This document shows, piece after piece, positions 1-51,539 of a DNA stretch of 51,539 bases. The notes beneath the pieces were generated by a model, which saw only the letters and a program-made list of their open reading frames with translations, was not told where the DNA came from and did not search any database. Each line of letters opens with the position of its first letter. Within the stretch, counting starts at the first letter, position 1. This stretch comes from Candidatus Brocadiia bacterium (GTDB lineage: Bacteria; Planctomycetota; Brocadiia; SM23-32), in contig JBKHIT010000033.1 of assembly GCA_046538485.1 (NCBI GenBank), forward strand, positions 1-51,539. Reading direction: 5' to 3'. Made by a program: the position numbers and the translations under genes.

Positions 1-50
1 GGCGCAAATTCCTTAATTTTCCTTCGGAACAGAATGCTGGATTCAGCCAT
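1..50 (-). CDS. Possible 5' end of a gene running off the left edge (MAESSILFRRKIKEFA...)
   Basis: ATG at 50 on the minus strand, frame open to the window edge, purine-rich upstream; too short to identify. Confidence 0.3.
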   Translation of the reverse strand, partial: MAESSILFRRKIKEFA

Positions 51-75
51 CCCGGTTCCCGTTCCCTATCCTGGG

Positions 76-146
76 AGCGCTGGAGTCCCTCGCAACTGAA
101 CCGTTGACAGGTAAGATGCCTCCCTGTCAGCGGTATGGCTGCGAGG
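76..146. repeat. Imperfect hairpin repeat, family A (related copy at 22920-22984)
   Basis: AGCGCTG..CGCA-internal loop-stem/loop-TATGGCTGCG layout shared with 22920-22984. Confidence 0.45.
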
Positions 147-180
147 CGAGAAGTTTTTTGTTGGCAGACTTTCCTCCATT

Positions 181-312
181 TGTCCGCCTCAAGTCCAGTT
201 TCGCCCGCCGCTGGCGCGCTCAGCTGAACTCGAGTCTCAATCGCCGCGAGCGGACTGGACTTCAGCCGCAGGCTGGAGTTCAGAACGCGGCTCATAAACC
301 GAGAGGTCTCGC
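181..312 (-). repeat. Structured repeat, family B (inverted copy at 48918-49057)
   Basis: Reverse complement matches 48918-49057 in blocks GCGTTCTGAACTCCAGC, GCTGAAGTCCAGTCCGCTC, GAGACTCGAGTTCAGCTGAGC, CCAGCGGCGGGCGAAACTGGACTTGAGGCGGACA; partial copy at 438-452. Confidence 0.85.
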
Positions 313-714
313 AGCAAAACACCAGAACGACCAACGGCGGCTCCCCCCGGCAATGGGTTGCGGGGAGAAGCGACGGAAGAGACCAAAGGGACTCGTTGTT
401 TTCTGTCGCGTTCCGTGATTTGACACATGAGCAGGCGGGAGTTCAGAACGCGCACTGTCAGTCGGCAGATCTCCCGGAACCCGCATTTCTCACGAACCTA
501 AAGAGATAATTATTATAAACGGCATCCCAAAAAGACTTTGCACTATATTTCGCATCTGATCTCAGTACACAGTCTGTAATTCGAGTCTAAAAACAGCGGT
601 TCGCCCTCCGGGAGCGGCGCTTGAGAAAAGCGGGGGAACCCACCGGGGCTCCACGTATCCGGGATGCCACGCAGATGCAAGGGGTTATCGCCGAGCGCGC
701 CCTGCCGTTCATTG

Positions 715-825
715 CCCTGAAAGGGCAGTATATGACAGCCCGGGGTGACGGGGGCCGCAGGCCCTCGGAGCCCTGGGGTACAGGTGGGCATTGAGAAAAA
801 AGTGGGCTGAAGGCCCACTACAATA
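715..825. repeat. REP-like palindromic element
   Basis: Hairpins GCCCTGAAAGGGC and GTGGGCTGAAGGCCCAC flank AGCCCGGGG...CCCTGGGG; similar architecture to 48144-48290. Confidence 0.6.
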
Positions 826-934
826 CTTTGTGTGTTTCCCCACGCAACGAACCGCTGAAAAAGGCTCCGACTTGCTTTTTACCTTATCTTCTTCTTAACA
901 CAAGGTGAGGTCCAGGACATACCCCCAAAACCCA

Positions 935-1630
<696 letters not shown>

Positions 1631-1792
1631 CTTCTGGCGCCCGTGCAACCCGTTTTTGCAGGCTGGTGGTCCGTGACAATTGGATTTATGGATTCGGGTA
1701 AACGACGTGCCTCCTTCGCGCGAGACCAGTGGTCCGTTCCAACGGGTATGTGCGTTTAGCGCGCGTTACATCAGCCCGTCCACACTCACAGC

Positions 1793-1833
1793 GCCATTGC
1801 GAGGGGCCCGCGCTTTGGTCGACGCGGCAATCT
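1793..1833. repeat. Degenerate REP-like element (GTCATTGCGAG...GCAATC type)
   Basis: GCCATTGCGAGGGGCCCG...CGACGCGGCAATCT. Confidence 0.4.
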
Positions 1834-1948
1834 ACCCGTTCTCTCCCAAAAATCAAGTGTCATAGCCGAACTGGAGTCTCCATTCCTTCGAACAGAGAAT
1901 AAAATCCCACGTTTCTGCGACAGCCTTCCAGCCCCTCACAGAAACCTG

Positions 1949-3289
1949 TCACAGGATGATGCTGCCGCCTTCGCGCAGTTCTTTGCGGAGCGTGTCGGCT
2001 TTCACATCGGCCACGTGCACATCCCGTTCGGCGGCCAGGCAGGCGGCGACGCCCGCGGCTTCGCCGGTCTGGTTCAGGTTGACCATCACGCGGATGGCAC
2101 CGTAGGCGCCGGTGTCGGCCGCGATCATACGGCCGGCCATAATGACGTTTCGCAATTCACGGTGCACGAGGCAGCGATACGGGATCTGATAGAAGGTCGG
2201 GTTCTCGGAGGTCGGCTCTCGCCAGCGGCCGCGTTCACCCGAACGGGTATCCAGGGTGGTGCCGTCAAGGTATTTGAACAGAAACCCACCCCCCTCGGGG
2301 TGATGCACGTCCACGCGATAGCTGCCCTGGGCGATGGCATCGTCAAACCGCCGCCCGCTGAGGACATCGTCCTCGGTCAATTCGTATTCGGCCTCGAAAC
2401 GCCGTGTTTCGCGGATGCCGATGTAGCTCGGGAGTGCAACGAGCCCGATCTGGTTGCCCTGCGGCCCATATTTGCGCAACATGTCCATGACGGCCCGGAT
2501 CTGAGCGCGACCTTTCATTTCCGCCGCCGTCAGTTCCGCAGCATCGGCGCAATTAACGCCGAAAACGTGGGCATGCGCGAACATGGTGATTCCGGGCAGG
2601 CCCGGCACCGGCCCGCTCCAGCCGGAGTCCGGTTCCAGCCCGAATTCCTCATGATGCTGATCATAGAGTTGCTGGAAATCGAGTCCTTCCACGGCGAAGT
2701 TCCAGATCAACCCACACATCGTGGGCGGCTGGAGCTCGGGGCTCACCCGGAACGGCAGCCCGGCGCGGGCCACGAGATCGCCGTCCCCGGTAGCGTCCAC
2801 GAATACCTTCGCCCGGATGGCCGCGCGGCCGTCTTTGTTCTCCACGAGCACGGCCTCAACGGTGCCGTCGTCCGCCAAAACCGGAGCGCAGAACCGCGTG
2901 TGAAGCATAGGCTCTATGTCATGTTCGCGCACGAGTTTGTCCAGTTCGAGCTTCAACTCCGCGGAATTGAAGCGGAACGCCATGTTCGGATTGTTATCGA
3001 GGTGTGCGGCCGCGCCGCGCGCATCCAGGCGGTCCATGGTTTCGGTGGTCAGCCCGCCGATAATCTCACGCTCGTATTCGGAGTCAAAGGTTGAGTGCCA
3101 GACATTTACCAGCCCGTTGGTGGCAGTGCCGCCGAAACCGTTGGTGGCTTCGAGAACCACCACCGACTTTCCCCGGCGCGCCGCCCGCACGGCCGCAAAG
3201 ACTCCGGTGCAACTGCCACCGAGCACGCAGACGTCGACATCGGCAATAAAAGGAAGCTCCCGCGGAGGTTCAGTGATCTTGTCTGGCAT
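1949..3289 (-). CDS. FAD-dependent oxidoreductase
   Basis: VCVLGGSCTGVFAAVRAAR Rossmann motif, FVDATGDGDL, GIRETRR, YQIPYRCL, GEAAGVAA; RBS AAGGAG. Confidence 0.88.
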   Translation of the reverse strand: MPDKITEPPRELPFIADVDVCVLGGSCTGVFAAVRAARRGKSVVVLEATNGFGGTATNGLVNVWHSTFDSEYEREIIGGLTTETMDRLDARGAAAHLDNNPNMAFRFNSAELKLELDKLVREHDIEPMLHTRFCAPVLADDGTVEAVLVENKDGRAAIRAKVFVDATGDGDLVARAGLPFRVSPELQPPTMCGLIWNFAVEGLDFQQLYDQHHEEFGLEPDSGWSGPVPGLPGITMFAHAHVFGVNCADAAELTAAEMKGRAQIRAVMDMLRKYGPQGNQIGLVALPSYIGIRETRRFEAEYELTEDDVLSGRRFDDAIAQGSYRVDVHHPEGGGFLFKYLDGTTLDTRSGERGRWREPTSENPTFYQIPYRCLVHRELRNVIMAGRMIAADTGAYGAIRVMVNLNQTGEAAGVAACLAAERDVHVADVKADTLRKELREGGSIIL

Positions 3290-3349
3290 GGATTATCTCC
3301 TTCAGATAAAGGGGCACACACCGTTTTTGCTTCGCGCAAATCATTGGCG

Positions 3350-3814
3350 TCAGCCGTCAATCCCACTGAGATTTTCCAGCACGTCCAAAGCGCATTTTAT
3401 CCGGTCGTCTTCGGGGGCCAGCACTGCGCGGATATCGGTCACCTCGTCCGGCGGTTTTGTTTCCGATTCTTTCAAGAGCCAGATTTTGGGCCAAATTTCG
3501 CTTTTATGGCCCTCCACAAGTGCGATATCGTAGGCCCCGGCTTGCGAAAGAATGGTTTTGAGTGGGGACGGCTGATGCGTCCGTTGGAAGAGCTGGGATT
3601 TGTCATATCCGATCACGTCCGCGCCGGCTTCGAACAGACGTTGTGTGTCTCTCCCTTTGGAGTCGAAAATAAGACATTCGCGGGCCCGTTTTACGGCAAG
3701 AACTCTCAGTCCCTGTTCAGTGAATTTTTCAGTGAGCTCTTCGATAAGTCGGGTCTTGCCACTGTTTTTAAAACCGCAAATCTGGAGTATCGCCGGCCTC
3801 GAGTTTTGGTTCAC
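3350..3814 (-). CDS. mobB: Molybdopterin-guanine dinucleotide biosynthesis protein B
   Basis: GFKNSGKT P-loop, D.KGRDT.RL.EAGAD, DIALVEGHK; follows moaA. Confidence 0.75.
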   Translation of the reverse strand: MNQNSRPAILQICGFKNSGKTRLIEELTEKFTEQGLRVLAVKRARECLIFDSKGRDTQRLFEAGADVIGYDKSQLFQRTHQPSPLKTILSQAGAYDIALVEGHKSEIWPKIWLLKESETKPPDEVTDIRAVLAPEDDRIKCALDVLENLSGIDG

Positions 3815-3816
3815 CT

Positions 3817-4794
3817 CTACCCCCCTATTTCGGCGACGGCTCTGTGGCGTCTTTGAACTTCGATACCTCGCTTACAGCGGAAGGCACGCCGCACGCATTG
3901 CCGCGCTTGATCGGGATCCAGAATACCTGTGCTGCGGAAGCATTTTGTGATATCGGTACCGGTATCCTGCATGAAACACCCGAAAAGGAAGCCGTGCGCG
4001 GACAGCCGCAGGCGAGTGCAATCGGCGCAGAACGGTCGCGTCTCGGGTGCAATAATGCCGAGGGTGTTGTTTTCAGGTGTGGTATAACGACGCGCCGTGC
4101 GGCCGGCTTCTCGTCCAATTTCGCTGAGGGAATACCGTGATCTGAGCGTTTTCAGAATTTCCTTCGCGGTTACGAACCACTCTACGTGATGCAAACGGGC
4201 ATGACCTATATCCATCAGTTCCAGGAAACGCGGCTCGATATCACGTTCAAAAGCGTATTCCGCAATCGGCAGAATTTGGTCTTCGTTTAGCCCCCTCAGG
4301 ACGACTGTGTTGGTTTTCAGAGGAATCAGACCGGCTTTTCGTGCAGCCTCAATACCGTCAAAGGTTGCCCGGAGGTTCCCTCCACTCATTTGTTGAAACA
4401 AATCGGGATCGAGCGCATCAAGGCTGATATTGACCCGTTTCAGCCCCTCTTGCCGGAGTTCATTGGCCAGATTGCCCAGCCGTTGTCCGTTGGTTGAAAG
4501 CGCCAGATCTATTCCCGGCAAGGCCAGAGCCTCGACCCATTCAACGATATCGTTTCGCACCAGAGGTTCCCCCCCGGTCAGGCGGATACACTTAAGGCCG
4601 AACTCTTTTTGCAGGAACTCGGCGAACGCCCGGATGCCGCCGGCCCCGAGTCGGTTGGAAGTTTCAGCGCCATTGTTGCCTTTCTCCCGGCAATACAGAC
4701 AATGCATATTGCATGCCCGGGTAATGGAGACGCGCAAAGTGCTGATCGAGGGAACGGATTTGCTCATAAAAGAAAAGCCAGAAAGTTGAGTCAA
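3817..4794 (-). CDS. moaA: GTP 3',8-cyclase MoaA (radical SAM); alternative start ATG 4767
   Basis: LRVSITRACNMHCLYC, IRLTGGEPL, VNISLD, FCADCTRLRL...C and C-terminal IGG. Confidence 0.88.
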   Translation of the reverse strand: MTQLSGFSFMSKSVPSISTLRVSITRACNMHCLYCREKGNNGAETSNRLGAGGIRAFAEFLQKEFGLKCIRLTGGEPLVRNDIVEWVEALALPGIDLALSTNGQRLGNLANELRQEGLKRVNISLDALDPDLFQQMSGGNLRATFDGIEAARKAGLIPLKTNTVVLRGLNEDQILPIAEYAFERDIEPRFLELMDIGHARLHHVEWFVTAKEILKTLRSRYSLSEIGREAGRTARRYTTPENNTLGIIAPETRPFCADCTRLRLSAHGFLFGCFMQDTGTDITKCFRSTGILDPDQARQCVRRAFRCKRGIEVQRRHRAVAEIGG

Positions 4795-4802
4795 ACGAGA
4801 TG

Positions 4803-6389
4803 CTAATCCTGCATAGTATAAGGAGACGAGGAATTCAGTTCACCCACAATTGTATCCGAACGCAGTGTACCAGGCGGTTTTCGCTTCTTCAGATTCTCCC
4901 CGGTCCGGGGCCACATTCCCAAAAGTTTTTGTGTTCCCCAAAGACTATTTATCTCGAAAACGGCTATTACTTTTTCGTAGATGTCGATCAGATTGAAACT
5001 GGCGCCGTAGGTGCTTCGCTGGTAAACGCTGCTGACGGAATTGGCGTTGGCAATGACCGTATTGCCGATTTTCGCTGCGTAGGCATGTGACGATGTTCCG
5101 GTCAGAATCAAGTCAATCCCAAAATCCACAGCTTCCCGCAGCAAATCCCCCGCGTCCTCCATCAGCCCTTTTTCTCGGGCGTGAGGGATGGGGGTTACGT
5201 TGTGATGAAAAAACAAGCCGAGAAAGTCTTCTTCCCGGGTTTCCAGGCTTTTGAAAAGCACTTTGCGCTGGGTATCCCCAATCACACCTGTGGGGGAGTC
5301 ATATTGAGATGAACACAAGCCCCGCAGCATTATATTGTCGGTTATGTACGTTTGTTCCAGTGGTCCCAGCTGCGCGGGAAACAAATCATATCCGAGATAG
5401 TTCAAATCCCGCGCGGCAGGCGTATAGACTATCGGTGGTTCCAGAAGAGGGAGATAATCCCGAGCGAGTTCATAATTTTCGCTTATTCCCTCCCGAACGA
5501 TCCCACCGCAATGCACGACAATATCGGGTTGGAGAGAATTAATTGTGTTGAGCGCGTTGTGCAGATGGTCGGCGAGAAATTTGGAGGAATTGGCAATAAA
5601 TGAATTCGACATCTGGACGATGCGTCCCAACCGCGGGCCAAAATCATAGAATGTTCTTTTTCTTCCTCGGGGGAAATTTTTTATTTTGCAGCTGCCATCG
5701 ACCCTCCTGGTTTCAACGTTCACTGTCTCCTCAGTTATTTCTATGATGTTGTAGGAGTTAAGGTCTCCGTAGCGCGTTTTCCGGCAGGAAACAGGCCCTG
5801 CATTGACAAATACGGTATCTTCAACGCGGTAGACATTGGGATAATGCCGGTGGCCCGAAAGAACGAGATCGACATCAAATCTCAGGAACATATCGAGAAG
5901 GTCGCCGGCGTTTGATAGGATATTCCGCTCGCGCCCGGCCCGGGGCGTGGGGATAGTGTGGTGATGAATGGCAACAATTTTTATGGATTTATCATGATAT
6001 TTGTGAAGAGCTTCCCGCATCATGTCGAATTTTACCTGGCCCACACGCCCATCATTGCTGTCAGCAATGGCGCTGTTAACGTAGACCACAACGGCTTCGC
6101 CGTGGACCTCCACACCGTTCACCGGGCCCACGTATTTCTCAAAAAGTGCAATTCCCCCGCTTCGAACGTCATGGTTCCCCGGGATGACAACTCTGGGAAT
6201 CTGGATGCCCTCGAGAAAATCCCGGCCCCACTCGTATTGATCGAGTTTCCCCGCCTGCGTGACATCGCCGGTGTGGAGAAGTAGATCGGACGTGCTGTCA
6301 TAAATGTCACGCTCGGCGATTTTGAGGGCTTCTTCGTTGAAATCCATTTCATCGCCGAAGTGGGTGTCCGAGATATGCAGCAGTTTCAT
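4803..6389 (-). CDS. Calcineurin-like metallophosphoesterase with tandem domains (intact N-terminal, degenerate C-terminal)
   Basis: Domain 1: ISDTH, TGDVT, PGNHD, IHHH, SGHRH; domain 2 equivalents: MSNSF, CGGIV, PAARD, FHHN, TGTSSH. Confidence 0.88.
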   Translation of the reverse strand: MKLLHISDTHFGDEMDFNEEALKIAERDIYDSTSDLLLHTGDVTQAGKLDQYEWGRDFLEGIQIPRVVIPGNHDVRSGGIALFEKYVGPVNGVEVHGEAVVVYVNSAIADSNDGRVGQVKFDMMREALHKYHDKSIKIVAIHHHTIPTPRAGRERNILSNAGDLLDMFLRFDVDLVLSGHRHYPNVYRVEDTVFVNAGPVSCRKTRYGDLNSYNIIEITEETVNVETRRVDGSCKIKNFPRGRKRTFYDFGPRLGRIVQMSNSFIANSSKFLADHLHNALNTINSLQPDIVVHCGGIVREGISENYELARDYLPLLEPPIVYTPAARDLNYLGYDLFPAQLGPLEQTYITDNIMLRGLCSSQYDSPTGVIGDTQRKVLFKSLETREEDFLGLFFHHNVTPIPHAREKGLMEDAGDLLREAVDFGIDLILTGTSSHAYAAKIGNTVIANANSVSSVYQRSTYGASFNLIDIYEKVIAVFEINSLWGTQKLLGMWPRTGENLKKRKPPGTLRSDTIVGELNSSSPYTMQD

Positions 6390-6390
6390 C

Positions 6391-6822
6391 TCACTCCCTC
6401 GAAATAAATGTCTCCAGACTGTGCCGCTGAATATCGATAAGGTCCCGGAACGTCATGATGCCTACAATTTCCTCATTGTCAGTAACGAGGACGTGTTTAA
6501 TGTTTTTCTCAGCCATGATCCGCAGAACGTCTTTCACGGGCGTTCCGATATCAGACGTGACCAAATCGCGTGTCATGACGTCACACACCGACGTCTGGGC
6601 CCCCTTCCCTTTTGCAACAACTCGTTCTTTGATGTCCCCATCGGTGAATAATCCCACGATATCCCCGTTTTCGATGACAGCGATCGAGCTTATATTGAAC
6701 TCTACCATACGCTGTGCGGCATCCTGAACAGAGCTCTCGCATTCAACTCCGATCAGCCGTTTCGTAACGAAAGCCCTTACTGGGACGTTCATATCATAGA
6801 ATCCAAGTGATCCGTCACTCAT
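6391..6822 (-). CDS. Stand-alone CBS-pair protein
   Basis: Two CBS repeats (IVGLFTDGDI, IVGIMTFRDL); RBS AAGGAGG inside the end of pgk2. Confidence 0.9.
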   Translation of the reverse strand: MSDGSLGFYDMNVPVRAFVTKRLIGVECESSVQDAAQRMVEFNISSIAVIENGDIVGLFTDGDIKERVVAKGKGAQTSVCDVMTRDLVTSDIGTPVKDVLRIMAEKNIKHVLVTDNEEIVGIMTFRDLIDIQRHSLETFISRE

Positions 6823-7702
6823 CACTTACCTCCTTTTCAATCTGCGAAATTATATCTTCCAGTATTGTCCGCAGGGAACGCTCAAAATCCATGTTGTCGA
6901 TGATGGGCACGTCGTTTTGCTCCGCCATCCGCAATATGTAGTCCTGCTGCCGGCGAATCCTGTCGATTTGCCCCACGTATCGTTCGGCTTCCCGCTGAGC
7001 ACTCTCTTCTCGAAGATGGAAGTATAGTATGTGCTGTTGTGGATCTGGGACGTTAATAACATATTGGAAAACGTAGCGAAGTTTATCTTCCAGGATCGGG
7101 CGAAGGAATCCTGGAACGATATGCACGCCGTTAAGAATCATGTGGAGGCCCTCTTTTGCCCCCCGCCGCATGACGGCGGCTATGCCTTCGCACACGAGGC
7201 TTGTTTGTTGCTCGAAAGCATAGATGAGTTTATCAGTCACAAGTGAAGTTTTCAGCACATCGCCCGCCTTGAAGGTCGATTCGTGGAGAGTTGGTATGAG
7301 TCCGGGAGATATGATGGAGCGCATAATTTCCCGAACGGTGTCGGATCCGATCACGCGATCAATGCCAAGTCGGTGCCCCAGTTCGGAGGAAATGCTTGAT
7401 TTTCCAACACCTGGTCCCCCACCGATAACAATGAAAAGCGGTTCATCGAGATATCTGATTTGCCGTCGAACACGATAGAAGCGCTCTTCTGTGCCATGTC
7501 CACGCTGAAGAAGGTTTTCGGAGATCATTTCTTTAAGCTTTCCGGACGATACTTTTTGCACTCTCCTGGTTTGAAGTATGCCCCGAATCTCCCGCACGAT
7601 TTCGTAGGCTTCACTCACGGAAAGCCCGCAGCCGGTTAGAGATTTAGCCATAATCCCTTCGGAAAACGGAAATTTCCTCTTGCCCTTCTGAACTTCAATC
7701 AT
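6815..7702 (-). CDS. pgk2: 2-phosphoglycerate kinase (ATP-cone + P-loop kinase)
   Basis: PFSEGIMAKSL, IGGGPGVGKSSISSELGHRLGI, SDTVREIMR, PTLHESTF, GVHIVPG resemble archaeal 2PGK; adjacent to cpgS. Confidence 0.88.
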   Translation of the reverse strand: MIEVQKGKRKFPFSEGIMAKSLTGCGLSVSEAYEIVREIRGILQTRRVQKVSSGKLKEMISENLLQRGHGTEERFYRVRRQIRYLDEPLFIVIGGGPGVGKSSISSELGHRLGIDRVIGSDTVREIMRSIISPGLIPTLHESTFKAGDVLKTSLVTDKLIYAFEQQTSLVCEGIAAVMRRGAKEGLHMILNGVHIVPGFLRPILEDKLRYVFQYVINVPDPQQHILYFHLREESAQREAERYVGQIDRIRRQQDYILRMAEQNDVPIIDNMDFERSLRTILEDIISQIEKEVSDE

Positions 7703-7705
7703 GAA

Positions 7706-9133
7706 TCACTCCCCATAGGCTGTCTGCGCTTCTGCGCACAGATTTACAATGGCATTTGTCAGGTTCTCGACAGTTCCCCCTGTGAGCACTGGCTTATTGT
7801 GAAGGAAAATGATTTGTACGTCTTCGTCCTGCGCGGCCTTCGCGGCGACATCGATGGAGGCGGCTTTAATTTCGGTCAGCAGAACATCAGCATTTTCGAG
7901 TCCATCACGCAGGTCTTCACGCAGCACCGGGCGATTTGAAAGATTGGTGCTAAAACCTGTTACTGTACAGTTGTATGTGTCTTCTAAGTAGTCTTTTATG
8001 TTGTCAGCAACCTTTTCCGGAGCGGTCGTCGCAACGAAAACTTTTCTGTCTGCCAAATCCCCCAAGGGTTCAGGACGGAAAACCGTCAATGCTACGTCGC
8101 ATTGTGGATTGATCCGTTGGATTCCCTCGGCGATTTTATCGACTTTGGCCGAACCGGCCATCGGAGGTTCGCACATAGTAACTACGGCGAGCTGGGAAAT
8201 CAAAATCCTGTATCGTCCCAGGAAATCGAGGATGTTTTCGAGGGGCTGACCGGCTCCTACAGTCACCAGTTTTCGGTCGGTGTGAACGGGGGCGAATGTA
8301 GCCCCGGAGCCCTCCATAATGACAAATTGCGCGGGCAATTCGTTGGCGATCTCGGCCCCTTCTATGACGTTCGAGAGAAAGGGGTTACCTCCCATTCCTC
8401 CCCCGCAACGCCGACACCCGATGGTTGGCACCTGACCGAGCAACGCATCTTCCCAGTAATCGGAGGCCGCATGGCCGCCCTGTTCCGCTACCTCAAGCAG
8501 AACCTCCGCAGTCAATTCCATTTCGCTTGCATCGACGACATCCGGATCCGGCGGGCCACCGCGGCCCATGCACACGGCGAGGGGCTGAAAACCTTTTCGA
8601 TTCAGAAGGCGTGCCACAGTGACCCCGACTGCGGTCTTGCCCACACGTTTGCCCGTCCCAATGATTCCCAGGCTCGGTTTCTTCAGAATGGTACGCATTG
8701 AAGGTGGTGTAAATATAAAGTCAGCACCCATATACGACACATTATGTGCGAGGATATGCGAAGCCAGTTCAAAACGTGTTCGGTAGTCGAGAACCGGTTC
8801 ATCGGATAGATCAATGACCAGTTCGGGCTTGGCCTCCTTAAGGACACGCCGGATAACCTGCAGGGTTTCTTCCTTTTGTTTGCCGCCCACATAGACATTC
8901 CACAATGTGGAATCGCCCCCCAGTTCTTCAACCGCATTCTCCACTTTTTCCGTTCCGCCAATGAACACAAGAGCGACGATGTTGGCCCCCTCCTTTTGGA
9001 GTTCATCAACAGTCCATTTTGTCACAGGTGGATAGTGCTCACCGTCCACCAGGCAGACGGCTTTTTTGTCAGCCAGCGTTTGGCGGAAGGCAATCGGCAG
9101 TGTTTTCGCCAGAGGAGAAGAGTTTTTTGCCAT
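7706..9133 (-). CDS. cpgS: Cyclic 2,3-diphosphoglycerate synthetase
   Basis: DGEHYPPV, DLSDEPVL, GTGKRVGKTAV, MGRGGP, HAASDYWEDAL, GCRRCGGG, EGSGA, TEIKAASIDV; ATG 9133 with GGAG upstream. Confidence 0.92.
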   Translation of the reverse strand: MAKNSSPLAKTLPIAFRQTLADKKAVCLVDGEHYPPVTKWTVDELQKEGANIVALVFIGGTEKVENAVEELGGDSTLWNVYVGGKQKEETLQVIRRVLKEAKPELVIDLSDEPVLDYRTRFELASHILAHNVSYMGADFIFTPPSMRTILKKPSLGIIGTGKRVGKTAVGVTVARLLNRKGFQPLAVCMGRGGPPDPDVVDASEMELTAEVLLEVAEQGGHAASDYWEDALLGQVPTIGCRRCGGGMGGNPFLSNVIEGAEIANELPAQFVIMEGSGATFAPVHTDRKLVTVGAGQPLENILDFLGRYRILISQLAVVTMCEPPMAGSAKVDKIAEGIQRINPQCDVALTVFRPEPLGDLADRKVFVATTAPEKVADNIKDYLEDTYNCTVTGFSTNLSNRPVLREDLRDGLENADVLLTEIKAASIDVAAKAAQDEDVQIIFLHNKPVLTGGTVENLTNAIVNLCAEAQTAYGE

Positions 9134-9574
9134 TGACGACGATCTCCAGGAATAAAAAAGCAAGATTGAAACATGATTGAGCGAGCCGGGAGAATTCCCC
9201 GATGAAATAGTGATTGTAGCGGGAGTTGGGTGACCTTGCCAGTGCGGGGAGCTTTTGCCTCGGCCAAAGAGCCTTAAATAGGCCCTGAAGCAATAAAGTG
9301 GTCTGGAGATGCCGGTTTGGCCGCGGATGCTGAGTAAGAGCACTTTATTTTTGTCACACAATCTTTGGATTGCTGGCGTGTCTCCATCTGTGGTATGAGC
9401 GCCAGGGAGAATTGTATGAATGTTGCTTTAATTTGCTTTATCGCGCTCGCGCGCGCGCAAAACTCAAAAAAGCCAAGAGAGGCATCCTTCTGACAGTGCC
9501 AGGCCCCCGGTTATGCTTTGAACAATTGCTTTTTACCTTGATTTCCCCCTCTTCCTCGTTCTATTTTGATGTCG

Positions 9575-9590
9575 TGTTTCACGTGAAACA
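9575..9590. promoter_or_regulatory. parS site (perfect consensus)
   Basis: TGTTTCACGTGAAACA, 27 nt upstream of the parB ATG. Confidence 0.93.
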
Positions 9591-9617
9591 CTCGAAACAC
9601 TTCAAAAGGAGTTAGGA

Positions 9618-10538
9618 ATGGTGAAAAAACGACGGTTAGGAAAAGGATTGGCCTCATTGATCGGTGATGCCGATACTAAAAAGGATTCAGGGTCCCCGCC
9701 AAATTCCTCGGCAACGGCAGCAAGCGGACACTCAGGGACTCTGCAAATCGAGCTGTCTGCTATTGAACTAAATCCCGAGCAGCCCCGGAAAGAACTCGAC
9801 GAAGAAGCGCTGGAAGGGCTTTCTGAATCTATTAAAAGCGCCGGAGTTCTCCAACCGATCGTCGTTCGCCCGAAAGGTGACCTCTATGAACTTGTTATGG
9901 GAGAGCGCCGGCTGAAAGCGGCTCATAAGGCCGGGCTCGAAACGATTCCCGCTCTGGTCCGTGATATCAGTGATGATCGAATGCTTGAACTGGCTCTAAT
10001 TGAAAACGTCCAGCGTGAGGATCTCAACCCAATTGAAAAGGCGGAAGCCATCGACCGCATGATTGATAATCTGGATTTAACCCAGGAACAGGCGGCGCAG
10101 AAACTGGGGTTGAAACGTTCCACGGTTGCGAATTTTCTCCGATTGCTGGATTTGCCGACCAAAATCCAGCAGATGGTTTCACGTGAAACACTGTCTGCGG
10201 GACATGCCCGGGCGGTTCTGTCGCTGGGTGAACCTGTTTTGCAGAAGAAGCTGGCGAAAAAAATCGTAGACGAAGGGCTTTCCGTAAGAAAAGCAGAACG
10301 TCTGGCCTCACAGGGCCTTAGCTCCTCACGACCATCCCGTCCGGAGCCTTCGCCGCAGGTGAAGCGGCTTCAACGGGAACTGCGCGACGCGTTGAACACG
10401 AAGGTGGAGGTTAAACACCGGGGCAAAAAAGGCAAAATAGTGGTACACTTTGCCAATAACGACGAATTTCAGCGTTTGTATGACCTTATGAGAGGAAATA
10501 GGCGCCAAAAGGGAGATCGGGAGCAATCCGCGGCCTGA
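9618..10538 (+). CDS. parB: Chromosome partitioning protein ParB
   Basis: RRLGKGLASL, NPEQPRK, GVLQPIVVR, GERRLKA, LIENVQREDLNPIE, HTH RSTVANFLRLL; RBS AGGAG. Confidence 0.96.
   Translation: MVKKRRLGKGLASLIGDADTKKDSGSPPNSSATAASGHSGTLQIELSAIELNPEQPRKELDEEALEGLSESIKSAGVLQPIVVRPKGDLYELVMGERRLKAAHKAGLETIPALVRDISDDRMLELALIENVQREDLNPIEKAEAIDRMIDNLDLTQEQAAQKLGLKRSTVANFLRLLDLPTKIQQMVSRETLSAGHARAVLSLGEPVLQKKLAKKIVDEGLSVRKAERLASQGLSSSRPSRPEPSPQVKRLQRELRDALNTKVEVKHRGKKGKIVVHFANNDEFQRLYDLMRGNRRQKGDREQSAA
10175..10190. promoter_or_regulatory. parS site inside parB
   Basis: GGTTTCACGTGAAACA (15/16 match to consensus), encodes VSRET. Confidence 0.85.
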
Positions 10539-10549
10539 AATTTGTGGGC

Positions 10550-10581
10550 AGCAGAGGGCGAAAACAACCTCTGCTTTTTTT
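10550..10581 (+). terminator. Intrinsic terminator after parB
   Basis: GCAGAGG-loop-CCTCTGC followed by T7. Confidence 0.75.
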
Positions 10582-10673
10582 GGTCCAGACGAAACTCCTC
10601 CCGGATCGCATTCTAGAGTTGAAGGGATAATAGCTATACACGTGGAAGACAACCGCTGTATTTTAATCCGTTT

Positions 10674-12134
10674 TCAACCTGCCTCTCGAATTAACAATGG
10701 TTCCTGAGAGCGGATTGTTTCAAAAAGCATCCACGGTCCGACACGGTCGACGTACAGAAAATGCTCGGGGATTCGGCTGTGACGGCCACGCCATTCCAGG
10801 CCGAGTTCGTGCCATCTTTCTACCCGGTCTTGGGTGTTGATCAGGAGATATATGCGCCGACCGGTGAAATCTTCCAACAGGCTTTCGAGTTTTTGTGATT
10901 CCAAATGCATTAAATGGATCCATGCCTGTTGTTCATCGCGACCCGACGCCCGGCGAAATTCATACCCTTCGTATCCGGTGACGATGAAAGATGCATTTGG
11001 AAAACGTTGCTCCAACTCGAAAACCACTTCGCGGACCCTTGGGTCTGTGCGGCGAATCCCTGATGTGAGCAACCTCTTTCTGCCTGCGTGAATCCGGTTT
11101 CCGACGGGCCGATTGTGGGAAAAGTGGCTGTCGAAAAATATCACCGTTGCAACAATTAAAAGGGCGGCTATCCCGACAAAATTGCGAAACTTCTTACCTT
11201 TTCGGCCTGGGACAAGAGATCCCGCGGCCGGCACGCTCAGAACGAACAGCGCGACGAGTGCCAATGTCGTCCACTCACAGTTTGTCGTTAGTATCGCTCC
11301 GGCTTCGGCGGTTCCAATCCGGATCGAATGGGCCAAACCTCGCAGGAAGAAAACGGGATTTCCGAGTATTAGCCAGTTTGCTCCTATCCATAAGATAATC
11401 ACATAAACCCCTGGTGTGAAGAATGTTACAGCTGATCCTTCCAACAGGGAGGGGCTACGATGTTCGAGCAAGACGGCGCAAAAAACGAGGAGGCCAGCCA
11501 CCAAAAGGAGAAAAATTGCCTGATAACGCACGCCCACGCTTAACCCCAGAAGCAGAGCTGCATAAGCCAGGTGGCGAAGCTCAAACTGACGCAACCAGTT
11601 AAGAAGAAATCCCCATCCGCAGACAACCAGCAAGACGAAGAGCATGGTTGTCTGTCCGGAATCAATGCTCATTGCCACCGGGGGGAAAATAAGCAAACCG
11701 CACAAAGCAGGATAGCGCAACCACGGCGATACCCCTTCTGCGTGCCACAGACGGTTGGCGTACAGGATAAGTATCAGTGCAGATATTGCTGCTATCAAAG
11801 ACCAGAACAGGGGGGCGGGCTCAACCCACGGCAAGACCGATAAAATGCCGGCAAGCACCGTGGGCAGTGGGGGAAGACTCATGGATCCGACCAATCCCTG
11901 CCGGCCGCGGCTCTGTCCCTTGAGGAGATCCTGAGCTACTTTAGAACGATGTAACGCTTCTACAGACAAGCCGCTACGACTATGATTGCCGGTTATAAGA
12001 ACGAGGAACGTCACAGCTGAAAATATCCCCACTGCAAACAGTCTCTGCCGCTTTGTGGGGGATCTGTCTTCATCCGCCGTAACCTCTTCAGAGTGATCAG
12101 TTTCTTCGCGAGTCATCCTGAATGGTCGGGCCAA
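10674..12134 (-). CDS. Polytopic membrane protein, likely GT-C fold glycosyltransferase (PMT/ArnT-like)
   Basis: Many hydrophobic helices, PPLP loop, LGLSVGVRYQ, LILGNPVFF; start uncertain (ATG 12116 possible). Confidence 0.6.
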   Translation of the reverse strand: MARPFRMTREETDHSEEVTADEDRSPTKRQRLFAVGIFSAVTFLVLITGNHSRSGLSVEALHRSKVAQDLLKGQSRGRQGLVGSMSLPPLPTVLAGILSVLPWVEPAPLFWSLIAAISALILILYANRLWHAEGVSPWLRYPALCGLLIFPPVAMSIDSGQTTMLFVLLVVCGWGFLLNWLRQFELRHLAYAALLLGLSVGVRYQAIFLLLVAGLLVFCAVLLEHRSPSLLEGSAVTFFTPGVYVIILWIGANWLILGNPVFFLRGLAHSIRIGTAEAGAILTTNCEWTTLALVALFVLSVPAAGSLVPGRKGKKFRNFVGIAALLIVATVIFFDSHFSHNRPVGNRIHAGRKRLLTSGIRRTDPRVREVVFELEQRFPNASFIVTGYEGYEFRRASGRDEQQAWIHLMHLESQKLESLLEDFTGRRIYLLINTQDRVERWHELGLEWRGRHSRIPEHFLYVDRVGPWMLFETIRSQEPLLIREAG

Positions 12135-12256
12135 CTCCTGGAATAAAGTAATTCCCCTTTTTTGCCCCCCGACACTAAAAATTGGAGATTACCCCTTCCC
12201 GGGCGTTATTTCAAGCGCCAAAAGATTCTTTTCGACCCCTGGGGCCTAAAAAAGGA

Positions 12257-12295
12257 TTGACAAACGGGCGATTGTATTATAAAACAGTATAACAA
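12257..12295 (+). promoter_or_regulatory. Sigma70-like promoter with possible operator
   Basis: TTGACA at 12257-12262, TATTATAAAA at 12275-12284, quasi-palindrome TTGTATTATAAAACAGTATAACAA ending at the ATG. Confidence 0.6.
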
Positions 12296-13423
12296 ATGAT
12301 CGAAAGAGATAAACATAAAAAAAGGCAGGGCCGCCCGCCGCGGGAACGAACCAAATTGGTGAAGCGTATTCGTGGCCGTATTCTTGAGGGTCAGTACGGC
12401 CCGGGAGACCGTTTACCCACTCGTAGAGAGATTAAACGTACCAGTGGAACGAGTCTCGTTACTGTACAACGGGCCTTGAGTGATCTGAAAAAGCAGGGTT
12501 TTTTGTCGGCGCGACCGGGAGATGGGACGTATGTAGTGGAACGGCCGCCTCACCTTTATCGGTACGGATTTCTCCTGCCGGCGTCACCGGATGGGCCGGG
12601 CAATCATTTTTTTAAGGCCTTACGTGCTGAAGCTTTACATTTCGAAAAACAGAGTAAGCGGGAAATGGTTTTCTATGAAGGGGTCAGCGGTCCGGTACTT
12701 TCCGATGCGTACGAGAAATTGCTCTCGGATGTACGCTCGCACCGGCTGGCCGGTTTGATTTCGCTTTCATATCCAGCATATCTCGGGGGTACGCCGATTC
12801 TGAAGGAACCGGATTTGCCACGGGTGGCAATCGGACAGGGCGAACCGCGATCAAATGCGAGCGTCGTTCGCATCGATCAGAACGAGTTCCTCAAGCGTTC
12901 GCTCAAGTATTTGCAAGAGAAAGGCCGGGAGAAAATCGCTGTTGTCCTTGTGCTGGCTTTCAGCCGATCGATGGAACCGGATGCCTGGCGTGCGCAGCTT
13001 GAACCATTGTTACAAGAACGTGGAATGACAACGAAAACAAGTTGGATCCAGGCTGTGGATTGCTACTCCGAGCACTGGGCTGCCAATACAAGCCGCCTGC
13101 TGGGGGAAATGGTGGATCGCTCCGGCCCCGATGGCCTGGTTATCGCGGATGATAACGTTGTGGAACCGGTGACCCGCGGACTTGTGGAAGCAGAAGTCAA
13201 GATACCGGAAGAACTCGAAATTGTTGCGCATTGTAATTTCCCCTGGCCCACACCCAGCGCAGCTCCCGTGAAAAGAATCGGTTTCGACCTGCACCGGGTT
13301 CTGGAATGTTGTTTCGAGTTGATTGATCGACAAAGACAAGAAGGGAAAACCCCCGGAATGCTGGAAGTCCCGCCGGTTCTGGAAGAAAATGCGACAAAAA
13401 AAGGAGATCTTCGGCAACTTTGA
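12296..13423 (+). CDS. Transcriptional regulator, GntR HTH + LacI-type ligand-binding domain
   Basis: [49 protein letters not shown]. Confidence 0.85.
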
Positions 13424-13517
13424 GTCTGGCCCGGTAAATGGCGGCGCCCTCAAGAGGATCCGCCCGGAAAGGATAATGAAAATGAATGCGCACGATGGGT
13501 ATGTAAAGGGGGGGGAA

Positions 13518-13976
13518 ATGCCGGAAAATCCAGGGGATCTGGATGTGCGGCCGACCGAGATGCGTGCAAGAAAGACGCGAATTCTTACCTCATCTGGTTT
13601 CACACTGATTGAACTGCTGGTCGTCATCGCAATAATCGCTATTCTGGCGGCAATGCTCATGCCCGCTCTCGAACGGGCACGCAATGCCGCCTGGGTGGCG
13701 ATGTGTGGCCACCGCCAGGGCCAGGTTTTTCGCGGCCTCACGCTGTACGCGTTGGATTACGAAGAATACCCAACAAATTATGAGCGGTACTGGCACCGAT
13801 CGGACAATCCGCATGGATTCCGGTCCGTTATGCGATATGACGACAAAGGTTACAGCAATGGACAGGATGACCACGGGTGGGGAAATTACTTCGATCTGCA
13901 CTACGACCGCAATTACCTTTTTGGCGATGGACATGTAAATTACGTTACCACCCCCGAACGCCGCGGGATTCCTTGA
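13518..13976 (+). CDS. Prepilin-type N-terminal cleavage/methylation protein with H-X9-DG-type C-terminus (DUF1559-like), short
   Basis: [29 protein letters not shown] and NYLFGDGHV; alternative start 13560. Confidence 0.85.
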
Positions 13977-14039
13977 TAGTTTGCAACGGGTTCTTCCCAT
14001 AATCACAATAGCCTTTTCCTCCGAACAAGGATCAAAAAC

Positions 14040-17000
14040 ATGCTGGCATTTTCGCGATACGAAATATTTCTCAGAGTTTGTTTCTGGCTTGCCATCGGTT
14101 CCATCATCTCCCTGTCTGCAATGGCCCAGGAAGGCGAGAATATGATCGGCCGCCAGAGCCAGAACGAGGGGATGCGCGCGGTCCCGACTCCCGGCACCGT
14201 GAAAATCGACGGAAAACTGTCCGACTGGGATTGGTCGGGCCGGATCTGGGTTTTCGCCGACAAATCCCTGCGCTCCCGCTACAGCACCGAAGCCGCCGCG
14301 ATGTGGGATGAAAACAACCTCTACCTCGCCGCCAAATGGCGTGATCCCACCCCGATGTACAGTCAGGTCAATCCTGAATTCAACCCGAGCGACGGATGGA
14401 AATCGGATTCCTGGCAGATGCGCGTGAAAACCGACCGAACCCTCTGGATTACTACCTGGTTCTACACGCCAAAAAAACAACCGGTCATGCATTTCGCTTA
14501 CTGGCAAAACGAACGGAACGCCCGGGCGGGACAGGACGTCACAATGCTCACCGCTGACCCCGGCGGCACCGACCTGGGACGCGGAGCTGAAATGGCATAT
14601 CGTAAGAATGAAAAAGAAGATGGGTACGTGCAAGAGATGAAAATCCCCTGGGATTTGCTCTTCAAAAAAGTCCCAAACATCAAGCCAGGACTCGTCTTCA
14701 AACTCGGTTGCGAATTCCTCTGGGGAGACCCGACCGGGAAAACCTGGCCCATCCATCGCTACGCCGATAATATGCAACCCGACATGACCTCACGCGAATT
14801 CTACTGGTCCAACCGCAAGGCCTGGGGCAACATCCGGATTATCAAAGAAAACAACATCGAACTGCGCCAGTACGTTGGAGGGGAAGCCAAACTGACCGGC
14901 GCGATACCCATCCGCCTCGAACTCCCCGCCGACGCCGCACGGTTCTCGCTCGTTATCGAAGATCAGAAGGGCAACCGGATCCGAAACATCGGAGGGCTCG
15001 ATCCCGTCGACTACACCGTGGAGGATCACGGAGACAAACGTCTCGTAGAGGTCCCGTGGGACGGCCTAACAGAATCGCGCTGGATAACCAAAGGACGCAA
15101 GACGCTCGATGTGCCCGGGAAATTGGTTTCGCCCGGAAAATACAACGTGCGGGGACTCTATCACGAAGGGCTTGGAGCGCGCTACGAGATGTGTTTCTAC
15201 AATCCCGGAAAACCGCCCTGGCGTACCCGCGATGGCACGGGCGCCTGGGGAGCAAATCATGTCGCGCCGAAGAATGTCGCCGCCGCCGGAGATCAAATTG
15301 CCATCTCCTGGCCTTTCTCCGAGGGCGGACATTCAACAATCGTCCTCGGCCCCGATGGCCTCAAGCGATGGGGCGAATTGAGGGGCGGGGAGCACCTCGC
15401 GGCGGACGAAAATTATGTCTACACAATCCCCGGCCACCGCGACCCCGCGGTTCTCAATCGTTTCAGTGCCACCGACGGTACATATCGGCCGTTCGTGCTG
15501 GATGGTGAAGAACGCAAATTTGACCTCCAGCTTGCCACCATATTCGGGGAGGAAGTGGAAGGACAACCGGCCGGCCTGGCGGCCAGCGGCGATCGCATCG
15601 CCATAGCGGAGAAAAAAGAAGAGGAGGCGGGAGTGATTGGCCTGCTGGATGCGGACTCCGCCGAAATGTTGCGTTCCTTTGAAGTGCCCTCGCCCACGGA
15701 TGTCGCCCTGCGCGAGATCAATGGGGCCCTCCAGCTCTACGCCATCCTGGACGGCGAGATATGTTATGTGGATGAAAAAAGTGGCGAGATCAACCAGATT
15801 GACACTCCGGGACTTCAGTCGGCAGCGGCTCTCGATATCGATGCGGAGGGTAATGTTGTGATAGCCGATACCGGGCCGGACAGTCAGGTCAAGGCGTATT
15901 CCCCGGACGGTAAACTGATGTATACCTGCGGTCAGAAAGGCGGACGATCGATACGCGGGGAATTTGAACCGGAAGCCATGGTGCGAATGAGTTCGGTCGC
16001 GGTGGAGGCCAGAGGACAGATTTGGGTGACCGAGAATTGGGATTATCCCAGGCGGGTTTCGGTATGGGATCGGGACGGGCAGCTTGTGCGGGATTACGTG
16101 GGCAATACGGGTTACGCGGGAACAGGATGTTACCTGCATGATCAGGATCCGACGCTGGCGTACATCGGTCCCATAGAGCTCGAACTTGATCGATCTGACC
16201 GTTCGTGGAAAGTCACGCGGATACTGTGGGTGCCGCAGGAGGGCGAGCCGTTTCCCGTGAGCACCAAAAGCCATGCACAATCTCAACGGTTCCGCAGTGA
16301 TGTCTCCGGGGAATTGCGTGAGTACATGTACAACAACCCCTATCGCAACTGGCAGCCGCACGTCATTTTTATGGAACGCCAGGCCGGCTGGCAACCCGTG
16401 GCGGCCATAGGTCGGGTCGGATACATTACGGGCAAATGGCCGGATCGAGGGCGTGATGTGGTGCATCCGGAAGGAGCTCTGGCGGATTTTGATGCGAATG
16501 CGACATTCTTCTGGAACGATACGAACGCCGACGCCAGAATACAGCGGGATGAATGTACAATCGTGCCGGCCGAGGACGGCGATCCAGCGTATCCTCTGGG
16601 CAACGGCTGGGGCAGCCGTGTGACCTCCGGCCTCGGCATCTTTGTCAATGGTCTCCGGCGCATAGGACCCACAGATTTCACCGACGATGGGGCCCCCGTC
16701 TACAAACCCGAAGGGATGAAAAACTTTGAAATCGAAGAGCGGGGCGACCTGGTGCCGGTCAGTGAAGAAAACCGTCTGCTGTGTCTCAGCTGGAAAGGCT
16801 ACGCCGGCCCGACCTCCGGAATGCTCGGCATTGATCTGGAGCGGGGAAAAATTGATTGGACGTATCCGAACCCATACCCCGGCGTTCACGGGTCCCATCA
16901 CGCCCCCATGCCGTGGCCGGGACTCCTCATCGGCCCCCTCAAAATACTGGGTGTGGTGCATATTAACGATGAAGTCGGACGGGTCTTCGCCATGCGCGGG

Positions 17001-18047
17001 AATTTGGGGAAAGATTACTTCATGACCACCGACGGTCTCTACGTCGGTTCGATGTTCCGCGACTGCCGTCTGCCGTCCCACTCCCTGCCGGCGAAAGAAG
17101 AACAGCTCATCGGGATGCCGATGGGAACCTTCAGCGAGGGCGGGGAACCGTTCAGCGGTTGGTTTGGCAAACAGGATGACGGCACGATCCGCATGACCAC
17201 AAGCATGGCCCGGACCGCGGCGATGGTCATTCAGCTTTCCGGATTGGAAACGATCAAACGGATCCCCCCGCGGACGCTCGAACTCAGCACGGCCGAACTG
17301 GCGAAAGCGGAGCAATTCAATGCTCTGAAGCAGGCCAAAAAGGAGGAGCCGCGGCGTTTCAGGGTTGCAAAAATGAAAAGCAAACCGAATATAGATGGCC
17401 GCCATGACGATTGGAAAGGCATACCAGACATGCGGATACAACGTAATGGCTCGCCGCGAAATGCCACGGCCCGTCTGGCTTTCGATGCCAAAAAGCTCTA
17501 TCTGCTGATGACGGTGAAAGATCCCTCGCCCTGGGTGAACAACGGAAAAGATTTCACGCGATTGTTCAAGACCGGGGACGCGGTGGATGTCCAGCTTTGC
17601 ATCAATCCTTCTCCGAAACGCCGTGGTCGACAGTTGCTGGAGGATGACCGCCGAATTCTGGTGGCGCCGTATCAGGAAGGGGAGGCGGTGGTGCTGATGC
17701 AGCCGGTGGCGCCGGACGCGCCCGACAGCCAGGCTCGCACCTATGAATCGCCCATCATGACCAAAAATTTCGACAGGGTCGTTTTGCTGAAATCGGCGGA
17801 GACGGCCGTCCGGAAGGAAGGAAGAAGTTACACGGTGGAGATGGGGATTCCGTTGGCGGATATCGGCCTGCAAATTAAGGGAGGTTTGAAATTGCGGGGC
17901 GATGTTGGTTTCATCTCTTCAAACGCCAACGGCACCGCAAACGTCGCCCGCACCTACTGGTCAAACAAACACACCAACCTCGTCAACGATCTGCCGTCGG
18001 AAGCGCTGTTGTATCCGAAAAACTGGGGGGTGCTGGAATTTGAGTGA
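14040..18047 (+). CDS. Large secreted protein: CBM9-like, FlgD-Ig, NHL/beta-propeller, C-terminal CBM9-like
   Basis: Signal peptide; IDGKLSDW, LVIEDQKGNRIRN...WDG, VIADTGPDSQVK, NIDGRHDDW. Confidence 0.8.
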   Translation: MLAFSRYEIFLRVCFWLAIGSIISLSAMAQEGENMIGRQSQNEGMRAVPTPGTVKIDGKLSDWDWSGRIWVFADKSLRSRYSTEAAAMWDENNLYLAAKWRDPTPMYSQVNPEFNPSDGWKSDSWQMRVKTDRTLWITTWFYTPKKQPVMHFAYWQNERNARAGQDVTMLTADPGGTDLGRGAEMAYRKNEKEDGYVQEMKIPWDLLFKKVPNIKPGLVFKLGCEFLWGDPTGKTWPIHRYADNMQPDMTSREFYWSNRKAWGNIRIIKENNIELRQYVGGEAKLTGAIPIRLELPADAARFSLVIEDQKGNRIRNIGGLDPVDYTVEDHGDKRLVEVPWDGLTESRWITKGRKTLDVPGKLVSPGKYNVRGLYHEGLGARYEMCFYNPGKPPWRTRDGTGAWGANHVAPKNVAAAGDQIAISWPFSEGGHSTIVLGPDGLKRWGELRGGEHLAADENYVYTIPGHRDPAVLNRFSATDGTYRPFVLDGEERKFDLQLATIFGEEVEGQPAGLAASGDRIAIAEKKEEEAGVIGLLDADSAEMLRSFEVPSPTDVALREINGALQLYAILDGEICYVDEKSGEINQIDTPGLQSAAALDIDAEGNVVIADTGPDSQVKAYSPDGKLMYTCGQKGGRSIRGEFEPEAMVRMSSVAVEARGQIWVTENWDYPRRVSVWDRDGQLVRDYVGNTGYAGTGCYLHDQDPTLAYIGPIELELDRSDRSWKVTRILWVPQEGEPFPVSTKSHAQSQRFRSDVSGELREYMYNNPYRNWQPHVIFMERQAGWQPVAAIGRVGYITGKWPDRGRDVVHPEGALADFDANATFFWNDTNADARIQRDECTIVPAEDGDPAYPLGNGWGSRVTSGLGIFVNGLRRIGPTDFTDDGAPVYKPEGMKNFEIEERGDLVPVSEENRLLCLSWKGYAGPTSGMLGIDLERGKIDWTYPNPYPGVHGSHHAPMPWPGLLIGPLKILGVVHINDEVGRVFAMRGNLGKDYFMTTDGLYVGSMFRDCRLPSHSLPAKEEQLIGMPMGTFSEGGEPFSGWFGKQDDGTIRMTTSMARTAAMVIQLSGLETIKRIPPRTLELSTAELAKAEQFNALKQAKKEEPRRFRVAKMKSKPNIDGRHDDWKGIPDMRIQRNGSPRNATARLAFDAKKLYLLMTVKDPSPWVNNGKDFTRLFKTGDAVDVQLCINPSPKRRGRQLLEDDRRILVAPYQEGEAVVLMQPVAPDAPDSQARTYESPIMTKNFDRVVLLKSAETAVRKEGRSYTVEMGIPLADIGLQIKGGLKLRGDVGFISSNANGTANVARTYWSNKHTNLVNDLPSEALLYPKNWGVLEFE

Positions 18048-18201
18048 GAGTTTTTTCTTTCAGAGAACCTGCAGGAAGCGCAAATAAAGTGAAAGGGGAG
18101 ACGTAACGTATCGAAAACATGAGAGTCCCGAAGGGCCGATGCAGAGAAAGATACGTTGAACGCGACACGACAATAAATGCGCAGGGCTATCCGAATCCGG
18201 A

Positions 18202-18470
18202 ACTTCTGCGCCACCCCTTCAGGGTTTGGGATTATGCGGTGTTCTGGACTCCCGGGGCTTGCCCGAACAACGGGCGCGCCCCGGGCTACGTCTGCAATCG
18301 CCCCTTCTCAGGGGCTTAAACCAACATAACGAAGCCCACGATATGGGCAATGCAGCGTCAGCCCGTTAGGCGGTGAACCGGGCAAAAGGAAGCCCACGAA
18401 GTGGGCGCTGCAGAGTTAGCCCGGGGCGCAGTCGCGCCGTCGTATGGCGCGCAAGCTCCGGGGTAGAGCT
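18202..18470. repeat. Cluster of REP-like elements, family C (18202-18338 is a direct repeat of 48447-48570)
   Basis: Shared blocks ACTTCTGCG.CACCCCTTC.GGGTTTGG, CCCGGGGCTTGCC, CCCCGGGCTA.GTCTGC.ATCGCCCC, CAGGGGCT; followed by GAAGCCCACGA..TGGGC units. Confidence 0.8.
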
Positions 18471-18538
18471 GAGAAGACTTATCCGAGTTCCCTTAGACAA
18501 TTACCTCCAGATCCCTTTCACAAAAAGGAATAACTGAT

Positions 18539-21500
18539 ATGCGACAAAATAATTGGTTTTGTGGCCGCTGTTTGAGAACAGTCCTGGCTCTTCTGTCTTT
18601 ACTTTTCTTTTGCGCGGCGGCGCCGGCGGACAAATATTTCCAGACGCCGGTGCAGAAAAAAGATCTCGACCCGGATGCGACGAGTCAGAAAATCGAGGGA
18701 CAACCAGCCGAAGACGTCCACTTCCACCCGCGCCACAATCACCCCGGCTGGGTCGTCTGGACCCGCAGCTCCGGGCCGGGACACTCCGGCGTGAAGTTCG
18801 GCATCTCCGACTCCGCCGGCGTCCGCCACCTGCGCCTGGGATTCAAACGCGAGATCCCCGTGGGAACTATTTTCGCCCGCGGCGGAGGACAGCTCTCCAT
18901 TTTGAAACCAGAGGCCCCGTATCCCGGCGACCCGGGGCAGGAGAACCACTGGCAAAAAGCCACTCGGGTTCATGAAGGCGAGTACTCGCTCTGGATTCTG
19001 CCTCCGAACACCGCAACCCGGGCGCTACGATTCAGCCAGGAAAGCCGGGGGCGGATGAAAGTGAAATTTCAGGGCCACCTCTCCGGCGTTTACATTCTTA
19101 AAGAGCGCCTGATTAACCTCGCTCCAGAAGCGGACATCATCGCCAGCACCAACCAGAAGAAAGCCCGTTTCCTGAACGATCACTCGCGCGGGGGCTGGCA
19201 CGGCGTATGGGAGAACGAATGGCAAGAGCGTTCGAAAACAATCTCCGATAAATCCCCGGAATCCCTGATGTTGTTGTGGCCGACGGAGGTCGAGCTTCGG
19301 GGACTGTGCGCCCTCTGGGCAGGTTTCAGCCGCGTTCAGGTGGCATGCTACAAGGGGCCTGAGAAAATTCATCCCAGGGAAGCGGAAGCTGAACACTGGC
19401 AAAATTTGGGAGATTTCAAAGTCGACCACCAGTACCCGCGCCGTTTCGCGCCGAACTGGCTGGATTTCGGCAAAACCATCAAAACAAGGGCCGTTAGACT
19501 GACCCTCACCGAGCCGAGCCCCTCAGAACAGGTTCATCCCCATGTCGTCAGAAAACCACGCGGCGGGAAACGCGCGTGGCTCGGCGAACTGATGGCCGTC
19601 CATGCGATTCAGAACGAAGATGCCGTAATCCCGGAGAAACTCCGCCGGGCCGCCGAATCCGATCACCCCCCAATTCCCATCGAATTTACACTGAAAGAAC
19701 CAGGTTATGTCACTCTCGTCATTGAAAACAGCGAAGGGAAACGCGTCCGGAACCTCCTCAGTTCCCGTCGTTTCGAGGCCGGTCAGCATACGGTCTGGTG
19801 GGACGGACTCGACGAGACCCCTGTCAATTCCCGCGTTCACGGGATCTACGATATCCGGGGCCGCCTGGTCGAACCCGGCCAGTATCGTGTCAGGGGACTC
19901 TACCGTGGAGACGTGAAACTCCGTTACCAGATGACACCCTACAGTTCGGGCGATCCTCCCTGGCTTACCCCTGACCACAAAGGCGGCTGGCTCGCCGATC
20001 ATACCCCGCCGTGGGACGCGCTGTTTGTACCCGAAGGCCCGAGTGGGAAGCCGGAAGTCCTTCTTACATCGTATGTTGTGGAGCACGGACACGGTCTGAT
20101 CGGAGTCGATCTGAACGGCAAAAAACTCTGGGGAATCCGGCGTCTGGGAGGCGTCTGGACCGGCGGTTCGCATCTCGCCGCCGACCGAGGAGCGAAGGCT
20201 GATCCCGAGGTGATCGCCTACATCGGATCCTGGTGGAGTTCCCGAGATGGAAAAGGCGAAGTGCGCCTCACAGCGCTCGATAAAGATTGCAACCAGCGGA
20301 CAATTCTGAAATATGAGACAAAAAACAAGAAAATCGCCCGCCTCGGTGGCCTTGCTGTCCACAATGGGATTCTTGTGGCGAGTCTCCCCGAACTGAAAAC
20401 GCTTCTCTTCGTGGATGCTTCATCAGGGAAAACGCTCCACGCTCAAACGATAGAGAATCCGGGATCGATTGCGTTTGATGCCGCGGGACGGCTCCTGATG
20501 ATCCAGGCCGACAAGATACGCCGGTATTCGCTGGACCGATCGGTGCCCCGGCCCGGGAAAGCAGAAACGGTCCCGGCACAAGGATTGAAAGATCCCCGCC
20601 GGCTGAGTATTGCCGAGAACGGCCGCCTGTACGTCAGCGATTGGGGGAAGAGCCACCAGGTAAAGATCTTTTCCCCCGAAGGCAAACTTTTGCGCAAAAT
20701 CGGCACACCGGGCGGTCGGCAGGTGGGCAAATACGATCCGACCAGAATGCACCTGCCCGCGGGAACGGCCGTGGACTCCCGGGGGCGACTCTGGGTCGCA
20801 GAACGCGACAAAACCCCGAAACGGGTCAGTCTCTGGTCGGAAAATGGCGAATTCATCCGTGCTTTCTACGGCCCGCCGAAATACGGCGGAGGCGGGGCGC
20901 TCGATCCGGCCGACAAAACGCGGTTTTATTATGCGGCCGGCGGCGATTTTTCCGGGTTGGGCTTCCGTCTCGACTGGAAGAGGCGAACTTTTGATCTCAC
21001 CGATATTTACTACCGGGCCAGTGAAACAGAAACGCGGATTCCCTGCGGTCATCACAGCACGCCCGTCGCGCCGCAACGCGCGATTCACCACCGCGGACAC
21101 CACTACATGACCAACGCTTTCAACAGCAACCCCACGACCTCGCCCTCCATCGTCGGAGTCTGGTTGGTCAGGGAAAACACGGCCCGTCCCGTCGCCGCCG
21201 TCGGGTCCGCACGGCGTTGGGAAATTTTGAAAGAAGACCGGTTCAAAGACCGTCTGCCGGAGGGATTTGACTGGAAAGATCGTGGCAAGAGCAGAAAACT
21301 GTTGTTCGCGTGGTCCGATCTCAATCTTGATCACCAGTTGCAGCCGGATGAAGTGACGTTCCGTGTGCTGGAAAGTCCGTCCGTGGGCCAGGGCTACATC
21401 CGACGGGATCTGACGATGATGTTTACGTTCACTGATCGGCTCAGCCCGACGAAATTCACCGACGCCGGTGTGCCTGTATACGATGCGAGCAAAGCGGAAC

Positions 21501-22819
21501 GCGCTGTCGCCGGCAAAATACCGACCGGTTTCACAAGCGGTGCCAGGGTCGCCATCGACGCCCCCGATGGCTGGATTATCAGAACGGGCGGCCCAATAAG
21601 AGGTTATCGGAACGGCACGCTGAAATGGGCGTATCCGAACCGATGGCCCGGACTCCATGCATCGCACAATTCCCCGACACCACAACATGCCGGACAGATC
21701 ATCGGGGCGACACGGATTCTGGGTCATCCGGTGGAACCGGCGGACGGAGAAGCGGGGCCGATCTGGGCGATCAACGGCAACTTCGGGAACGTCTATCTGA
21801 TGACAGTCGATGGCCTTTTCGTAAAGACGCTCGGTCGGGACCAGCGTTCCGCGCCCCCGTGGCATCTGCTTGAAGCCAAACCGGGGATGGTCGTCGAAGA
21901 TGTCAGTTTCATAACCGAGCATTTCTGGCCGACCATCGTCAAGTCCGAGGGCGAGATCTACCTGACAGCCGGCAAAGGCCACTGCAGTATCCTGCGGGTA
22001 GACGGACTCGAATCGGTCCGAAGTCTGCCGGAACAAAGGGTCAGCGTAACTCCTGAACATCTCGCCGAAGCCAGTGCATATCGGCGTCGCGTCGAAAAAC
22101 AGAGGATCCAGCGGCGGGGTCGGAAGACGCTGACAGTTCGAATGGCCGATGAGCCACCTGAAGTTGACGGGAAACTGGGGGATTGGGCCGGTGCTGAGTG
22201 GGTGCGAATCGGAGAATACAAACGACGCATCAAAGAACTCAAGGCCGATGCTGCGCTGGCTGTTGCTGGTGACCGGTTATTCGCGGCGTTCCGGACCGGT
22301 TCTGCGAAACTTCTGCAGAACACTGGCGAATCCTGGAAGTCGCTTTTCAAGACCGGCGGTGCGCTCGACCTGAAGTTAGCTACCGATCCGACGGCTGATC
22401 CTGAGCGGAAGGATCCCGTAGGGGGCGATCTGCGCCTGCTGATCACGGAGGTGGGGGGGAAAACAAAGGCCGTGCTCTACCGCCCGGTCGACCCCGAAGC
22501 GCCGGCGGACGAGGCGGTTCCGTTCAGTTCTCCCTGGCGGACGGTGACTTTTGACAGCGTCCGGAACGTGAGCGATTCGGTCGAGCTTGCGGGCAGGGAT
22601 GGCAACTTCGAGGTTTCGGTATCGCTGGATGTCCTTGGCCTGAAACCCCGCGACGGGCTGGTCATCGCGGGTGACATCGGGATTCTTCGCGGCAGCAGGG
22701 GAGTGACGATTCATCGTCTTTACTGGCACAACAAATCGACCGGCATCATCTCGGATGTGCCGGGAGAGGCCGCGTTGCGGCCCGATTTGTGGGGTCGCTG
22801 GCGGTTTGAGGTGGATTGA
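18539..22819 (+). CDS. Large secreted protein, paralog of 14040-18047 with a different N-terminal module
   Basis: Signal peptide; YVTLVIENSEGKRVRNL..WWDG, LYVSDWGKSHQVK, EVDGKLGDW; many motifs shared with the upstream paralog. Confidence 0.8.
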   Translation: MRQNNWFCGRCLRTVLALLSLLFFCAAAPADKYFQTPVQKKDLDPDATSQKIEGQPAEDVHFHPRHNHPGWVVWTRSSGPGHSGVKFGISDSAGVRHLRLGFKREIPVGTIFARGGGQLSILKPEAPYPGDPGQENHWQKATRVHEGEYSLWILPPNTATRALRFSQESRGRMKVKFQGHLSGVYILKERLINLAPEADIIASTNQKKARFLNDHSRGGWHGVWENEWQERSKTISDKSPESLMLLWPTEVELRGLCALWAGFSRVQVACYKGPEKIHPREAEAEHWQNLGDFKVDHQYPRRFAPNWLDFGKTIKTRAVRLTLTEPSPSEQVHPHVVRKPRGGKRAWLGELMAVHAIQNEDAVIPEKLRRAAESDHPPIPIEFTLKEPGYVTLVIENSEGKRVRNLLSSRRFEAGQHTVWWDGLDETPVNSRVHGIYDIRGRLVEPGQYRVRGLYRGDVKLRYQMTPYSSGDPPWLTPDHKGGWLADHTPPWDALFVPEGPSGKPEVLLTSYVVEHGHGLIGVDLNGKKLWGIRRLGGVWTGGSHLAADRGAKADPEVIAYIGSWWSSRDGKGEVRLTALDKDCNQRTILKYETKNKKIARLGGLAVHNGILVASLPELKTLLFVDASSGKTLHAQTIENPGSIAFDAAGRLLMIQADKIRRYSLDRSVPRPGKAETVPAQGLKDPRRLSIAENGRLYVSDWGKSHQVKIFSPEGKLLRKIGTPGGRQVGKYDPTRMHLPAGTAVDSRGRLWVAERDKTPKRVSLWSENGEFIRAFYGPPKYGGGGALDPADKTRFYYAAGGDFSGLGFRLDWKRRTFDLTDIYYRASETETRIPCGHHSTPVAPQRAIHHRGHHYMTNAFNSNPTTSPSIVGVWLVRENTARPVAAVGSARRWEILKEDRFKDRLPEGFDWKDRGKSRKLLFAWSDLNLDHQLQPDEVTFRVLESPSVGQGYIRRDLTMMFTFTDRLSPTKFTDAGVPVYDASKAERAVAGKIPTGFTSGARVAIDAPDGWIIRTGGPIRGYRNGTLKWAYPNRWPGLHASHNSPTPQHAGQIIGATRILGHPVEPADGEAGPIWAINGNFGNVYLMTVDGLFVKTLGRDQRSAPPWHLLEAKPGMVVEDVSFITEHFWPTIVKSEGEIYLTAGKGHCSILRVDGLESVRSLPEQRVSVTPEHLAEASAYRRRVEKQRIQRRGRKTLTVRMADEPPEVDGKLGDWAGAEWVRIGEYKRRIKELKADAALAVAGDRLFAAFRTGSAKLLQNTGESWKSLFKTGGALDLKLATDPTADPERKDPVGGDLRLLITEVGGKTKAVLYRPVDPEAPADEAVPFSSPWRTVTFDSVRNVSDSVELAGRDGNFEVSVSLDVLGLKPRDGLVIAGDIGILRGSRGVTIHRLYWHNKSTGIISDVPGEAALRPDLWGRWRFEVD

Positions 22820-22919
22820 AAACGACCAAACCGGGTTGGAATCTTTCGGCCTGGTGGCGGGATAGGTCTTCGCGGTTTATTTTTCCTGCCCGCAGTAGCG
22901 GAATGCGCCCGATGTTTCA

Positions 22920-22984
22920 AGCGCTGCGGACGTTCCCGCACGGGCAAACGCCTTTGGGCATCCCAGAGGGTATGGCTGCGTGAT
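22920..22984. repeat. Hairpin repeat, family A, second copy
   Basis: AGCGCTGCGGACGTTCCCGCA...CCTTTGGGCATCCCAGAGGGTATGGCTGCG, between convergent genes. Confidence 0.4.
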
Positions 22985-23091
22985 TACCGCTCCCTCAGAA
23001 TGCAGCACAAGGAATAAGACGGGTATGCCGGAGACAGCCCTGCCGGGACCGCTGGCAACAAGGAAGTCTGAGAATATTTATCCATGACTGC

Positions 23092-24138
23092 TTACAAATC
23101 TATGGGGTATTGTCCAAGAGTGTGGCAGGCTTCGTAGAAAGCGAAGATATTTTTCAGTGGGGTAGTGGGCGTAATTTCGCTTGAAGACGCGATGAAATGC
23201 CCTCCTGCTGGAGAAGCGGCTCTGATACAATCTTTGACAGCGCGCCGCACGTCGTGAGGCTTTTTCCGGACAAGAGTATGGCTGGAGTCGACATTTCCGA
23301 CCAGTATAAGGCGCTCGCCATAACGTTTTTTGAGATATTTAATATCCATACCCGCGATTGGTTCGATAGGGTTGAGGCCTGCGATACCCATTTCCACCAG
23401 ATCGTCAAGAATTTCCATTATGTAGCCGTCGCTGTGGAATATGACTTTAATATTGGCAGTGGCGAGCGGTTTGATGTTCAGGGCGAGGTTGGGGAAAAAG
23501 TTCTGACGGAGCCATTCCGGTGAGAAGAGCAGGCTGTTTTTGCCGCCGATGTCTTCCCCGAGGAAAAAAAGGGGGCAAAGGCGTTCCTGTGCCACTGTTT
23601 GGGCCCACTTTGCGTTTTCTGTGGCGCGTTTTTCCAGCACAGACCGGATGAGCCCGGGATAATCTTTGCACCATTCGCAAAAAGGCTGGAATCCGGCGCT
23701 GGTGTAGAGATCTGTCAGACCGGTGCCGCCGCTGGGAACGAACATAGTGTGAGGAGAAAGATTATCCCGCATCCAGCGATAGTGCCCAAGAAGTTGGGGT
23801 TTGAGCTCAGCCCATGAATCGTTCGCGGGGGTGTTCAACTCCTCTTCCAGGTCGGCCGGGGACTGAACGTCTTTACGGGGCCAATTGGTTTGGGCTTCGT
23901 TTCTCTCCTCGGGGGTCTGCGGGGTGCAATATCCCCTGCAAAGATCAATACCCAGTTCGTTGTAGAGTCGCCCCATAGTGACCTGGGGATTTTCGTCGCC
24001 GGGTCGACGAAAATGGTTGAAGACGGTGGGGTTATTGATAAATCCCCATACCGGCACACGGTCGGGCTCCTGGTGCGAAGCAGAGGTAAGGATACGTTCT
24101 TCGACCCCCCGATCGATGTTGGTTTGCCATTGTCCCAC
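23092..24138 (-). CDS. Uroporphyrinogen decarboxylase (URO-D/MtaA-like) family protein
   Basis: HQEPDRVP, EDIGGKNSLLFSP, IFHSDGYI, GLNPIEP, LVGNVD. Confidence 0.8.
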   Translation of the reverse strand: MGQWQTNIDRGVEERILTSASHQEPDRVPVWGFINNPTVFNHFRRPGDENPQVTMGRLYNELGIDLCRGYCTPQTPEERNEAQTNWPRKDVQSPADLEEELNTPANDSWAELKPQLLGHYRWMRDNLSPHTMFVPSGGTGLTDLYTSAGFQPFCEWCKDYPGLIRSVLEKRATENAKWAQTVAQERLCPLFFLGEDIGGKNSLLFSPEWLRQNFFPNLALNIKPLATANIKVIFHSDGYIMEILDDLVEMGIAGLNPIEPIAGMDIKYLKKRYGERLILVGNVDSSHTLVRKKPHDVRRAVKDCIRAASPAGGHFIASSSEITPTTPLKNIFAFYEACHTLGQYPIDL

Positions 24139-24457
24139 GTTTTTGAAATCTCGAACGCTGGCTCATCCATGCTTCGACATTGAGGATGAACGGAGGAAAT
24201 AAGCGGTCATGGTTTGTATGGTTTTATCGGAGCTCAAACGGTTCTCAACTCAGCGCTGCTGTCATTGCGATTGCCTGTGCGCGGACGTTGCGAGTACAAC
24301 TATCCAACCGGTAAAAACGCCCAGATTATTTCGGCGTAGCATACGCCCGGGTGCAAAGGGCTCTTAACTGCCGTCTTGCAGTTTGTTTGAGAACTGGCTC
24401 GGGATCTTCTACCTGAATGGGTTGTTTTGGGGGTCGGAATTAGTTTGCCCATACGCG

Positions 24458-25243
24458 TTAGAGGCGATCCGCAATTTCGTTTTTTGCCTCCTGACCCCAT
24501 TTGTAGTATTCGAGCCGTTCGAGCTTCGAACCGGCGGCTTCGTCGACTATAACGATAGCGTTAGGATGAAGCTGAAGAGCCGAAGCGGTAAGCTGTGAAG
24601 TGATGGGGCCTTCGATACACCCCTGTACGGCATCAGCTTTACTTTCGCCGCTGGCCAGCAAGAGGCACGTCCGGGCCTGCAGTATGGTGTGGACGCCCAT
24701 GGTGACGGCGAACCGGGGCACTTCATCTTCGCTTTCGAAGAATCGGGAATTGTCTTCGATGGTTTCTGGTGCGAGGGCGACAACCTGTGTGCGGGAAGCG
24801 AGAGACGAGCCGGGCTCGTTGAAACCAAGGTGTCCGTCGCGGCCGATTCCCAGGACCTGGAGGTCAACCCCCCCGGCTTCTTGAATCATGTTTTCATACT
24901 GGAGACAGTATTGGCCGAGGTCTTCGGCGAGCCCATCCGGAACATAGGTGTTTTCTTCAGGGATATTGATGTCGTTGAAAAGGTGCTCATCCATGAAGTA
25001 ACGGTAGCTTTGTTCATGATCGGGCGGCAGGTCAACGTATTCATCCAGGTTGAAAGTGGTAACTTCCGAAAAATCGATCTTGTCATTCTGGTTTGCCGCA
25101 ATTAAGCGATCGTAGAGTCCGATCGGGGTGCTTCCGGTGGCCAGCCCGAGGACCATATCGGGTTTGTCTTTCAGTGATGAGATGGCAACTTGAGCGGCTA
25201 AATCGCTCATTTTTTCATAGTCATCTGTAATAACAACTTCCAT
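24458..25243 (-). CDS. nagB: Glucosamine-6-phosphate deaminase
   Basis: VLGLATGSTP, TFNLDEY, LGIGRDGHLGFNEPGSSL, TASALQLH. Confidence 0.95.
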   Translation of the reverse strand: MEVVITDDYEKMSDLAAQVAISSLKDKPDMVLGLATGSTPIGLYDRLIAANQNDKIDFSEVTTFNLDEYVDLPPDHEQSYRYFMDEHLFNDINIPEENTYVPDGLAEDLGQYCLQYENMIQEAGGVDLQVLGIGRDGHLGFNEPGSSLASRTQVVALAPETIEDNSRFFESEDEVPRFAVTMGVHTILQARTCLLLASGESKADAVQGCIEGPITSQLTASALQLHPNAIVIVDEAAGSKLERLEYYKWGQEAKNEIADRL

Positions 25244-25291
25244 TTTGCTCTCCGTTCAGATGAAAAGGGGCCAGAGATATTTTACTGGGAC

Positions 25292-25537
25292 TCAGTCTTC
25301 GAGATATTCGCTGATGAAGTCGACCGCGTCGCCGACGGATTGGACTTCGAGAGCAGCTTCTTCGTCCATTTCAATATCGAATTCTTCTTCAAAAGCTGCG
25401 ACCAGTTCGAGGCTTTGAATGGATTCGGCGCCAAGATCAGCAATAAAGTCATCCGTTTCCACGATATCGCTCTCGGGGACGCCCAGGATGTCGCTGACAA
25501 CTTCCTTCACTCGCTGTAGTACTTCACTTCGTTCCAT
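25292..25537 (-). CDS. acpP: Acyl carrier protein with variant motif GAESIQ
   Basis: Acidic ~81 aa, FIADLGAESIQSLELVAAFEEEFDIEM, SVGDAVDFI; AGGAG RBS before ATG 25537. Confidence 0.85.
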   Translation of the reverse strand: MERSEVLQRVKEVVSDILGVPESDIVETDDFIADLGAESIQSLELVAAFEEEFDIEMDEEAALEVQSVGDAVDFISEYLED

Positions 25538-25573
25538 CAGGAGCACTCCTTTCTCAGATGGATGTTATGATGG

Positions 25574-26848
25574 TTACCTGATTTTCTTTCGGTCTTTGCG
25601 GACACGTTTCATTTTTTCTTCGTGGGTAATTTCCTCGGAGTGTTTGATCAAATCGACAGTGGCTTCGGTCAGTTCGACGTCGCGGCGTTCCATTGCGTGC
25701 CGGGCGGTGTTGAGTGCATATTTAATTCCGAGGCCCTTGGATATTCTGTCGTTGATGTACCAGCAAAACGAGGGGATATATTTTGGCAGGACACTTGAAC
25801 CCGCCATCAGGTTGCACATTATGCCGACAATACTACCGGTGTTCAACATAGTGCCGATGCTGGTTTTCGTATGATCTCCGATGAACGAACCGACCTTCAT
25901 CTGGCCGCTATCGGTCGATTCGCCGTTGAGATACAGTTTAACGTTGCTGTAATCGTTCTTCAGGTCACTGTTTGTGGTAAGCGCGCCGAGGTTGACCCAT
26001 TCACACACGTAGCTGTGTCCCAGAAAACCGGTGTGATATTTGTTTGAGTAGCCGTGGATAATACTTTCCTCGACTTCACCACCGACCCGGCAGACGGGGC
26101 CAATAGAACACCCCTCCCGGATTTTTCCTTCGAAGATCTGAGTTTTTGTGCCAATGTATGCTGGGGCTTCAACGCTGGTATGAGCAGAAATTTTGACGCC
26201 ATCGTCGATCATAACTGGGCCTTCTCGACAATCGATCCACGTGTGGGGCTGGAGCTCGACGTTTTCACCGATATAGATGTTCTCTTTCGGGCCGATCATT
26301 TTGGCGCCTTTTAGCGGATCGCTCTTGCGTTGAGGTGTGCAATATTCGCGGAAATCACTGGTAATTTGATCCGGACTGTGGTGAACCAGATCCCACGGGT
26401 ACCGAATCAGAATATCAAGAACTTTCTCCGAGGGCAATTGTTCGAGTGCCTGCTGAGCGATCCCGATACAGGCGGGCGTGTCAATTTGTTCCAGGGTTTC
26501 TTTTTTTATGAAGGCCCACATAAGGCGACCGTTTTCATCAACTCCAGCGCGTTCCTTTTCCGTGTAGAAAGAGGATTCCGCGGTGAGGATGACGGCAGCA
26601 TTTATCAGCAGAAGATCATCGTCTGCCCGCGCGGCCTGATGACTGTTGACCCAGTCACCACCGTGTTTTTCGGCTTCGACGCCGTCGAGCTCGTCTCGAG
26701 TTTCAAGATAGAGATCTTGTTCCGGAAATTTCTTCTCGATCTTTTCTTTGAGCGTGAAAATTCCACAACGCAGATCGAAGGCTGCCCGCAGGAAAACCAG
26801 CGGGTAAAGATCGGACACGTGTTCGTCTTCAAAAAGGACAATTTTCAT
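25574..26848 (-). CDS. GlmU-like sugar nucleotidyltransferase / hexapeptide-repeat protein
   Basis: LYPL..LRAAFDLRCGIFTL, VGGEVEES, NKYHTGFLGHSYVCEWVNLGA.TTNSDLKNDY, IGDHTKT. Confidence 0.8.
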   Translation of the reverse strand: MKIVLFEDEHVSDLYPLVFLRAAFDLRCGIFTLKEKIEKKFPEQDLYLETRDELDGVEAEKHGGDWVNSHQAARADDDLLLINAAVILTAESSFYTEKERAGVDENGRLMWAFIKKETLEQIDTPACIGIAQQALEQLPSEKVLDILIRYPWDLVHHSPDQITSDFREYCTPQRKSDPLKGAKMIGPKENIYIGENVELQPHTWIDCREGPVMIDDGVKISAHTSVEAPAYIGTKTQIFEGKIREGCSIGPVCRVGGEVEESIIHGYSNKYHTGFLGHSYVCEWVNLGALTTNSDLKNDYSNVKLYLNGESTDSGQMKVGSFIGDHTKTSIGTMLNTGSIVGIMCNLMAGSSVLPKYIPSFCWYINDRISKGLGIKYALNTARHAMERRDVELTEATVDLIKHSEEITHEEKMKRVRKDRKKIR

Positions 26849-26970
26849 TATCCATTACCTCGTCTGTATGCTTTTGGTTCGGTCGGAGCCGGAATTTTGA
26901 TGTTGAGAATAACGTTTTTTCAGGTTTTCGCAAGCTTCCCCGGTGTCATTAACCGGTTTTTGCCGGCGCT

Positions 26971-28176
26971 TCACTGACTCTGTCTTTTGTAAAGTTCGAA
27001 TGTATCCATTGCGATTTTTAGCGCTTCGTCAGTCGGCACGCACAAGATGCTAACCGGGGAGCGTTCCGTACTGAGGGCCGCTTCTTCTGCTCTAACCTTT
27101 CGATTTTTCTCTTCGTCAAGTTCAATCCCGAGATTTTCCAAATCCGAGCAAATCATTTTTCGCACTCTTGCGCTATTCTCGCCAATACCTGCCGTGAATA
27201 TCACGGCATCGAGTCGGCCGAGTGCGGCCATATAGGCGCCGATGTACTTCTTTGCCCTATAGCAAAAGACCTCCATGGCAACCTGGGCGCGATGGTTTCC
27301 CGTTTCGCTTGCTTCGCTGAGTTCCCGCATGTCGTTGCTCACACCGCTCAAACCTTCAAGTCCGCTACGCCGATTTAGAAGATCGTAGACTTCACGCGGA
27401 TTCATCCCTAGATTCTCGGTAAAATGGAAAGAAAGCGCCGGATCGATATCACCGCATCGTGTTCCCATGACAAGTCCTTCCAGAGGGGTGAGTCCCATAC
27501 TGGTATCGACAGACTTGCCGTGGCTGATGGCCGCTGCGGAACAACCGTTCCCCAGATGCATCGTGATCAAATCACATTCCGAGAAGGGTTTTCCCAGAAT
27601 TTTAGCCGCTCGTTCTGCGACGTACCCGTGAGAGGTACCGTGAAAACCGTAGCGGCGCACATGATCTTTCTCATAGAGTTCGTAGGGTATTGCATAGAGA
27701 AATGCTTTTTCGGGCATTGATTGGTGGAACGCCGTGTCAAAAACCGCGACCTGTAACCTATCAGGTAGACGGTTCATCGCCGCTTCGAGGCCCGTAAGAT
27801 TGGGCGGATTATGGAGCGGGGCAAGGGAGATGTTTTCGCGAATGACCGAGAGAACTTTATCATCAACGGCAACGCTTTCCGAGACCTTTTCTCCCCCATG
27901 AACAACCCGATGGCCAACGGCTGCAATCTCATCCAGGTCTTCGATTGGCCCCGAAGCACTTATGAAAGTTTCCAGAGCAAGTTGCAACGCGGAACTGTGA
28001 TCCGGGGCATCGCAGTTGCGTTCGATTTGATTTGTCTCTGATTCAAATCGAAAGGAGCTTTCTTCTTCGCCAATGCGTTCGACGTGAAAATTTGCCAGTT
28101 TGCGGGAGGCGGGCATAGAAAAAAGGCTGCATTTCAGGGATGAACTCCCTGAATTTATGACAAGTATCTTGACCAT
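26971..28176 (-). CDS. ackA: Acetate kinase
   Basis: LVINSGSSSLK, GHRVVHGG, LAPLHNP, YGFHGTSH, HLGNG, MGLTPLEGLVMGTRCGD, FTAGIGENS. Confidence 0.96.
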   Translation of the reverse strand: MVKILVINSGSSSLKCSLFSMPASRKLANFHVERIGEEESSFRFESETNQIERNCDAPDHSSALQLALETFISASGPIEDLDEIAAVGHRVVHGGEKVSESVAVDDKVLSVIRENISLAPLHNPPNLTGLEAAMNRLPDRLQVAVFDTAFHQSMPEKAFLYAIPYELYEKDHVRRYGFHGTSHGYVAERAAKILGKPFSECDLITMHLGNGCSAAAISHGKSVDTSMGLTPLEGLVMGTRCGDIDPALSFHFTENLGMNPREVYDLLNRRSGLEGLSGVSNDMRELSEASETGNHRAQVAMEVFCYRAKKYIGAYMAALGRLDAVIFTAGIGENSARVRKMICSDLENLGIELDEEKNRKVRAEEAALSTERSPVSILCVPTDEALKIAMDTFELYKRQSQ

Positions 28177-28228
28177 TTATAAGTCTACGCGATTCATTTC
28201 TGGGGTAAAGCTGATTAAATTATTGCGG

Positions 28229-29197
28229 TTACATTCCCTGCACCACCGTCACAGCGGTTGTGGCAACAACGTCTTCAACACTCGCACTTCGCGAAAGGTC
28301 ATTGACGGGAAGAGCAAAGCCCTGTAGAACCGGTCCGATAGCCTGAACGCCGCAGAATTCTCTGACGGCTTTGTAACAGATATTTCCCGCATTCAGGTCG
28401 GGAAAAATTATGACGTTTGCCTTCCCTGCTACTTTGCCTCCGCCAACCCCTTTTTTTTCGGCCACATCGGGGTTAACAGCGGCATCGAACTGCAGCTCGC
28501 CTTCTACAAAACCATCCTCCAATTTCTGTTTGGCAAGACGGGTGGCTTCCTGAATACGATCTACGACTTCGTGCGCGGCACTACCGTCGGTGGAAAACGA
28601 AAGCATAGCAACACGGGGCGTCGTTGTGAGGAAGGAACGCGCCGTCCGGGCGCTTGCCACTGCAATCTCGGCCAATTCTCCGGGATCCGGATCGACAGCT
28701 ACCGCGCAATCGGCGAAAACAACAGGTGTGTCCGAGTCCCCCCGTAAATGCGGGACAATCATCAGGAAACAGCTGGACGGAGCATTGATTCCCTCTTTGT
28801 AGCCGACGGTAAGTCCGGCAGATTGGAGGACATTGGCGGTGGTGTGAGAGATCCCGGCCACGCACCCATCTGCAAGACCTGCTACCAGCATCATACCGGC
28901 GTAGACGAGCGGGCGTTTGACCATGTGCGCTGCGACGCCCTTTTTCGTCCCCCGGGCTTCGGAATAAAGTCCCGCGAATTTGTCGAGGCGGTCAGCGTCT
29001 TCGATAATTTCACTTTCGACGCCATCGGGGATTTTTGCAGGCATCGACTCATCGTTGCCGATCAGCACCGGTGTGGCAATCTGCCTCTGTGCGATTTCCC
29101 CCGCAGCTTCGACTATACGAGGGTCTTCGGCTTCGGGAAAGGCGATTCGCGCATCAGCTGATCGACATCTTTCTTCGATTTGTTCCAAAAGCGTCAT
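28229..29197 (-). CDS. pta: Phosphate acetyltransferase
   Basis: FPEAEDPRI, FADCAV, AMLSFST, GELQFDAA, FPDLNAGNICYK, PVNDLSR. Confidence 0.93.
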   Translation of the reverse strand: MTLLEQIEERCRSADARIAFPEAEDPRIVEAAGEIAQRQIATPVLIGNDESMPAKIPDGVESEIIEDADRLDKFAGLYSEARGTKKGVAAHMVKRPLVYAGMMLVAGLADGCVAGISHTTANVLQSAGLTVGYKEGINAPSSCFLMIVPHLRGDSDTPVVFADCAVAVDPDPGELAEIAVASARTARSFLTTTPRVAMLSFSTDGSAAHEVVDRIQEATRLAKQKLEDGFVEGELQFDAAVNPDVAEKKGVGGGKVAGKANVIIFPDLNAGNICYKAVREFCGVQAIGPVLQGFALPVNDLSRSASVEDVVATTAVTVVQGM

Positions 29198-29404
29198 TTT
29201 CCCGGGGATTCCTTTGTGCTTGTGTGCAGAAACAATTCATGTTCCCGATGGAGACACAACTGACCAAAAAACGACTTTTCGGGTAAAGAGACCATTCAAT
29301 ACCAAAAGAGGCTGAAGAGGCGGCCTTATAACACCTGTGGGAGCCTCCGTCAAGTGGTAACCACGTAAGCATTTACCTGACAATCGGTTAAGTGGAATTA
29401 AAGC

Positions 29405-30751
29405 TTACGCCTGAGTCAGCAGAAGCAGGCGTACTGCTGCCGTGACAAAAAGGGCGATTACGAGAAGTTGTACGATTTGTGTCCAACGTATTTTCCGATC
29501 AGCTTTGGAGGAGTCTTCGAGAGCTTGCTTAAGGAATTGGACGCGCCGGGCAATGCTGAAATGTCGCCACGATCCCGACGCCTGAGGCGTGCCACTGACG
29601 GCGGCAAGTTTTTGAAGCCCTGCTATCAGTGCCGAAGGTTCTGAAATAGTTCTGAGACTGAACAGATCTGCTTGCTGCTCCAGTCGTCGTGAGAGAAAAC
29701 CAAAGACAAAGACCCAGTAAAGTGCCGTGAACCCCAATAATATTAGTGTCTGGCCTTCGGAAGGTTCGGCGGCAATTAGGTTTTCGAGCGGTTGAACCAG
29801 TTCAAGGCGTGCGAGCAAATCGACGGCATTGGCATAAAAGCAAACGAATGCCAGTGCGAAGACCAGATAAAAATAGAAATGATGATGTTTAATATGTCCG
29901 ACTTCATGGGCAAATATAGCTTCAATTTCCTCGTCCGAGCAATGGGCAATAAGAGCATCCGTCAGCAAGACATATCGTATCTGAGGTAGCAATCCAACGA
30001 CCGCGGCATTTGGCAGATGGTGGTGGGTATGCCAGATAAGAATATCCCGTGTGCGAAAACCTGCGGCGCGGCAAAAATTATCCAACTTTTTTCTCAAGGG
30101 ACCACGAGGAAGGGATGATGTGTCCCAGATAAGTCGCAATAAAGTGGGACCGAACACTACGATTGCTATGATCAATGCCAGAGAAAAAATAGCCTCAATT
30201 AGGGGGTTACCTTGAACGGGAAGAAATATCGTCGCGATATCGGATACCATAACAAGCAAAAACCATGGCACGAGCAGAATCGCCAGCTCTGTGCGAATCC
30301 GGAGCACAAGGTATCGCCTCAGATCCAGTTTCAAATGGGATCGATTTTGTTCGGCCCTATGTTGGAAACCTGCTACCGTCAGCATCATAACGAGGGCCGG
30401 CAGGAGCAGAAGAACATCTGCGAGTACCGGTATGGGGAAAAGTCTTTCACCGATACTGGAGAAAAGGAGACAGACGAGCGTCGGCCAGTGAAGCCAAAAA
30501 ACACTCAAAAAAACGAAACCGATGACGCCAATGTTGAGCAGTTTAAATATGCGTATGGCTCTCAGGGATCCGCCGGATGTTCTATCATGCAGAAGACGGC
30601 AAGCCGTCCTGGAACCCAACCAGCTGGCCACAAAATTCAGGCCTACCAATCCTATTACCCCTGAAAGACTCCAGTACCAGGCAAAAGGCAGACTGGATCG
30701 AGCCGGGGGGATGTATATGACAAGCAGCGAAATCAGGAAAGTCAGGAGCAT
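29405..30751 (-). CDS. M48-family membrane zinc metalloprotease (Ste24/HtpX-like)
   Basis: Multiple TM helices, PNAAVVG, AHEVGH, SRRLEQQAD. Confidence 0.85.
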   Translation of the reverse strand: MLLTFLISLLVIYIPPARSSLPFAWYWSLSGVIGLVGLNFVASWLGSRTACRLLHDRTSGGSLRAIRIFKLLNIGVIGFVFLSVFWLHWPTLVCLLFSSIGERLFPIPVLADVLLLLPALVMMLTVAGFQHRAEQNRSHLKLDLRRYLVLRIRTELAILLVPWFLLVMVSDIATIFLPVQGNPLIEAIFSLALIIAIVVFGPTLLRLIWDTSSLPRGPLRKKLDNFCRAAGFRTRDILIWHTHHHLPNAAVVGLLPQIRYVLLTDALIAHCSDEEIEAIFAHEVGHIKHHHFYFYLVFALAFVCFYANAVDLLARLELVQPLENLIAAEPSEGQTLILLGFTALYWVFVFGFLSRRLEQQADLFSLRTISEPSALIAGLQKLAAVSGTPQASGSWRHFSIARRVQFLKQALEDSSKADRKIRWTQIVQLLVIALFVTAAVRLLLLTQA

Positions 30752-31009
30752 GAATGGGCTGTCGTTTTAGCGTAGAAAAATGGGAAATCCGCGTGGCGAA
30801 AGTGCGGTTTGCCCGAGCAACTCCCATTGTACGTTTCTGGCGCGCGTTTGCAAAGCGGAGGCTTTCGCCTTTTGAGCTATAGGGGGTGGCTGCCGTATAA
30901 TGTATTTTAAGGATAGAAGCTGGCGAGAATAGCTGAAAACCAAGAAATACGCAAATATTTCTGAAAGCTTCTTGGAACGGAGCCGAAATCTTCAGAGTTA
31001 CAGGAAAAA

Positions 31010-33607
31010 ATGCCAAAGATTGCTTTTAAATTTTTTGTGCCGCTTGCCTTTGCTGTGACTGTGATGTTGCAGGGTAAAGTCCTGGGGGCAGCGTCCACCG
31101 GCGGCGGATCTGTCCGTTCTGGTCACATTTCATCTTCAGAGCGTTCTTCCTCGGAGAGAGGCGGTGTTCCCCGGAATCGAGAAAACGTTTCTGGTACTCG
31201 CGGGAAGTTGCATTCAAGGGCGGGCCGAGAGCTGATCCTTTACGATTTTGAAGAGTCAGTCCAGGGGTGGGGACCGTTCGGGGGTGAGGAAGGCGGAGAG
31301 TCTTCGTCCAATACGAAGCGGTGCGTCCCATCAGAAGACCAGAGTTGCTCCGGTGAATTTGGACTTCGTGTTGATGGATCGCAGCCCGGTACGGTCGGGG
31401 CGGCGGTCAAACTCCCGGCGGGAAAGCGAAACTGGCATGCGTTTACCCATTTCTCCGTGGCGATTTATTTGCCGGAATCGGCACCGAAGAAAATACAGCC
31501 CGTTATCTATGTCAAAGACACAGATCTTTACTATTATCAGCACCTGAGAAAAAATTACCTGCAACGTGGAAGATGGACTTATATTGCTCTGGATATAACC
31601 GCCACCAGTGACGTGTGGGAATACCGTGGTCATTTCAAACCGTGGGACGGATATTGCCGGCAGGATGTCAGGGAGCTGGGGATTAAGTTTGTCGGGCAAC
31701 AACCTTACGAAGGCCCATTCTATATTGACAGGATTAAGCTGCGTCGAAATCCCAGCGCACTGCCTCAAGAGAATGCCATTTACAACCTCCGAGTTAATTC
31801 CAGAAAAATCAAGCAATTTGAGAAATTTGAACTCTCCTTCAACCTCGCCCGCACGTACAGCAATCCTTTTGACCCGCAAGAGGTGAAAGTCTACGGCGAG
31901 TTCAGACACCCCATCGGTCGGGTGGATAGGATGCCGGCGTTTTTCTACCAGGGCTATTTGCGGCGCATGGAAAAGGGAGCGGAAGAGCTGACTCCGATGG
32001 GAAGAAGTCAGTGGAAAATACGTTTTACTCCCATATATCCAGGACGCTATCGCTATTGGGTTATTGTCAAGGACAACTATTCTGGCACTCTTCGTACAGA
32101 AGCCAGGGAATTCGAATGCCTGGAGTCCGACCACCCCGGATTTATCAAAATTAGTTCTAAAGATCCATTTTTCTTCGAGTATACAAACGGAGATTTCTAC
32201 TTTCCCATCGGGCATAATATCGCGGCAGTACACGATGCCCGAGCGCGATCACTTCAGGTTAACATCCCTGCTTCAGAAGGGACATACGCATATGATCGAA
32301 TGCTGTCGAAGATGTCAAAAGCGGGGGAAAACTGGGGGCGAATATGGATGTCCCCCTGGAGCTTCGAGATCGAATGGACAAAAGCTTATAACACCCATTA
32401 TCGTGGACTCGGGCAGTACAATCTGGTCAATGCCTGGCGGCTGGATCACGTCCTGAGAATGGCTGAGGAGAATAACATCTATATTCTTCTCTTATTCACC
32501 GCCCACGGGGAAATCGGCACTTACGAGTCTGATTTTATCGGGCACGATAAGGAGCATGCGCAAGGTAGCCCCTATTGGAGTGGCCGCGACGGTAGCCGCA
32601 TCGACGGGGGGTATGCAGGGGACGATCCTCATCCCGGCTACCACGGTCCCATCGACCATCCACGGCAGATTTATACCAATAAAGAGGCCCTCGAAAAGTA
32701 CAAACAAAGGGCCCGTTATATCGTCGCGCGATGGGGCTATTCGCCTGCGATTATGGCCTGGGAGATTTTGAACGAAGCGGACCTCGCAAAATTCTACCAG
32801 AACGTAAGATTCGGACAGAGGGGAGCGCGTTTTGTCGAGAAAGTCGCTCGCCATATACGAAGGATCGATCAAGGGCGTCACCTTATTACAAGCGGATGCT
32901 TTTATTATCGACAGCCATGGGCAAGCCCGACGCTTCGCCTGGACATCCTCGATTTCAATACCGGTCATGTGTTCAACGGGCAACTGGAGAGGCGTCTCGT
33001 GGCGGATGTCAAATACATGCAGGGAACGTATAACAAAATTTTCCTGCCCACCGAGGCCGGATTGACGCCTTTTGCACAGGATGCGGAGACAACCTCGCTC
33101 GCGATTCATCGGACACTTTGGTGTTCCTATATGACTCCGACAGCGGGAACAGCTGCGCCCTGGTGGTGGGTTCTCATAGACAGGCGTAACCTCTATCCCC
33201 GGTTCGAAGCGCTTTCCAAATACGCGAGAGGCGAAGATCGAAGGGGTAAAGGCTACGAATCCGGGACAGGATGGGTCGAAGATGAGATTGAGGAACGGGA
33301 ACTCAAAATCGTTGTGCTCAATAACGAACAAAAGGGCTTTTGCTGGATATACCAGCCTTCCGCATTCTCAAAATATTCCGTCTGGCAGGCCGCGGCTGCT
33401 GCTCCTGCTACCGCCAGTGTCAGAGGATTGCGTCCCGGTTCTTACAGGATTGAGGTATGGAATACCTACGAAGGGAAAGTGATTCACAAACTGAGCGCGC
33501 GCTCGCAGACGAAACATAATGAAGAGGGCGAAGAAATTCGTTTTCTGCGATTCAAGTTGCCGGCTTTTGCCCGTGATATTGCCTGTAAGATTGAACGGAA
33601 AAATTAA
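31010..33607 (+). CDS. Secreted DUF5060-domain glycoside hydrolase (clan GH-A-like) with N-terminal CBM-like module
   Basis: Signal peptide; LYDFEE..QGW; YSNPFDP.EV.V.GEF, WKIRFTP; RYIVARWGYSPAIMAWEILNE; PTEAG. Confidence 0.75.
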   Translation: MPKIAFKFFVPLAFAVTVMLQGKVLGAASTGGGSVRSGHISSSERSSSERGGVPRNRENVSGTRGKLHSRAGRELILYDFEESVQGWGPFGGEEGGESSSNTKRCVPSEDQSCSGEFGLRVDGSQPGTVGAAVKLPAGKRNWHAFTHFSVAIYLPESAPKKIQPVIYVKDTDLYYYQHLRKNYLQRGRWTYIALDITATSDVWEYRGHFKPWDGYCRQDVRELGIKFVGQQPYEGPFYIDRIKLRRNPSALPQENAIYNLRVNSRKIKQFEKFELSFNLARTYSNPFDPQEVKVYGEFRHPIGRVDRMPAFFYQGYLRRMEKGAEELTPMGRSQWKIRFTPIYPGRYRYWVIVKDNYSGTLRTEAREFECLESDHPGFIKISSKDPFFFEYTNGDFYFPIGHNIAAVHDARARSLQVNIPASEGTYAYDRMLSKMSKAGENWGRIWMSPWSFEIEWTKAYNTHYRGLGQYNLVNAWRLDHVLRMAEENNIYILLLFTAHGEIGTYESDFIGHDKEHAQGSPYWSGRDGSRIDGGYAGDDPHPGYHGPIDHPRQIYTNKEALEKYKQRARYIVARWGYSPAIMAWEILNEADLAKFYQNVRFGQRGARFVEKVARHIRRIDQGRHLITSGCFYYRQPWASPTLRLDILDFNTGHVFNGQLERRLVADVKYMQGTYNKIFLPTEAGLTPFAQDAETTSLAIHRTLWCSYMTPTAGTAAPWWWVLIDRRNLYPRFEALSKYARGEDRRGKGYESGTGWVEDEIEERELKIVVLNNEQKGFCWIYQPSAFSKYSVWQAAAAAPATASVRGLRPGSYRIEVWNTYEGKVIHKLSARSQTKHNEEGEEIRFLRFKLPAFARDIACKIERKN

Positions 33608-33928
33608 GTCCAATGGTTGGCACGACGTGTTATTGGAGGGACAGGAGGCAGGATCCGGGCACAGTTCACGAGGCGATGAGGGCGCGGTTCAGGAGAATGC
33701 GGGGCAAAAGCTGGGAGGAAAGGATCACGCGGAAGCTTTTAAAATACTGCGAAATTTGAAAGGCCTATTCCAGCAATTGCGCCTGAGCGGTATGAACAAT
33801 TATGAGGACTCACAAGCGTCGCAAACCGTACTGAACCAGATTCAATTGAGTCCAGCACTTATAAGCTCGGAATCCCTGCGTCGAGTCATCATAAATGCGG
33901 TACGGTGAGGGATGGTAAACTAACCCGG

Positions 33929-34981
33929 CTACTGGTTCTCTTCTCGTTGGCGGCGCCAGTTCTCGATCTCTTCCTCAAATCGTTCCTGAAGTTCCTGCTT
34001 GCGGGTTCGACGGCTGGGCTCGCGTTTTTCTTTTTTCACCTGACGGCTCGGCCGGTCGACGTCTGTGCGGCGGGGCTCGGTTTCGCGCTCAATGCTCTCA
34101 AGGATGCCCAGGTAGCTGTCATAGCGAAGTTGCGGGATCTCCCCTTCTTCCACCGCTTTCTGAACCGCACAATCGGGTTCATGGACATGCGAACAGTCAG
34201 GCATTCGGCAACCCGGAGCGCGCTCCCAGATCTCGGGATAGAATTGCTGTACCTCGTATTTTTCGATGTCCCAGGGATCCAGTTCGCGGACCCCGGGTGT
34301 ATCGGCGACGTATCCTCCGATATCCAGTTTTATCAAGCGTATACTGGAAGTGCAATGGGTTCCTTTCCACCCGATCGGGGCTGTTTTAAGGTTGAGACCC
34401 GGCTGGATCTTGTTGATGAGCGACGATTTTCCGACCCCGCTGTGTCCTGCAAGAACTGTGCTTTTGTCGCGAAAAAGATCTTTCAATTGTTCAATTCCTT
34501 CGCCGGTTTCCGCGCTGGTACAGACGACTTCGTAGTCGAGATCCCGATAAATCTGCACGATGTTCAGGTATTCAGAGGAATTTTCGGCAAGATCGATTTT
34601 GTTGATACAGATAAGCGGGGTAAGGTCGCCGTAGAGGGCCGCTATTACGTAGCGATCGATGATGCCGACGCTGAGATCGGGTTCCCGGACGGAACTGACG
34701 ATGAGGAGCTGGTCGACGTTTGCGATGATTACATGCCGGGTGCGCGGATCGCTGGGATGGGTGCGGCAGAGGCGCGTCTCCCTGTCAAAACGTTCTAATA
34801 CTACACCTTCATTCTGCCCGGTTTTTTCGATACGCACGCGATCGCCCACTACCAGCGGGCTCCTCTCCTCTATATCGCTCTCCTTCAGGCGTCCGCGGGC
34901 GGCACATTCATAGAGTCCTTCTTGGGTATCGACAGTGCAACTGATGGAGGAGACTTCGAGAACTGTGCCTTCCAGTGCCAT
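33929..34981 (-). CDS. rsgA: Ribosome small subunit-dependent GTPase A
   Basis: VVGDRV, ANVDQ, NKIDL, GHSGVGKSSLIN, DTPGVRE, C..PDCSHVHEPDCAV. Confidence 0.95.
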   Translation of the reverse strand: MALEGTVLEVSSISCTVDTQEGLYECAARGRLKESDIEERSPLVVGDRVRIEKTGQNEGVVLERFDRETRLCRTHPSDPRTRHVIIANVDQLLIVSSVREPDLSVGIIDRYVIAALYGDLTPLICINKIDLAENSSEYLNIVQIYRDLDYEVVCTSAETGEGIEQLKDLFRDKSTVLAGHSGVGKSSLINKIQPGLNLKTAPIGWKGTHCTSSIRLIKLDIGGYVADTPGVRELDPWDIEKYEVQQFYPEIWERAPGCRMPDCSHVHEPDCAVQKAVEEGEIPQLRYDSYLGILESIERETEPRRTDVDRPSRQVKKEKREPSRRTRKQELQERFEEEIENWRRQREENQ

Positions 34982-35010
34982 TATATTTTATCTCGCAACA
35001 AGATATGGGA

Positions 35011-36048
35011 CTAAAGTTTTTCTTGTGATGCTGCCAGACGGGAAAAAAGCGAATCGAGGGCAAGCTTTTTGTTCGCATTAAAATCGATTTCTTCCTGAGT
35101 TTTTAAAATCATTTCAGCGCATTCGAGGGCGCGGTCCACCGGGATTTTCTCCGCGGTTTTTCGAAGAACCTCGCGTTTCTCTTCGTTAAAAAGTTCGAGG
35201 TCCGGATTGAGCCCTATAGCGGCGAGATCGCGGTAAAAAACCGCGGCACATTCAAGAATTTCGCGGATGGCGGCACGTTGTTCGGCTGCCGAACGGCTAA
35301 TCTCAGAGCTTTTGTCGAGAATTGCGTCAGCCAGCTGGAAATTTTTCTCCATCGAGAGAGCTGCAAGCGCTTCTACGAGTTTATCGTTGAATTCGGGAAG
35401 TTTGAACTCCTGCAGTCTTCGGGCCTGTCCGGGGCTTCCCCAGGTGCGGTGTGCAAGCCACCGTGCCACCTGCGGAGGGGTTTCTTCCTGCTGAAGTTGC
35501 CTGGCGACATCCTCTGCTGGTAGTCCGGAAAGCCTGACTATCTGACACCGACTGACGATTGTCTCAGGGATGTCGCGGAGGCTGGTGGCGACGAGAATGA
35601 AGTAACTTTCCCCGGGTGGTTCCTCGAGGGTTTTCAAAAAACAGTTAGCAGCCGGGAGAGTAAATCGTTCGACATCTCGAATTACGAAGACACGCACGTC
35701 GGCCGTTACCGGTTTGACGGAGGATTCTTCCTGTATCCCGCGATATTCGGCATTTTTGCCGCCCCGTATGGCGTCGATCGGGACATATTGTTTTCCTTCC
35801 GGTACGCCGACTTCGAAATAATCGGGGTTGTTGCCCGAGTTGAATCGCCGGCAGCTTTCACATTTGCCGCATGATTCAAGAGAGTTTTGCTGACACAGCA
35901 GGGTGGCAGCCAGTTCTCTGGCGAGTTGCAGACGTCCAACACCGCCTGGCCCCACCAGAAGTATAGCGTGAGATACGGTTCCGGTCTTCAGGTGTGCCTG
36001 CAGAAGGGAACGGGCGCGTTCATGGCCCGTCAGGTCGTTCAAACTCAC
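35011..36048 (-). CDS. holB: DNA polymerase III delta' subunit
   Basis: HAILLVGPGGVG, CGKCESC zinc site, ANCFLKTLEEPP, TIVSRCQ. Confidence 0.9.
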   Translation of the reverse strand: MSLNDLTGHERARSLLQAHLKTGTVSHAILLVGPGGVGRLQLARELAATLLCQQNSLESCGKCESCRRFNSGNNPDYFEVGVPEGKQYVPIDAIRGGKNAEYRGIQEESSVKPVTADVRVFVIRDVERFTLPAANCFLKTLEEPPGESYFILVATSLRDIPETIVSRCQIVRLSGLPAEDVARQLQQEETPPQVARWLAHRTWGSPGQARRLQEFKLPEFNDKLVEALAALSMEKNFQLADAILDKSSEISRSAAEQRAAIREILECAAVFYRDLAAIGLNPDLELFNEEKREVLRKTAEKIPVDRALECAEMILKTQEEIDFNANKKLALDSLFSRLAASQEKL

Positions 36049-36061
36049 GCCCTATTCCCCC

Positions 36062-36301
36062 TCAACTTTCGATGATTGCCATCGGGTCGCCGACTCCTAC
36101 GGTATCCCCTTCTTCCGCGAGGATCTTTTTGATTGTTCCGCCCGCAGGCGATGGGACCGTGAAAGCTGCTTTATCGGTAACCATTTCCACGAGATCGGCC
36201 CCTTCTTCTATCTGTTCCCCTTCTGTTACGTACCAGAAAGAAATTTCCGCTTCGTCCGGCGCGTCATCCCCGAGTTCAGGGAGTTTTACTTTCTCTTCCA
36301 T
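36062..36301 (-). CDS. Stand-alone lipoyl-carrier domain protein
   Basis: VKLPELGD, W.V.EGE.I..G..LVEMVTDKA..VPSP.GGT. Confidence 0.88.
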   Translation of the reverse strand: MEEKVKLPELGDDAPDEAEISFWYVTEGEQIEEGADLVEMVTDKAAFTVPSPAGGTIKKILAEEGDTVGVGDPMAIIES

Positions 36302-36323
36302 TGTTTTGACCTTTCAGCAAGTT

Positions 36324-37211
36324 TCAGTCGTCCTGACCAATTTCGTTCACATTGTTTTGGAGTTCAGCCGCCATCCGTCCGGCATTATAGCTACTTCTCA
36401 CAAAAGGTCCACTTGCCACGACCCAAAAACCCATTTCGAGAGCTATCTGACGCAGATTTTCGAACGTTTTGGGCGGGACAAAGTCGACGATGGGATGGTG
36501 TTTTTCTGACGGTGCGAGATACTGCCCCAGGGTCAGAGCCCGGCAGCCGGCATCCCGCAGATCCCGGAAGACCATCTGAAGCTCTTCAATCGTTTCGCCG
36601 AGCCCAAGCATCAATCCACTTTTTGCGGCGAGACCGGCTTTGGCGGCTCGTTCCAGAACGCCGAGAGAGCGACGATAATTCGCCTGAGGACGCGCCTCCG
36701 GATAAAGGCGGGGGACCGTCTCGACGTTGTGGTTATAGACATCGGGTTTTTCGGCGATGACCCTATCAATTGCATCCTGCTGCCCCCGAAAATCGGGGGT
36801 GAGGACTTCTATCGTTGCATCACATCTTTCCCGCACAGCACAGATCGTCCTGGCAAATTGTCCGCTGCCCCCGTCACATAAATCGTCCCGTGTTACACTG
36901 GTCACAACCACATGGTCGAGCCCCAGCTGTTGGCTGGCTTCGGCAACTCGTCGCGGTTCATCCGGATCGACCGAAGAGGTGTTTCCGTGGCGAACGGCGC
37001 AGAATCGGCAGTTTCGAGAACAGATATCTCCGAGGATCATGAATGTTGCGGTGCCGCCTGCGAAACATTCACAGATATTAGGACAGTGAGCTTCCTGGCA
37101 GACAGTTTTGAGCTCAAGTTTTTTGAGAGTATTTCGGACCCGCGCCATATCTTCCTGGGAGGGGAGCCTTTTGTGCAACCAGGGCGGGAATTTGTGCGTT
37201 TTAAGGCTCAT
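36324..37211 (-). CDS. lipA: Lipoyl synthase
   Basis: TVCQEAHCPNICEC, CSRNCRFC, TSVTRDDL, NHNVETV, VRSSY. Confidence 0.96.
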   Translation of the reverse strand: MSLKTHKFPPWLHKRLPSQEDMARVRNTLKKLELKTVCQEAHCPNICECFAGGTATFMILGDICSRNCRFCAVRHGNTSSVDPDEPRRVAEASQQLGLDHVVVTSVTRDDLCDGGSGQFARTICAVRERCDATIEVLTPDFRGQQDAIDRVIAEKPDVYNHNVETVPRLYPEARPQANYRRSLGVLERAAKAGLAAKSGLMLGLGETIEELQMVFRDLRDAGCRALTLGQYLAPSEKHHPIVDFVPPKTFENLRQIALEMGFWVVASGPFVRSSYNAGRMAAELQNNVNEIGQDD

Positions 37212-37900
37212 CGTGCGCCCACCTCATGAGTTTTTGTCTCTACAGACGGAGCAAAGCCAAAATAATCCCGGAAATGTGCCTCTGCCCGGCGGACAACATA
37301 CTCAAAAGAAACGTCCTTATCCGTGAGTTGGGCCATCGAAACCATGGGGATCTCCCGCAGACCGCACGGATTGAGCAGGTCAAAAAAAGACATGTCGGGT
37401 GCGATGTTCAGAGCAATTCCATGGTACGTGCACCAGCGGCGCACCGCGATCCCTATGCTTGCCACTTTCCCGCGAGTAGTCCAGACTCCGGTATGCGGTG
37501 AACTCCCTGTTGCTTGGATATCGAACTCTTCCAGCAGAGCTATAAGCCAGTTTTGCAGATCTTTCAGATAACGATGGAGATCTTTTGATCGATGGTGAAG
37601 ATCGATGATGGGGTATGCTACCAGCTGACCGGGGCCGTGGAAAGTTACCTTGCCACCTCGATTGGTTTGGACAACCTTGACGCCTTTTTCTGACAGGACA
37701 GCGGAAGTGGCTGTTACATCGGACGGGTCCCCCGTACGGCCAATGGTAATGGTGGGTGTATGTTCAAGCAGAAGCAGGAAATTTTCTTTTCCTTCGGATT
37801 CAATGCATCGTTTGAGAAATTCATTTTGTAGCTCAAAAGCCCGCTCGTATTCCATTTGCCGCGGCCCGATAGTCTGCAATGAGTTTGTCTTCGGAATCAT
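37208..37900 (-). CDS. lipB: Octanoyltransferase
   Basis: LLEH.PTITIG, RGGKVTFHGPGQLVAYP, KVASIG, HGIALN, PCG. Confidence 0.94.
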   Translation of the reverse strand: MIPKTNSLQTIGPRQMEYERAFELQNEFLKRCIESEGKENFLLLLEHTPTITIGRTGDPSDVTATSAVLSEKGVKVVQTNRGGKVTFHGPGQLVAYPIIDLHHRSKDLHRYLKDLQNWLIALLEEFDIQATGSSPHTGVWTTRGKVASIGIAVRRWCTYHGIALNIAPDMSFFDLLNPCGLREIPMVSMAQLTDKDVSFEYVVRRAEAHFRDYFGFAPSVETKTHEVGAR

Positions 37901-37901
37901 T

Positions 37902-39311
37902 TCAGCCGCTCCAATGGATCGGAAGACCGATAATTCCTTCGGCCGTTTCTTTGAGTGCTTCGGGCATCGAGGGGTGGGCGTGGATCATTTCGGCCAATTC
38001 GTCGGCGGTCGCTTCCAATTGCATGGCCAGAGCACCCTCCGCAATGAGATTGCTGGCTTCCGAACAGACGATATGGACGCCGAGGATCTCTTTGCTGTCT
38101 GCGTCCGCTACGATTTTAGTAAACCCATCAAGCTCGGCATCGACGTGGGCTTTACCAAGTGCGCGCATCGGGAATTTTTTAGTGATGACATCTAGCCCCT
38201 GTTTTTCGGCGTCTTCCTCGTTCAAGCCGACCGTTCCCACTTCAGGGTGTGTGAACGCGATAGCGGGGACAACACGGTAGTCCACCGTTGCTGAAAGAGT
38301 TCCCGTGGCGTGAGCCGCGGCGACGGTACCTTCGTAGCTTGCAACGTGAGCCAGAAGCGTTCCTCCGTTGACATCACCAATGGCATAAATGTGAGGGACG
38401 GAGGTTTGCAGGTGTTCGTTGACTTTTATAGCGCCTTTTTGGTCCAGTTCTACACCGATCTCTTGCAGGCCGATACCTTCGGCGAACGGACGGCGCCCGA
38501 CGCAGATGAGCGCCTTCTCGGCTTCGACCGTCTTGCCGTTCGAAAGTGTGGCTTTAATGCCCGATTTAGTTGTCTCAATGCCCTCCATCTTCGTGCCAGT
38601 GTAGATATCGGCCCCTCTTTTCTTAAGAAATTTATAGACTTCCCGGGCGCAGTCGGGGTCCATGAGTGACAATATTCTGTCAAGCATCTCGACGATTGTA
38701 ACATCGACACCGAGCGTGGTGAATGCGGCGGAGAATTCACAACCGATGTAGCCGCCACCGACCACGAGCAGGGAATCCGGGAGTTCATCGAGGTGAACGG
38801 CCGTGGAGCTATCAATGATTTTTTCCCCGTCAAATGGGGCTTGAGGTAATTCCACTGGTTGCGAACCAGTGGCCACCATGATCTTTGCAGCCGTAATCTC
38901 GGTTTCTTCGTCGGAACCTGAAATTGCAAGGGTATGGCTATCACTAAAGCTGGCGTCACCCCGGAGAAGTTCGACTCCTTTTGATTGCACGAGTTGTTGG
39001 ACTCCTTGCCGCAGTGTTTCGACTACTCCGTCACGATGTTCGGCTGCACGTGCAAAATCCAATTTCAGATCATTTACTTCCAGCCCAAGTTCCACGGCCC
39101 TTTCAACTTCAAGCATAACGCGCGCGGTATGGATAAGGGCTTTTGTAGGTATACAACCGACATTTCCGCACACGCCTCCGAGGAAATGCTTCTCGATGAG
39201 AGCTACATTCGCCCCCAGTTGCGAGGCACGAATAGCAGCTACGTATCCGGCAGGACCGCCGCCGATAACGACAATATCGAAATCATAGGAGTTTTTCATT
39301 TTGGAACTCAT
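37902..39311 (-). CDS. lpdA: Dihydrolipoamide dehydrogenase
   Basis: GGGPAGYVAA, GGVCGNVGCIPTK, GGGYIG, LAHVA, HAHPSMPE; start at 39311 or 39299. Confidence 0.94.
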   Translation of the reverse strand: MSSKMKNSYDFDIVVIGGGPAGYVAAIRASQLGANVALIEKHFLGGVCGNVGCIPTKALIHTARVMLEVERAVELGLEVNDLKLDFARAAEHRDGVVETLRQGVQQLVQSKGVELLRGDASFSDSHTLAISGSDEETEITAAKIMVATGSQPVELPQAPFDGEKIIDSSTAVHLDELPDSLLVVGGGYIGCEFSAAFTTLGVDVTIVEMLDRILSLMDPDCAREVYKFLKKRGADIYTGTKMEGIETTKSGIKATLSNGKTVEAEKALICVGRRPFAEGIGLQEIGVELDQKGAIKVNEHLQTSVPHIYAIGDVNGGTLLAHVASYEGTVAAAHATGTLSATVDYRVVPAIAFTHPEVGTVGLNEEDAEKQGLDVITKKFPMRALGKAHVDAELDGFTKIVADADSKEILGVHIVCSEASNLIAEGALAMQLEATADELAEMIHAHPSMPEALKETAEGIIGLPIHWSG

Positions 39312-39608
39312 TAGAAAGTAGTTTCCTGACCTGACAAACCAGGGTATGTACCAATAATAGATGCAGGAGAAATCCTTTGCAAGCAATGTGACACGGATTA
39401 CAGCAGGATGGAGAAGGCCCGGTGCACAAGGCCGCTTCTCGGCCCTTTGGTTCCATTCTGAACGGGATTTGGCCAATAAGCGTCTTGGTTCTCCTTTTTT
39501 GGTGGTGTTTTCTTATATTCTCGCTGGCATTGAGTTCGGTGTGACCGTATAATTTGAAACTCGGATAATTTTCCAATCGGAACGCTCCAGGGAGGGGAGA
39601 AACTCCCG

Positions 39609-40685
39609 ATGATAGACCGCATGATGCTTTTCACTGGTCGCGCTTCATATTACCTCGGGAGCAAGATTGTCAACGTCCTTCGCCAATTCCCGGGGATGCA
39701 GGGGGTTCAACTCTATGAACCCAAGGTGCTGTCATTTGCGAATGAAAATCTCAAAGTCAAAATACAGCACAGCGTCCGTGGGGCGGATGTGTTTGTTATC
39801 CAGACAGCCGCCTCGTCCTGGCACGGACCAATGGGGGTTAACCCGGAGAAAATGGATCTGGAAGATGCGTCAGATCTGAGCCTGTCCGAAAACCTGATGG
39901 AGCTGTTGATTATGGTTAATGCCCTTCAGGGGGCATCGGCCGGGCGAATCACTGTGGTCACGCCGTATTATCCTTACGTTCGTAGCGACAAGAAGGACGA
40001 GCCCCGTATCAGTATTACGGCGCGGTTGATGGGACAGCTTTTCAGGCAGGCCGGTGCGGACCGCGTCCTGACCATCAACCTTCACGCTTTGCAGATCCAG
40101 GGTTTTGTGCCAATGCCCTGCGATCAGCTTGATGCGAACCCGCTGATTGCGGATTATTTTCAGCGTAAACACGATTTAGAGAACTTCGGAGTTCTGGCTA
40201 CGGATGCCGGGGGCGTCAAGTGGGCCACTAAGTACGCCGAAATACTGAATTCGCCACTCGCCGTTTGTGATAAGCGACGCTGGGCTGACAACGAAAGTCC
40301 GGAGATCCGGAATGTAATCGGGATCGATGCGATTCGGAACAGGCGGATTGCGATTTTTGACGACGAGATTCTCACCGGGGGCACCATGACCAAAGCAATT
40401 ACTGCTCTCAAAGAACGCTTTGATCTGCCCGTTTCTTTTGTCTCTTGTGTCCACGGTGTTCTGGCAGGGGGCGCAATTGACAGCATCTTTGAGGCGGGGG
40501 TTGAGAAAATCGTCACGACCGATACGCTGCCCGTGCCTGAAGACCGGGACCGGCTGGAAGTCGTGAGTGTCGCCCCTCTCATAGCGGCGGCGATCCGGAA
40601 TATCCATACAAGCGAATCGGTGACCCAGATATTCGACCAGCCAAATTTCTTGTTCGGGGGTTCCCAGGGCGAACTCTGGCAGTAG
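39609..40685 (+). CDS. prs: Ribose-phosphate pyrophosphokinase
   Basis: VRGADVFVIQ, NLMELLIM, PYYPYVRSDKK, DAGGVK, DDEILTGGT. Confidence 0.92.
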   Translation: MIDRMMLFTGRASYYLGSKIVNVLRQFPGMQGVQLYEPKVLSFANENLKVKIQHSVRGADVFVIQTAASSWHGPMGVNPEKMDLEDASDLSLSENLMELLIMVNALQGASAGRITVVTPYYPYVRSDKKDEPRISITARLMGQLFRQAGADRVLTINLHALQIQGFVPMPCDQLDANPLIADYFQRKHDLENFGVLATDAGGVKWATKYAEILNSPLAVCDKRRWADNESPEIRNVIGIDAIRNRRIAIFDDEILTGGTMTKAITALKERFDLPVSFVSCVHGVLAGGAIDSIFEAGVEKIVTTDTLPVPEDRDRLEVVSVAPLIAAAIRNIHTSESVTQIFDQPNFLFGGSQGELWQ

Positions 40686-40724
40686 AGAGTTTGGGACGAG
40701 CTGAGAAAACTCGGAGAAACTCCT

Positions 40725-42473
40725 ATGAGTACAGCAAATCCGGTACGAGATGAGATTGTTAGCTGGCTTGAGAAAAGGTTGCCCGTTGATCCGGGCGAGA
40801 TCGACGGAATCCTTGAGATCCCGCCGGATCCGCAAATGGGTGATTTTGCGCTGCCCTGTTTCCCTCTTGCCCGGGAATTGCGAAAAAATCCCGCCGAAAT
40901 AGCCAGTGAACTCGCTGATGAATTCAAACCATCTGAATCTGTTGAGGAAGCGCGTGCCAGCGGACCGTATCTGAATTTTCTTGTGAATCGACCCAAAATG
41001 ATGGCGCGATTACTCGGGCGTATTTGCGAAGAGGGGACAGAATATGGGAAGAGCAGCGAAGGAAATGGCCAGACAATAGTCATCGACTATTCCAGCCCCA
41101 ATATCGCAAAACATCTCGGCGTCCACCACCTGCGATCGGCGATTATCGGCCGTGCCCTGTATGAAATTTTCCAGTCTCTGGGATACGAATGCATCGGTAT
41201 CAACCATCTGGGGGATTGGGGGACAAGTTTTGGGAAACTCATTGTGGCTTATGAAAGATACGATGATCTCGATGCTGAAAGGGCCAGCGTGACCGATCTT
41301 CAGGAGGCCTATATTCGGTTCAGCCAGGAGGCCGAAGAAACTCCGGAACTCGAGGATCAGGCACGAGAAGCTCTCAAAAAACTTGAAAATGGGGACCCTG
41401 AGGCCAGGGCTCTCTGGAAGCGGTTCAAAGAGGTTAGCTTAGCCGAATTTAAACGCATTTACATGATGCTCGGGATCGAGTTCGATCAATACAAGGGCGA
41501 GAGCTTTTATCTTAATATGACCGATGAACTGATAGACCGACTTCTGTCGGAGGAGATCGCGGAAGAAAGCGAGAATGCAATTATTGTCCCACTGGAAGAT
41601 TATGATCTGCCGCCGCTTATGCTCCAGAAACGCGATCAAACGACTCTCTATGCAACCCGAGATCTCTGTGCAGCCAGGTATCGGTGGGATAATTACAAAT
41701 TCGAACGGTGCCTGTATGTGGTCGGCGGTGAGCAAAAACTCCACTTTGAGCAACTCCGTGCGACGTTGGAGATCATGGGGCACGAATGGTCCGAGAGGAT
41801 TGAGCATGTCGATTTTGGTCTGTTGAAGTTTCTTGATGTGGATACTGGCGAAGCCCGGACAGGAAGCACCCGGCAAGGGGACATTATTTTGCTGGAGGAT
41901 GTTCTCCAGGATGGTGTCAAAAAAGCGAAAGGCAAAATTCAACAAAATCTTTCTAAAATCGGCGAAGATACTGATCTGGACGAGCTTGCCGAGAAAGTGG
42001 GGATAGGTGCTGTTGTATTCAGCGATTTGAGTGTCCGCCGTGCGAAAGATGTGATCTTCGATTGGGACCGAATGCTCGATTTCGAGGGCGATACGGGCCC
42101 TTACGTGCAGTATGCCCACGCGCGGCTCTGCAGCATTCTGCGTAATGCCGAGGAAGAGGTGACGCCTTCTGCTGACTGTTCGAAGCTTACTCTCTCGGAC
42201 GAATGGGCACTCGTTCGAATGCTGGAAGAATATCCAAAAAAAGTCCAGGCGGCGGCTCGGAAACGCGAACCTTCTGTGGTGGCAAATTACCTTCTTGAAC
42301 TCTGCTCGCAATTTAGTACATACTACAGTGCAGGTATGCGTGAACCGGCCCGGCGTGTCCTGTGCGAAGATCCAGATGTGCGCGCGCCTCGCCTCCTGCT
42401 GGTTGACGCTGTCCGCCACGTTATCGGAAACGGTTTGAATCTTCTGGGAGTGGCTGCACCTGATCGTATGTAA
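40725..42473 (+). CDS. argS: Arginyl-tRNA synthetase
   Basis: GDFALPCF, IDYSSPNIAK.LGVHHLRSAIIG, NHLGDWG, YATRDL, GDTGPYVQYAHARL, PDRM C-terminus. Confidence 0.96.
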   Translation: MSTANPVRDEIVSWLEKRLPVDPGEIDGILEIPPDPQMGDFALPCFPLARELRKNPAEIASELADEFKPSESVEEARASGPYLNFLVNRPKMMARLLGRICEEGTEYGKSSEGNGQTIVIDYSSPNIAKHLGVHHLRSAIIGRALYEIFQSLGYECIGINHLGDWGTSFGKLIVAYERYDDLDAERASVTDLQEAYIRFSQEAEETPELEDQAREALKKLENGDPEARALWKRFKEVSLAEFKRIYMMLGIEFDQYKGESFYLNMTDELIDRLLSEEIAEESENAIIVPLEDYDLPPLMLQKRDQTTLYATRDLCAARYRWDNYKFERCLYVVGGEQKLHFEQLRATLEIMGHEWSERIEHVDFGLLKFLDVDTGEARTGSTRQGDIILLEDVLQDGVKKAKGKIQQNLSKIGEDTDLDELAEKVGIGAVVFSDLSVRRAKDVIFDWDRMLDFEGDTGPYVQYAHARLCSILRNAEEEVTPSADCSKLTLSDEWALVRMLEEYPKKVQAAARKREPSVVANYLLELCSQFSTYYSAGMREPARRVLCEDPDVRAPRLLLVDAVRHVIGNGLNLLGVAAPDRM

Positions 42474-42502
42474 ACGGGTTATCAGAAAAGGGACGTGAAA
42501 AA

Positions 42503-43225
42503 ATGGCGCGGTTTGCGGCGATATTCTTCGATCTTGATGGGACCCTCTGGGATAATCGCAGCTGCGCAGAATACGTGATGGATATCGTTCTACCGAAACT
42601 CATGCCTTATCTGCCGGAGAACGTTGACTCAGATGAGGTTGCTCGCCGGTTTAACGCAGCGCTTCTGGAGATCGTCCGTAATAATGGTCTGGTTCGTAGC
42701 GGGAATCTCAATTACCGAGCCCGCTTCCAGGAACTGCTCAAAATTTACGGGGTCAAGAAAAAGGGGCTTGCCCTCGAACTCAGCTCCCATTACAGCCACG
42801 CGCGTCGGTTGGGCATGCGCGGCTTTATCCGTCCCAAAGCTATTCGCGTGCTGAAAACGCTGCGTCGGAAAGGGCATACGGTCGGGTTGATCACGGACGG
42901 CACCCCTGCACAACAACGCAATATTCTCAATGCGCTCGGTTTGAATGCTCTACTCGACTTCGTGGTGATAGGTGAGATAGAAGGGTTTAATAAACCTGAT
43001 CCGCGCTTGTTCGAACGAGCCATGGAAATAAGCGAGGTAGAACCGGAAAATGCGCTCCATGTCGGCGATAGCCTGATAACCGACGTGCTTGGTGCAACCC
43101 GGGCGGGTATGGCTGTGGCATGGCTTCACGGGGGGGAGAAAAAGATCCCCGATGGCCTGCCAGATCCCGACTACGCCATCCAAGAAATGAGCGAGCTTCT
43201 CGGTATCGTCGAAGGGGCAGCTTGA
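42503..43225 (+). CDS. HAD-family hydrolase
   Basis: FDLDGTL, ITDG, KPDP, HVGDSLITDVLGA. Confidence 0.9.
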   Translation: MARFAAIFFDLDGTLWDNRSCAEYVMDIVLPKLMPYLPENVDSDEVARRFNAALLEIVRNNGLVRSGNLNYRARFQELLKIYGVKKKGLALELSSHYSHARRLGMRGFIRPKAIRVLKTLRRKGHTVGLITDGTPAQQRNILNALGLNALLDFVVIGEIEGFNKPDPRLFERAMEISEVEPENALHVGDSLITDVLGATRAGMAVAWLHGGEKKIPDGLPDPDYAIQEMSELLGIVEGAA

Positions 43226-43308
43226 GAGGGGAACCCGGTTCCTTTGGGGTTGCATCAAAGCCACACGCCAATTATTGTAGGGTTTTCCCGCCAGAAAAGG
43301 AGCTAAAT

Positions 43309-43635
43309 ATGAGCGATAAACAACACCTTCTTTTCGTCTGCACCGCCAATCGGCAGAGAAGCCCCACTGCGGAATCCCTGTTCGACGACGATGAACGTTG
43401 CGAAGCATTCTCTTGCGGAACACATGCGGTTTCCGGGACAGAATGTGATCCGTCGCTTATCAAATGGGCGGATGTCATTTTTTGTATGGAAGAACGGCAT
43501 CGGCAGTATCTTCTTGACCGGTTTCCAGATGCGGATAGGAAACGCATTGTCGTGCTCGATATCCCCGATATTTACCCCCGGAACGATCCGGAACTGGTGA
43601 TGAGACTGCGCGAGAAATTGCAGGATTGGGTCTGA
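43309..43635 (+). CDS. Low-molecular-weight protein tyrosine phosphatase-like protein
   Basis: LLFVCTANRQRSPTAE, WADVIFCME, VLDIPD; RBS AAGGAG. Confidence 0.88.
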   Translation: MSDKQHLLFVCTANRQRSPTAESLFDDDERCEAFSCGTHAVSGTECDPSLIKWADVIFCMEERHRQYLLDRFPDADRKRIVVLDIPDIYPRNDPELVMRLREKLQDWV

Positions 43636-43673
43636 AAGATGCTTTTATTCGGGTCAGAGCCAGCGGGACCTCC

Positions 43674-43991
43674 ATGCTGCGGGGCCTCTATGCCGAGCAG
43701 TTGCGAACTGCTGATGGAGAGTGTCTGCCTGTGGTTCATCGTTATTCCCGCGAAGAGATGGCGAAGAACTGGATGTGGTATATCCGGAGCATGTCCCTCT
43801 GTGTTGCGCAGGCACCATCCAGTATCCCCGAAGGAGAGGAAATCGACGCCGGATCCAGGGATTTTGGGGGCGAACGGATTGACGAGCGGGTGGGACGGCC
43901 ATTGAGAGATGTATACTATTACGTGCGGGACCGCCGGGAAGATGGACATTGCGTCTGGTTGAGCCCGTTTTGGGTTGATTTGCCCGAATGA
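43674..43991 (+). pseudogene. Small ORF, possibly a C-terminal remnant of a DUF3604/PHP-like protein
   Basis: Ends YYYVRDRREDGHCVWLSPFWVD, resembling the YYVRV.Q.DG..AWSSP.WV terminus of much larger proteins; no clear RBS. Confidence 0.4.
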
Positions 43992-44021
43992 AACAGAAAC
44001 TTACTTGAAAGGTTAAAACCG

Positions 44022-45578
44022 ATGGTTTCGCAGGATTCCAGACCTAACATACTTTTTGCGTTTGGTGATGATTGGGGGCGTTACGCCAGTGCTTACCGGC
44101 AGGTTGAAGGCGACAGCACCCCGAACGCGATCTTAGAAACGCCCAATTTTGACCGTGTGGCCAACGAAGGAGTGCTATTCAAAAATTCCTTCGTGCCTGC
44201 TCCTTCCTGCACCCCTTGCCGGAGCTCTCTCCTGTCCGGTCGTTATTTCTGGCAGACCGGACGCGGTGCTATTTTGCAGGGTGCGGTCTGGGATTCATCC
44301 ATCCCGACGTATCCCCTCATTCTTGAAGAAGTCGGCTATCATATTGGGTTTACCTACAAAGCCTGGTCGCCGGGAACGCCGAAAGATGCGCCGTACGGTG
44401 CGGATCGCACACGCTATGCGCCCGCCGGCAGCACGTTTTGCTGGTTCTCGCATTTTGTGACCCAGGAATCCGAAGAACACGGTATCGAGGGGGCAAAACA
44501 GCTGGCATACGATGAGGTCAGACAGAATTTTGACGCGTTTCTGGATGACCGGCCCGAAGATACCCCATTCTGCTACTGGTGGGGCCCGACAAATACACAC
44601 CGCACCTGGGAACGTGGTTCTGGGAAAAACCTGTGGGGACTGGAACCTGACCATCTGAAAGGCCGTCTCCCGGATTTTCTGCCGGATGTCCACGCTATCC
44701 GTGAAGATGTGTGCGACTACCTGGGCGAGTGTCAGGCTTTCGATGCGGGTTTGGGCATTTTGCTGGACCGACTGCAGGAAATCGGAGAACTCGACAATAC
44801 TCTGATCGTGGTGAGCGGCGACCACGGCATCCCCGGAATGCCTCGCGGGAAATGTAATCTGTATGATATCGGCTGTGAAGTGGCCCTTGCCGCTCGCTGG
44901 CCGGGAAAAATTCCCCGGGGAAGAATTGTCGATGATATGGTCAATATCAAAGATCTCGGGCCGACATTCCTCGAAGCGGCCGGAGTCGAGCCCCCGGAAT
45001 GCATGACGGCTATCAGCCTGCTCGATGTTTTTGAGTCAGAGGACTCCGGTCAGGTGGATCCACAGCGTGATTTTGTCGTCACCGGACGTGAACGCCATGT
45101 GGCAGCAGCGCGGGAGGGAAACCTGCCATATCCCCAGCGGGCAATCCGTACGAAAGATTACCTGTACGTCCGAAACTTTGCGCCGAGCCGTTGGCCGATG
45201 GGGGACCCTCAAGGCATGGACGATCCTGATCTCGAACCACCCTCCTTCGAGAAGCTTTGTCAGGATACCTTCGTGGCCTACGCCGATCTCGATGCGAGCC
45301 CGACGAAAGCATGGATGATACATCACCGCGGCGAAGATTCTATCCAGGATGTTTATGAGGTCGGTTTTGGAAAACGTCCTGGAGAAGAACTGTACGATCT
45401 TCGCAACGATCCCGATCACATGCAAAACCTCGCGGATGCCCCCGAATATCAGGAGATCAAAGAACGTTTGAAGGAACGGCTGATGCGCGAACTGACCGAA
45501 CAGGAGGACCCCCGTGTTACCGAGGAGGAGTGCCGGTTCGAAAAATCGCCCTTTACCGATGTTCCCGGCGGTTCATAG
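44022..45578 (+). CDS. Sulfatase (Cys type)
   Basis: RPNILF..GDD, CTPCRSSLLSG (CxPxR), SGDHG, KCNLYD, ELYDL. Confidence 0.93.
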   Translation: MVSQDSRPNILFAFGDDWGRYASAYRQVEGDSTPNAILETPNFDRVANEGVLFKNSFVPAPSCTPCRSSLLSGRYFWQTGRGAILQGAVWDSSIPTYPLILEEVGYHIGFTYKAWSPGTPKDAPYGADRTRYAPAGSTFCWFSHFVTQESEEHGIEGAKQLAYDEVRQNFDAFLDDRPEDTPFCYWWGPTNTHRTWERGSGKNLWGLEPDHLKGRLPDFLPDVHAIREDVCDYLGECQAFDAGLGILLDRLQEIGELDNTLIVVSGDHGIPGMPRGKCNLYDIGCEVALAARWPGKIPRGRIVDDMVNIKDLGPTFLEAAGVEPPECMTAISLLDVFESEDSGQVDPQRDFVVTGRERHVAAAREGNLPYPQRAIRTKDYLYVRNFAPSRWPMGDPQGMDDPDLEPPSFEKLCQDTFVAYADLDASPTKAWMIHHRGEDSIQDVYEVGFGKRPGEELYDLRNDPDHMQNLADAPEYQEIKERLKERLMRELTEQEDPRVTEEECRFEKSPFTDVPGGS

Positions 45579-45825
45579 GGGAACACCAGCGCCAAAAATA
45601 AGGAATCATCGGTTATGTATCATCACCGAAGACATCCGTCACCAATGCATTACTGTTATTACTCAGAGTGATCTTACACTTCAAGAACAGCCTGACAAAG
45701 CAGATACGGTGCTGGCCACGCTCCCGGAGGGTGAATCCTTTCTTTTGAGCCGAAGTACACCCTGTGCTAATGAGAAATGTCGAAAAACCGAATATAAGTC
45801 GCTCTCATCCATGTCGTTATAACAA

Positions 45826-47355
45826 TTATGCCGTTGGATTCATGAAATATCCGGCCCAGCTCAGGACCGCGATGCCCCAGGGGCTTACCGACGGGATTGT
45901 GAGCATAACCTCTCCCGAATTTTCTTCGACATCAAGTTCCGTTTCGCTGACGAGTTTTTGAAACTGCCCCGCCTGCTCGGCCAGCTGGTGAACCTGTTTT
46001 TCGTACGGCATTGGTAGCCTTAAACTGGCCCACGAGGGGGCTTTTCCTTCGGGAAGTGTTTCCTTTCGTATTGCGACATGGACTGGTTTGGAATCTTCAG
46101 ACCAATCAACGACGTGGATTACCACGGGGGCCTCAACCCATCCCGGAACCACGCGGGCAAAAGCCCAGGCGGGGCTCCCCCCGGATTCGAGTCTCAGTAC
46201 TCCGTCCGCTTGCGGGATATCCGGTCCGGCAGCCGCCACTTCCGCGTAACCGTTCAGTAAAGGCCCGTTCGCCCGCACGAACCCGTAGAGATCGGCGTAA
46301 TCTTCGGGGCAGCCGTAAAGACGTGGCGACTCGCTACCCGTGTAGACGTCCCACGGGACAATCGTGTGGGCTCCGCAGGCATAACTGGTGGCGATCACTC
46401 GACGATTGAGCTCAAGGTCCGGTTCGGCGACCGTAAAGACCTGCGCTTTATCATTTTCGCGGGCAGCGCAAGCGGTATTCCAGATCCAGGCTCCGCCGTT
46501 TCGGACATCATAGACTTCTCCGATGGCAAAATCGAATATTGAATGAAGTTCATCCCACTCATAGTTCCCGCCGCAGTTGTTGCAGGACCAGGGGATCAGC
46601 GCGTCAGCCGACTCATTCACAGCCTCGCGCAGCCCCCGGTGGAATTTGATCGTCGATTGCCGCTGGAAATCAATGAAAAGTTCCTTCAGCCTCCCGCCTT
46701 CCCAATCGGCGAAATCATCTCCCGCCGGCGCACCAAGCTGGCGAAAATGATCGGCACAATCGTAAGATTCCAGGTCGTCAATGCCGAGTTCTTCGCGTTC
46801 GGACGTTGAGATGTTATCGGCCAGATACCGGCGGAATTTCCGGACGCAATGTTCGCAAAAACACCCGCCCCAGGGCACGCACATCAAATTGCCGCGCGGC
46901 TCATCGCGGTGGAGACGGTCAGCGCCGGCTTCGACCATCTGCTTTGCGAAATTATGATGAGCTTTGACGTACTCGGGATTGTTAACACACCCCCAAATCC
47001 GATTGGACCCCGTCCAGGTGCGTTTCCACGGCGCCACAACGGGTTCGTCATCGAGCCGCCGGGCCCCAAGCGGCTCGGCAACAGCAGCAGTGGGAGCTTC
47101 CGGCACTTTGCTAGAAACCGCGCCGCCCAGCGTGTAATTGCGGCTGTGGGCACCGCGCAGAATGACGGGATCTTTCGGCGAAAAATAAACCCAGTCAAGC
47201 CTTGTGGCGTGGAACGCCGATGCCGCACGAAATGTATCGTGCGGGTCGTCCTGATTGGACGGATGATGCCAGCGACTCGACAGACAGACATCCGCGTGAG
47301 CTGGTGCTCCCGGCGGGCGCGTGACTGATGCGGCTCGCTCGTGCAGTTTTTTCAC
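45826..47355 (-). CDS. Hypothetical protein, possibly glycoside hydrolase-like TIM barrel
   Basis: 509 aa ORF, GTG start with GGGGAG RBS; WGCVNNPEY and GCFCEHC motifs. Confidence 0.65.
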   Translation of the reverse strand: MKKLHERAASVTRPPGAPAHADVCLSSRWHHPSNQDDPHDTFRAASAFHATRLDWVYFSPKDPVILRGAHSRNYTLGGAVSSKVPEAPTAAVAEPLGARRLDDEPVVAPWKRTWTGSNRIWGCVNNPEYVKAHHNFAKQMVEAGADRLHRDEPRGNLMCVPWGGCFCEHCVRKFRRYLADNISTSEREELGIDDLESYDCADHFRQLGAPAGDDFADWEGGRLKELFIDFQRQSTIKFHRGLREAVNESADALIPWSCNNCGGNYEWDELHSIFDFAIGEVYDVRNGGAWIWNTACAARENDKAQVFTVAEPDLELNRRVIATSYACGAHTIVPWDVYTGSESPRLYGCPEDYADLYGFVRANGPLLNGYAEVAAAGPDIPQADGVLRLESGGSPAWAFARVVPGWVEAPVVIHVVDWSEDSKPVHVAIRKETLPEGKAPSWASLRLPMPYEKQVHQLAEQAGQFQKLVSETELDVEENSGEVMLTIPSVSPWGIAVLSWAGYFMNPTA

Positions 47356-47793
47356 AGTATTCTCCCCGATTAAACCGTCTCAGATTTGCAGAGAATTCGT
47401 ACCCTATTCTCCAGACCTGACACTGTCAAATTGAGGAGTCGCTGACGCCAGAGACGTATTGCGGGCTCCATTTTGCTGAAAGATGGGGGAGCCCAAAACG
47501 GCAGGACACGCTCGGCGACTCTCTGGAACGCCAGGGGACGGGGTCCGGGCCCAGTGCGGCCGGTTCTGTGCTTGAAAACCTTTCCACCCAGACCAATTTT
47601 CGGGTTTCAATCTCCTTGTTAAGTCCCAGGAACCTGCACCGCGTTCGGAACTCCAGTCCCACGCGAGCGGGGGACAGCGGTGAACTGATAACGGACTGGA
47701 GCTGGTTTCTGGTGAACGGAGTCTGCCCCGCTGCAGAGGTCCCCCGCAGTGGCAGCTATTTTAACGAGGGTATTAATAAGAGGATTTCAGCCG

Positions 47794-47899
47794 TTTAGCC
47801 CGGATTTTGCGGATAATTGGAAGCCCTTCTTGCCAAATCAGGGTAGAATCTTCATTGAACACCGTTCATAACCCTTCTCAGCCAAAAATCCGGGCTAAA
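47794..47899. repeat. Element bounded by inverted repeats (MITE-like)
   Basis: Perfect 15-bp terminal IR TTTAGCCCGGATTTT / AAAATCCGGGCTAAA. Confidence 0.6.
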
Positions 47900-48093
47900 A
47901 AAACGGCGCATAAATTTGACAACTTAAAATCAGTGATCAGCAAAGAGGCCAACGCTACGTTGAGAAACGGTTGGCCTTAACTGCTTTTTCACAAGTAAGA
48001 TACAGACATCTTCCCGCACAGTAGCACTGACCGAAAATTATAAGCACTTCTTATTGTCGTAAGTTCTTACTTCTAAATGGCATGCGCCGTTTT
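47900..48093. repeat. Second IR-bounded AT-rich element (MITE-like), abutting the first
   Basis: 12-bp terminal IR AAAACGGCGCAT / ATGCGCCGTTTT; internal hairpin GGCCAAC...GTTGGCC. Confidence 0.5.
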
Positions 48094-48143
48094 ATATAAC
48101 CTGCATTCGTAAGATGCAGGTTAGTGCCCCTTATACGTACCAA

Positions 48144-48290
48144 TATGTGCCAGGCTTTCAGCCCTTTAAGTACCGTTCCTAAGGGCCAACGGCCCGGCAG
48201 ATAATAGCCCAGTCAGTAGCGGGCCATCGGTCCGCGGAGGACTGGGTGATGTTGAACGAAGAAATCATAGGGCTGAAAGCCTGCAACATA
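48144..48290. repeat. REP-like palindromic element
   Basis: TATGTGCCAGGCTTTCAGCCCT ... AGGGCTGAAAGCCTGCAACATA; internal GGGCCAACGGCCC and CCCAGTC/GACTGGG. Confidence 0.7.
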
Positions 48291-48446
48291 ATTCTCCGAA
48301 TTCCAACGGTAAACTGGTAGTGTCCAAAACATGGTGGCCTTGAAACATGAGCAAGACGGCACGATATTGGAAACCAACATCAACGCCACCGGATTAATAT
48401 GCTCGTTAAAAGGGCTGCAGTGGCGGGGTGAGCAAACTGGCCATGC

Positions 48447-48570
48447 ACTTCTGCGTCACCCCTTCGGGGTTTGGAAATTATAGGGCGTGTCCGAGTCCCG
48501 GGGCTTGCCGCCCCGGGCTATGTCTGCGATCGCCCCGTTTCAGGGGCTCAAATCAACAGAAGGAAGCCCC
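48447..48570. repeat. REP-like family C copy
   Basis: Direct repeat of 18202-18338. Confidence 0.8.
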
Positions 48571-48640
48571 CCCCTGTGGCCTTGCGTGACAGGAGGCAGA
48601 GATTGAGCGGGCCAGCCACGGGAATACCACATATCCCCCG

Positions 48641-48822
48641 CCCCTGCCGGCTTGTCCGGCAGGTGAAGAAGATTCCGCGCCAGCTCATTACGGCTTCTTG
48701 TGCCTCCGCTGCATCGGCCCTCAATCTTCTTCACCCACGGGACGAGCCCGTGGGGGCCATTTTTGGGGGTGCCTGCGGCTAGCGATCTAATCTGTCTCAC
48801 CCGCGGCACAAGGCCGCGGGGG
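48641..48822. repeat. Three co-varying hairpin repeats, family D
   Basis: TCACC-6 bp stem-AC(A/G)AG loop-stem-GGGG at 48641-48669 (-), 48728-48756 (+), 48794-48822 (+). Confidence 0.8.
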
Positions 48823-48917
48823 TCGGTCCAGGACGGGACGGTTAATCCACTTTGGAAAATGCAGGAGAGCTGTAGGTCCGGATCGCCGAGGGGGACCTGC
48901 CGTTGCTTATTTGGCAA

Positions 48918-49057
48918 CGAGACCTGTGGGCTTATGGGTCGCGTTCTGAACTCCAGCTCCGGAGAGCGGCGCTGAAGTCCAGTCCGCTCATCCGCAACGG
49001 AGACTCGAGTTCAGCTGAGCCCCCCAGCGGCGGGCGAAACTGGACTTGAGGCGGACA
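48918..49057 (+). repeat. Structured repeat, family B, second copy
   Basis: Inverted copy of 181-312. Confidence 0.85.
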
Positions 49058-49322
49058 AGTGCTGCAGAAGTGCAGGGGAGCAAGGGGCGCCAACAAGAAC
49101 ACTTCTCTCCTCACAGCCAGACCGTTGACCTTTCATACAGAAGACGCCAGAATCTCGTGGCCGGGCATAGCCCGGGGAAACCCCGGGCCGAGGATGGAAA
49201 ACAATGCAGAGCGGATCGCGCGGACGAACTCCTCCGCCGCGTCGCTCCACCCCTTTTTGAATAAACACACCGTTTCCCTTAAATTGGCGCGTCGGCCGAC
49301 ACCTCTTCAGGATAACACCACC

Positions 49323-51236
49323 ATGAAAAGATCATATAATTCAGAGACGGCTGAACTCGAGACCGGAAAGTGGCGTTTCGGTGGTTTCCTGGGAGGGCGT
49401 ATCGACACGCTCTCCGAGGCTCGCCTCTCTTCGGATTTTGCCCGCAATGAGATTCATGGCGAACTCATCGAAGCGTTCCGAAAACGTATCGACGACCGGC
49501 GCGAAGAAAATTATGGCTACTGGCAGGGCGAGTTCTGGGGGAAATGGATCCTCTCCGCCGTAGCGGCCTGCCGATACTACGATGATGAATCCCTTAAAGA
49601 CTTTATCCGTGGGTCTGTCGACGATCTCCTCGCCACGCAGGACCCGGACGGCTATATCGGAACCTACCACAACCCCGATTTTGTGCGGTCAAGAAACGGC
49701 AACCACAACTGGAACGTGTGGTGCCGGAAATACACGCTCTGGGGACTGCTCGAATGCTGGAAATTGCTCGGTGACGATTCCATTCTCGAGGCGGCGGTCC
49801 GGTTCGCTGATAACCTCCTCAGCCTGGTCGGTCCCGGCAAAATCGATATTATCAGAACTGGCAAAATGTACGGGATGCCGAGCACCTCCATTCTCACCCC
49901 CATCGTCATGCTGCACGAAGCGACCGGGGAAGAGCGGTATCTCAAATACGCCGCCTACATGGTCGACCGGTGGTCGGAGCATCCCGACGGCCCCCCGGAT
50001 ATCCTCAACAAAGGGCTCACAGGAGCCCCGGTTCATACCTGGTTCCCCGACGCGCAGGATTGGGCCAAAAGCTACGAATTCATCTCCTGCACCGAAGGTT
50101 TGCTCCATCTCTACCGCATTACCGGTGAAAGCAATTACCTGAAAGCCGCTCAAAACATCCACCGGAACCTGCGGCGCTGGGAACGATCGGCCGTCGGAAG
50201 CGTCAGTTTCAACGACAAAATTGTCGGATCCCGGCGGTTGATCAACATCGTTGCCGAAATCTGCGACGCCGTCTACTGGAACCGCCTCTCCTTCGAACTG
50301 CTGAGTCTGACGGGCGAATCAGTTTACGCGGATGAAATTGAGAGAACGCTTTACAATGCTTTGCTCTGCGGGATGAAACCCGACGGCACCTGGGGGTTGC
50401 GCCGGCTGCGTTTCTCCCACGAACACGTGCCGTCTCCCCATCACTGCGGCCTGCAACATCATCACTGCTGTCTGGACAATCTTCCGCGGGGTTTTTTCCA
50501 GGCGTCACAGGTGGCGCTGATGGGCGATGAAGATGGTTTCCGCTGCTTGCTTTATAACCCCGGTAAAGGCACCATCGAACTGCCGTCCGGGCAGAACGTC
50601 GAAATCCGCATTGATGGGAATTATCCAGAAACGGGCGACGCGAACCTGAGTCTGAACCTGGTGGAACCGGAAGAATTTGCGCTCAAGCTCCGGATCCCGC
50701 AGTGGGCTGAAGAAATAGAGTTATCTGTCAATAGCGATCCCATTGAAGCGCCACGATCGCGCGGCTGGCTTGTTGTCGAACGGACGTGGGAAAACGGTGA
50801 TACCGTTGAAATACACCTCGACATGATACTGCGTTGCGAATATTTCGATCCTTCGCATCTCGATCCGGACGATCCGCTTGTCGGCTGGTCCGCGCAGCAA
50901 TGGGCCCGAATCCGGGACACCCGACCGGAGGCCCCGGAGCACACGTTGACTGTGGAAGATGCGTTGCCTCATCGGAAGGCCGTTGCTTTTTTAAGAGGTC
51001 CGGTAGTGCTCGCCCGCGATCGTCGGCTTGGGGAGCAAACCCTTTTCGCCCCCATGCCGGAGGACTTTGATCCTGGCGGCGGCCTTTCCGCACAACCGGC
51101 AGAACCGCCAGCAGAAATATGGCAGACCTTCGAAATCAAAGGACGAGGAACGGGTTTTTCGGTCTGCGATTTTGCCTCGGCGGGGAACACCTGGGATCCC
51201 ACCTCGCGTTTTAATGCGTGGTGGCTGCCTGGATGA
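49323..51236 (+). CDS. Glycoside hydrolase family 127 (beta-L-arabinofuranosidase-like)
   Basis: WQGEFWGKW, ATQDPDGYIG, EICDAV.W, YADEIERTLYNALL, HCCLDN, LRIPQW, LRGPVVLA. Confidence 0.88.
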   Translation: MKRSYNSETAELETGKWRFGGFLGGRIDTLSEARLSSDFARNEIHGELIEAFRKRIDDRREENYGYWQGEFWGKWILSAVAACRYYDDESLKDFIRGSVDDLLATQDPDGYIGTYHNPDFVRSRNGNHNWNVWCRKYTLWGLLECWKLLGDDSILEAAVRFADNLLSLVGPGKIDIIRTGKMYGMPSTSILTPIVMLHEATGEERYLKYAAYMVDRWSEHPDGPPDILNKGLTGAPVHTWFPDAQDWAKSYEFISCTEGLLHLYRITGESNYLKAAQNIHRNLRRWERSAVGSVSFNDKIVGSRRLINIVAEICDAVYWNRLSFELLSLTGESVYADEIERTLYNALLCGMKPDGTWGLRRLRFSHEHVPSPHHCGLQHHHCCLDNLPRGFFQASQVALMGDEDGFRCLLYNPGKGTIELPSGQNVEIRIDGNYPETGDANLSLNLVEPEEFALKLRIPQWAEEIELSVNSDPIEAPRSRGWLVVERTWENGDTVEIHLDMILRCEYFDPSHLDPDDPLVGWSAQQWARIRDTRPEAPEHTLTVEDALPHRKAVAFLRGPVVLARDRRLGEQTLFAPMPEDFDPGGGLSAQPAEPPAEIWQTFEIKGRGTGFSVCDFASAGNTWDPTSRFNAWWLPG

Positions 51237-51539
51237 GGGAGCGGATTCGTACCGTCTGTCGATCTCGCATTGCCAAAGATCTGCGCCTGTTGGAGTGCGC
51301 GTCGGTGTAGCTTTCAATTGGTCTCGCCATTCCCATCCCTGCGAGACGAAGGAAGATACAGTTCAGCAAGGTTTTGTCCCGTTCGCTTTGTGACAATAGG
51401 CGGCTCCTATTCATGTTTGCGGACAACCGGAAGACCTGAAATGAGCGAAAGGCGGTCACGAGCCCGCGAAGCGGGCGACTCAGGCGTAGTTAATATGAAG
51501 GCCGTTCCTGCTGTAAGATTTATAGTGGAAGTAACTTTA

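What the first reader, a model, noticed from the sequence alone, without database searches (positions are those of the whole stretch)
4803..6389. Candidate for the unassigned cDPG hydrolase: tandem active/inactive metallophosphoesterase in the cDPG operon
Seen: the gene starts 1 nt after the CBS gene in the cpgS-pgk2 operon. Domain 1 keeps all five metal-binding motifs (DTH, GD, GNHD, HHH, GHRH). Domain 2 is a recognisable duplicate (compare IHHHTIPTPRAGRERNILSNAGDLL with FHHNVTPIPHAREKGLMEDAGDLL) that has lost most ligands. Established: this superfamily includes cyclic phosphodiesterases. To my knowledge cDPG-hydrolysing activity is known biochemically from methanogens but has no assigned gene. 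Inference: it opens cDPG back to 2,3-DPG, with domain 2 as an allosteric or substrate-binding module, giving a synthesis-plus-degradation operon.
Basis: partly seen in the sequence, partly recalled or inferred. Interest (0 to 1): 0.88.

Follow-up and report, generated by a model that had tools for sequence, protein, structure and literature searches.

The report
Half-dead tandem phosphoesterase in cDPG operon
A two-domain phosphoesterase, with one live and one dead half, sits with a small sensor protein behind the genes that make the protective solute cyclic 2,3-diphosphoglycerate, so it is a testable but unproven candidate for the enzyme that breaks that solute, or its precursor, down.

Summary
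A 528-aa gene on the minus strand (4803-6389) starts 1 nt after a CBS gene in the operon cpgS - 2-phosphoglycerate kinase (2PGK) - CBS - phosphoesterase. Domain 1 keeps all five metal motifs. Domain 2 is a true duplicate (27% identity, E 4e-27) that has lost most ligands but is strongly conserved.

- For: the four-gene cassette recurs across many archaeal and bacterial lineages, with cpgS present in 42 of 55 informative loci. A separate single-domain clade of the same family lies directly upstream of cpgS in 24 of 80 cpgS-anchored metagenome loci.
- Against: 12 genomes, two of them isolates, keep CBS and the phosphoesterase (10 of them with an adjacent 2PGK) but no detectable cpgS. All 7 other cpgS carriers sampled in the window's phylum lack the gene. 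Single-domain relatives occur in 58 of 250 archaeal genomes that have neither cpgS nor 2PGK.

The tightest partner is the CBS protein: adjacent in 60 of 60 loci, with a 1-nt spacer in 38 of 54. Predicted binding scores 0.71 against 0.00 for the best control.

Best reading: a CBS-gated hydrolase of the cDPG/2,3-DPG node. cDPG ring opening is about 40% likely and a 2,3-DPG phosphatase about 27%. The scan reported this cassette before on other DNA.

The parts
7706..9133 (-). [quoted passage not shown]
   Evidence: phmmer against PDB gives 8ORK/8ORU (M. fervidus cDPG synthetase) at E 1.2e-136, aligned from residue 99 of the 551-aa frame. There is no Pfam or NCBIfam model for it.
6815..7702 (-). 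2-phosphoglycerate-kinase-type kinase (2PGK), 295 aa, starting 3 nt after the cpgS stop
   Evidence: NCBIfam NF003259 '2-phosphoglycerate kinase' E 1e-82, 278 bits. It is the best hit but lies below the curated cut-off of 343.
6391..6825 (-). CBS-pair protein, 144 aa, overlapping the 2PGK end by 11 nt; predicted regulatory subunit of the phosphoesterase
   Evidence: Pfam CBS, 2 stretches, E 2.6e-23. It is adjacent to the tandem phosphoesterase in 60 of 60 informative loci. Predicted complex ipSAE 0.71 against 0.00 for the best control.
5655..6389 (-). Phosphoesterase domain 1 (residues 1-245): the catalytically competent binuclear metallophosphoesterase domain
   Evidence: All five motifs are present and invariant in 57 homologues. 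Pfam PF00149 E 1.8e-18. Rv0805 Z 26.4 (rmsd 2.2 over 222) and GpdQ Z 26.0.
4899..5633 (-). Phosphoesterase domain 2 (residues 253-497): a degenerate duplicate that has lost most metal ligands but is highly conserved
   Evidence: BLASTP against domain 1 gives E 4e-27. Motifs are degraded. Invariant or near-invariant residues include H293, G295, D328, H395, H396, R405, E411, D412, T430 and G431. The fold is kept (Z 21.6 to 3zk4_B). Its C-terminal strands 455-463 and 476-492 lie in the predicted CBS interface.
4803..4898 (-). 31-residue C-terminal tail plus stop codon, specific to this copy
   Evidence: Homologues cover only about 94% of the query and end near residue 497. pLDDT is below 50 for residues 498-528.

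Best explanation
The gene encodes the catalytic subunit of a soluble, CBS-gated binuclear-metal phosphohydrolase. This enzyme serves the breakdown side of the 2-phosphoglycerate -> 2,3-DPG -> cDPG solute branch. Most likely, domain 1 uses its two metal ions to activate water and open the cyclic pyrophosphate of cDPG to 2,3-DPG. Domain 2 is a dead duplicate kept as a structural partner. Together with the inter-domain linker it forms the platform on which the co-translated CBS-pair protein docks, so that hydrolysis can be switched by whatever the CBS pair senses (adenine nucleotides or ionic strength, by analogy). Shown: the architecture, the motifs, the fold, the conserved cassette, the tight CBS linkage and a predicted interface. 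Inferred: the substrate, the direction of regulation and the role of domain 2.
For: (1) Context. In 66 tandem-type loci from species genomes, CBS is adjacent in 60 of the 60 that have at least 777 nt upstream. 2PGK is present in 55 of 60, and cpgS in 42 of the 55 with enough flank. The CBS stop is 1 nt from the phosphoesterase start in 38 of 54 loci and within 5 nt in 48 of 54. (2) Second, separate association. In 80 cpgS-anchored metagenome loci, 24 carry a single-domain member of the same family directly upstream of cpgS on the same strand, and 9 carry the tandem form. In a quick tree these singles form a clade apart from tandem domain 1. (3) Chemistry. All metal motifs are invariant in 57 sequences. 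The nearest relatives are diesterases: Rv0805 Z 26.4, GpdQ Z 26.0 and the NCBIfam cAMP-phosphodiesterase model E 7.5e-20. Each phosphorus of cDPG carries two substituents, like a diester (established chemistry, my inference). (4) The predicted CBS-phosphoesterase complex has median ipSAE 0.71 (runs 0.68-0.78) against 0.00 for the best of 3 controls. Runs agree in at least 85% of contacts and partner pLDDT is at least 78. That mark was reached by 116 of 157 solved complexes and 2 of 215 mismatched pairs, which holds only roughly here because my own alignments were used. CBS-side interface residues are enriched for conservation (12 of 33 against 14 of 111, Fisher p 0.003). (5) A cDPG hydrolase activity is described for Methanobacterium thermoautotrophicum. 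It is inhibited by K+ and Pi (Roberts 2005, PMC1224877, section 24, passages read). No gene for it appeared in my searches.
Against: (1) Of the 13 loci with CBS and the phosphoesterase but no neighbouring cpgS (9 with an adjacent 2PGK, 4 without), 12 genomes show no cpgS anywhere. These include the isolates Gracilimonas sp. Q87 and Rhodohalobacter sp. 8-1. The Balneolaceae copies nest inside the tandem clade and keep the invariant residues. The module therefore works without endogenous cDPG synthesis, unless the genomes are incomplete or cDPG is imported. (2) cpgS often occurs without this protein. In the window's phylum 7 of 300 other genomes have cpgS and 0 of 300 have the phosphoesterase at E <= 1e-30. 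Of the 80 cpgS-anchored loci, 47 show none in the DNA held. (3) Single-domain relatives (E 1e-51 to 1e-72) occur in 58 of 250 genomes of one archaeal phylum. In that sample cpgS was found in 0 of 251 genomes, and a true 2PGK only in the anchor genome. The family as a whole is therefore not cDPG-specific. (4) One of the two printed hydrolase reports calls the enzyme membrane-bound (van Alebeek 1994, as cited in PMC1224877). This protein has no hydrophobic segment (maximum 19-residue Kyte-Doolittle mean 1.0). (5) On the phosphoesterase side the predicted interface is not more conserved than the rest (8 of 30 against 148 of 467, p 0.78). (6) No substrate was tested.
Confidence: 0.4

Rival explanations
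1. It is a 2,3-DPG phosphatase rather than a cDPG ring-opener. It removes a phosphate from the 2PGK product. Where cpgS is present, that draws cDPG back through the reversible synthetase. Where cpgS is absent, 2,3-DPG itself is the pool that is built by 2PGK and emptied by this enzyme under CBS control.
For: 2,3-DPG is the only metabolite common to both kinds of context: 2PGK-CBS-phosphoesterase without cpgS (9 loci, with no cpgS genome-wide in those 9 genomes) and single phosphoesterase-cpgS pairs without a detected 2PGK nearby. 2PGK is linked more often than cpgS (55 of 60 against 42 of 55). The Gracilimonas locus is a self-contained three-gene unit between recQ and an ABC1 kinase, and its kinase scores like the window's on the 2PGK model (286 bits). 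Roberts 2005 reports that the M. fervidus synthetase is reversible.
Against: The closest characterised relatives are diesterases, not monoesterases. A phosphatase next to the kinase would make a futile ATP-burning cycle unless it is tightly gated. No accumulation of 2,3-DPG as a bacterial solute turned up in my searches. Three tandem loci have CBS only with no 2PGK nearby, and one of those genomes has no 2PGK at all with this query.
Confidence: 0.27
2. It is a general phosphodiesterase with the same unknown substrate as the widespread single-domain archaeal clade, for example a nucleotide- or RNA-derived cyclic or pyrophosphate compound. It travels with the cassette for regulatory or accidental reasons, not because it acts on cDPG or 2,3-DPG.
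For: The family hallmarks (GNHDxR, GRxG, HHHxxPxPxxGRERN, K/RxR) are shared with singles that occur without cpgS or 2PGK. In Methanobacteriaceae these singles sit between NAC and a NYN-type RNase next to tgtA, in all 8 of the 10 loci that hold enough flank to show it. NCBIfam's best partial matches are cyclic-nucleotide phosphodiesterases and anti-phage phosphoesterases, all far below their cut-offs.
Against: Two distinct clades of the family are glued to cpgS in two different gene orders. The cassette keeps order and 1-nt coupling across lineages of both domains. That is hard to explain by hitch-hiking.
Confidence: 0.18
3. It is a biosynthetic finishing enzyme, like the phosphatases that end many compatible-solute pathways. 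It converts cDPG or 2,3-DPG into a different end product, so these organisms accumulate something other than cDPG.
For: In the bacterial single-domain version the other operon genes are all supply or gluconeogenic genes: ApgM-like mutase, GlpX and transaldolase. From general knowledge (recalled), phosphatase genes in solute operons are usually the last biosynthetic step. De Rose 2023 states that cDPG is known only from methanogens (abstract in the search listing).
Against: No such product is known. cpgS is 46-60% identical across cassettes and about E-136 to the characterised enzyme. Hydrolysing either compound regenerates pathway intermediates.
Confidence: 0.07

Closest known systems
Class III cyclic-nucleotide phosphodiesterases (Rv0805, CpdA/Icc) and glycerophosphodiesterase GpdQ
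   Same: Same fold and the same five metal motifs in domain 1. Rv0805 (3ib7) Z 26.4, rmsd 2.2 over 222, 23% identity. GpdQ Z 26.0. GpdQ phmmer E 2.1e-7.
   Different: It scores 71.6 bits against a cut-off of 225 on the cAMP-phosphodiesterase model, so it is not a member. It carries family-specific GRERN and KTR motifs. It is a fused active/dead tandem rather than a homodimer (dimer state recalled). It has a CBS partner and sits in a cDPG operon.
cDPG hydrolase activity of Methanobacterium thermoautotrophicum (Sastry 1992; van Alebeek 1994). Neither paper was seen; both are cited through Roberts 2005, PMC1224877.
   Same: It is the reaction proposed here. Reported inhibition by K+ and Pi would suit a gated enzyme.
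   Different: It is defined only by activity. One report calls it membrane-bound, whereas this protein is predicted soluble. Methanobacteria carry only an unlinked single-domain relative, about 120 kb from cpgS in Methanobacterium sp. ACI-7, and that clade also occurs in archaea without cpgS.
Single-domain phosphoesterase directly upstream of cpgS in bacterial-type operons (24 of 80 cpgS-anchored metagenome loci)
   Same: Same family and motifs: HMM E 1e-65 to 1e-72 against domain 1 positions; alignment. Also physically tied to cpgS.
   Different: About 270 aa with one domain and no CBS gene. The order is phosphoesterase-cpgS-2PGK, sometimes preceded by an ApgM-like mutase. It forms a separate clade that groups with archaeal singles in the quick tree.
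Catalytically dead metallophosphoesterase scaffolds such as Vps29
   Same: Domain 2 keeps the fold without the metal ligands and appears to serve protein binding. Vps29 chains are among the Foldseek matches.
   Different: That Vps29 is an inactive scaffold is recalled, not tested here. Domain 2 is fused to a live copy and keeps several invariant His, Arg and Asp residues in the vestigial site.
CBS-regulated family II inorganic pyrophosphatases (CBS-PPases)
   Same: A phosphoanhydride hydrolase under the control of CBS domains (PMC7226116, abstract in the search listing only).
   Different: Unrelated catalytic fold. There the CBS domains are inserted in the same chain, whereas here the CBS pair is a separate, translationally coupled protein.

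Membership tests
Calcineurin-like metallophosphoesterase superfamily (PF00149) | Five metal-binding motifs: DxH, GD, GNH[DE], H, GHxH | tested here: met
   Domain 1 has D8/H10, D42, N72/H73/D74, H142-144 and H180/H182, invariant in 57 sequences. Domain 2 does not meet this feature (SNSF, HCGG, AARD, FHHN, GTSSH).
Calcineurin-like metallophosphoesterase superfamily (PF00149) | Profile match above the curated cut-off, and the beta-sandwich fold | tested here: met
   PF00149 scores 68.1 bits against a cut-off of 21.5. Z 26 to Rv0805 and GpdQ for residues 1-233, and Z 21.6 to 3zk4_B for residues 251-506. Model pLDDT 86.8, pTM 0.87.
3',5'-cAMP phosphodiesterase CpdA (NF008359) | Score at or above the curated equivalog cut-off | tested here: not met
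   71.6 bits against a cut-off of 225; only residues 32-184 align.
cDPG hydrolase (activity-defined) | Hydrolyses cDPG to 2,3-DPG | not testable with these tools
   Needs an enzyme assay. No docking or ligand tool for cDPG was available.
cDPG hydrolase (activity-defined) | Occurs where cDPG is made, i.e. co-occurs with cpgS | tested here: inconclusive
   cpgS lies in 42 of 55 informative tandem loci. But 12 genomes carry the gene without cpgS. All 7 other cpgS carriers sampled in the window's phylum lack it.
cDPG hydrolase (activity-defined) | Membrane-bound (van Alebeek 1994, as cited in PMC1224877) | tested here: not met
   No hydrophobic segment: the maximum 19-residue hydropathy is 1.0. 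Peripheral attachment is not excluded.
cDPG biosynthesis pair (cpgS + 2PGK) as operon context | A cDPG synthetase homologue next to a 2-phosphoglycerate kinase homologue | tested here: met
   cpgS E 1.2e-136 to 8ORK. The kinase's best family is NF003259, E 1e-82, but it is below the curated cut-off (278 against 343).
CBS-pair regulatory protein as bound subunit | Two CBS motifs and physical association with the enzyme | tested here: inconclusive
   Two CBS stretches are present. Adjacency is 60 of 60. The predicted complex scores 0.71 against 0.00 for the best control. This is a prediction, not a measurement.

The most novel reading that the evidence does not exclude
The CBS protein and the tandem phosphoesterase form a holoenzyme that acts as a salt- or energy-gated release valve for a diphosphoglycerate solute pool. 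It would be the first gene for the orphan cDPG hydrolase. In the cpgS-less Balneolaceae, the three-gene unit 2PGK-CBS-phosphoesterase would run a self-contained cycle in which 2,3-DPG itself, not cDPG, is the accumulated polyanion. That would be a bacterial solute or phosphate store not described so far.
Probability: 0.2. Interest if true: 0.8.

Novelty: new variant of a known kind. Interest (0 to 1): 0.6.

Why it matters
cDPG is a sought-after extremolyte. Its synthesis genes are known and structurally solved, but none of my searches found a gene for its breakdown, although the activity was described in the 1990s. This cassette gives a concrete pair of proteins to express and assay. It also suggests that cDPG, or 2,3-DPG, is used by salt-lake archaea and by bacteria, not only by hot-spring methanogens. 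The work here narrows what should be tested. The CBS protein should be included in any assay. 2,3-DPG must be tested beside cDPG. The cultured Balneolaceae that lack cpgS are the organisms that can tell the two readings apart.

Tried and rejected
(1) Non-orthologous displacement by an ApgM-like mutase. In three cpgS loci of the window's phylum an ApgM-like gene (PF10143) takes the slot between cpgS and CBS. I considered that the phosphoesterase and ApgM do the same job. I rejected this because ApgM, a single-domain phosphoesterase, cpgS and 2PGK lie together in L123, L124, L148, L154 and L158.

(2) The Methanobacteria homologue as support. cpgS is in 263 of 301 genomes of that phylum, and they carry a 251-aa relative. 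I dropped this as support after finding the same single-domain clade in 58 of 250 genomes of another archaeal phylum with cpgS in 0 of 251.

(3) Co-occurrence of those archaeal singles with 2PGK. None was seen. Eight weak kinase paralogues (E about 1e-21 to 1e-26) all lie in genomes without the phosphoesterase.

(4) MoaA-like and MobB genes downstream as part of the cassette. Neither was found in any of the 76 loci.

(5) Interface conservation on the phosphoesterase side. No enrichment was found.

I therefore could not check whether the vestigial site of domain 2 faces the active site of domain 1.

(7) Sastry 1992 could not be read because it is not held. Van Alebeek 1994 was not looked up. 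Their metal and size data are not used.

(8) The careful tree did not finish, so only the quick tree is reported.

(9) The base-composition profile gives no clear sign of foreign origin. GC is 0.50-0.52 over the cassette, but similar values occur elsewhere in the window.

(10) The literature search for 2PGK together with phosphoesterase or CBS terms found 105 papers. None of the 15 listed holds the kinase term, and the other 90 were not seen.
Full report
WHAT IS THERE

The finding's coordinates hold a 528-aa ORF on the minus strand. It is the fourth gene of a tightly packed minus-strand row:
- cpgS (7706-9133; E 1.2e-136 to the solved Methanothermus fervidus cDPG synthetase).
- A 2-phosphoglycerate-kinase-type kinase (6815-7702; best NCBIfam family NF003259, E 1e-82, below its curated cut-off).
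- A CBS-pair protein (6391-6825).
- The phosphoesterase.

The CBS stop and the phosphoesterase start are one base apart. A MoaA-like radical-SAM gene and mobB follow on the same strand. They are not found in any of the 76 related loci, so I treat them as local neighbours.

THE PROTEIN

Residues 1-245 carry all five metallophosphoesterase motifs, match Pfam Metallophos and are invariant at the ligand positions in 57 homologues. Residues 253-497 are a real duplicate of domain 1 (27% identity, E 4e-27) in which most ligand positions are replaced.

Domain 2 is nevertheless at least as conserved as domain 1. H293, G295, D328, H395, H396, R405, E411, D412, T430 and G431 are invariant, and R327, H403, K407 and H435 are nearly so.

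An AlphaFold model built on 31 sequences is confident (pLDDT 86.8, pTM 0.87):
- Domain 1 superposes best on the diesterases Rv0805 (Z 26.4, rmsd 2.2 over 222) and GpdQ (Z 26.0).
- Domain 2 still superposes on a purple acid phosphatase (Z 21.6).
- The last 31 residues are unique to this copy and disordered.
- There is no hydrophobic segment.

No curated family names the protein. The cAMP-phosphodiesterase model scores 71.6 bits against a cut-off of 225.

RELATIVES AND THEIR NEIGHBOURS

Homologues of about 500 aa at 51-69% identity occur in several lineages. The named ones are Thermoplasmata, MSBL1, Hadarchaeia, Planctomycetota/Brocadiia, Acidobacteriota/Aminicenantes, Bradymonadales, Balneolaceae and Bipolaricaulota. 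Several source names point to salt or soda lakes.

A scan of one genome per species gave 199 relatives, and the best 80 were kept as 76 loci. Of these, 66 are tandem-type and 10 are 246-255-aa single-domain genes of Methanobacteriaceae. Six of the tandem loci have less than 150 nt upstream and say nothing about context. In the other 60:
- The CBS gene is adjacent in 60 (58 directly upstream on the same strand, 2 divergent).
- 2PGK is present in 55.
- cpgS is present in 42 of the 55 that hold enough flank.

The CBS-phosphoesterase spacer is 1 nt in 38 of 54 loci measured and at most 5 nt in 48.

THE EXCEPTIONS MATTER

Thirteen loci with at least 4.1 kb of upstream DNA have no cpgS. I searched their genomes with the protein or with a 12-sequence profile. 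The profile does find cpgS at E 1.7e-168 where the gene exists. Only one of the 13 genomes has cpgS elsewhere, and 12 have none. Two Thermoplasmata genomes gave only weak partial hits (E about 1e-6 over about 100 positions), which I do not count.

Most of these genomes are metagenome bins, but two are isolates, Gracilimonas sp. Q87 and Rhodohalobacter sp. 8-1. In Gracilimonas the three genes 2PGK-CBS-phosphoesterase stand alone between recQ and an ABC1 kinase. The kinase scores like the window's on the 2PGK model. In the quick tree the Balneolaceae copies nest among cpgS-linked ones. cpgS therefore seems to have been lost while the rest of the module was kept.

THE REVERSE VIEW

In the window's own phylum the phosphoesterase was found in none of 300 other genomes at E <= 1e-30, while cpgS was found in 7. 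So the cassette is foreign to this lineage, and cpgS can do without the phosphoesterase. I fetched five of those cpgS loci. Three read 2PGK-cpgS-ApgM-like-CBS; in one of them (L084) cpgS is part of an 838-aa frame and no separate 2PGK was detected. Two read 2PGK-cpgS only.

Among 80 cpgS-anchored metagenome loci (the best 80 of 413 relatives):
- 9 carry the tandem form. One of these is a fragment at a contig end, and one has no CBS gene.
- 24 carry a single-domain phosphoesterase of about 270 aa of the same family directly upstream of cpgS on the same strand.
- 47 show none in the DNA held.

Many of the 47 have the methanobacterial context: a 21-member UPF0058 cluster, 18 of them directly upstream of cpgS. 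Several are cut short.

The single-domain genes share the family hallmarks with domain 1: GNHDxR, GRxG, HHHxxPxPxxGRERN and K/RxR. In a quick tree they form their own clade (support 91), which groups with archaeal singles rather than with tandem domain 1. The tree used 22 of 57 tandem rows, 21 of 22 bacterial singles, 5 of 10 Methanobacteriaceae and 6 of 8 other archaeal loci. The careful search did not finish. Two branches of one family have therefore ended up beside cpgS in two different gene orders. That is the strongest argument for a real functional tie.

LIMITS OF THAT ARGUMENT

The single-domain clade is not confined to cDPG makers. In a 250-genome sample of the phylum of one Thermoplasmata bin:
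- 58 genomes have a single-domain member (E 1e-51 to 1e-72).
- None has cpgS (0 of 251).
- Only the anchor genome has a true 2PGK.

In Methanobacteriaceae the gene sits between NAC and a NYN-type RNase, next to tgtA, far from cpgS. The family's ancestral job is therefore something else. The near-universal presence of cpgS in Methanobacteria (263 of 301) cannot be used as support.

THE CBS PARTNER

Because CBS is the one constant neighbour, I tested binding in silico with matched alignments from the same loci. The result:
- Median ipSAE was 0.71 (runs 0.68, 0.71, 0.78) against 0.00 for the best of three controls.
- The runs agree in at least 85% of contacts, and partner pLDDT is at least 78.
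- That mark was reached by 116 of 157 solved complexes and 2 of 215 mismatched pairs. This is only a rough guide here, because my own alignments were used.

This supports binding but does not show it. The interface joins two helices of domain 1 (129-133, 170-172), the inter-domain linker (245-248) and the last strands of domain 2 (455-463, 476-492) to the N-terminal strand and C-terminal helix of the CBS protein. Interface residues are enriched for conservation on the CBS side (12 of 33 against 14 of 111, p 0.003) but not on the phosphoesterase side (8 of 30 against 148 of 467, p 0.78).

This gives domain 2 a concrete, if provisional, role as a docking platform. The invariant His, Arg and Asp residues of its vestigial pocket remain unexplained. 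I could not inspect the model's geometry.

HOW IT MOST LIKELY WORKS

- Shown: a live binuclear site of diesterase type, fused to a dead copy, co-translated with a CBS protein, inside or beside the 2PGK/cpgS pair.
- Inferred: a gated hydrolase that empties the diphosphoglycerate pool.

I favour cDPG ring opening (about 0.40) for three reasons. The nearest enzymes are diesterases, and each phosphorus of cDPG is diester-like. Both clades of the family sit next to cpgS. The reaction is a known orphan activity (PMC1224877, section 24 read).

The 2,3-DPG phosphatase reading (about 0.27) is the only one that explains the cpgS-less modules without extra assumptions, and it could coexist with the first. 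A generic diesterase role (about 0.18) and a finishing-enzyme role (about 0.07) remain possible.

LITERATURE

- Roberts 2005 (passages of section 24 and the reference list) describes the hydrolase reports of Sastry 1992 and van Alebeek 1994. I could not read Sastry 1992 and did not look up van Alebeek 1994.
- For De Rose 2023 (PMC10690619) I saw the abstract in the search listing and reference-list passages only.
- For PMC12136491 I saw passages of the Discussion.
- Searches for cDPG, the synthetase and the hydrolase returned 134 and 18 papers, none assigning a gene.
- No supplements were opened.

EARLIER NOTES OF THIS SCAN

Two earlier reports on other genomes (e1-1391182, e1-4496442) describe the same four-gene cassette with the same reading. 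Four others describe actinobacterial cpgS-2PGK operons 'always joined to a phosphoesterase'. The latter prompted the cpgS-anchored scan.

New in this report:
- the predicted CBS complex;
- the cpgS-less genomes;
- the ApgM variant;
- the finding that the single-domain archaeal clade is unrelated to cDPG.

VERDICT

This is a new architectural variant of a known superfamily. It gives a testable candidate for an orphan activity, but the comparative evidence is mixed.

Noticed in passing
window 3350-4794 (minus strand): A MoaA-like radical-SAM gene (TTG start, 8 nt after the phosphoesterase stop; TIGR02666 scores 259 bits against a cut-off of 284) and mobB (2 nt further) follow the cassette on the same strand. 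Neither is found in any of the 76 related loci, so the cassette seems to have landed upstream of a molybdenum-cofactor gene pair.
   Followed up: partly
L081:528-4990, L082:4229-8629, L084:1028-5320: In other genomes of the window's phylum the cassette reads 2PGK - cpgS - ApgM-like phosphoglycerate mutase (415-416 aa, PF10143) - CBS protein. It is a variant with a supply enzyme and a different, weakly related CBS protein, and it has no phosphoesterase.
   Followed up: partly
L084:1028-3544: An 838-aa open frame whose C-terminal part matches cpgS (34% identity over 440 aa). The N-terminal part of about 390 residues has no Pfam match. It may be a fusion.
   Followed up: no
L067-L076 (e.g. L070:5683-9823): Methanobacteriaceae carry a single-domain relative of 246-255 aa in the conserved row tgtA - NAC - phosphoesterase - NYN/Zc3h12a-type RNase. 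This points to an RNA-related role for the ancestral single-domain clade.
   Followed up: partly
L168-L170 (e.g. L169:4001-6821): In another archaeal phylum the single-domain gene is followed by conserved genes of about 411-422 aa and about 236 aa. I did not annotate them.
   Followed up: no
window 9134-9361 (minus strand): The cpgS frame stays open for 76 codons upstream of the likely ATG start. Homology to solved cDPG synthetases begins only at residue 99 of the long frame, so the long TTG-started ORF is probably not the real one.
   Followed up: partly
G606:C26:2703-3011 and G607:C6:19847-20155: Two cpgS-less Thermoplasmata genomes have an ORF of about 454 aa with a weak partial match (E 2e-6 to 5e-6, about 100 profile positions) to the cpgS profile. 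I did not identify it. It could be an unrelated P-loop protein or a very distant relative.
   Followed up: no

Follow-up and report, generated by a model that had tools for sequence, protein, structure and literature searches.

A cassette joining homologues of cyclic 2,3-diphosphoglycerate synthetase and 2-phosphoglycerate kinase to a CBS-pair protein and a tandem metallophosphoesterase in a planctomycete from saline samples

The window (the whole 51,539-nucleotide stretch of DNA that was analysed, a contig of a metagenome-assembled genome, or MAG) carries a homologue of cyclic 2,3-diphosphoglycerate (cDPG) synthetase, cpgS, followed on the same strand by pgk2, a homologue of 2-phosphoglycerate kinase (2PGK), and by genes for a CBS-pair protein and a tandem metallophosphoesterase (MPE) (Table 1). 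The cpgS stop codon (TGA) and the pgk2 ATG are separated by 3 nt, pgk2 overlaps the CBS gene, and the CBS and MPE genes are 1 nt apart. A GGAG-type site lies upstream at each of these junctions, including GGGGAG immediately upstream of the pgk2 ATG and AAGGAGG upstream of the CBS-pair start. We conclude that the four genes constitute a translationally coupled cassette. The initial annotation had drawn the boundaries at 6815-9133, which encloses the complete pgk2/cpgS pair but misses the CBS-pair and MPE genes, the less ordinary part of the cassette.

Table 1. Features in and around the cassette, in window coordinates.
Feature	Position	Strand	Description
mobB	3350-3814	-	Pfam MobB; neighbour, outside the conserved cassette
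moaA-like	3817-4794	-	NCBIfam TIGR02666 MoaA, E 4.4e-77; neighbour, outside the conserved cassette
Tandem MPE, whole gene	4803-6389	-	two halves, residues 1-255 and 256-528
Tandem MPE, C half	4803-5624	-	residues 256-528; internal duplicate, degenerate metal site
Tandem MPE, N half	5625-6389	-	residues 1-255; intact di-metal site; Pfam Metallophos, E 1.8e-18
CBS-pair protein	6391-6825	-	143-144 aa; start GTG 6825 or ATG 6822; overlaps pgk2 end
pgk2	6815-7702	-	295 aa, 2PGK homologue; weak N-terminal ATP-cone match and P-loop kinase domain
cpgS	7706-9133	-	475 aa, cDPG synthetase homologue; ATG at 9133
cpgS/parB intergenic region	9134-9617	.	484 nt, divergent; canonical parS at 9575-9590

The moaA-like and mobB genes continue on the cassette strand after gaps of 8 nt and 2 nt, respectively. 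No MoaA homologue was found beside the cassette in the first 50 loci (L001-L048, L050, L051). The intergenic region upstream of cpgS gave no Rfam match at E ≤1, its predicted fold was no better than that of shuffled sequences (z -0.69), and promoter-like sites occurred at chance level (8 versus 4.8 ± 2.2 expected), as did terminator-like ones. Among the listed datasets that hold the stretch there are no RNA datasets.

The open frame of cpgS extends to 9361, beyond the ATG listed in Table 1; we placed the start at this ATG because the two Brocadiia homologues align from its first residue. The protein matched the solved cDPG synthetase of Methanothermus fervidus (PDB 8ORK/8ORU; E 7.6e-137) over query residues 23-466 and chain residues 5-449, and the unique N-terminal dimerisation domain falls within the aligned full length. 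Identity was ~47% (211 of ~445 aligned positions, counted by eye on the printed alignment), consistent with the 41-49% found against Methanobacteriales homologues. A Walker A/P-loop of the form GxxGxGK[T/S] is present (G159 T G K162 R163 V G K166 T167). According to the structural account in PMC10690619, K145 and R146 of the M. fervidus enzyme contact 2,3-diphosphoglycerate (2,3-DPG), E45 and K46 come from the partner subunit, T150 and D208 are Mg ligands, and E305, T353, E404 and K406 contact ATP. The window protein retains all 11 ligand residues that this account names for 2,3-DPG, Mg and ATP: M. fervidus E45, K46, K145, R146, K149, T150, D208, E305, T353, E404 and K406 correspond to E62, K63, K162, R163, K166, T167, D225, E322, T370, E421 and K423, which are invariant among 12 aligned homologues. 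P335 of the same account has no proline at the mapped position under the printed numbering, and the nearby TVFRP is kept. The genome holds a single cpgS homologue, and the precomputed database label for the family is PF27272.1. cpgS is thus a full-length relative of a solved and biochemically characterised cDPG synthetase, and on this homology we predict that its product forms cDPG.

The best family for pgk2 was NCBIfam NF003259, '2-phosphoglycerate kinase' (E 1e-82, residues 2-292 of 295). Its score of 278 bits lies below the curated equivalog cut-off of 343, and we therefore term it a 2PGK-family homologue and not a proven equivalog; kinases of other substrates fall in the same family, mevalonate-3-phosphate 5-kinase scoring 77 bits on pgk2. 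In the P-loop, G95, G98, G100 and S102 are invariant and K101 is at least 90% conserved among 72 sequences. The Pfam ATP-cone match is weak (residues 6-83, E 3.9e-4, 21.4 bits against a cut-off of 25.8), and no relative was found among the solved structures searched with pgk2. These matches bear out the positions, identities and 3-nt spacing that the initial annotation gave for the pair, and the comparison that it proposed with a characterised archaeal enzyme came out in its favour.

The two halves of the MPE differ sharply. The N half has all five PF00149 motifs (DxH, GD, GNH[DE], H and GHxH), and the corresponding residues D8 H10, G41 D42, G71 N72 H73 D74, H142-144 and G179 H180 H182 are invariant among 30 sequences. 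The C half shares 27% identity with the N half (E 9e-28), scores only E 0.11 against Pfam Metallophos and departs from the PF00149 motifs, with N262/F, G295 G296, A325 R327 D328, H395 H396 N and T430 G431 T432 S433 S434 H435 at the motif positions; these altered residues are conserved themselves. By these motifs, the C half appears to be a fold relative that arose by internal duplication and has no competent metal site. The closest solved relatives of the N half are GpdQ, the Enterobacter aerogenes glycerophosphodiesterase (2ZO9/3D03, E 5e-14), and Rv0805 (E 3.5e-11). The five metal-binding motifs are shared with GpdQ and with the Rv0805/CpdA class III cyclic-nucleotide phosphodiesterases, but the similarity is weak and confined to residues 1-189, and unlike these enzymes the MPE consists of two fused copies, the second degenerate, and is genetically tied to cpgS and pgk2. 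Its two halves might pack in the manner of a GpdQ or Rv0805 dimer. ESM Atlas returned only generic metallophosphoesterase or CpdA-named clusters. By eye, the MPE has no apparent signal peptide or membrane segment and looks soluble.

In the CBS-pair protein, Pfam CBS matched two stretches (E 2.6e-23). The motifs G58..T61..D64 and T125..D128 are conserved among 29 sequences, in which T139, I141, S142 and R143 of the C-terminal tail (TxISR) are also invariant and E144 is at least 90% conserved. CBS motifs of the G..T..D / T..D type usually hold adenosyl ribose and mark an adenosyl ligand. Structure prediction of a CBS-MPE complex gave an ipSAE of 0.79 (runs 0.70, 0.80 and 0.79) against 0.00 for the best control; the runs agreed in at least 62% of contacts and partner pLDDT was at least 77. 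Among solved complexes 116 of 157 attain this ipSAE mark, as do 2 of 215 mismatched pairs, counts that hold only roughly here because we used our own alignments. The CBS-pair protein is thus predicted to bind the MPE.

Association of the four genes extends well beyond the window. A pgk2 homologue occurs in 72 of 90 cpgS loci, lying directly downstream of cpgS in the clade to which the cassette belongs. This clade (support 99) comprises 47 loci, with pgk2 in 45, the CBS gene in 39 and the tandem MPE in 35; without five haloarchaeal loci the counts are 40, 39 and 35 of 42. The cassette is colinear in 35 of these 42 loci, drawn from Thermoplasmatota, other archaea and at least six bacterial phyla, and five of the seven loci that miss the MPE end less than 1.5 kb past cpgS. 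Other arrangements were also found. The gene order is cpgS-pgk2-MPE in 3/3 Asgard loci, an MPE-pgk2 pair runs divergently from cpgS in an Archaeoglobi locus, and in a Bipolaricaulota locus the CBS and MPE genes are kept together on the opposite strand. In one Actinomycetota clade, 14 of 15 loci have a single-domain MPE gene immediately upstream of cpgS, and Actinomycetota that have no MPE beside cpgS gave a match to the N half elsewhere in the genome (3/3 genomes). Haloarchaea with cpgS-pgk2 had an MPE in 0/5 loci and, in 2/2 genomes, no match better than 1e-6.

The biosynthetic pathway known from M. fervidus, a hyperthermophilic methanogen, combines the same two enzyme families as the window, 2PGK and cDPG synthetase (8ORK, 8ORU; PMC10690619). 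Its synthetase branches with those of Methanobacteriaceae, scoring 714 bits to the homologue at locus L038 against 460 bits to the window cpgS, and the window host is a bacterium from saline samples. In addition, pgk2, CBS and MPE genes are all absent beside cpgS in the Methanobacteriaceae loci (n = 5), whereas the window has four coupled genes. Methanobacteriales do possess an MPE homologue, single-domain, 33-41% identical and not adjoining cpgS; the N half found matches in 54 of 61 genomes, most top matches having E 1e-38 to 1e-51. Both genes were present in 50 of these genomes, cpgS only in 5, MPE only in 4 and neither in 2, a co-occurrence that is uninformative since both are near-universal in this order.

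Among planctomycetes the distribution is patchy. Of 41 related genomes, the same 3 carry each of cpgS, pgk2 and MPE, and the MPE N half had no match at E ≤1e-20 in 400 other Planctomycetota; 7 of these 400 sampled genomes have a divergent pgk2-cpgS-like pair, different from the cassette, and all 7 are without MPE. In a tree of the four concatenated genes, the window grouped with two Brocadiia MAGs (SH-aLRT 99). The nearest non-planctomycete relatives in this unrooted tree were Thermoplasmata, with a sister relationship supported by an SH-aLRT of 85 only. Constraining bacteria to one clade was rejected (delta lnL 333.8, p-AU 2.75e-50). Judged from these trees, the cassette crossed domains by horizontal transfer, as a unit. 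The initial annotation had proposed acquisition from archaea; cross-domain transfer stands, but an archaeal donor is not established by a sister group of this support in an unrooted tree. The cpgS tree, too, was unrooted, with no ArcE outgroup. The cassette may have reached the planctomycete lineage from a pool common to Thermoplasmatota and several bacterial phyla. The term 'archaeal-type' used previously for the pathway is too narrow, the cpgS family having two large Actinomycetota clades and many other members in bacteria, in at least 579 stretches of species-representative genomes. Bacterial homologues were indeed known before, as the initial annotation stated, and NCBI already names them.

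An archaeal affinity of this kind could also arise if misassembly or mis-binning had put an archaeal fragment into bacterial DNA. The MAG has a completeness of 88% and an estimated contamination of 4%, the nearest relatives outside planctomycetes are Thermoplasmata, and contigs of some other runs diverge at 9575-9594. These divergence points coincide with the edges of a parS repeat, where the loose ends lie. The cassette is flanked on either side by bacterial genes within a 51.5-kb contig, in line with the initial description; ParB, parS, RsgA and a HolB-type DNA polymerase III delta' are present on it, together with Pta-AckA, LipA/LipB, ArgRS and a sulfatase. GC3 and codon scores of the four cassette genes fall within the usual range of the host, between the 16th and 56th percentiles of 2886 host ORFs. 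A 17,319-nt Logan contig, from the run that is the possible source, covers 3300-11000 without any difference. In salt-lake runs of a second study, contigs of a 95-99% alike strain cover 30/30 bins, at depth 10-20 in 29/30, and extend across the moaA/MPE junction and the parS/parB start. The Logan contig runs through the 9.1-9.6 kb for which a chimera check had been suggested; 9089-9177 and 9394-9504 are bridged by no listed contig of the independent study. Finally, a 98% identical protein occurs in an NCBI MAG labelled Planctomycetes bacterium, and the two same-family genomes that share the cassette, and form the well-supported clade with the window, were labelled Brocadiia (Planctomycetota) by their submitters. 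We conclude that the host of the cassette is a bacterium and consider a chimeric origin highly improbable.

The two biosynthetic genes suggest the following route. 2PGK would phosphorylate 2-phosphoglycerate to 2,3-DPG, and the cDPG synthetase homologue would then consume another ATP in forming the intramolecular pyrophosphate, which closes the ring of cDPG. In another reading the end product would be different, either because the specificity of the cpgS homologue has shifted, as in ArcE, or because the MPE is a biosynthetic last step that turns cDPG or 2,3-DPG into another solute, following the synthase-plus-phosphatase logic of mannosylglycerate; such pairs are described as usual for anionic solutes in Roberts' review (PMC1224877), and the cassette clade is a branch distinct from the characterised Methanobacteriales enzymes. 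ArcE (arginine synthetase, TK2200) is a distant cDPG synthetase paralogue with an LpxK-like P-loop core, reported across archaea and in Planctomycetota and other bacteria, whose reaction is wholly other (arginine + ADP + Pi to citrulline + NH3 + ATP; PMC11032458). The similarity of ArcE to cDPG synthetase is termed 'low' there, however, and ArcE has no pgk2 partner, whereas cpgS keeps ~47% identity to a true synthetase and every named ligand. cpgS also lies 3 nt from a 2PGK gene, and there are no arc genes among the annotated neighbours. A different product therefore seems improbable.

Taking cDPG as the probable product, the setting points to a role in salt adaptation. The datasets that hold the stretch carry the labels salt lake metagenome or microbial mat metagenome, and cassette clade members bear names such as Natronoplasma, Saliniplasma, Methanohalarchaeum and Natronorubrum. 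The host proteome has a bimodal pI with a median of 5.7 and lacks the acid shift that would be expected of salt-in halophiles. The genome has two TrkH genes, and no BCCT transporter was found in it. cDPG would serve as a trianionic compatible solute in the saline mat or salt lake, with K+ as counter-ion supplied through Trk-type transporters, and may also store phosphate and energy. The osmolyte role first proposed, here in a saline habitat, thus remains the best reading.

Alternatively, cDPG (or 2,3-DPG) might be mainly a phosphate, carbon and energy reserve, with the MPE and its CBS sensor releasing phosphate or feeding glycolysis when energy charge or phosphate drops. Roberts' review (PMC1224877) reports that the way in which Methanothermobacter thermautotrophicus regulates cDPG breakdown suits a store of carbon and phosphate, and that the M. 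fervidus enzyme works in both directions and could generate ATP. Conservation of both CBS motifs and the weak ATP-cone match in pgk2 agree with this reading. The concentration of cassette clade members in salt-named lineages and samples is expected of an osmolyte and not of a general phosphate store, and we regard a mainly storage role as unlikely. The two roles are not exclusive.

The CBS and MPE genes would form the control arm of the cassette. The MPE, in which only one of the two active sites is predicted to be live, may open the cDPG ring or dephosphorylate 2,3-DPG, either substrate being suggested by genetic association with cpgS and pgk2. The CBS-pair subunit would dock across both halves and gate the enzyme, probably via adenine nucleotide or ionic strength. 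Synthesis of cDPG does not need the MPE. The activity that such a pair would supply is known from Methanothermobacter thermautotrophicus, whose cDPG hydrolase is inhibited by K+ and phosphate (PMC1224877), which would suit a sensor-gated enzyme; this hydrolase is membrane-bound, unlike the soluble-looking MPE of the window. The papers searched name no gene for cDPG breakdown. In the parts of the literature covered, cDPG production uses the M. fervidus enzymes alone with no MPE-like partner named, and PMC5148204 and PMC11606122 mention only other diphosphoglycerates.

Taken together, these results favour a four-gene module whose most likely product is cDPG, serving as an osmolyte balanced by K+, and whose CBS-MPE pair would act as a regulated hydrolase. 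We put forward only tentatively the wider proposal that the CBS protein and half-dead tandem MPE make up the long-missing cDPG hydrolase and carry its sensor, that cDPG is a dynamically regulated salt-adaptation solute and phosphagen, and that mesophilic archaea and bacteria living in saline, anoxic habitats, the planctomycete included, exchange the four-gene unit. cDPG is described in PMC10690619 as 'found exclusively' in thermophilic methanogens, and the literature searched held no bacterial cDPG measurement. A horizontally mobile, conserved cassette in salt-named bacteria and archaea, to which the window adds a planctomycete case, would change this picture. The CBS-MPE pair offers a testable candidate for the cDPG hydrolase and its regulation. 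cDPG has drawn applied interest for stabilising proteins (PMC12136491), so mesophilic sources of the enzymes may be useful. If our reading is true, cDPG would be neither a thermophile speciality nor a curiosity of heat protection, but an anionic osmolyte in general use.

The product of cpgS is a homologue of cyclic 2,3-diphosphoglycerate (cDPG) synthetase (cDPGS), as the initial annotation had proposed. No Pfam or NCBIfam family matched it in the database versions searched. It aligned over nearly its full length with the solved M. fervidus cDPGS (8ORK and 8ORU; E 7.6e-137), with 211 identities over ∼445 positions (∼47%, counted by eye), in agreement with the 41-49% identity shared with Methanobacteriales homologues. 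PMC10690619 names E45 and K46 as contributed by the partner subunit, K145, R146 and K149 as substrate or transition-state residues, T150 and D208 as Mg residues, and E305, T353, E404 and K406 as ATP residues. Every ligand residue named there is kept in the window protein, the sole homologue of its kind in the genome, and the equivalent positions do not vary among 12 aligned homologues that span the family. A second solved chain named cDPG synthetase (PDB 9SXB, 436 aa) matched at E 2.1e-103; it lies farther from the window protein than 8ORK/8ORU and is distant also from both one methanogen and one Rubrobacteraceae homologue.

Arginine synthetase ArcE is a distant cDPGS paralogue which catalyses another reaction and is present in bacteria, according to PMC11032458, and a bacterial cpgS homologue might be of this kind. 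Three points argue against it: ArcE-cDPGS similarity is called 'low' there; the 2,3-DPG ligands are kept; and a pgk2 gene adjoins cpgS. Assignment of pgk2 as a 2-phosphoglycerate kinase was borne out in part. This is its best NCBIfam family (E 1e-82, full length), and it retains the P-loop and several arginines conserved across 72 aligned sequences, but the score of 278 bits falls below the curated 343-bit cut-off.

From cpgS to mobB, six genes are packed nearly end to end on the minus strand, the first four forming the cassette.

Genes of the cpgS-mobB series, with the basis of each assignment
Gene	Position	Strand	Basis
cpgS	7706-9133	-	match to solved M. fervidus cDPG synthetase
pgk2	6815-7702	-	NCBIfam 2-phosphoglycerate kinase
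CBS-pair gene	6391-6825	-	two CBS repeats
metallophosphoesterase (MPE), 528 aa	4803-6389	-	five metallophosphoesterase motifs in N half
moaA-like gene	3817-4794	-	
mobB	3350-3814	-	

Direct reading of the junctions confirmed the 3 nt reported between the cpgS stop and the pgk2 ATG; the CBS gene starts inside the 3′ end of pgk2, and 1 nt separates its stop from the MPE ATG. A GGAG-type site precedes every cassette gene start examined in the junctions of the four genes. The 484-nt region 5′ of cpgS is shared with divergent parB and contains a canonical 16-nt parS palindrome (9575-9590), the parB start lying 28 nt further downstream. The moaA-like gene and mobB follow MPE on the same strand after gaps of 8 nt and 2 nt and may share its transcript with the cassette genes; among the first 50 loci examined, none had a MoaA homologue adjoining the cassette.

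The bacterial setting described initially (ParB, parS, RsgA and DNA polymerase III delta′ on the same contig) was confirmed, and the contig also carries Pta-AckA, LipA/LipB, ArgRS, a sulfatase and a GH127 enzyme. An NCBI protein 98% identical to the window cpgS is labelled Planctomycetes bacterium, and the cpgS proteins of two genomes of the same GTDB family are identical to entries labelled Brocadiaceae and Brocadiia. In GC3 and codon-usage score the four cassette genes fall at the 16th-56th percentiles of the 2886 long ORFs of the genome. Two very large ORFs elsewhere on the contig (14040-18047, 1335 aa; 18539-22819, 1426 aa) gave nothing recognisable beyond a CBM9 domain and a weak NHL match below threshold.

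A chimeric contig is unlikely. The stretch 3300-11000 is present in microbial mat metagenome runs, one of them possibly the source run, and in salt lake runs of a second study. In the possible source run, one contig of 17,319 nt covers it entirely with zero differences. Contigs of the second study, 95-99% alike, cover 30/30 bins and extend across the moaA/MPE junction (4543-4896) and across the parS/parB start (9504-9769), but none of those listed bridges 9089-9177 or 9394-9504. In other runs contigs stop or diverge at 9575, 9592 and 9594, precisely the edges of parS. Two runs contain a variant joint that leads from 9592 to 10172 through different intervening letters.

Scanning of species-representative genomes first yielded 48 cpgS loci; a second scan, with an alignment query, gave at least 579 cpgS stretches, including ones from Thermoplasmatota, haloarchaea, Methanobacteriaceae, Asgard archaea, numerous Actinomycetota and members of several further bacterial phyla. 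In a tree of 91 cpgS sequences (eight short rows, the duplicate locus of the window and identical copies having been dropped), the window grouped with two Brocadiia MAGs (SH-aLRT 95) within a 48-row clade (SH-aLRT 99) of 27 archaea and 21 bacteria including the window. Gene content around cpgS was compiled for each clade.

Cassette genes accompanying cpgS in clades of the cpgS tree
Group	Loci	pgk2	CBS	MPE
48-row clade minus window	47	45	39	35
48-row clade minus window and 5 haloarchaea	42	40	39	35
Haloarchaea	5	5	0	0
Methanobacteriaceae	5	0	0	0
Actinomycetota clade 1	15	14	0	0
Actinomycetota clade 2	15	8	0	14
Asgard archaea	3	3	0	3

The order cpgS-pgk2-CBS-MPE holds throughout the cassette clade, with the sole exception of a Bipolaricaulota locus (L040) that has CBS and MPE together on the strand opposite to cpgS. 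Five of the seven MPE misses among the 42 loci are loci ending <1.5 kb past cpgS. The two real misses are Methanohalarchaeum, which has a single-domain MPE homologue elsewhere in its genome, and Neomarinimicrobiota, where a genome-wide search for an MPE homologue found none. Outside this arrangement, Actinomycetota clade 2 has a single-domain MPE directly upstream of cpgS, and in an Archaeoglobi locus MPE and pgk2 are divergent from cpgS. Close to the host, the cassette was found in 2/24 genomes of the same family, both in one genus, and in 0/16 other genomes searched of its class.

A divergent cpgS-like gene (35-48% identical) occurs in 7/400 other Planctomycetota genomes (G230, G189, G072, G127, G103, G151 and G171; loci L128-L135). 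Six of these loci (five genomes) have a pgk2 homologue upstream of that gene, the reverse of the window order. All 11 ligand residues are retained in three of the genes, whereas two others have changes at E62 and R163 (M. fervidus E45 and R146). These pairs may be a second pathway type within the phylum.

An unrooted tree of the four concatenated proteins (33 rows, 1396 columns) again placed the window and both Brocadiia MAGs together (99). The domain label changes at least 3 times, on the starred branches. Forcing the 17 bacterial rows together cost 333.8 log-likelihood units (p-AU 2.75e-50), in an AU test run after tree inspection on a group defined by taxonomy. From this rejection and the repeated domain changes we conclude that the four genes have passed between domains together, as one unit, on several occasions. 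Of the acquisition from archaea suggested initially, the cross-domain transfer is supported, but the donor may or may not have been archaeal: in this unrooted tree the window trio is sister to three Thermoplasmata with support of only 85.

The MPE is a tandem protein. The five metallophosphoesterase motifs are all present in its N half (residues 1-255) and do not vary among 30 sequences; by profile, this half is closest among solved structures to the glycerophosphodiesterase GpdQ and to the cyclic-nucleotide phosphodiesterase Rv0805. The C half (residues 256-528) is an internal duplicate (27% identical, E 9e-28) in which the metal ligands are replaced by residues themselves conserved. Judged from these motifs, MPE has one live and one dead active site, the dead half being under selection.

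The CBS protein has two CBS repeats with conserved motifs G58..T61..D64 and T125..D128; motifs of this type usually bind the ribose moiety of adenosyl ligands. Its C-terminal tail T-x-I-S-R-E (6391-6402) is invariant in 29 sequences save E144 (≥90%). A model of MPE with the CBS protein reached an ipSAE of 0.79 (runs 0.70, 0.80 and 0.79; best of three controls 0.00), a mark reached by 116/157 solved complexes and 2/215 mismatched pairs, counts that are rough, own alignments having been used. At least 62% of contacts agreed between runs, with partner pLDDT of at least 77. The predicted interface involves the inter-half linker (245-249) and residues from both halves of MPE, and CBS residues 14-28, 43-56 and 134-139 among others. 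The modelling supports binding of the CBS protein to MPE and, since residues 134 and 137-139 lie in the predicted interface, the tail may be a docking peptide.

The MPE subfamily is specific: the N half matched 0/400 other Planctomycetota genomes at E 1e-20 or better, and full MPE matched only 3/41 relatives at E 1e-10 or better, the same ones with cpgS and pgk2. The N half also matched in 54/61 Methanobacteriales genomes (33-41% identity) and in 3/3 Actinomycetota genomes whose cpgS adjoins no MPE. Several findings speak against a strict link to cpgS. No MPE was found in two haloarchaeal genomes searched or in the seven Planctomycetota with divergent pgk2-cpgS-like pairs. Both genes are nearly universal in Methanobacteriales, where cross-tabulation of the 61 genomes gave 50 with cpgS and MPE, 5 with cpgS only, 4 with MPE only and 2 with neither. 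In many Methanobacteriales (e.g., G456, G460, G441, G444, G451, G448 and G466) a single-domain homologue shares a contig with cpgS at a regular distance of 25-50 kb; the region is syntenic, but the two genes do not form an operon.

MPE is also not required for making cDPG, whose production is reported with the M. fervidus enzymes alone and with no MPE-like partner named. Given this and the patchy linkage, the natural reading is that MPE is accessory, in cDPG breakdown or control. For M. thermautotrophicus, PMC1224877 describes a membrane-bound cDPG hydrolase activity that K+ and phosphate inhibit, whereas the window MPE looks soluble by eye; no gene assigned to this activity was found in the literature searched.

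NCBI already names the window protein and many bacterial homologues cDPG synthetase; no report of a bacterial cDPG pathway or of the four-gene cassette was found in the literature searched. New here are the occurrence in a planctomycete, the AU test, the specificity control over 400 genomes, the homologues in Methanobacteriales and the model of the CBS-MPE complex. As to physiology, pI values of the genome's long ORFs are bimodally distributed (median 5.7), and salt-in halophiles are expected to show another pattern. The genome has two TrkH genes and a search of it found no BCCT transporter, which is weakly consistent with an organic anion that has K+ as its counterion.
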